This document shows, in pieces, positions 1-23,185 of a DNA stretch of 23,185 nucleotides. How positions within the stretch are numbered: the stretch's first letter is position 1; the number at the start of each line of letters is the position of its first letter. Made by a program: the position numbers and the translations under genes. Below the pieces are notes generated by a model. That model did no database searches, was not told where the DNA came from, and was given only the letters and a program-made list of their open reading frames with translations. The stretch comes from Patescibacteria group bacterium (lineage in GTDB: Bacteria > Patescibacteriota > Minisyncoccia > Phycocordibacterales > JBBUBG01). Where the stretch lies: contig JAZKIQ010000006.1 of the NCBI GenBank assembly GCA_040384765.1, forward strand, positions 20,223 through 43,407, given 5' to 3'.

Positions 1-442
1 CATCATCTGCCCTCTTGCGGCCACGAAGCCTCTCTTCGCTCCAGGTGCGAGACACATTGAGGTGCACTACGTACGCCTTGCCTCGTCCGTAGAATTGCAT
101 AGCCGTGTCGAGGACGTTGGCCTCGGGAAGTGATCGCGGAGTACCATCGATAACCCAATGCTTGGCCTCATCAGCCTCGGCCGTGAGCTCTTCTACGAGC
201 ACATGTGACCACATCCAGACTGCGAGGAAGTCGGGCTGGCGCTTCGACTCCTCCATATATTTCTTTGCACGGGTAGCCGTTGCGTGGGTCTCGGTAATAA
301 AATCGCGAAACCGCTTCCCTGTCTCCAGATAAAAAATCCCCGCCTGAGGAGTCGTATCACCCAGATATTTCTTCAAAAGCTCCGCCTGCGTCCCCTTCCC
401 GCACCCCGATCGTCCGATAAAGATAAAAGTCTTTGGGTTCAT
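1..442 (-). CDS. adk: Adenylate kinase, 3' end outside the window
   Basis: Not in the ORF track; manual translation from ATG at 442 gives MNPKTFIFIGRSGCGKGTQAELL...YLETGKRFR...WVIDGTPRS...RKRADD, with the NMP-kinase P-loop GxxGxGKGT and DGxPR motifs; usual position downstream of secY. Confidence 0.9.
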   Translation of the reverse strand, partial: MNPKTFIFIGRSGCGKGTQAELLKKYLGDTTPQAGIFYLETGKRFRDFITETHATATRAKKYMEESKRQPDFLAVWMWSHVLVEELTAEADEAKHWVIDGTPRSLPEANVLDTAMQFYGRGKAYVVHLNVSRTWSEERLRGRKRADD

Positions 443-443
443 T

Positions 444-905
444 TTAGATTTCTAGAAGATCTGGATTGGATTCGGGGTCTTTATAATGAAGAGTATTTTG
501 CTTCCAGTTTTCTCTACCATCCTCCCTTAAGGTCTTTCCATACATGAGCCTGAGGATTTCATTAAAAGCACGCTTGAAGCGGATAACATCATCCGTAGTA
601 TTAACGATTTCAATCATGCTATTGAAGCGCTCCTTCTTTCCCGGATTCTTCTCAAAAAATGGAATCCAATAGGCAGCATTACAATTTGAGTTTTCTCGTC
701 TAGTGAGACCGTTGTCGGTTATCGGAGTAAGGTAGCGCTGATCGAGCGTCGGTAAAAGACTACTTCTCTGCCGCACGATCTTTCCGTCTCGCACCCGTGG
801 GCCGTAATCAAGAACATTTGTATAATCGCTCAGCATTCCCCGATCCTCATAGATATCAAATTCCTCTTCTTTCTTTTCTGGCGGAAACGGGAATTTCTTT
901 TCCAT
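444..905 (-). CDS. Hypothetical protein, 153 aa, inserted between secY and adk
   Basis: Open ORF ending 1 bp before the adk ATG; TATAAT 6 nt upstream of its ATG; no recognisable motif. Confidence 0.75.
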   Translation of the reverse strand: MEKKFPFPPEKKEEEFDIYEDRGMLSDYTNVLDYGPRVRDGKIVRQRSSLLPTLDQRYLTPITDNGLTRRENSNCNAAYWIPFFEKNPGKKERFNSMIEIVNTTDDVIRFKRAFNEILRLMYGKTLREDGRENWKQNTLHYKDPESNPDLLEI

Positions 906-941
906 AAAAGCATTATAAACGACTACTCAATAAAAGCACCT

Positions 942-966
942 TAATCCCGGCTCAAGGCCGGGATTA
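942..966. repeat. Short REP-like hairpin / possible terminator
   Basis: TAATCCCGGC-TCAAG-GCCGGGATTA, perfect 10-bp stem; weak U-tract. Confidence 0.65.
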
Positions 967-1005
967 GAAAATGCATGCAAAGCATTCCGCTTCCCCGCCA
1001 GTGAA

Positions 1006-1158
1006 CGAGTGCGATTTTGTACAACATCTGCAGAAAGCTTTAGAAACAAAGAAGTCCTGGCTTTTCAAAATAGCGAGCGGTGCGTCTCGCGTTATTTTGA
1101 AAAGCCAGGACGACTCTTGTTTCTTAGATTTCGAAGCCGTTGTGCAAAATCGCACTCG
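1006..1158 (-). repeat. Long imperfect palindrome, copy A of a 3'-UTR hairpin family
   Basis: Arms CGAGTGCGATTTTGTACAAC/GTTGTGCAAAATCGCACTCG and GTCCTGGCTTTTCAAAATA/TATTTTGAAAAGCCAGGAC; starts 5 nt after the secY stop; shares motifs with 7174-7338. Confidence 0.85.
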
Positions 1159-1163
1159 CGAAC

Positions 1164-2435
1164 CTAGTACTCCTTCATGCTGACCTGCGCGTCGAGCTGC
1201 TTCACCAGCTCAAGGATAACCGACACCACAATGAGAAGCCCTGTACCCCCAATAGCCAAAGTTGCGTTGCCGGTGAGAGACTGAAGGACGAGCGGGAGCA
1301 CTGCAATGATGGAAAGGAAGGTTGCGCCCACGAGCGTCAGACGGGTAAGCACTTTGGCAAGATATTCAGAGGTAGGGCGGCCCGGGCGGATGCCTGGAAT
1401 AAACGCACCGCTCTTCTGAAGATTCTCGGAGATCTTGTCCGGGTCAAACGTAACGGCAGTGTAAAAGTAGGTAAAGGCAAACACGAGGATGAAATATCCC
1501 CCCGCATAGAGCCAGCTGTTCTGCAGAAAATCGCGGAGAAAACCACCGATAGCCTGCGCAACAGAGTGGTTAATCCCAACAAGAAATTGAGAGATGATCT
1601 GAGGAAAAAGGAGGATCGAAAGCGCAAAAATGATCGGAATAACGCCCGACTGATTTACCCGAAGCGGAAGGTAGGTTGAAGCGCCACCATACACCTTCAT
1701 ACCACGCACCTGCTTTGCGTATGTCACCGGCACGGGACGCTCGGCCTCGGTAATAAAGATAACCGCGGCAACCACGAGTACAGCAAGTCCGAGGAAAAGC
1801 AGGTAGAGCGGAAGCTGAGAGGGATCGTAGGTCGCCGACACCTGTGATGCGATCGCCGGAATGCGGCTCACGATACCTGCAAAGATGATGAGAGAGGTAC
1901 CGTTTGAAATACCATACTCGGTGATGAGCTCACCAATCCACATAGCAAGAACTGCACCTGCGGTAATAACAAGCAGGTTGATCAGCTGGTCAGAAAGCGT
2001 GGATGTACCGAGAATATTTTGGGTCCTCAGGAGTGCAAGAAAACCGAAGCCCTGAATGAGGGCAAGCGGTACGGTAAGGATACGGGAATATTGTGAAAAC
2101 TTCTTGCGGCCAAGATCGCCCTCCTCCTGATACATCTCCTTCATCTTTGGAAACACCATCGTAAGGAGCTGCATGATAATGGTCGCCGTAATGTACGGCC
2201 CCACACCAAGCATAAAGAGTGAGAGGCGCGAGATGCCACCACCTGAGAAAAGCGACAGGAGGCCAAGGAAGCTGTTTCCTGCAAGGTACGAAGTGAGTCG
2301 AGCCTGGTCTACCCCCGGAATCGGCACGGCATCTCCAAAGCGGAACAGAATGAGGAGCCCGATTGTAATAAGAATGCGGCGAACAATTACCTTGTCCGCA
2401 AGCAGGAGTTTAATTTTTGTGAGGAATGTGTCCAT
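1164..2435 (-). CDS. secY: Preprotein translocase subunit SecY, 423 aa
   Basis: Multi-TM protein with LGVGPYITATII, GISNGTSLIIFAGI, NLQKSGAFIPGIRPG, GGTGLLIVV; start reset to ATG 2435 (MDTFLTK). Confidence 0.98.
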   Translation of the reverse strand: MDTFLTKIKLLLADKVIVRRILITIGLLILFRFGDAVPIPGVDQARLTSYLAGNSFLGLLSLFSGGGISRLSLFMLGVGPYITATIIMQLLTMVFPKMKEMYQEEGDLGRKKFSQYSRILTVPLALIQGFGFLALLRTQNILGTSTLSDQLINLLVITAGAVLAMWIGELITEYGISNGTSLIIFAGIVSRIPAIASQVSATYDPSQLPLYLLFLGLAVLVVAAVIFITEAERPVPVTYAKQVRGMKVYGGASTYLPLRVNQSGVIPIIFALSILLFPQIISQFLVGINHSVAQAIGGFLRDFLQNSWLYAGGYFILVFAFTYFYTAVTFDPDKISENLQKSGAFIPGIRPGRPTSEYLAKVLTRLTLVGATFLSIIAVLPLVLQSLTGNATLAIGGTGLLIVVSVILELVKQLDAQVSMKEY

Positions 2436-2441
2436 GAGAGC

Positions 2442-2470
2442 AGTGTAGCGGAGGGGTGTGAATCTGTCAT
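2442..2470 (-). promoter_or_regulatory. Putative sigma70 promoter for leaderless secY
   Basis: ATGACA-N17-TACACT, then 6 nt to the ATG; the -35 hexamer lies inside the palindromic element. Confidence 0.55.
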
Positions 2471-2539
2471 TCCCGCGCATGCGGGAATCCAGATCCAAAG
2501 AAGGGTCTGGGTTTCGGACCAAGCCCGAAACGACAGATT
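2461..2539. repeat. Three-hairpin palindromic element (RPE4/dRS3-like REP)
   Basis: Closing stem AATCTGTC/GACAGATT enclosing ATTCCCGC-GCAT-GCGGGAAT, CCAGATCC/GGGTCTGG and GTTTCGG/CCGAAAC; fits ATTCCC-N8-GGGAAT; translates to the RPE-type peptide LDSRMRGND. Confidence 0.8.
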
Positions 2540-2558
2540 AGACCACCTCGCGAACTTT

Positions 2559-3023
2559 TTACTTAGCGACGGTTTTTGCCTTCGCTTCACCAACAGAAGA
2601 GATCGTCATCCCACCCTTGCCAATCTTCTCTTCTGCCGAGTGAGAGATGATCACATTTTCGAAAGAAAGCTTCTTTAAAAGCTCGCCACGGCCAAGGATC
2701 TTGATACCGGTGCCACGCTTGTGGCCAGAAAGAAGTCCTTTTGCATGCAATGTTTTTGGAGATACCTTTTCGCCAGACTGGTAGGCTGCTTCGAGCGTAT
2801 CGAGGTTGAGCACAAAAGGCTTCTGGGCAATCTTTGGCACCTGATAACCGCGAAGCTTTGGAATCTTCTTGATCTGGTCGCGGATCTCAGGGCGCTTCTT
2901 GTGGCCCGAGCGAGCATTCTGACCCTTTACACCGCGGCCCGAATAGGTACCGCGCTTGCCGCCGCGGCCTACCGTCTTTACCTTTTTATTCGCGTGTTCG
3001 CGTTTGATCGTATGAAGTTGCAT
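2559..3023 (-). CDS. rplO: 50S ribosomal protein L15 (uL15)
   Basis: VGRGGKRGTYSGRGVKGQNARSG, IPKLRG and IKILGRGEL motifs; position before secY. Confidence 0.97.
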   Translation of the reverse strand: MQLHTIKREHANKKVKTVGRGGKRGTYSGRGVKGQNARSGHKKRPEIRDQIKKIPKLRGYQVPKIAQKPFVLNLDTLEAAYQSGEKVSPKTLHAKGLLSGHKRGTGIKILGRGELLKKLSFENVIISHSAEEKIGKGGMTISSVGEAKAKTVAK

Positions 3024-3029
3024 GGCAGT

Positions 3030-3590
3030 TTATGAAAGCATCTTGAGAGCCTCGATGGTCGCGCGAGCAATGTTGAGTTTGTTTTTCGAAGACGAGAGGA
3101 TCTTTCCGTTTACATCTTTGATCCCTCCGAGCTCGAGCACGTTGCGGAGCGCAGATCCTGCAATGAGGCCGCGACCACGTGCTGGGCGAAGAAACACCTG
3201 TGCGCTTGAATATTTATACTCAATCGTATGGCGGATACTTCCCTCCTTGGTCGTCTTTACCGTAATCATATGCTTCTTCGCATCACGAAGAGCTTTTTCG
3301 ATTGCCGATGCAGTGTCGCCAGCTTTGCCCGTGCCTACACCTACGCGGCCTTTGCGATCGCCAGCAATAATATGCACAGAGAAGTTGAATCGCTTTCCAC
3401 CTGCAACCACGCGCGTTACACGGCGAAGATCGATGATCTTCTGATCAAACTCTGGCTTTACCCGCTCGCGTGCAGGACCGCGGTCGCGTCCACCCGGACG
3501 TCCGCCGCCTGGTCCACCACGACCACCCCGGCCACCTGGGCGGTTGCCGAATGATTTCTGGTCTCTTGGTTGTGGCTGTGTGTTTTCCAT
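3030..3590 (-). CDS. rpsE: 30S ribosomal protein S5 (uS5) with RGG-rich N-terminal extension
   Basis: RRVTRVVAGGKRFNF, GRVGVGTGKA and LRPARGRGLIAG motifs. Confidence 0.98.
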   Translation of the reverse strand: MENTQPQPRDQKSFGNRPGGRGGRGGPGGGRPGGRDRGPARERVKPEFDQKIIDLRRVTRVVAGGKRFNFSVHIIAGDRKGRVGVGTGKAGDTASAIEKALRDAKKHMITVKTTKEGSIRHTIEYKYSSAQVFLRPARGRGLIAGSALRNVLELGGIKDVNGKILSSSKNKLNIARATIEALKMLS

Positions 3591-3593
3591 AAA

Positions 3594-3941
3594 TTAAAAT
3601 TCGAGGCCCGCTTCACGAGCAGCATCTGCAAGTGCCTTTACGCGTCCGGTATACAGGAATCCTCCGCGATCGAACACAACTTTCTTGATGTTCTTTTCGA
3701 GGGCAATCTTTGCAATCTCTTTTCCAACAAGTGCACTCTTCTCGCTCTTTGTTCCTTTTGTCTTAAGTGAAAGAGCGCTAGCTGAAGCGAGCGTCTTCCC
3801 CGCCTCGTCATCGATAACCTGTGCGTAGACGCCCGTATTCGAGCGGTATATTGCAAGTCGTGGAACAGATGCAGTACCAGCTACCCGCATGCGGATGCGG
3901 CTGTGGCGGCGAATTCGTGCTTGTCTCTTGGAAGGTGTCAT
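3594..3941 (-). CDS. rplR: 50S ribosomal protein L18 (uL18)
   Basis: PRLAIYRSN and [28 protein letters not shown]. Confidence 0.98.
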
Positions 3942-3950
3942 GGCGTTTGA

Positions 3951-4499
3951 TTATGCAACAGACTTCTTGCCCTGCTTGCGACGGACTACCTCTGTGTCGT
4001 AGCGAATACCTTTTCCCTTGTATGGCTCCGGCACCTTGAGGGCACGGACAGAGGCAGCAAACTGGCCTACAAGCTCCTTGTCGGGACCAGTAATGGTCAA
4101 AAGGCCTTTTTCAGAGGTCACCTTAATCGTTGCCGGAATCGGCATTTTTACCTGATGTGAAAACCCAAGCGAAAGTACAAGTGTTGTCCCCACAACGTCC
4201 GCCTTGTAGCCAATACCTTCGATCTGGAGCTTCTTTGAAAATCCTTTCGTAACACCAGCAACCATATTTCCGAGGTGCGAAGCGTAGGTACCCCAAAGCG
4301 CATTGAGAAAGATAGACTCTGCCGTTGGCTTGAGCGTAAGTGTGCTCCCCTCGTGTTTGAGAGCGATATCGTTTGAAAAAGGACGTGAAAGCGTGCCAAG
4401 CGGACCTTTTACCATTACGTTTGTGTGCACCTTAAGAGGCTCGAATTTTATTTCGACGCCGCTTGGGATCTCAATAGGCTGTTTGCCGATTCGTGACAT
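3951..4499 (-). CDS. rplF: 50S ribosomal protein L6 (uL6), 182 aa
   Basis: MSRIGKQPI start at ATG 4499; PEPYKGKGIRY motif. Confidence 0.98.
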   Translation of the reverse strand: MSRIGKQPIEIPSGVEIKFEPLKVHTNVMVKGPLGTLSRPFSNDIALKHEGSTLTLKPTAESIFLNALWGTYASHLGNMVAGVTKGFSKKLQIEGIGYKADVVGTTLVLSLGFSHQVKMPIPATIKVTSEKGLLTITGPDKELVGQFAASVRALKVPEPYKGKGIRYDTEVVRRKQGKKSVA

Positions 4500-4503
4500 A
4501 TAA

Positions 4504-4893
4504 TTACCAGATTTGAAACAAAAGCTCACCGCCAACTTTCTCCTTTCGAGCGTCCCTATCAGAGAGGAGACCCTTTGGTGTGGAGAACACAGCAAGACCA
4601 CGACCTTCGCGCACTGGGCGAATCTCAGATACACCAAAGTAGACGCGCTTGCCTGGCTTTGAGATGCGCTTTACATCAGAGACGCGAGCAACGCCTCCCT
4701 TCATTGCAAGCTCAAGCTCGAGATATTTCTTTACCCGCTTCCCTTTCTGAGAAACAGCTGCGAGGTAGCCCGCCTTGGCGAGAATCTCTGCAATCTCCTG
4801 CTTGATGCGTGAGTGCGGAATAACCAAAGTCGCGCGGCCACGGTGGGCTGCGTTCTTTACCTGAGTGAGCATATCTGCGATGGGGTCGGTCAT
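4504..4893 (-). CDS. rpsH: 30S ribosomal protein S8 (uS8)
   Basis: MTDPIADMLT, RISKPGKRVY, STPKG and GGEL motifs. Confidence 0.98.
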   Translation of the reverse strand: MTDPIADMLTQVKNAAHRGRATLVIPHSRIKQEIAEILAKAGYLAAVSQKGKRVKKYLELELAMKGGVARVSDVKRISKPGKRVYFGVSEIRPVREGRGLAVFSTPKGLLSDRDARKEKVGGELLFQIW

Positions 4894-4909
4894 AGAAGTG
4901 AGGAGGAGG

Positions 4910-5095
4910 CTACCAAGACGATTTTTTTACACCCGGGATCTTTCCTTCGTTTGCAAATTCGCGGAAGCAGATTCGGCACATATCAAATGCGCGCATATAG
5001 CCTCGCTTGCGACCGCAGCGAAAGCAACGGCGCGTAGCACGCGTGCTGAACTTTGGCTTCTTTTCTGAACGTGCAATTACGGATGTTTTGGCCAT
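4910..5095 (-). CDS. rpsN: 30S ribosomal protein S14, zinc-binding type Z, 61 aa
   Basis: CxxC-x12-CxxC (CFRC...CRIC) and C-terminal IPGVKKSSW. Confidence 0.98.
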
Positions 5096-5131
5096 ACCTT
5101 AACAAAAATCGTCCTTTTGGACGTGAATTAG

Positions 5132-5160
5132 ATACTAGCAAGACGGAAACCCCTTGTAAA
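5132..5160 (-). promoter_or_regulatory. Putative sigma70 promoter for the rpsN-secY cluster
   Basis: TTTACA-N17-TAGTAT with extended -10 TGn, 36 nt upstream of the rpsN ATG. Confidence 0.7.
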
Positions 5161-5255
5161 GTGGGCCCTTGCTTAGGGGCAGCAAAAGGCCACTTTTTAC
5201 CCTCTTCTTTTGAAGAGGAAAGCGAAAAATGCCTGTACCGCAGAAAAAGGAGCGC

Positions 5256-5313
5256 AAAAAGAGAGGGCCGCCGGATGGTCCAGTTTCCTACTGAAACTGG
5301 CCTCCGGCGGCCC
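5256..5313 (-). terminator. Intrinsic terminator after the 58-aa ORF
   Basis: GGGCCGCCGGA..CCAGTTTC/GAAACTGG..TCCGGCGGCCC stem followed on the minus strand by TCTCTTTTT. Confidence 0.75.
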
Positions 5314-5327
5314 ATGGCGAACGCTAC

Positions 5328-5504
5328 TTAGGCGTTCATGTGATCGTGTCGCGACTCAACGAAGGTCGGCGACCTCATAGCCAACTGCCCCCGGCGCGCC
5401 TCGGCCTGCTTGCGCCGCTGGCGACGGCTGCGGTGATTGTGGCTCTTCTTGCCCTTCTTGCCGCGAGGGCGCAGTGAATGAGGCAGTTCGTCCCAATTTC
5501 GCAT
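5328..5504 (-). CDS. Small basic Arg/Lys/His-rich protein, 58 aa
   Basis: Not in the ORF track: MRNWDELPHSLRPRGKKGKKSHNHRSRRQRRKQAEARRGQLAMRSPTFVESRHDHMNA; GAGGAG 10 nt upstream; own promoter and terminator. Confidence 0.7.
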   Translation of the reverse strand: MRNWDELPHSLRPRGKKGKKSHNHRSRRQRRKQAEARRGQLAMRSPTFVESRHDHMNA

Positions 5505-5595
5505 TCTTCCCGATCTCCTCGAATACTACAGAACTGTTTTTGGAACTCCGCACGGAGTCCCAGACGGCCGTACTACTCCCCCAGGCCGGATGAAA

Positions 5596-5624
5596 AGTAT
5601 AGCAATGGCGGAGCTCGTCATCAA
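5596..5624 (-). promoter_or_regulatory. Putative sigma70 promoter for the 58-aa ORF
   Basis: TTGATG-N17-TATACT with extended -10 TGn. Confidence 0.7.
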
Positions 5625-5669
5625 GAAATTTGGTGGGGAAAAGAAGAGGTCACATGTCGTTTTCTCCTG

Positions 5670-5721
5670 AAAAAGAAAAACCGCCCTCCTCATTCCACGT
5701 GATGGGGATGAAGCTGGCGGT
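5670..5721 (-). terminator. Intrinsic terminator after the 359-aa ORF
   Basis: Interrupted stem closed by ACCGCC/GGCGGT followed on the minus strand by TTTTCTTTTT; a second hairpin lies at about 5727-5755. Confidence 0.65.
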
Positions 5722-5789
5722 CGGTTACTCAGCGGCTACGTGAGCGGCTGAGAGTGTAGTGGAGTTGGGTCGGGCTCGGGCCGGCAGGA

Positions 5790-6869
5790 CTAGTGCGTCT
5801 GCTGGTGCTGGGCGGTCTCGGCGAGCATGGTACCCGCGACGACGGTCGCGAGCGGCCGCAGGTCGATGTCGACCTGCTTGGCCTGGCGGCTGTTGCGGGC
5901 GATGACGACCGCGTCACCGACGCGGCCGATGAGCTCGCTGCCGTTCGCGAGGTGCTTGCCCACGATCGGCGTGACGGAGACCCGCTGGTTCTTGAACGGC
6001 ACCGTGATGAGGTGCAGCTCTCCCTGGCGGCTCTTCGCGATGAAGTAGGTCGCGCCGTTCTTCGACACGATCGCGCGCGAGGTGCGCGGCAGGATCTGGT
6101 ACGGGGTGCTCCCGATCAGGTTCCACGCCATGCCCTTCGTCGCGTTCTCGGGCGTCGTCCCGAGGATCATGTTCTTGGTGAACGCGATCATCATCGGGGT
6201 GTCGTCGGTCTTGACGAGCATCGCGCTCGCCATTGCGCCGTTGCGCAGGAGCACCGGGGCGGGATCGGCGTTGCCGACCTTCACCCACGAGCGGCTCTTG
6301 TGCTTCGGGTTCGCGGCGAGGCGGAGGTCATCGGTGTTCTTCTTCGCGAACGCGTTGACCGCGGTCTTGAAGAAGTCCGAGCTCTCCGGCATGAAGATCC
6401 CAGCGGTCACCACCGTGATCACGCTGAGCTTGCCCTGCTGCACCGTCTGCGCGTAGTTGAAGTACTCGAACCCCGGGCGCTCGAACACCGGCGCCGACGC
6501 CTTGGGGTTGCCCTCGAGAGAGAGCGCACCCTTGGCGTAGGTCACGAGGTGAGCCGACTGGCCATCCTTCGCGATGCCGACGAGCGCGAGCTCGGAGGCA
6601 TTGATGGACTCCAGCGTCTTCCCGAACGCAGCCACGTCGCTGTCGATACCGAACACGAAGACGCGCTCGAGGCCGATGTGCGGGGCCTTGTTCTCCCGGA
6701 TCAGACCCTGCGCCTGCGCGAAGCGCGAGCCCTGATTGCTGCGGCCGTGATTGCGGCCACCGCGGTGATGGCGCCGACCCTGCGGGGCGGTACCGTTCTT
6801 CGCAGCGAGCGCGGCCTTGAGGCGGCGGATCTGGGCGTTCTGGTTCTGACCCTGGTTCTGATTGTTCAC
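5790..6869 (-). CDS. Hypothetical protein, 359 aa, with basic disordered N-terminus
   Basis: GTG start with AAGGAG 5 nt upstream; very strong C/G third-position bias; no family recognised. Confidence 0.85.
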   Translation of the reverse strand: MNNQNQGQNQNAQIRRLKAALAAKNGTAPQGRRHHRGGRNHGRSNQGSRFAQAQGLIRENKAPHIGLERVFVFGIDSDVAAFGKTLESINASELALVGIAKDGQSAHLVTYAKGALSLEGNPKASAPVFERPGFEYFNYAQTVQQGKLSVITVVTAGIFMPESSDFFKTAVNAFAKKNTDDLRLAANPKHKSRSWVKVGNADPAPVLLRNGAMASAMLVKTDDTPMMIAFTKNMILGTTPENATKGMAWNLIGSTPYQILPRTSRAIVSKNGATYFIAKSRQGELHLITVPFKNQRVSVTPIVGKHLANGSELIGRVGDAVVIARNSRQAKQVDIDLRPLATVVAGTMLAETAQHQQTH

Positions 6870-7063
6870 TTAGACTCCTTCGAGTTTCGGTACTTCTTGC
6901 TCGAGCAAGCCAGCCTTGGCTCCTCGAGCTTCGAATCGCATATCCACTACTACTGTGTATCTGCGACCCTGTCAGTGCCGAAACAGTGTTTCGAAGCTGG
7001 CAGGGTCGCAGAACGTTTTGAAAGAACTTTTTTCCAAAAAGGAAACTGCACCAAATGTGCAGG
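6870..7063 (-). promoter_or_regulatory. Structured 5' leader of about 195 nt with boxA-like motif
   Basis: Hairpins CTGCAC/GTGCAG and TCTGCGACCCTG/CAGGGTCGCAGA (6960-7012); AGTTCTTTCAAAA at 7016-7028. Confidence 0.55.
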
Positions 7064-7069
7064 AGGACG

Positions 7070-7098
7070 ATGATAACAAGCTCAGCAATATCTGTCAA
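7070..7098 (-). promoter_or_regulatory. Near-consensus sigma70 promoter for the 359-aa ORF
   Basis: TTGACA-N17-TATCAT with extended -10 TGn. Confidence 0.8.
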
Positions 7099-7113
7099 TA
7101 GTTCTGCTTATTC

Positions 7114-7150
7114 ATAGAAAAAACGCCTCATCATAAGGCGTTTTTTCTAT
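7114..7150. terminator. Intrinsic terminator of groESL (bidirectional shape)
   Basis: ATAGAAAAAACGCCT-N7-AGGCGTTTTTTCTAT. Confidence 0.85.
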
Positions 7151-7173
7151 CTTCAGCCTCTGGCGAGGTGCGT

Positions 7174-7338
7174 GATCCCTGACAAGAACATCTGCAGGAA
7201 ACCTTTAAAAGAAAGGAGTCCTGGCTACCGAAAATAGTGGTCGTACGACACGAAGTGCGTACGGGAACCGCGACCATTTTCGAGGAGTCAGGACGACTAT
7301 TCTTTTTTAGGTTTCCGAAGCCGTTCGGGGCAGGGATC
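7174..7338 (-). repeat. Long imperfect palindrome, copy B of the 3'-UTR hairpin family
   Basis: GATCCCTG/CAGGGATC outer stem; AACATCTGCAGGAAA, AGTCCTGGCT, CAGGACGACT and TTTCCGAAGCCGTT match motifs in 1006-1158; starts 9 nt after the groEL stop. Confidence 0.85.
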
Positions 7339-7347
7339 TCCGCCGAG

Positions 7348-9077
<1,730 letters not shown>

Positions 9078-9080
9078 TTT

Positions 9081-9392
9081 TTAGTTAATAATCGCCAGAA
9101 TGTTCGTCTCGGATAAGATAAAGTACTCTTTCTCGTCGATCGTCACCTCGTCCGGTCCGTATTTCGTGAAAAGCACCTGATCCCCCACTTTTACAGAAGG
9201 AGGAACGCGTGTGCCATCATCGTTCATCTTTCCGGGTCCCACTGCCACCACCACTCCCTGCTCAGGACGCTCTTTTGAGATCGTGTCTGGAATAAAAATA
9301 CCCGCCTTTGTTTGTGACCCTCGCTCATTAAGAGAGACCGCTTCTACCACTACGCGATCGCCGAGCGGCTGTAATTTGAGTTTATTACTCAT
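9081..9392 (-). CDS. groS: Co-chaperonin GroES
   Basis: LQPLGDRVVV, VVAVGPG and VKVGDQVLF motifs. Confidence 0.99.
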   Translation of the reverse strand: MSNKLKLQPLGDRVVVEAVSLNERGSQTKAGIFIPDTISKERPEQGVVVAVGPGKMNDDGTRVPPSVKVGDQVLFTKYGPDEVTIDEKEYFILSETNILAIIN

Positions 9393-9440
9393 AGCAAAAT
9401 GATTTCTGAAGTGCTCAACTAATAATTTCTGTAATGCCCA

Positions 9441-9469
9441 ATTGTAGAGCCATTTTAGCCCTTAGTCAA
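9441..9469 (-). promoter_or_regulatory. Putative sigma70 promoter of groESL
   Basis: TTGACT-N17-TACAAT, 48 nt upstream of the groES ATG. Confidence 0.8.
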
Positions 9470-9546
9470 CCCCGTTAGAGAACGCCTTGGCAGAGCATTA
9501 TTCATAGCTTTAGGGTTAGAAAAAACCGGCTTTTCTCTAACGGGGT
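9469..9546. repeat. Perfect 14-bp inverted repeat with 50-bp spacer between divergent promoters
   Basis: ACCCCGTTAGAGAA (9469-9482) / TTCTCTAACGGGGT (9533-9546). Confidence 0.8.
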
Positions 9547-9571
9547 CAATAGGCTTTTTGAGCCTTCCATA

Positions 9572-9600
9572 TTGCGCAAAACCATGCTCCGTGATACCAT
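9572..9600 (+). promoter_or_regulatory. Putative promoter for near-leaderless secG
   Basis: TTGCGC-N17-TACCAT with TGn, 8 nt before ATG 9609. Confidence 0.6.
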
Positions 9601-9608
9601 TTTCGCAA

Positions 9609-9842
9609 ATGGAAACTCTCAGAAATATCCTCCCCTATCTTGAGGTGGTATTCGCAATACTCACGGTCACGGGGGTTCTCCTTCAGCAATCCGAGGCAGG
9701 TCTTGGAGGTGCTTTCGGCATGGATGCTGCAGGTACTGGATTCCACACAAAGCGTGGAGCTGAGAAGGTTCTATTTATCGCAACGATAGTTATTGCCGTA
9801 CTGTTTGTAGCCAACTCTGTCACGATTCTCCTCGTTCGCTAG
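9609..9842 (+). CDS. secG: Preprotein translocase subunit SecG, 77 aa
   Basis: Two TM segments flanking VLLQQSEAGLGGAFG and TKRGAEKVL; start reset to ATG 9609. Confidence 0.93.
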   Translation: METLRNILPYLEVVFAILTVTGVLLQQSEAGLGGAFGMDAAGTGFHTKRGAEKVLFIATIVIAVLFVANSVTILLVR

Positions 9843-9843
9843 T

Positions 9844-9969
9844 AAAATCCATAAAATCGGCGACCTGCTTCGTTGCTGCCTCCGCTTGCTCGCGCGCAGT
9901 AGCATTTAACTACAGATTGGTCGCAATGCTCACCAGCGCCTCGCATCTCATCCGATTTGTATGAATTTT
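9844..9969 (+). repeat. Long imperfect palindrome 3' of secG
   Basis: AAAATCCATAAAATCGG pairs with CCGATTTGTATGAATTTT, beginning 1 nt after the stop. Confidence 0.65.
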
Positions 9970-10015
9970 GATTCTAGATTTTCCTAAATTTTCTAGTCCC
10001 TATTCCTCCTCAACA

Positions 10016-11785
10016 ATGTTCGACTCCCTTCGCCGCGCACTGCGCGATTATGCACACGAGATTCTCCGTGCATTCCATCTCCTTTCTTCTCGGAGGAAGC
10101 TTCTCTTTGTCACATTCCTTGCACTGTTCGTGCTCTCTTCGACGGGTCTCATCTGGAAAGTAAACGAGCTTTTTTCTGTTGAAGTGCCGGCCTACGCAGG
10201 CTCTCTTGCGGAAGGGATCGTGGGCGTACCACGGTTTATAAATCCTCTTCTTGCCACCTCGGATGCAGACGAAGACCTCACCGCTCTCGTATACTCCGGC
10301 CTCATGCGAGCGACTGGCAACGGCACCTATCTACCCGACCTCGCAGAGGGCTACGTAGCTTCAGCAGACAACCTTACCTACACCTTCACGCTCCGCGAAG
10401 GACTCACCTGGCACGACGGCAAAGCGGTTACTGCAAGCGACGTGGTGTTTACCATAAAAAAAGCCCAGGACCCGAGCCTCAAAAGCCCGAAGCGCGCCAA
10501 CTGGGAAGGGGTAGCCGTCGAGGCAACAGATGATCGACATGTCACCTTTACCCTCAAGCAGCCGTATGCACTGTTCCTTGAAAATGCGACGATGGGCATT
10601 TTGCCAAGCCATATCTGGGGAGAGCTCGATACTGATGCTTTTACCTACAGCACGAAAAATGCCGAGCCAATCGGAAGCGGGCCGTACAAGCTTGCTCGTA
10701 CCGAGAAAAACGACTCTGGCATACCTACCGTTGCCCACCTCGAATCGTTTAGAAAGTTTGCTCTCGGCCGTCCTTATATCCAAGGGCTCGATATGCACTT
10801 TTATCCAAACGAAGAGGCGCTCATGCTTGCCCGAGAGCGAGGCGAGGTAGAGATGATCGCAACACTTACTCCGGCAACCGCCCGATCACTTGAAGCAAAA
10901 GGGATAGCGGTCCACACAAGCGAAGGTCCGCTCCCACGCACCTTCGGCGTGTTCTGGAATCAAAACAGTGCACGAGTTTTTACCGACGCCACTGTACGGA
11001 AGGCTCTTGAGATCGCCGTGGACAAAAATGCGTTCGTCAAAACCGTACTCGACGGCTACGCACTCCCGCTCGACGGCCCGCTTCCCCGCGGCTCATTTGG
11101 CTATAGCGAAACCCAAGCTGCCGAAACAGGGATCGCAGCCGCCAAAAGTGTCCTTGAGAAAGGGGGCTGGCAGTTTGATGAGACAAAAAAGGTGTACACA
11201 AAAACAACGACCGTAAAATCGGGAGGAAAGCAGACCAAAGAGACCACCGAACTCTCCTTTTCCCTCTCCACTTCAGATGCGCCCGAGCTCAAAGCATCGG
11301 CAGAGTTCCTCGCCTCGGCGTGGCAACAGGTGGGCGCACGCGTAGCGCTCCATATCTATGAGATCGGCGACCTCAACCAGAACGTCATCCGAACTCGCAA
11401 ATATGATGCGCTTCTCTTTGGGGAGATCATCGGGCGAAACCCAGACCTTTTTGCATTTTGGCACTCCTCGCAAAGACAAGACCCAGGCCTCGGCATCGCA
11501 CTCTACGCCAATAGCACGACCGACTCGATCCTTGAAAAAGCTCGCGAGGAGTCTGACCCAGAAAAGCGGCGAGCGCTTCTTGCAGATTTTCAAGAAGAGA
11601 TTCGCAAGGATAGTCCTGCCCTCTTTTTATACGCGCCCTCTTTTATCTACTCGGCACCAGATCGGCTCAAAGGGATGAATCTTGCAGCACTAGGCACCCC
11701 CTCTGACAGATATACCGATAGCTACGAATGGTATGTAGAGACCGACCGAGTATGGAGATGGTTTGCGCCAGATCGAACAGAATAA
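10016..11785 (+). CDS. Family 5 (OppA/DppA-like) extracellular solute-binding protein with N-terminal TM anchor
   Basis: PDLAE...TYTFTLREGLTWHDGKAVTASDVVFT signature, PIGSGPYKL, VRKAL; probable start ATG 10016. Confidence 0.92.
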   Translation: MFDSLRRALRDYAHEILRAFHLLSSRRKLLFVTFLALFVLSSTGLIWKVNELFSVEVPAYAGSLAEGIVGVPRFINPLLATSDADEDLTALVYSGLMRATGNGTYLPDLAEGYVASADNLTYTFTLREGLTWHDGKAVTASDVVFTIKKAQDPSLKSPKRANWEGVAVEATDDRHVTFTLKQPYALFLENATMGILPSHIWGELDTDAFTYSTKNAEPIGSGPYKLARTEKNDSGIPTVAHLESFRKFALGRPYIQGLDMHFYPNEEALMLARERGEVEMIATLTPATARSLEAKGIAVHTSEGPLPRTFGVFWNQNSARVFTDATVRKALEIAVDKNAFVKTVLDGYALPLDGPLPRGSFGYSETQAAETGIAAAKSVLEKGGWQFDETKKVYTKTTTVKSGGKQTKETTELSFSLSTSDAPELKASAEFLASAWQQVGARVALHIYEIGDLNQNVIRTRKYDALLFGEIIGRNPDLFAFWHSSQRQDPGLGIALYANSTTDSILEKAREESDPEKRRALLADFQEEIRKDSPALFLYAPSFIYSAPDRLKGMNLAALGTPSDRYTDSYEWYVETDRVWRWFAPDRTE

Positions 11786-11809
11786 AAACACAAAAACTAA
11801 TTAACAAAC

Positions 11810-11867
11810 CCTAGAGCCTGAATCTTGCAGTTTGAAAAGCTTCAAGTTTCAAGATTCAAGCTTTAGG
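11810..11867 (+). repeat. Hairpin built from degenerate 7-mers
   Basis: CCTAGAGCCTGAATCTTGCAGTTTGAA / TTCAAGT TTCAAGA TTCAAGC TTTAGG, ending 10 nt before the rnj ATG. Confidence 0.7.
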
Positions 11868-11877
11868 AATTAAACAT

Positions 11878-13689
11878 ATGAACACAGAAACACACACACC
11901 ACGAAGAAAAGAGGGACGACCTCACGGAAGACCTCATTCACGCGCACGATCGAGCCCTATGGGCCATGCACCGCAGGGCACTCGTGAGCCGATTCCCGCT
12001 TCCACCGCACCTATCTCGGAGAATATCCGGGTTATTCCGCTTGGCGGCGTAGAGGAGGTAGGCAAGAACATGACGATTGTCGAATACAAAAACGACATCA
12101 TCATCGTTGATATGGGCTTTCAATTTCCTGGTGAAGAGGCACCGGGCGTCGACTATATTATTCCCGACGTGTCGTATCTTATGAACCGCCGCGATCGCAT
12201 TCGCGGAGTGTTCATTACCCACGGCCACCTCGACCACACCGGCGGTATCCCCTACCTCATGGATAGGCTTGGCAACCCACCACTCTACACTCGCGCCCTC
12301 ACCTCGGTGATGATCAAGAAGCGCCAGGAAGAGTTTCCTCACCTTCCAGCCCTCCGACTCGAACTCGTCGAAAAAGACGGGCGCATGAAGCTCGGTGAAC
12401 ACCTCTCCGTGAAGTTTTTCGCGGTAACACACACCATTCCAGATGCGATGGGCGTGATCGTGGAGACGGATATGGGTAACATCATCTTCACCGGAGACCT
12501 CAAGGTAGACCACGACAACGGTGTCCCCCTTCCCCACGAAGAGGAGCTTTTTGCAAAGCTTGGTGCCGACAAAAACCTAATGCTTCTCACCGACTCGACC
12601 AACGTGGAGCGACCAGGCTGGTCGTTTTCTGAGCGCATGGTGCACGAAAACTTGAAGAAAATTATCGCCGAGGCTCCTGGTCGTCTGATCATGGGTACCT
12701 TTGCATCGCTTCTCGAGCGCATCATCTTCGCAATCACCACCGCAGAACAGCTCGGCAAAAAAGTGATCATCGATGGACGCTCGATGAAGACGAACGTAAT
12801 GATTGCAAAGGAGCTTGGCCTTCTCAAATGCCAGCCAACCACGCTCATCCCCGCAGAAGATGTAGACAAATACCCTCCAAACAAGATCCTCATCCTCGCC
12901 ACAGGCGCTCAAGGAGACGAATATGCATCGCTCATGCGCATGGGATACAAGCGACACAAGGTGCTCAAGCTCCAGAAGAGCGACACCGTGCTTCTCTCCT
13001 CTTCGATCGTGCCGGGCAACGAAAAGAACGTGCAGAAGCTCAAAGACAACCTTTCGCGCCAGGGCGCAAAGATCATCCATTTCCGTGTTGCCGATGTGCA
13101 CTCCTCAGGACACGCATATGCCGATGAGATGGTCTGGATCCACAAGATGATCAACCCACGCTACCTGGTGCCAATCCATGGATACCACCACTTCTTGCGC
13201 GTGCACGCAGAGCTTGCTGAAAACGCAGGTATGCCAGCGGCACATATCTTTGTGCCGGACAACGGAAGCATCATCGAGATCTCGGAAGGCGGCTCAAAAG
13301 CGGTAATGCTCAAAGAGAAAGCGTCCGCAGGGATCGTGATGGTAGACGGGCTTGGACTTGGCGACGTGAAGGATGTGGTCATCCGCGACCGCCAGGCCCT
13401 CGCGCAGGACGGCATCTTCGTGATCATCGCCATCATCGATACAAAGACCGGCAAGGTGCGCCAGTCGCCAGACATTATCTCGCGCGGATTTGTGTATCTC
13501 AAAGAAGCACAAAACCTTCTCCGCCAGTCGCGCATGCTTACAAAAAAGACGATCGAGGATACAACAGAAGGTATGCATCCGGTAAACTTCGACTTCGTGA
13601 AGAACAATCTGAGGGAGAAGATGGGAAAATTCTTGTTCCAGCAGACCGCAAAGCGCCCGATCATTTTGCCAGTACTCTTGGAGGTTTAG
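11878..13689 (+). CDS. rnj: Ribonuclease J
   Basis: IPLGGVEEVGKNM, THGHLDH, FTGDLK, VHSSGHA and PDIISRGFVY motifs. Confidence 0.97.
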   Translation: MNTETHTPRRKEGRPHGRPHSRARSSPMGHAPQGTREPIPASTAPISENIRVIPLGGVEEVGKNMTIVEYKNDIIIVDMGFQFPGEEAPGVDYIIPDVSYLMNRRDRIRGVFITHGHLDHTGGIPYLMDRLGNPPLYTRALTSVMIKKRQEEFPHLPALRLELVEKDGRMKLGEHLSVKFFAVTHTIPDAMGVIVETDMGNIIFTGDLKVDHDNGVPLPHEEELFAKLGADKNLMLLTDSTNVERPGWSFSERMVHENLKKIIAEAPGRLIMGTFASLLERIIFAITTAEQLGKKVIIDGRSMKTNVMIAKELGLLKCQPTTLIPAEDVDKYPPNKILILATGAQGDEYASLMRMGYKRHKVLKLQKSDTVLLSSSIVPGNEKNVQKLKDNLSRQGAKIIHFRVADVHSSGHAYADEMVWIHKMINPRYLVPIHGYHHFLRVHAELAENAGMPAAHIFVPDNGSIIEISEGGSKAVMLKEKASAGIVMVDGLGLGDVKDVVIRDRQALAQDGIFVIIAIIDTKTGKVRQSPDIISRGFVYLKEAQNLLRQSRMLTKKTIEDTTEGMHPVNFDFVKNNLREKMGKFLFQQTAKRPIILPVLLEV

Positions 13690-13818
13690 GCGACTCGAAA
13701 TTCAGGTGCTCTTTTGAAAAAGTACGGATATTTTCTTGGTAGAAAATTCCTCGAGTTCGCGCCAGTCGCGCTCACTAGTCTTTTTCAAAAGACACCTTCT
13801 TTCTCGCGACTAAACTCC
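13680..13818 (+). repeat. Branched long hairpin overlapping the rnj stop
   Basis: GGAGGTTTAG/CTAAACTCC and GGTGCTCTTTTGAAAAAG/CTTTTTCAAAAGACACC stems with small apical hairpins. Confidence 0.7.
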
Positions 13819-14048
13819 TAATCTGTCTGACAAAAATCGGGCGTTGCGATCGTGCTTCCACGCCGGTGGAGTGGCAGGCTACAATAATGGACGGGCTAAA
13901 AATTGCACAACGTAGAGTAGCAAAAGAGCCGCAACGATGCGCGTTGTAATTGCGAGCGCTTTATTCGAAGCAAACTGAGCTGCATAAAACAGGACAGCAC
14001 TTCCTCCAAGAAACAAAGCAAGAATGATGATCATGGAAAAAGCTTAAC

Positions 14049-14633
14049 ATGGAAATAACTCGTCCTGAATCAAAACAGCCACTTCCCTCGCACGCAAAAC
14101 GGGTGTGGAAAGGAGGTCTGTTTGAAGTGTACGAATGGGAGCAGGAGCTTTTTGATGGGAGCTTCGAGACGTTTGAAAAGCTCAAGCGGCGCGATACGGT
14201 ATCGGTGATCCCCGTTACAAAGGAAGGTACGATCATCATCAACCTCGAGGAGCAGCCGGGCCACAGCGCACCCTTCTTTACCAACCCTGCAGGCCAGCTC
14301 GAAGAGGGTGAGCAGGTGCTTGCAGGTGCTGCACGCGAGCTCCTTGAAGAGACAGGGTACACGGCGGAAAGCTGGGAGCTGTGGCACTCGCTCCAGCCAG
14401 TAACAAAGATCGACTGGGCGGTATATATCTTGATTGCCAAGGGGTGCGTGAAGGCCCAAGAAGCCACCCCGGACATCGGAGAGAAAATCGAGCTGCGCGA
14501 AGTCACCTTCGAACAGTTCTGCTCTATGGTAGCGACTGGAGTAATTGCCCACGACAACATGCGCATTGCAGTACTAGAAGCGATGGTCTACCCCGAAAAG
14601 ATGATCGAGCTGAGAAAGCTTTTCGGCTTCTAG
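14049..14633 (+). CDS. Nudix hydrolase (ADP-ribose pyrophosphatase-like)
   Basis: Nudix box GQLEEGEQVLAGAARELLEETGY; substrate is inference. Confidence 0.92.
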   Translation: MEITRPESKQPLPSHAKRVWKGGLFEVYEWEQELFDGSFETFEKLKRRDTVSVIPVTKEGTIIINLEEQPGHSAPFFTNPAGQLEEGEQVLAGAARELLEETGYTAESWELWHSLQPVTKIDWAVYILIAKGCVKAQEATPDIGEKIELREVTFEQFCSMVATGVIAHDNMRIAVLEAMVYPEKMIELRKLFGF

Positions 14634-15763
14634 GCACGTTCCAGCGCCATGCCAAATCGAGCGCCGTAGAGCATAAGGAAGGCAAGGGCTACAAATATAC
14701 CGTTCTGACCATAAGATTCGAGCACGAGACCGCCGACAAGCGGAGCAATGAGAAGCGCAAGCGGACGCATGGCACGGAAAATACCGACGAGATTGGCGTC
14801 CTTTGGTTCAATCCCTTTAAAAAAACGGGACTCGCTCATCACCTCAACAGCCGCTGCACCGACTCGGGTCATGAAAAGAAGAAGCGCCCAGGCGACCATA
14901 TTTTTGTCATGTAAAAATACAAGCGAGCCGGTAAAGAGGGCCATCACAAAAAAGCCGACAGCGAGGAGTTCTCCTTCGCCGCGGCGATCTGCATATTTTC
15001 CAAATGGAATCTGAAAGAAGACAAACGGCAGCAACATAAAGCTAAAAATTGCACCGATCTCAGCAAAATCAAAGCCAATCACCTCGTGAAGATAGATAGG
15101 CGTATAGATGACCATCCATGCGTAGAAAAACTCAAGGAGAAAGTTGGCGATCAGCGAGGCGTGCAGATCTCGATTCTGCCATACATGCGAAGCTGCGGCC
15201 CGAATATTATGTTTATCGTATTTTTCGTGAGGAATCTGCTTAAATCGAAGAAACACCACAGCGATTGCAGGCAAGAGGAGAAGAGAAGCGGCAAGGTAGA
15301 CACGGTCGAAGTGAGTCTCCATAAGAAGCATGCCTACGATAAAGGGTGAAACGGCGATGGCAACGTTCTGAATAGTGAGATCATCTGCACGAATCTCACC
15401 TGTCTCCTTTTTCGTTGAATACTGGCGAAGGTATACATCAAGAAGAAAACGCAGCACGACCACAGCTGCGTTCAACCCGATAAAAAGCAGCCCGACTCCC
15501 AGTGGGTTTCCTGCCTGCGAGAGAAAGAGCGCGGAAACAGCAGTAAACACAAGCAAGCAAAGGGTCACCGAATAGCGCCTGAAGCGATTGATAACTGCGG
15601 GGGCAACCGCAAGCGCAGCGATGGCAACAAGAGAACTCAGAGTATAGAGGATACCCGTCGACTCTTCGGGGAAAAACTGGCCAAGAAACGTTGAGTTTAT
15701 ATAGAGAAGAAACGCATAGTGGAGCGTGAGGAAAAACAGGGTGATATGGATGGGAGTACGCAT
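14630..15763 (-). CDS. MFS transporter
   Basis: About 12 hydrophobic segments; motif A-like GKYADRRG; 4-bp convergent overlap with the Nudix gene. Confidence 0.9.
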   Translation of the reverse strand: MRTPIHITLFFLTLHYAFLLYINSTFLGQFFPEESTGILYTLSSLVAIAALAVAPAVINRFRRYSVTLCLLVFTAVSALFLSQAGNPLGVGLLFIGLNAAVVVLRFLLDVYLRQYSTKKETGEIRADDLTIQNVAIAVSPFIVGMLLMETHFDRVYLAASLLLLPAIAVVFLRFKQIPHEKYDKHNIRAAASHVWQNRDLHASLIANFLLEFFYAWMVIYTPIYLHEVIGFDFAEIGAIFSFMLLPFVFFQIPFGKYADRRGEGELLAVGFFVMALFTGSLVFLHDKNMVAWALLLFMTRVGAAAVEVMSESRFFKGIEPKDANLVGIFRAMRPLALLIAPLVGGLVLESYGQNGIFVALAFLMLYGARFGMALERA

Positions 15764-15772
15764 ATTTCTATT

Positions 15773-18721
15773 CTACCGTATCCCCTCCCGAAGCGCGCAG
15801 TATTGGCACTCCGGCGTCTCGCACCGCTTATCCCAAAAGGCCAAACTCTTGATCTGCTCCGCTACCGAGCGAATAAGATCCTCGAGAGTTTTCACATCAT
15901 CGCTCGAAATATCAAAATGTTCGCGATGATAGCGACCTTTTTCGTCAGGCTCGATGAAATCGATATCACCCGACACCATCTCGAGCTCTCCGTCATTGTG
16001 GCGATCGAGGAGCAGCTTATAGAAGCGTAGCTGGCGAAGATAGTCCCCTGTCGCGCTTTTGGTAGCGCCGGCAATCTCATTGCGAGATTTTGGCTTCCCT
16101 GTTTTGTAGTCCACGATATTCACCTTGTTTCCACTATCCAAAAATTCAATCTTATCGATTGCGCCGAGGAGGCGGATCTCTCCATCGAGGATCACATCGG
16201 AAATAAACAGCTCATTTTTACTGTTCGAAAGCCAGCTGCCTTTGTACTGGTCGTAGTAGCCACCAAGCGCCTCTCGCCCCCGCAAAAGCGACTCTTGGTA
16301 GTCAGCCTCGCGAAGGGGCTGCGAAGCCAGATACTTTTCAAACAGGGTCACCAAAGCCACCTTTCCCATATCTTCCCCTTCGCGGTACTTATCAAAAAAG
16401 ATGCGCAAGGAGGCATGCACCGCGATGCCGTACAACATCGCTTTCGACTGAGCTTTTGGCACGCGAATCAGATTTTCATAAAAATAGCGCCAAGGACACG
16501 CGAGATAGGCGTTGAGTGCAGTCGCAGAAATCCCCTGCATAAGGAAAAGCTCGTTTAGGTACTGCTTCTCGTACAACGACGGGGGAAGGTCCTGTGATGG
16601 GCCGTACAAGATCTCCGGTGAAACTGAGGTTTCTGAAACATCGGGAACTACTTCCGTTCTATATCGCTCCTCTATCTCACCAATAAATTGTGAAGGCAGC
16701 TGCGGACGGCCATCCGCACCCTGGCGTGCATACGAAATGGTAATGCGCTTTTTTGCACGAGTAAGAGCTACGTAGAAAAGGCGACGCTCATCTTCATTGC
16801 CATCCTCATCACTCCCCGCAAGTGGCAGGTGAAACTGCTCACGCGTACGCTTGTTGCCCCAGTGTCCGTCATACGCGCCGACGATAAAGACGCACAGAAA
16901 CTCAAGCCCCTTTGCCCGATGTGCGGTCATGAGGCGCACTACCCCCGCACGGCCTGCGGGCTTTTTTGCGAGGGTGAGGCCATGCTCGCGCAGCACGAGC
17001 AGGTGGCGCATAAGAGCGCCGAGATCTGCCTCGCGCTTCGACTCGACAAGCGCCTGCATCTCTGCAAAAAAAGTGCGCACCTTCTCGAGCTTTTCGCGTG
17101 AGTCAGGCGCCGCAAGTATCGAAGCGAGGTAGCCTGATTCGGTCATGATCTCTTCAACCACCTCAAGCAGATTTGCGTTTTTAGACCGCACACGCCACCG
17201 CTTGAGCTTGGCGGCAAACTCCGTAAACTCGGGCACGGCCTGCATCTCCTCGTACAGGTTCTTTTTATCCTTGTGAACCTCGGAAAAAAGCGTGTACACA
17301 GCAAGCGGCGAGAATCCAAGATAATCGAGTGAAAGCGCAGGCAAAAGAACTACGGGGTCTCCATACCCTTCTACTGCGGCGAGCAGAAGCGTGAGCCTGC
17401 GAATATCGATATCCTCGAGCAGGTTCTGATCTGACTCGACGACATACGGAATGCCAAGCTTTGCGAGGAGCCGTGAGTAGAGGCTGGCGTCTCGATTGTT
17501 GCGATAGAGCACGGCGACCTCTTCGGAAGGGGTACCCTCCTCGAGCGCCTTCTCGATGGCGCGAGCGAGCACAAGCGCTTCTGCTTCTCCTGTCTCGCAC
17601 GAAACAATGCTTACCGAAACATCTTCGTGTGGAGCTTTTGCCTCGAGGCGAGTCCGCAGCTCTCCTCCCTCTTTCGCTTTCCCGATCACACTATGCGCAG
17701 AGTCGAGAATGGTCTGCGATGAGCGATAGTTGTCGATGAGGCTAATGAGCTTTGCCTCGGGATAGTGCTTCTGAAATGAGAGGAAGTTGGCAAGAGAGGC
17801 ACCTTGAAAGCGATAGATCGCCTGCTTTTCATCACCTACAATAAATATATTCGGGTTTTCGTGAAAGCTCGCAAGAAGCTCGAGCAAGCGGTTCTGTGAG
17901 TCATTGGCGTCTTGATGCTCGTCCGCAAGAATATACTGATACTCCTCTTGGATCTCCAGGCGAAAATCGTCGCTTGCTTCGAGCGCTCGCACCACTTCGA
18001 GAATCATATCCTCGTAGTCGTAGAGTCGCCGCTCACGCAGCGCCTCTTCGTACGCGCGATACAAGAGCGCAAGCTCTTTATTTTTCTCGATCCGCTTGTG
18101 CGTATCTTGATGCTCGCCTTTCATCTTCCCTTTATGAGCACCTTTTATGTGGTACAGATCGTCACGTGAAGCAAAGGCATCTTCGGCCTCTTTGTTAAGC
18201 AGGTCAAAACGATCGGGTGAAATATTTTCACGCTTGAGGTCGCTGATCGCAGAAAGCGCGCTTTGGGTATAGAAAAGTGGGTCGCCGTACGGCCGGAGGC
18301 GCGAAAGTGGCACGGCAGGCAACAGCTCCTGCATCAGTACAATACGATCGACCGTGGAGACAGACTGTGCGCCAACGATGCGCGGAAACTCTTCGGGAAA
18401 TCGGCTGATAACGGTGTTGCAAAAGCCGTGGAAGGTAAAGATCGGCACGCGATATGCGTCCGAGCCAACGATCTCGAGCAAGCGCTTGCGCATCGCTGCC
18501 ACACCCGCCTCGGTAAAGGTAAGTGCAAGAATCGAGTCCGGAGAGGCATCGGTCTCCTTGAGGATATTGGCGATACGGAGGGTGAGGATCTGGGTCTTCC
18601 CTGTCCCCGGGCCCGCCACCACCATCACGGGCCCCTCGATAGCATCTACAGCCTCCCGCTGCTTGGGATTGAGCTTTTGATACGCTTTTTCGAATGCTTC
18701 TGTCGTCAGAGCCTTTGCCAT
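15773..18721 (-). CDS. UvrD/PcrA-family SF1 helicase fused to a PD-(D/E)XK nuclease with four Cys, 982 aa
   Basis: AGPGTGKT, ADEHQD, GDEKQAIYRFQGA, TAHRAKGLEF, ERRLFYVALTRA; C-terminal ACPWRY...IDKI...IVDYKTG...CETPECQYC; start reset to ATG 18721. Confidence 0.93.
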   Translation of the reverse strand: MAKALTTEAFEKAYQKLNPKQREAVDAIEGPVMVVAGPGTGKTQILTLRIANILKETDASPDSILALTFTEAGVAAMRKRLLEIVGSDAYRVPIFTFHGFCNTVISRFPEEFPRIVGAQSVSTVDRIVLMQELLPAVPLSRLRPYGDPLFYTQSALSAISDLKRENISPDRFDLLNKEAEDAFASRDDLYHIKGAHKGKMKGEHQDTHKRIEKNKELALLYRAYEEALRERRLYDYEDMILEVVRALEASDDFRLEIQEEYQYILADEHQDANDSQNRLLELLASFHENPNIFIVGDEKQAIYRFQGASLANFLSFQKHYPEAKLISLIDNYRSSQTILDSAHSVIGKAKEGGELRTRLEAKAPHEDVSVSIVSCETGEAEALVLARAIEKALEEGTPSEEVAVLYRNNRDASLYSRLLAKLGIPYVVESDQNLLEDIDIRRLTLLLAAVEGYGDPVVLLPALSLDYLGFSPLAVYTLFSEVHKDKKNLYEEMQAVPEFTEFAAKLKRWRVRSKNANLLEVVEEIMTESGYLASILAAPDSREKLEKVRTFFAEMQALVESKREADLGALMRHLLVLREHGLTLAKKPAGRAGVVRLMTAHRAKGLEFLCVFIVGAYDGHWGNKRTREQFHLPLAGSDEDGNEDERRLFYVALTRAKKRITISYARQGADGRPQLPSQFIGEIEERYRTEVVPDVSETSVSPEILYGPSQDLPPSLYEKQYLNELFLMQGISATALNAYLACPWRYFYENLIRVPKAQSKAMLYGIAVHASLRIFFDKYREGEDMGKVALVTLFEKYLASQPLREADYQESLLRGREALGGYYDQYKGSWLSNSKNELFISDVILDGEIRLLGAIDKIEFLDSGNKVNIVDYKTGKPKSRNEIAGATKSATGDYLRQLRFYKLLLDRHNDGELEMVSGDIDFIEPDEKGRYHREHFDISSDDVKTLEDLIRSVAEQIKSLAFWDKRCETPECQYCALREGIR

Positions 18722-18766
18722 TGGAGTGCAGTATACGCGAAGGGGTACTATCCGTACAAAAGAAAA

Positions 18767-18833
18767 AGGCCTAGCGCTTTGCGTGTTTCTCCTGCTGCAC
18801 ACAGGAGAAACACGACTTATCTGGGCTAGGCCT
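18767..18833 (-). terminator. Long interrupted terminator hairpin after the 146-aa ORF
   Basis: AGGCCTAGC/GCTAGGCCT and CGTGTTTCTCCTG/CAGGAGAAACACG stems, followed on the minus strand by TTTTCTTTT. Confidence 0.75.
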
Positions 18834-18843
18834 ATCACCACCT

Positions 18844-19284
18844 TTATCTGTGTGCGGAAGACACGTTGTTCCCAGCTCTCCTCGTTCGAGGCAAGCTGGT
18901 CTCGCGAAAGCGATAGTATCGATCGATCGCGAGCAGGGTCTGGATGCGTACTTCGTCGGGCGTATAGCGTGGCAGCACGCCAACCGGAACAATGCCCATT
19001 CGGAAGAACATCTCCTCCCGAACAGCACTTATCCTCCGGGCTTTTATCTGAATCCGGATCGGGACTCCGATCGCCGTCAGGATGACAGCATCGGTCTTCT
19101 CCCTCTCATCCTCGTAGCGCGTGCCAGGGCGCACTTCGACGAGCCAGCGAGGCTTCCATCGATAGTTGTGCCATGCGGCAATAAACATCCGCTCAGCAGT
19201 GTTGCCCTTTTCACGGCCGCGCTCTCCCTGTTCGCGGAGGTGCGCCGCATGACTTTCGTAAGGCGTTCGCCTTTCTTTTCTCAC
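18844..19284 (-). CDS. Small basic protein, putative PD-(D/E)XK nuclease fold
   Basis: GNTAE helix, TDAVI and IQIK pattern; GTG start with AGGGGG upstream; own promoter and terminator. Confidence 0.65.
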   Translation of the reverse strand: MRKERRTPYESHAAHLREQGERGREKGNTAERMFIAAWHNYRWKPRWLVEVRPGTRYEDEREKTDAVILTAIGVPIRIQIKARRISAVREEMFFRMGIVPVGVLPRYTPDEVRIQTLLAIDRYYRFRETSLPRTRRAGNNVSSAHR

Positions 19285-19307
19285 CGCGCACCCCCTTCTC
19301 TTACAGC

Positions 19308-19335
19308 ATTATGCTGATTTTTTGCTGTATGTCAA
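19308..19335 (-). promoter_or_regulatory. Putative sigma70 promoter for the 146-aa ORF
   Basis: TTGACA-N16-CATAAT. Confidence 0.65.
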
Positions 19336-19364
19336 CCTCATCCCAAAGGCCTTAGCCTCACTTG

Positions 19365-19646
19365 TTATGAATCTCCCTTTACCATCTCACCAACCACAAA
19401 TAGACAACCACATTCTCCGACCTTCGCCGTGTGTTCTACTCCCACAGGTACATCAAACCTTTCACCTTCTTTGAGATGGAAAGTTGTATCTGGCAAACAA
19501 AACTCAAGATCTCCTGAAACAACATAGAAGGTAACCCTATCTTTATGTGCGTGTTTTTCGTAGACAAACCCTGGTTCGTCGCTCCATTCATATATATGAT
19601 TAAAGCCTTCTTTTTGAAGAATCTCTTTGTAGTTTTCTAGGGACAT
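19365..19646 (-). CDS. Cupin-domain protein, 93 aa
   Basis: HAH...YVVSG...GERFDVPVGVEH cupin motifs; ATG 1 bp after the gatB stop. Confidence 0.88.
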   Translation of the reverse strand: MSLENYKEILQKEGFNHIYEWSDEPGFVYEKHAHKDRVTFYVVSGDLEFCLPDTTFHLKEGERFDVPVGVEHTAKVGECGCLFVVGEMVKGDS

Positions 19647-19647
19647 C

Positions 19648-21057
19648 TTAAGAAAGCTTCTTCTCAAAAATCTCCTTGAGCATTCCTGGGTTGGCACTTC
19701 CTTTTGAGAGCTTCATGCCTTGGCCGATGAGGAACTGAAGGGAGGCGGCTTTGCCGGCTTTATATTCGGCGAATACAGCAGCGTTTGTTGCGATCACTTC
19801 ATCAACAATCTTTTCAATAGCTCCTGCATCACTCTTCTGGAAGAGGCCATGCTCCTCGGCAATTGTCTTTGGATCGCGTGAATCTTTTGCCATAAGGGCG
19901 AGGAGATCCTTTGCACCACGACTTCCAATCTCGCCCATCTTCACGAGCCGCACAAGGTCTGCGATATACACGGGGTTGAACGCCGCAGTCGTAACACCGA
20001 CTGTTTTCGTGAGCGCAGCAATATCGGTAGTGATGTAGTTTGAAGCAAGCGCCGAAAGCTCTTTGTCGTTCTTGAGCGCCTCTGCAACATGCTCGAAAAA
20101 AGTGCCGGCCTGCTCGTCGTTTACAAAAATCTCCACAGCTTCAGCGCGCAAGCCAAACTCGCGAGAAAGGCGCTCTCGCCGCTCCCATGGAAGCTCAGGC
20201 AGGGTTGCTTTGATATTTTTAAACTCTTCGATCTCATTCACTTTGAGCTTCGGCAGATCAGGATCAGGAAAATAGCGGTAGTCGAAAGCGTTCTCTTTGG
20301 TCCGCTGGCTAAAGGTTTTCTGCTTCACGTCGTCCCAGCCGCGCGTCTCCTGCGCGATGGTGCCACCCGACTCGAGCACCTCCTCGTGTCGCTTGAGCTC
20401 ATATTCGATAGCCCGCTCCACAGCACTGAATGAGTTGATGTTTTTTACCTCAACTTTCGTGCCAAACTTATTGGGATCTTTCGAGATAGAGATGTTCGCC
20501 TCTACGCGCATCTCCCCCTTTTCCATATTCGCTTCTGAGGCCCCGAGATAGCGCAAAAGAAGCTGTAGCTCACGGGCAAACGCGCCGGCGGTTTTTGAAT
20601 CATGAATAACCGGCTCGGTGACAAGCTCCATCAAGGGCACACCCGCGCGGTTGTAGTCGATGAGACTCTGCGTACCCTCGTGCTGCGAGCGAGCGGTGTC
20701 CTCTTCGAGGTGAATGCGCGTAAGTGCAACGCCGTTTAGTGTGCCTCCCGAAATAAGCGGATATTTGTACTGGCTGATCTGATACCCCTTTGGAATATCT
20801 GGGTAGAAATAGTTTTTGCGGTCGAACTCGGTAAAGTCAGCGATCGATCCCCCGACAGCAGTACCCACGCGAAGCACGTGCCGCACCGCCGCCTTGTTGA
20901 TCACCGGCAATGTGCCAGGATGCGCCATACAGACTGGGCAGATGTTTACGTTCGGCTCTTTTTCATCAGGGTCGTTCTTAGAGCGGCAAAACATCTTTGT
21001 CGCAGTCGCGAGCTCAGCGTGCACTTCGAGACCGATTGTCGGGAAATAGTCAGACAT
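19648..21057 (-). CDS. gatB: Asp-tRNA(Asn)/Glu-tRNA(Gln) amidotransferase subunit B
   Basis: IGLEVHAEL, FDRKNYFYPD, HLEED, DYNRAGVPLMELVTEP and DYRYFPDPDL. Confidence 0.98.
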   Translation of the reverse strand: MSDYFPTIGLEVHAELATATKMFCRSKNDPDEKEPNVNICPVCMAHPGTLPVINKAAVRHVLRVGTAVGGSIADFTEFDRKNYFYPDIPKGYQISQYKYPLISGGTLNGVALTRIHLEEDTARSQHEGTQSLIDYNRAGVPLMELVTEPVIHDSKTAGAFARELQLLLRYLGASEANMEKGEMRVEANISISKDPNKFGTKVEVKNINSFSAVERAIEYELKRHEEVLESGGTIAQETRGWDDVKQKTFSQRTKENAFDYRYFPDPDLPKLKVNEIEEFKNIKATLPELPWERRERLSREFGLRAEAVEIFVNDEQAGTFFEHVAEALKNDKELSALASNYITTDIAALTKTVGVTTAAFNPVYIADLVRLVKMGEIGSRGAKDLLALMAKDSRDPKTIAEEHGLFQKSDAGAIEKIVDEVIATNAAVFAEYKAGKAASLQFLIGQGMKLSKGSANPGMLKEIFEKKLS

Positions 21058-22004
21058 TAAAAGCCAATATAACGTATTTCCTCCTCGAGCGCGATATTGT
21101 ATTTCTCCTTCACCAACACCTTTAATTTTTCCGCCAAGCTACGCACATCCTCCGCCATAGCATCCCCTTCGTTCCAGATTAGGTTGCCATGAAACTCCGC
21201 CACTCGAGCAGCTCCTACCGAGAGGCCGCGCGCGCCGACTGTTTCGAGGAGATAGCCTGTAGGGATCTTGCCATCGATTATTTTTGTCTCGTCGATGAGA
21301 GCAAGCGTCTCCGGAGATACCGTAGAAACGAGCACATTCTTAAAATAGCTCCCTGGGCATGCGAGACCCGGAATATATTTTTTCTCTCGCGTAGTGATAA
21401 TGGTACGCGCCTTTGCCTTGAGCTCTGCAGCTTTTCCTACCTCGAGCCGAAATCGCACCGAAAGGAGTACCCACGCACGCTCTCGCTTAAAAATACTGTT
21501 GCGATAGGCAAACTCACACTCATCTTTTGAGATCGTCCGAATTTTTTCACCATCGAATATACGCACCCCTTCGATTGGCCCAGAGATCGACTGGCCATAG
21601 GCGCCCGCATTGCCCACCACCGCTCCTCCCACCGTACCCGGGATCCCAGAAAGAGATTCGAGACCCTCGAGGCCACGGCCGGTGAGGTGCGTGATCAGGG
21701 CACCAAGCGACACCCCGGCATCGCACTCCATGCGCACCCCGCCGAGCTCACGCATCCCTCCGTAGGTAATACGCACCACGAGCCCTGCGACCCCGCCATC
21801 GCTCACCACGAGGTTGCTCCCACCCGCGATCACCGTAACGGGTATCCCTTTTTCTTGCGCAAAGCGGATCACTCGTGCGAGCTCTGCGTCATTTTTTGGT
21901 TCGAAGAAAAACTCGGCAGGGCCGCCAATTTTGAAGGTGGTATAGGGGGCAAGCGGGATATCTTGCCACACCTCAGGGAACTCTTTTGAGAGCATGTCAA
22001 ACAT
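21057..22004 (-). CDS. murB: UDP-N-acetylenolpyruvoylglucosamine reductase
   Basis: TTFKIGGPA, GGSN, GIPGTVGGAVVGNAGAYG, YRNS and GSYFKN; TAATG coupling to gatB. Confidence 0.96.
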   Translation of the reverse strand: MFDMLSKEFPEVWQDIPLAPYTTFKIGGPAEFFFEPKNDAELARVIRFAQEKGIPVTVIAGGSNLVVSDGGVAGLVVRITYGGMRELGGVRMECDAGVSLGALITHLTGRGLEGLESLSGIPGTVGGAVVGNAGAYGQSISGPIEGVRIFDGEKIRTISKDECEFAYRNSIFKRERAWVLLSVRFRLEVGKAAELKAKARTIITTREKKYIPGLACPGSYFKNVLVSTVSPETLALIDETKIIDGKIPTGYLLETVGARGLSVGAARVAEFHGNLIWNEGDAMAEDVRSLAEKLKVLVKEKYNIALEEEIRYIGF

Positions 22005-22020
22005 ACTGGCACTCTAACGC

Positions 22021-22046
22021 AAAAGCCGCCGTTTGGAAACGACGGC
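22021..22046 (-). terminator. Intrinsic terminator upstream of murB
   Basis: Minus strand GCCGTCGTTT-CC-AAACGGCGGC-TTTT; the mismatch is a G-U pair only on this strand. Confidence 0.6.
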
Positions 22047-22061
22047 CACAAACGAGAACGA

Positions 22062-22172
22062 CTAGATCCATCCGAGAGACCTATGGTGAAGCGCCATCGC
22101 AAAAATGATGATGGCAGTAAACAAAACGAGCAGCACAATATCTTTCTTTGACACAGCTGTATCGTTAGCCAA
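22062..22172 (-). CDS. Possible single-TM micro-protein, about 36 aa
   Basis: TTG start shortly after the upstream stop; MANDTAVSKKDIVLLVLFTAIIIFAMALHHRSLGWI; start uncertain. Confidence 0.4.
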   Translation of the reverse strand: MANDTAVSKKDIVLLVLFTAIIIFAMALHHRSLGWI

Positions 22173-22180
22173 AAAAATCC

Positions 22181-22426
22181 CTACTTTGCGGTCGTGCGCT
22201 TGCGGGGTGCTGTCTCGCTCGTGACGTACTTGAGCAATGCAAGGATCGCAAGGATCATAAGCACCCAAAGCATGGTCAGCGTAATCCAGATGAAGAGATT
22301 GCTCCCTGTCGACTGCGCGTCCGCATAGTCTGAAGCCGAGCCAGCGTACAGATTGGCTTCGAGATCGCTTGAGGCAACCGGCAGCACCGCTTCCTCGATT
22401 GTGTTTTGTTGTACTTCGTTCGTCAT
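22181..22426 (-). CDS. Small single-TM membrane protein, 81 aa
   Basis: Acidic N-terminus, hydrophobic LFIWITLTMLWVLMILAILALL, basic tail; TGnTACAAT 9 nt before ATG 22426. Confidence 0.7.
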   Translation of the reverse strand: MTNEVQQNTIEEAVLPVASSDLEANLYAGSASDYADAQSTGSNLFIWITLTMLWVLMILAILALLKYVTSETAPRKRTTAK

Positions 22427-22557
22427 GATGGATCTATTGTAACAGAGATGTAAGACGCGCAACCTTTTTTGAAGCACAAAGTGTGGAAAAGCCCGTTAGA
22501 AGCTGCTGTGACATACCGCACCGCAGAAAAATAAAAGATGCTTCTAATGGGCAAAAC

Positions 22558-22589
22558 AAAAAAGCACCGACTTTCGTCGGCGCTTTTTT
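22558..22589 (-). terminator. Intrinsic terminator
   Basis: Minus strand GCGCCGAC-GAAA-GTCGGTGC-TTTTTT, just after the stop at 22601. Confidence 0.85.
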
Positions 22590-22600
22590 ATTGGAGAAAA

Positions 22601-22987
22601 CTACATCATCATCTCCTTGCGGGATGCAGCCCAGAAAGCCCATACGGCAACTACTATGTGAAGTAGGTTGTCGAAGAGTTCGAGGTTTGCAACGCCGTAG
22701 TAGTTCATTGCCCCTACCTGAGTTGGAGCAAGAGTGAATCCGACGAGGCCAAAGTACAGTGCAACGAGGCCAACGATAACCGTGAGCCACTTGCGAGCAC
22801 CTCCGCCAAGCGTGTATGCCGCAATGAGAGCGACAATACCAAGGACCACATGAGCGATGTTTTCACCTGAGGTGAGCCAGACCATAAGGTCGAGCGGACC
22901 GCCAGTTGGTGTTCCCGTAAGATATCCGAGGATACCCAAGAGGAGAAGCACAACACCACCTACTACCAAAAATTGCTTAGGATTCAT
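22601..22987 (-). CDS. Four-TM membrane protein, DUF4383-like, 128 aa
   Basis: Paired ENIAH..LG and DNLLH motifs; start reset to ATG 22987; family recalled from motif pattern only. Confidence 0.75.
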   Translation of the reverse strand: MNPKQFLVVGGVVLLLLGILGYLTGTPTGGPLDLMVWLTSGENIAHVVLGIVALIAAYTLGGGARKWLTVIVGLVALYFGLVGFTLAPTQVGAMNYYGVANLELFDNLLHIVVAVWAFWAASRKEMMM

Positions 22988-23154
22988 ATGTTGTAACAAG
23001 ATGTGCTTTCGTGGTTTATATCTTGGAGCCCTCCCAAAACGAAGTTCGGGGAAAGTCTCCGGTCCATCGCTTCCATCTGAAAAACGACGGATCGACCTTT
23101 CATTCTGGAAAAAAGTATAGCACGGCAATAGACGAGGGAAAGTGCGTTATCAAC

Positions 23155-23185
23155 AAACAAAAAACGACCCGCCGAAGCGGGTCGT
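23155..23185 (-). terminator. Intrinsic terminator of an upstream gene outside the window
   Basis: Minus strand ACGACCCGC-TTCG-GCGGGTCGT-TTTTT. Confidence 0.8.

Follow-up and report, generated by a model that had tools for sequence, protein, structure and literature searches.

Two rod palindromes behind secY and groEL

The window, by which we mean the whole 23,185-nucleotide stretch analysed here, carries two long rod-like palindromes on its minus strand, one directly 3' of secY (copy A) and one directly 3' of groEL (copy B). The features of this locus are as follows:

1164..2522, minus strand: secY, upstream gene of copy A, stop codon TAG (ORF; Pfam SecY, E 1e-102)
1003..1163, minus strand: rod palindrome copy A, 3' of secY (covariance model R1 match at G000:C6:21225-21385, 132.5 bits)
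1132..1141, minus strand: copy A basal helix, 5' arm AACGGCTTCG (sequence and motif match)
1023..1033, minus strand: copy A basal helix, 3' arm CTGCAGATGTT (sequence and motif match)
942..966, minus strand: terminator-like hairpin with T-rich tail, downstream of copy A (consensus scan, pattern match only)
7348..9003, minus strand: groEL, upstream gene of copy B, stop codon TAG (ORF; Pfam Cpn60_TCP1)
7166..7347, minus strand: rod palindrome copy B, 3' of groEL (covariance model R1 match at G000:C6:27388-27569, 175.7 bits)
7316..7325, minus strand: copy B basal helix, 5' arm (sequence and motif match)
7187..7197, minus strand: copy B basal helix, 3' arm (sequence and motif match)
about 7118..7146, no strand assigned: hairpin with A-tract and T-tract, between copy B and the convergent upstream ORF (read from the sequence)

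The first-pass annotation had described palindromes running on the minus strand from 1158 to 1006 and from 7338 to 7174, beginning 5 nt past the TAG of secY and 9 nt past that of groEL, and a short hairpin after each; all of this was confirmed, and the short hairpins at 966-942 and about 7146-7118 are terminator-like. The latter, AAAAAACGCC..GGCGTTTTTT, is absent from the listing of the consensus terminator scan and looks like a two-way terminator. The TAG stop before both rods is unremarkable, since TAG is the commonest stop codon of the genome (363 of 824 crude ORFs). Both rods are real hairpins, as they fold much better than shuffled sequences: the RNA MFE is -83.3 kcal/mol for copy A (167 nt; z -12.0; mean of 200 shuffles -38.0, sd 3.8) and -77.5 for copy B (186 nt; z -6.45; mean of 200 shuffles -49.5), and none of the 200 shuffles was equally good in either case. 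The copies can be aligned, with 62% identity from AAC to GTT when gaps count as mismatches, and the compensated stem differences quoted in the annotation are present in this alignment. Copy B has the full apex, GGTCGCGGTTCCCG..CACTTCGTGTC..CGACCACT, and that of copy A is shortened relative to most copies. The claim that the unpaired parts are identical stood in part: GUCCUG and CAGGAC are indeed identical in copies A and B, but they pair with each other and are not conserved elsewhere in the family, and the blocks are mostly paired, AACGGCUUCG and CUGCAGAUGUU forming a helix with mismatches and a bulged U.

A dispersed family with an invariant basal helix

A covariance-model scan, which the annotation had proposed, found further copies in a few relatives and, in the same genome (G000; 822,710 bp), ten full copies (nhmmer E <= 8e-32; covariance model 132-184 bits) and one mini copy (34 bits). 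The elements are non-coding and 85 to about 190 bp long, with apical insertions in four copies that, together with the mini copy, amount to size variants. They follow unrelated genes (recA, groEL, secY, lepA, recG, fba and cca), and the association with secY and groEL that headed the annotation is thus incidental. Ten of the 11 copies adjoin a gene's 3' end; seven begin 0-11 nt past the stop of a housekeeping gene on their own strand, all seven in gene sense, while three are antisense to neighbouring genes and one lies in a divergent region, so that three or four of the 11 are not in gene sense. A start close to a stop codon is general in G000, because 33 of 60 long palindromes facing a gene's 3' end likewise start within about 15 nt of it. 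Intrinsic termination by the rod itself was considered and rejected, as only two of the 11 copies, C5:117k and C7, lead straight into a T-run. The terminator-like hairpins are separate structures 20-60 nt beyond the rods, and one was found in all six gene-sense, stop-abutting copies whose flanks were read.

Each copy consists of an invariant imperfect basal helix, an inner rod that drifts in sequence and stays complementary, and copy-specific outer arms. The basal helix, AACGGCTTCG / CTGCAGATGTT, contains G·T, G·A and T·C mispairs and one bulged T; in RNA form this 21-nt helix contains one G·U pair, two mismatches (G·A and U·C) and a bulged U. Its columns (24-33 and 168-178) are invariant or nearly so in the ten-copy alignment. 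Of the 581 pair cells in the whole alignment, 92.6% are paired, compared with 72.8% for shuffles and 41-51% for slid registers, and two-sided changes occur at 41 of 59 pairs, which none of 500 shuffles reached. The annotation was therefore right that mismatched positions are conserved and stems massively compensated, and the family is a real multi-copy one. Pairwise core identity ranges from 48 to 91%, which bears out the view that the copies do not stem from a recent duplication, and there is no sign of recent activity, as no pair exceeds 91%. The invariance of the basal helix among copies so far apart suggests ongoing constraint.

The pattern of substitution bears on the molecule in which the structure is maintained. 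Changes at pairs are almost all from one Watson-Crick pair to another, with G·U intermediates nearly absent: one-sided changes of the G·U type account for five cells against 121 two-sided ones. Outside the conserved G27·U175 pair, A·C combinations outnumber G·U (16 to 6), and the strand opposite the mRNA is the more stable in every one of the 11 copies under RNA parameters and in 10 of them under DNA parameters. The scarcity of G·U, the excess of A·C and the more stable opposite strand make the element look like a DNA palindrome and not like an RNA selected in mRNA sense, so that the earlier proposal of a structure selected as RNA finds no support. A host-serving structured 3'-UTR RNA, in which the mismatched basal helix and internal loops, transcribed behind highly used genes, are recognised by a protein and which would protect mRNA from 3'-exonucleases, serve RNase III-type processing or insulate neighbouring genes, is accordingly unlikely in our judgement. 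It would predict the gene-sense placement of the seven copies behind housekeeping stop codons, upstream of the terminator-like hairpins, as well as the invariant mismatch positions and the conserved basal G·U (9 of 10 family copies and 34 of 34 Campylobacterales sequences), and orientation does track the adjacent gene and not replication skew, the recA and recG copies following counter-oriented genes; nevertheless, besides the substitution pattern, the antisense and divergent copies speak against it.

A stable opposite strand is also what would be expected of a single-stranded DNA site of the host, a plasmid or a phage, such as a single-strand origin or priming signal or a folded recombination site of the attC or CTX attP type, the strand that is read being the one opposite the mRNA. 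On that strand a sense A·C becomes G·T, the helix is imperfect with fixed mispairs, and AAC...GTT stands at the foot of the conserved part; yet orientation shows no consistent relation to GC skew (four copies on the G-rich and seven on the C-rich strand), the neighbours are housekeeping genes and not cassettes, pairing continues for a further 12-33 bp outside AAC/GTT, and viral contigs gave no family matches, all of which renders this reading very unlikely. In integrons, the palindrome of an attC site is bounded by an R'' (RYYYAAC) and an R' (GTTRRRY) box, and the site lies 3' of a mobile cassette. The rods were rejected as attC sites on the same neighbours, on the internal position of their AAC/GTT and on the preceding bases (for example TTAAAAC and TGAAAAC), which do not fit that consensus.

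The outer arms raise the further question of whether palindromes could have grown in place when their flanks were copied by fold-back or template switching, as immobile and functionless structures whose likeness reflects a few old duplications. Six tRNA genes are followed, after their terminator hairpin, by an inverted copy of their own 3' end, which indicates that arms can be made from pre-existing flanks, and the outer arms of the family are copy-specific and often perfect, while old mismatches are present in the inner parts. However, a 140-nt core in ten loci and in other genera and phyla needs dispersal. In addition, the groEL and recA copies, which have weak outer motifs in common, are 91% alike in their cores and entirely different over about 13 bp beside the basal helix, which simple outward growth would not predict. 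We regard growth in place as very unlikely indeed.

Distribution among relatives and a transposase neighbour

The rods match no Rfam family: Rfam 15 gave no match at gathering score in the window, where only chance-level matches (E about 1-7) touch them, and none at E <= 0.1 in eight related loci. The family itself is patchy and non-syntenic among relatives. In covariance-model scans of the order, 3 of 41 genomes and 4 of 151 had matches, G000 included, and a pattern search of the phylum found the pattern in 2 of 401 genomes. At the 3' end of secY it is absent from 80 of 80 metagenome relatives (no match in the 724,613 bp of secY surroundings) and from 5 of 5 genomes, whose groEL 3' ends lack it too. 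The closest relative has a SecY of no more than 87% identity, which leaves no clean empty site to compare; this relative and G001 carry rods of other families at the exact secY 3' site, families that are also represented in G000. A sequence that is unconserved behind secY or groEL in every relative examined and is replaced there by different rod families is again difficult to reconcile with a 3'-UTR RNA. Between the two options left by the first-pass annotation, the non-autonomous mobile palindrome or ssDNA element fits best with the patchy, non-syntenic distribution and the copies that are not in gene sense.

The basal helix reaches further than the family. A search for its pattern gave 58 hits, about 43 of them in Campylobacterales, one in Gracilibacteria and two at Saccharibacteria loci, and about 12 that look like chance. 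It forms the foot of a whole repeat family in Campylobacterales, and of single elements in two other Patescibacteria, among them a G529 element that flanks a RAYT-like transposase gene. The 34 Campylobacterales sequences change in the same manner as the family, with about 135 two-sided against four one-sided cells. In Sulfurimonas, about 17 of 24 copies lie behind a gene on their own strand, a gene-sense lean that an RNA role would again predict.

In G529 a two-gene unit containing a Y1_Tnp gene lies between a full copy and a partial, 149/151-identical copy. All seven Y1 proteins tested match the NCBIfam REP-associated tyrosine transposase best, one of them above the cut-off, and all five of the other genomes that bear an element have Y1/RAYT-like genes. 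These also occur in 26 of 40 relatives, and the association is not specific, because such genes are common in relatives without the family; in Sulfurimonas, G002 and other relatives no element was found beside the RAYT-like genes. The linked RAYT or TnpA gene that the annotation had suggested looking for was not found in G000 (99.8% complete, 12 contigs), where the searches found no Y1/RAYT, TnpB-type or RVT_1 gene and no PF01797 match; tblastn with eight RAYT-like proteins gave a best E-value of 0.16. No transposase gene or shared gene was found beside any of the 11 copies, no consistent target-site duplication was seen at their flanks (TAG..TAG in two of seven), and no terminal-only inverted repeats were seen; the only candidates for free-standing half units were weak partial nhmmer matches (E 0.09-3), the arms being complementary over their entire length. 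An IS-derived MITE with terminal inverted repeats and target duplication was rejected on the missing transposase neighbour and the lack of consistent direct repeats.

Relation to known palindromic repeats and proposed origin

In REPINs the replicative unit is described as two inverted REPs and a spacer that together form a hairpin (PMC3116915), and a REP as a short (20-40 bp) imperfect palindrome, one end of which bears an unpaired tag, GTAG or CGTC (PMC3733652). As portrayed in these two accounts (Bertels & Rainey 2011, PMC3116915; Di Nocera et al. 2013, PMC3733652), such repeats resemble our family in being multi-copy, extragenic and non-autonomous, in forming hairpins in ssDNA or mRNA and in lying mostly downstream of ORFs, as the 11 copies do, where they are probably co-transcribed; they differ in that the unit of our family appears to be a single 150-190 nt rod instead of a pair of 20-40 bp REPs separated by a spacer. 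The order to which G000 belongs is rich in RAYT-like Y1 genes, and one of these genes, in G529, is flanked by a related element; in G000 no cognate RAYT flanked by repeats was found. The ten-copy alignment shows no conserved GTAG or CGTC tag at either rod end, the conserved unit being the 140-190 nt rod. REPs are described as lineage-specific, whereas the basal helix of our family occurs in more than one phylum and the arms beside this conserved foot are hypervariable.

ERIC/IRU, Correia/NEMIS and RUP-type MITEs are imperfect palindromes of 100-170 bp that lie in transcribed intergenic DNA in either orientation and form size variants by internal insertions, and ERIC is not known to have a transposase of its own. 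Our family shares the imperfect palindrome, the intergenic setting, the free orientation and the size variants (its apical insertions and mini copy), but it shows no IS-matching terminal inverted repeats and no TA-type target duplication, resides in a roughly 0.8-Mb Patescibacteria genome and concentrates its conservation in the mismatched foot helix and not at the termini. Lastly, Y1 transposases of the IS200/IS605 group recognise imperfect hairpins, with mispairs at fixed positions, on one strand of the DNA; the ends of these elements and of their miniature derivatives (PATEs) are two distinct hairpins, and no target duplication arises. The imperfect hairpin with fixed mispairs, the missing target duplication and the G529 copy beside a Y1 gene are likenesses, while the single rod and a genome without tnpA or tnpB set our family apart.

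On balance we lean, by a narrow preference, to the reading that both hairpins belong to a non-coding, non-autonomous REPIN/MITE/ERIC-like family of palindromic DNA repeats that is mobile as DNA. The analysis shows the family itself, its structure and substitution pattern, its patchy and non-syntenic occurrence, a basal helix shared across phyla and a single RAYT-flanking case; mobility as such, the enzyme and the single-stranded intermediate are what we infer. The element would spread, or would once have spread, in DNA form: a single strand would fold into the rod, and the mismatched basal helix would be the recognition and cleavage site of an enzyme supplied in trans, for which a RAYT-like HUH/Y1 tyrosine transposase is the leading candidate. 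In a genome that is 89% coding, copies would persist where insertion is harmless, in the gap between stop codon and terminator; lying there, they would be co-transcribed into 3' UTRs as a by-product. Arm complementarity may be maintained at the DNA level, by selection on the DNA hairpin or by templated correction from arm to arm.

The foot helix, AACGGCUUCG / CUGCAGAUGUU, is common to Saccharibacteria, Gracilibacteria, another Patescibacteria class and Campylobacterales. It could conceivably serve as the handle of a mobile or programmable hairpin system that spans phyla and is as yet undescribed, one protein-recognised foot carrying interchangeable bodies and a hypervariable helix, although we hold this to be quite improbable. 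The wholesale replacement of a helix between copies otherwise 91% identical points to a cassette-like or address-like segment. If true, a 0.8-Mb epibiont without a recognisable transposase would have to use a new enzyme, or one borrowed from its host bacterium or a phage.

The very strong 'covariation' at 41 of 59 pairs without the G·U signature of RNA selection is a caution for RNA-motif discovery. The family is most likely a variant, itself new, of the REPIN/MITE/ERIC-like mobile palindromes, and its rods are most likely small parasitic mobile elements in untranslated gene tails and not dedicated regulatory RNAs. Repetitive or selfish DNA is thought to be scarce in reduced Patescibacteria genomes; in this one, rods of 80 nt or more number at least 129, belong to several families (one with 38 members) and occupy 18,276 bp. 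Long rod palindromes packed against stop codons make up at least 2.2% of its 822 kb, and the exact recognition-type helix of one family is also found in abundant repeats of an unrelated phylum. If mobile, the rods would be a ready set of strain markers and would offer a handle on the movement of DNA within and between ultra-small epibionts and their neighbours.

The secY and groEL rods and their family

The coordinates and folding bore out what the first-pass annotation had described in the window, namely two long imperfect palindromes (rods) lying a few nucleotides behind TAG stops, each followed by a short terminator-like hairpin. The features concerned, in window positions, are:

1164-2522, minus strand: secY, stop TAG, then the palindrome after 5 nt
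7348-9003, minus strand: groEL, stop TAG, then the palindrome after 9 nt
7070-7098, minus strand: strong sigma-70-like match (TTGACA, 17 nt, TATCAT, with TG), a short way downstream from the terminator-like hairpin of groEL
444-905, minus strand: 153-aa ORF between the secY rod and adk, no Pfam match

In the closest relative, locus L109, adk lies about 200 nt after secY and a counterpart of the 153-aa ORF is absent. Folded as single strands, the secY rod reached -83.3 kcal/mol (z -12.0) and the groEL rod -77.5 kcal/mol (z -6.45), and none of 200 shuffles was as good in either case. The two rods can be aligned, with 62% identity from the AAC to the GTT landmark, and many of their differences are compensated, as had been claimed for the stems. 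Most positions in the identical blocks that had been taken as unpaired do pair: AACGGCUUCG joins CUGCAGAUGUU in a helix with G·U, G·A and U·C mispairs and a bulged U, and GUCCUG/CAGGAC is a plain stem without conservation in other copies.

The assembly (G000) comprises 12 contigs and 822,710 bp, with completeness rated 99.8%. Loose motif-pair scans were swamped by chance matches and gave way to an nhmmer profile of nine copies and a ten-copy covariance model. The profile retrieved ten full copies at E <= 8e-32, which scored 132-184 bits with the covariance model, and the latter added an 84-nt mini copy (34 bits). One copy lies only 278 bp away from the end of its contig. In gene sense the conserved blocks are AACGGCTTCG, TAAAArrGAATAGTCG and TCnAAAAT, the apex GGTCGYGGTTCCCG..CACTTYGTGT..CGACCACTATTTT, and then CTCCTTTC..TTAAA and CTGCAGATGTT; the apex is shortened in the secY copy and four copies carry an extra apical hairpin. 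Pairwise core identity among copies is 48-91%. The first-pass annotation had not recognised the family, and it does lie outside Rfam, as a search against Rfam 15 was negative both for the window and for eight related loci.

The groEL and recA copies show 91% core identity, yet about 13 bp per arm beside the foot (the conserved imperfect helix of 21 nt that closes the conserved part of each rod) are wholly different, and weak outer motifs (GCTCG.. / ..CTCGC) recur in both despite the differing arms. Apart from their own partner arms and one likely chance match, ten variable arms matched nothing else in the genome when up to 2 mismatches were allowed, which led us to reject the idea that they act as guides. 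A search for pre-existing empty target palindromes with the weak outer motifs gave only noise. Purely local palindrome growth is very improbable as an account of ten full copies sharing the same blocks.

Pairing and position of the copies

In the RNAalifold structure, pairing extended to 92.6% of 581 cells, compared to 72.8% after shuffling and 41-51% in slid registers, and changes on both sides were found in 41 of 59 pairs. Since none of 500 shuffles reached any of these pairing measures, complementarity is far above chance and the proposed covariation of the stems holds. The kind of change was also informative. An RNA selected in the mRNA sense is expected to tolerate G·U and avoid A·C. One-sided (G·U-type) changes made up 5 cells only, against 121 two-sided ones, and outside a single conserved G·U we counted 6 G·U cells versus 16 A·C cells. 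Furthermore, the strand complementary to the mRNA folded more stably in every one of the 11 copies under RNA parameters and in 10 of them under DNA parameters, and related repeats in Campylobacterales showed about 135 two-sided and 4 one-sided cells (34 sequences). This substitution pattern is that of a DNA palindrome and is unusual for RNA.

Seven copies begin 0-11 nt past the stop codon of a same-strand gene (recA, groEL, secY, lepA, recG, a class-II aldolase and the CCA-adding enzyme), two or three others sit against a stop codon in antisense, and one is found in the gap between divergent genes. Flanks were read for six gene-sense copies, and in each of them the rod precedes a distinct terminator-like hairpin, so these copies are probably transcribed as 3' UTR. 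A role as RNA would be in line with the sense orientation of all seven copies adjoining a same-strand stop codon, with the conserved G·U and with a foot that is invariant although G000 has no visible partner enzyme; given the substitution pattern, we consider such a role unlikely. A site acting as single-stranded DNA is very improbable; copy orientation followed no rule with respect to GC skew, with 4 copies on the G-rich and 7 on the C-rich strand. Insertion into terminator loops was rejected because a T-run follows the outer arm in only 2 of 11 copies.

An all-against-all ORF comparison found no gene common to the flanks of the 11 copies, matching only spurious ORFs inside the element, and Pfam assigned the 35 neighbour ORFs to housekeeping genes and one GIY-YIG ORF, leaving several without family. 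A PYLIS or read-through signal after TAG was set aside, as TAG is the commonest stop in G000 (44% in a crude ORF model), and it is also disfavoured because the SecY C-terminus and stop codon are the same in relatives lacking the element. The in-frame TAG in recA may stem from a sequencing error, mark a pseudogene or be read through. The two loci outside the window are:

G000 contig C3, 17575-17838, minus strand: GIY-YIG nuclease-domain ORF, 87 aa, on the downstream side of the lepA copy at a distance of about 1 kb
G000 contig C10, 21043-22101: recA, split in two ORFs by an in-frame TAG (..VKI*DLLISQPD..), no N run

The foot helix in other phyla and a candidate enzyme

The pattern AACGGCTTCG-N98-128-CTGCAGATGTT, searched in one genome per species, returned 58 loci, which were divided by reading them: about 43 are a multi-copy repeat in Sulfurimonas and other Campylobacterales, 2 are a Saccharibacteria relative, 1 is a Gracilibacteria rod immediately 3' of gdh, and about 12 look like chance matches in GC-rich coding DNA. 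Viral contigs gave no match to the pattern. The two foot motifs close the structure in the Campylobacterales repeat as well, and its body differs, having less of a rod shape and showing a side hairpin, AAACTC-hairpin-TCAAACAG and a leader rich in A; copies lie 50-150 nt behind housekeeping genes of various kinds, in most cases sharing the strand of the gene. G529, a Patescibacteria genome of another class, has a body and leader of this type. Kinship of the G000-type rods with these elements rests on the 21 nt and their closing-helix role. The Sulfurimonas-type element (loci L043-L098) is preceded by a GTACTTTTTT..AAAAAAGTAC hairpin, and a second rod-like repeat often comes after it with an apex reverse-complementary to its own, the two making up BIME-like clusters. 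Sulfurimonas sp. CS5 carries one copy or more (L045). One locus with the Campylobacterales-type repeat (L070) is labelled Nitrosopumilaceae.

The first-pass annotation had proposed looking for a linked RAYT (REP-associated tyrosine transposase) or TnpA gene. G000 yielded none: Y1_Tnp (PF01797), TnpB-type and RVT_1 domains were not found in it, and among the loci read only in G529 does the element flank a Y1_Tnp gene. There, among four matches in all, a two-gene unit is flanked by a full copy and by a repeat of the 3' 150 nt of that copy with 149/151 identity, and the second gene encodes a 204-aa Y1_Tnp protein. Seven Y1_Tnp proteins from relatives, G529 and Sulfurimonas had NCBIfam 'REP-associated tyrosine transposase' as best match, one of them over cut-off, and Y1_Tnp genes occurred in all five other element-bearing genomes tested. 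Of 40 relatives from the order (G001-G040), 26 carry RAYT-like genes (open frames of about 200-320 aa, 1-6 per genome), most of these 26 being without the rod family, and no element lay near the RAYT-like loci of Sulfurimonas, G002 and other relatives. Because of the missing Y1_Tnp gene in G000, the many RAYT-like genes without the family and the empty flanks elsewhere, a RAYT-like Y1 transposase as the enzyme for the rods is a lead, not a result.

Known features of ERIC, Correia, attC and IS200/IS605 elements were used in the comparison with described systems, and the family works like REPINs and ERIC-type MITEs. It differs from IS-derived MITEs, whose defining tests failed, with no terminal repeats or target duplication seen. 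It also differs from REP/REPIN, as these are described in PMC3116915 and PMC3733652, in lacking a GTAG/CGTC tag, a REP doublet and, within G000, a cognate RAYT. Literature searches on Saccharibacteria/CPR repeats, Sulfurimonas REP/MITE, Patescibacteria RAYT and the foot motifs did not turn up the family.

Rods across the genome and behind secY in relatives

A seed-and-fold screen (palindromes >= 80 nt, MFE per nt below -0.38) found at least 129 rods in G000, totalling 18,276 bp or 2.2% of the genome. These comprise one family of 38 with the core CACGGATA..AAAAATTYCCTCGAGCTCGC..CTAG and copy-specific perfect outer arms, the secY/groEL family, several small families and 61 singletons. One further rod of this class lies in the window:

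17382-17585: long rod palindrome

With the crude ORF model, 33 of 60 rods facing the 3' end of a gene start <= 15 nt from the stop, and another 55 were placed within ORFs; some of these ORFs must be spurious. As stop-adjacent rods and TAG are both common, the features that first drew attention to the two rods are general to the genome. Behind several tRNA genes stands a terminator-like hairpin, and beyond it the gene's own T-arm and acceptor 3' end recur as their reverse complement; these palindromes span 70-115 nt and some then carry a conserved AGCCGGAGCGCG..-type motif. An exact-match test was positive for only 3 of 43 tRNAs, and six cases were seen by eye in G000:

C2, 17071-17277: tRNA palindrome
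C5, 156905-157070: tRNA palindrome
C10, 70855-71002: tRNA palindrome
C1, 118444-118605: tRNA palindrome
C9, 14529-14688: tRNA palindrome
C5, 175241-175399: tRNA palindrome

The secY/groEL family is sparse among relatives. Counting G000, the covariance model matched 3 genomes in one set of 41 from the order and 4 in another of 151, the exact foot pattern was present in 2 of the 401 phylum genomes, and 724,613 bp around secY from 80 metagenome relatives gave no match. Unrelated long rods stand directly after the secY stop in G001, G020 and L109 (87% SecY identity), a short hairpin in G073 and none in G002. For the rods of L109 and G001 the families are other ones, likewise represented in G000, so different palindrome families have independently come to occupy one kind of site.

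The best-supported reading, which we favour with some reserve, is that the rods are a non-autonomous palindromic DNA repeat of the REPIN/MITE/ERIC kind. The mismatched foot would then be a protein-recognition site, arm complementarity would be kept at the DNA level, and placement in 3' UTRs would reflect sites where insertion is tolerated. Independent filling of one type of site fits dispersed selfish elements, not a gene-specific regulator.

Follow-up and report, generated by a model that had tools for sequence, protein, structure and literature searches.

A pair of GC3-rich orphan genes between groEL and rpsN in an ultra-small patescibacterial genome, with the predicted signals of self-contained accessory units

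How two orphan genes of extreme base composition came to lie between groEL (7348..9003, minus strand) and rpsN (4910..5095, minus strand) in a 0.82-Mb genome of the Patescibacteria group, and what they might encode, are the questions addressed here. The window analyzed, meaning the whole stretch of DNA, comprises 23,185 nucleotides of assembly GCA_040384765.1, and the locus within it consists of two minus-strand open reading frames, ORF359 (5790..6869; 359 aa, GTG start, pI 10.3) and ORF58 (5328..5504; 58 aa, ATG start, pI 12). A sequence-only reading had described them as a GC-rich, self-contained two-gene module of basic proteins, either highly expressed or horizontally acquired. It is argued below that they are members of a class of accessory genes dispersed through the genome, and that they are probably two separate units and not one module.

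The composition of the locus is exceptional. GC content is 0.63-0.67 over positions 5601-6800 compared with ~0.50 on either side (400-nt windows), and the highest-GC 1-kb window of the entire genome is this locus (0.666; genome mean 0.517, sd 0.030). The values for the three codon positions (GC1/2/3) are 0.61/0.44/0.93 in ORF359 and 0.63/0.49/0.76 in ORF58, with a genome mean for GC3 of 0.557 (sd 0.075, 790 crude genes), so the GC-richness noted earlier holds when examined genome-wide. Since GC3 is only 0.59 in groEL and 0.41-0.57 in the ribosomal protein genes, the value in ORF359 does not arise from expression-driven codon bias.

ORF359 is a real gene under purifying selection. A second sample (run X2) holds a variant of the region, diverged by 5-10%, in which the frame of ORF359 is kept and the changes are mostly synonymous, with 13 nucleotide changes in 11 codons altering only 3 amino acids, and with one in-frame insertion of 12 nt. 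The other indels listed for this variant are non-coding; one is a replacement of 38 nt, and 5 more are short or affect a single base. The divergence of ORF359 (5-10%) is as in rpsH and rpsN, which indicates that the accessory genes are older than the split of the lineage. A possible 85-nt deletion in the leader palindrome of the variant (joining 6950 to 7036) has only 20 nt on one side and is not trusted, and run X3 yielded short spurious pieces only.

That the locus is an artefact, in the form of a chimeric assembly, a contaminant fragment or a wrongly chosen strand, is extremely improbable. Such an origin could account for a composition sharply unlike that of the flanks, for a break between Logan contigs at 5313/5319, and for the fact that a plus-strand ORF of 426 aa (5793..7073) is longer than ORF359. 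However, a single Logan contig matches the assembly with 0 differences over 5319-8167, a span that takes in groEL, ORF359 and ORF58, and the depths of neighboring contigs agree on the two sides (7.0, 7.6 and 6.9). On the rpsN side positions 5314-5318, at the ORF58-to-rpsN junction, are unbridged by a Logan contig; these 5 nt belong to a 20-bp hairpin that is rich in GC, coverage is 7x, and a chimera is unlikely. The plus-strand ORF was rejected as an antisense shadow: it has a GC1 of 0.86 and no homologues, and where the X2 variant differs at third positions of ORF359, it is first codon positions of the plus-strand frame that change.

Each of the two genes is flanked by what appear to be its own expression signals, all of them predictions made from the sequence. 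A putative intrinsic terminator of groEL (7114..7150, minus strand; 18-nt arms, 94% complementary, with A and T runs on the flanks) separates the locus from groESL. Immediately beyond it is the promoter-like site of ORF359 (7070..7098, minus strand), which has TTGACA, a spacer of 17 nt and TG-n-TATCAT, matches 11/12 consensus positions plus an extended -10, and ties for the top score (12/13) in a genome-wide promoter scan. The predicted 5′ leader of ~190 nt (6870..7063, minus strand) contains three hairpins, which are a short one with a U-run (7062-7046), a near-palindrome with 26-nt arms (7012-6960) and a third at ~6928-6898, and carries the SD-like motif AAGGAG (6880-6875). The fold of the region 7064-6860 has a z score of -4.9, equaled by 0/200 shuffles, and in an Rfam scan covering 4500-7800 nothing reached or approached the threshold, the leader having no match at E<=1. 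ORF359 is followed by a predicted intrinsic terminator (5668..5722, minus strand) with a stem at 5722-5679 and then UUUUUCUUUUU, present in both the MFE and centroid structures. ORF58 has a promoter-like site of its own (5596..5624, minus strand; TTGATG, 17 nt, TG-n-TATACT; 9/12 plus TG), the SD-like motif GAGGAG (5520-5515), and a predicted terminator (5255..5313, minus strand) in which a GC-rich stem of ~20 bp (5313-5265) precedes UCUCUUUUU, the region of this hairpin and U-run having a fold z score of -6.2. Both long hairpins were missed by a simple terminator scanner and were found by folding. The downstream boundary of the slot is marked by the promoter-like site of the rpsN-secY operon (5132..5160, minus strand; TTTACA, 17 nt, TAGTAT). 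In all, three minus-strand sigma-70-like sites with a 17-nt spacer and TG are present where shuffles lead one to expect 0.9 ± 0.9. The promoter, hairpin-rich leader, SD and terminator that the sequence-only reading had pointed out were all recovered as predictions, as was the contrast with neighboring genes, most of which have no SD. A hairpin repeat of ~140 nt that is dispersed in the genome also has one copy directly 3′ of the groEL stop codon (7187..7325, minus strand); this copy adjoins the accessory units and is not part of them.

ORF359 and ORF58 belong to a class of ~36 GC3-rich, SD-led and mostly orphan accessory genes, which the earlier reading overlooked. The class was defined as genes with GC3 of at least 0.7, numbering about 36 in a crude gene set that includes some wrong starts and shadow ORFs. 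A promoter score of at least 11 is found for 11/36 of them (31%) compared with 16/746 other genes (2%; p 3e-9), a 5-mer SD for 20/36 (56%) compared with 41/746 (5.5%; p 8e-15), and 28/37 have no Pfam family above the cut-off. Both genes of the locus share the features of this class, namely high GC3, an extended -10 promoter, an AGGAG-type SD and a predicted terminator. There is no genome-wide enrichment of the SD in core genes (22/182 compared with 20/182 in a control window). The assembly contains no 16S rRNA; in the same order, the canonical CCUCC is absent from the 16S 3′ ends of 9/9 readable relatives. Together with uL1, which was not found in this genome, this makes it doubtful that the AGGAG motifs have their predicted SD function in this host, and they may be relics, which would favor an imported origin. 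A full-text literature search returned nothing on accessory genes of CPR that are GC-rich and SD-led.

ORF359 founds a very rare new family with four known sequences and a confident predicted core. An exhaustive search of 1.84 billion representative proteins gave three homologues, P0002-P0004 (E 2e-64, 42% identity; 3e-27, 32%; and 1e-11, 26%), and the alignment of all four (A1) has 25 invariant columns, with E68 and D181 as the only invariant acidic residues. In GH43/GH62 glycoside hydrolases a catalytic Asp/Glu/Asp triad occupies the centre of the propeller. A word-based homologue search returned only the query with ORF359, and P0001 and P0004 alone with the A1 profile. No family match to ORF359 was found in Pfam, NCBIfam or PADLOC, the PADLOC defence models giving 0 families at E<=1 for ORF359, ORF58 and P0002-P0004, and the propeller families represented in Pfam and NCBIfam (WD40, Kelch, PQQ, GH43 and others) gave no sequence match either. 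The protein consists of an N-terminal helix (6-24), a disordered arm rich in Q, N, R and H (25-58), a propeller-like body (~60-330) and a C-terminal helix. AlphaFold models built on the 4 sequences have a pLDDT of 70.8 and pTM of 0.69 for ORF359, and 75.7 and 0.71 for P0002, and in both of them helices are inserted between the sheets. The top structural matches of both are all beta-propellers and all weak (best Z 7.7-9.6; Foldseek TM <=0.32). For ORF359 they have Z values of 9.6 (5wlc_LS, 169 residues aligned), 9.0 and 8.9 (GH62, 211 aligned), and for P0002 Z is 7.7-7.0 to GH43 chains (~205 aligned). The ESM Atlas provided no usable match for ORF359 or for the body of P0002, its own models being poor (pLDDT 0.40 and 0.34), and no blade or other internal repeat was detected when A1 was compared with itself by hhalign, which gave no off-diagonal match. 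The models thus show a beta-rich body and weakly suggest that it is beta-propeller-like; they agree with the proposed layout of a basic disordered arm (pLDDT <50 at 25-58) and a beta-rich body, and the fold search assigned ORF359 to no ordinary family with confidence.

What the protein does may be approached through its charge. The Arg/His-rich tracts quoted for both proteins by the sequence-only reading are indeed present, and the pI of 10.3 is reached by only 2/381 crude ORFs of at least 250 aa. In each of the 4 members of the family the body has a pI of 9.4-9.8, and a basic N-terminal arm with a net charge of +10, +14 or +5 is present in 3/4, P0004 being without the arm. ORF359 has no signal peptide, and we infer that its product is cytoplasmic. 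Binding of a polyanion (RNA or DNA), as its charge would suggest, or a scaffold role would be its most likely activity.

ORF58 probably encodes a short, highly basic protein that is expressed from a separate transcript. This assignment draws on 8 substitutions in the X2 variant, which lie in 7 codons and change 3 amino acids with no indel inside the ORF, and an alternative 65-aa frame at the same place gains a stop in that variant. A word-based search with ORF58 returned only the query. The proposal of a two-gene module was not supported, given the predicted terminator and separate predicted promoter between the two ORFs and the lack of any ORF58 homologue found by that search. The only other place where the two genes were found together is the X2 variant, which belongs to the same lineage and is diverged by 5-10%.

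The position of the locus is less special than it appeared, because the junction between rplE and rpsN is recurrently variable in this order, which the earlier reading also overlooked. Its view that the locus marks a breakpoint of the spc operon is correct in that rplE sits on a different contig from rpsN; the run rplV..rplN-rplX-rplE is at C4:110587-113576 and is followed by unrelated genes. The junction is altered in 12/21 assessable relatives of the order: rplE is <=230 bp from rpsN in 9, there are inserts of 0.36-4.2 kb in 6, and in the other 6 no rplE is found within 3.7-6 kb. The same slot in other genomes contains unrelated genes or none. The slot orphans of relatives G020 (366 and 374 aa) and G007 (442 aa) were considered as kin of ORF359 and rejected (hhalign probability against A1 <1%). 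The orphan status of the locus was upheld, since ORF359 and ORF58 were not found in 60 relatives, 3 of them of the same family, or in 400 sampled genomes of the phylum. In JGI metagenomes, 211 pattern stretches were matched and none was confirmed. A full-text literature search found nothing on the rplE/rpsN slot or on the ORF359 family.

The explanation that we regard as moderately probable is that ORF359 and ORF58 are accessory genes of the GC3-rich class, each self-contained and separate from the other, in a permissive slot. Beneath it are direct observations, of a real gene, its composition, its class, a variable slot and a continuous assembly. Each unit would consist of a promoter, leader, SD, ORF and terminator, and the two would be lodged just ahead of the rpsN-secY operon in an ultra-small CPR (Parcubacteria-type) genome. 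The class is set apart by predicted promoters that are close to consensus, with an extended -10, and by SDs of the AGGAG type, neither being a feature of core genes, and terminators on either side may shield the units from groESL upstream and from the ribosomal protein operon downstream.

A fresh horizontal import, in which ~1.9 kb arrived recently as a single fragment, is still unameliorated and stems from a donor (a bacterium, plasmid or phage) that is GC-rich and uses SDs, is unlikely, although several observations would be explained by it. No other kilobase of the genome is as rich in GC, the GC3 of ORF359 is 0.93, the AGGAG-type SDs of the locus occur in a genome showing no SD enrichment and whose relatives have no canonical anti-SD, and the pair is missing from the 60 relatives and 400 phylum genomes that were searched. 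By the general relation among GC1, GC2 and GC3, a donor of 66-70% GC would raise GC1 as well as GC3, but the GC1 (0.61) and GC2 (0.44) of ORF359 are host-like and GC3 alone is extreme. A single event is also a poor fit to ~36 dispersed genes that share the same signals, and the X2 variant, which differs in ORF359 by 5-10% just as it does in rpsH and rpsN, places the genes before the split. No donor-like or named homologue of ORF359 was found among ~15 billion proteins, no integrase or recombinase Pfam family among the 22 ORFs of the window, and no tRNA, flanking direct repeats, att site, phage match or plasmid match (tblastn), bearing out the earlier remark that integrase and att site are lacking. 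HGT islands are nevertheless reported to be common in Patescibacteria (PMC12455944). A more elaborate proposal, which we consider doubtful, is that the GC3-rich, SD-led genes with consensus promoters are "ready-to-express" cassettes that a mobile element or virus of Parcubacteria of an as yet unknown kind delivers into permissive slots such as that between rplE and rpsN. ORF359 would be its nucleic-acid-packaging or scaffold protein, with a propeller body and a capsid-like basic arm. Purifying selection would maintain it in the host, and its translation would follow an SD route used neither by host genes nor, probably, by a host 16S rRNA that would be devoid of the anti-SD.

Two further origins are less credible. 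ORF359 might be a native, lineage-specific and highly expressed translation or chaperone factor, for example a ribosome-associated propeller whose basic tail is like that of a ribosomal protein, placed beside groESL and spc for co-regulation, as its site between groESL and rpsN, a promoter in the strongest score class of the genome, and the basic nature of both tail and body would allow. This is very unlikely given that the search of 60 relatives, 3 of the same family among them, did not find the gene, that the slot elsewhere has unrelated genes or none, and that ORF359 differs in codon usage from the ribosomal protein genes and groEL; with its own predicted terminators, moreover, ORF359 would not be co-transcribed with its neighbors. 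Capture from a small virus or mobile element, which would make ORF359 a protein of capsid or nucleoprotein type whose N-terminal arm is basic, is hardly probable either. The disordered basic arm of 3/4 members is in keeping with it, as is the extreme rarity of a family whose three homologues are all singletons on contigs of 2.2-3.7 kb (3189, 3707 and 2203 bp for P0002, P0003 and P0004), but short contigs are typical of those collections anyway. A PDB sequence search found nothing with ORF359 alone and non-significant matches with the profile, the best of them, to "Capsid protein" chains at E 0.06, lying within the low-complexity basic arm. No capsid chain is among the best 50 of 48,161 for either model, BFVD gave TM <=0.31, tblastn matched none of 50,697 phage records, and in IMG/VR no match was confirmed (43 pattern stretches matched). 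PHROG matches are marginal and inconsistent (phrog_17105 at E 0.009 in 1/4 members, and each family in only 1/4). Of the scaffold, propeller or capsid-like protein once suggested, it is the propeller that the body resembles, weakly, with no jelly-roll or phage match, and the capsid-like reading is not supported, its sole match being the non-significant one to the arm.

The preferred explanation, that of separate accessory units, would make this locus one example of a broader phenomenon. Orphan-gene islets are common in CPR genomes, and here two styles of gene expression appear to exist in one 0.82-Mb genome, a core that is SD-less and of moderate GC3 and ~36 accessory genes that are SD-led, GC3-rich and equipped with strong predicted promoters. 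The latter occur where relatives have no canonical anti-SD, which raises the question of how class genes are translated. In this order, moreover, a recurrent open slot between rplE and rpsN interrupts the spc operon, which is otherwise very conserved. The ORF359 family is new and could be taken up in structural and biochemical studies.

Several known systems offer comparisons. Genes have been inserted into the S10-spc-alpha cluster with subsequent loss of synteny, and such insertions were suggested to relax selection for joined operons; the events reported there are rare, mostly between operons, and from Gammaproteobacteria and Bacilli (PMC8046335). The present case is similar in the insertion of genes into a conserved cluster and the loss of synteny, but differs in that the break is inside spc, from rplE to rpsN, and occurs in 12/21 relatives within one CPR order. 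The islets and islands attributed to HGT in Patescibacteria (PMC12455944) are likewise accessory GC-atypical segments of streamlined CPR genomes that, like this locus, are not found in the relatives searched, whereas this locus has no integrase, tRNA, direct repeats, named donor or homologue, and only its synonymous sites are strongly shifted. In shape, ORF359 and P0002 are closest to five-bladed GH43/GH62-type and WD40-type beta-propellers, from which ORF359 is distinguished by its inter-sheet helices and basic N-terminal arm, by TM values <=0.32, and by having neither a sequence match nor an internal repeat. A further parallel is with phage "morons," a term attributed to Hendrix and colleagues, which are reportedly independent promoter-ORF-terminator units situated between genes and often of odd base composition. 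The likeness is in the predicted promoter and terminator of each ORF, the location between two conserved transcription units and the atypical composition, but here the units are in a bacterial chromosome and not a prophage, with no phage gene nearby, and they number ~36 across the genome.

The sequence-only reading described the two minus-strand orphan ORFs between groEL and rpsN accurately, together with their Arg/His-rich tracts, GC excess, promoters, leader, Shine-Dalgarno-type (SD) motifs and terminators, and what gives way is the view that they form a special nucleic-acid-binding module of two genes and that the breakpoint is unique: these genes, ORF359 and ORF58 (359 and 58 aa), both belong instead to a recurrent class of accessory genes, each self-contained, and lie in a recurrently variable slot, the rplE|rpsN junction of the ribosomal-protein spc operon. 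The genome (0.82 Mb, 12 contigs, completeness rating 99.8%) carries the locus in the window that forms the final 23 kb of a 43-kb contig, where groES (9392-9081) and groEL (9003-7348) are followed on the minus strand by ORF359 (6869-5790, GTG start), ORF58 (5504-5328) and then rpsN, rpsH, rplF, rplR, rpsE, rplO and secY, in that order. At 3023-3030 rpsE abuts rplO, with no intervening rpmD (the uL30 gene), and no uL1 turned up in the genome; both are traits given for a Parcubacteria subgroup of the CPR in a published account (PMC9297842). The window holds three more minus-strand ORFs without a Pfam family, of 146-201 aa (444-905, 13961-14566 and 18844-19284). The longest ORF of the region, a 426-aa plus-strand frame, was rejected as an antisense shadow, with a GC1 of 0.86 and no homologues.

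ORF359 is a real gene and defines a new and very rare protein family, basic and propeller-like. A word-indexed homologue search returned only the query itself, and an exhaustive HMMER pass across 1.84 billion representative proteins gave three relatives, of 369 aa (42% identity, E 2e-64), 341 aa (32%, E 3e-27) and 302 aa (26%, E 1e-11). All four are unnamed singletons, the contigs of the relatives being 2.2-3.7 kb long, and their alignment has 25 invariant columns, including those in SAHxVxY, DxRxxxxP, WxLxG and SR. A variant of the locus at 5-10% divergence is present in run X2, which comes from another sample of the study, where 13 base changes in 11 codons alter three residues in the 3′ part of ORF359 and a 12-nt insertion in its Q/N-rich N-terminus keeps the frame, while the remaining listed indels, a 38-nt replacement among them, fall in non-coding DNA. 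ORF58 has no homologues; in the variant it has eight changes in seven codons, giving three residue changes, and no indels, and a 65-aa frame that overlaps it would gain a stop, so that ORF58 is, on balance, probably coding.

The structure models bore out the expected basic disordered arm and beta-rich body; the body is propeller-like, and ORF359 matches no known sequence family. AlphaFold2 models built on four-sequence alignments, for ORF359 (pLDDT 70.8, pTM 0.69) and for one homologue, P0002 (pLDDT 75.7, pTM 0.71), have a common layout: an N-terminal helix leads into a basic arm that is disordered, then comes a beta-rich body, modelled with confidence and containing three short helices, and a helix closes the C-terminus. 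Every top match of both models in an all-against-representatives structural search is a beta-propeller, ORF359 giving Z 9.6 (WD40, 169 residues aligned) and 9.0 and 8.9 (GH62, 211 aligned) and reaching Z ≥8 for 23 chains, and P0002 giving at best Z 7.7-7.0 (five-bladed GH43, ∼205 aligned) and none at 8 or above. By the calibration of the search such values can mean no more than a common arrangement, and the body is therefore called propeller-like without being assigned to a propeller family. Foldseek gave the same kind of match, at TM ≤0.32, and there is no detectable internal repeat in ORF359. With a pI of 10.3, ORF359 is matched in basicity by no more than 2 of the 381 crude ORFs that reach 250 aa; the folded bodies of all four family members are also basic (pI 9.4-9.8), and their N-termini, read by eye, have no hydrophobic signal-like segment. 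As to function, we infer, as a reasonable guess and no more, that ORF359 binds a polyanion.

Both genes belong to a GC3-rich class that is spread across the genome. When 782 crude genes were split at a GC3 of 0.7, a promoter match (at least 11 of 13 positions within 300 nt upstream) was found for 11 of the 36 genes at or above this value, which include ORF359 and ORF58, vs 16 of the other 746 (p 3e-9), and a 5-mer SD at −20 to −4 for 20/36 vs 41/746 (p 8e-15), amounting to a ∼15-fold enrichment of near-consensus extended −10 promoters and a ∼10-fold enrichment of AGGAG-type SDs. No Pfam family scored above cut-off in 28 of 37 scanned genes of GC3 ≥0.7; examples of the class are C2:27497-28504, C4:43646-45055, C5:73455-74354, C6:136-618 and C11:2254-3099. 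At C2:26444-28504 (L043), a DndB/DGQHR-like gene (GC3 0.91; Pfam E 1e-5, below cut-off) adjoins a 241-aa orphan (GC3 0.79), and the two may form a small islet of defence type. Among core genes, SDs are not enriched (22/182 vs 20/182 in a control window). Core genes that are highly expressed lack this GC3 richness, and the bias is therefore not the ordinary expression-linked codon bias of this genome. A very recent import of the locus from a high-GC donor is not the simplest reading either, since in ORF359 only the synonymous sites are extreme (GC1 0.61, GC2 0.44) and the X2 variant has diverged in ORF359 as much as in rpsH and rpsN.

The AGGAG motifs pose a puzzle in this host. The genome's own 16S rRNA is absent from the assembly, and in nine of nine readable relatives of the order (L088-L094, L099 and L103; five further, mis-located rows were dropped) the 16S 3′ tail (...UUUCC... 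/ ...GGAAUAUUUCC...) is without a CCUCC anti-SD. Parcubacteria without uL1 are reported to have lost the anti-SD (PMC9297842).

A dispersed ∼140-nt hairpin repeat, not found in 60 relatives, has ten copies in the genome, at 7187-7325 (directly after the groEL stop) and 1023-1141 (after secY) in the window and at C10:22130-22268, C3:18851-18990, C4:115007-115143, C5:178812-178956, C5:117284-117431, C1:156208-156354, C1:75870-76025 and C7:3650-3790. Its consensus fold has 58 pairs, 40 of them with compensatory double changes among copies, and its outer flanks vary by copy yet are self-complementary; it has no match in Rfam. The ORF359 leader contains a near-perfect palindrome with 26-nt arms (6960-7012) that is unique in the genome, and which the X2 variant may lack, judging from a weakly supported joint of 6950 to 7036 (side 20 nt). 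The 38 nt replaced in that variant, by six other letters, lie at 5631-5668, past the terminator stem of ORF359 and ahead of the promoter of ORF58, and their replacement takes away most of the U-run region of the predicted terminator.

The assembly was compared with Logan contigs from X1, the probable source run, a check that is not fully independent because these derive from the same data. One contig covers 5319-8167 with 0 differences and joins groEL, ORF359 and ORF58; toward rpsN, the adjoining contig (3500-5313) leaves a 5-nt gap, which falls in a GC-rich 20-bp terminator hairpin at ∼7x coverage. Contig depths were 7.0, 7.6 and 6.9. In X2, the pieces with rpsN and with ORF58 are not physically linked.

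The other genes of S10/spc, as far as rplE, sit on a different contig, with unrelated genes after them. The region upstream of rpsN was compared in 23 relatives of the order (loci L010-L042, relatives G004-G024), two of which were unassessable as the contig ends right there. Of the other 21, twelve have an altered junction, rplE being parted from rpsN by inserts of 0.36-4.2 kb in six and not within 3.7-6 kb of it in six; in the remaining nine it is ≤230 bp away. The inserted genes are unrelated to one another: G022, for instance, has three for metabolism, G007 an acidic orphan of 442 aa and G005 an orphan of 174 aa. The slot orphans are unrelated to ORF359. In G020, where rplE is not near, groEL is likewise followed by two orphans and then rpsN. 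These inserts, and a promoter-like site of rpsN's own, indicate that the junction behaves as an insertion-tolerant operon boundary, in contrast to the S10/spc cluster of Gammaproteobacteria and Bacilli, which is reported to be strongly conserved (PMC8046335).
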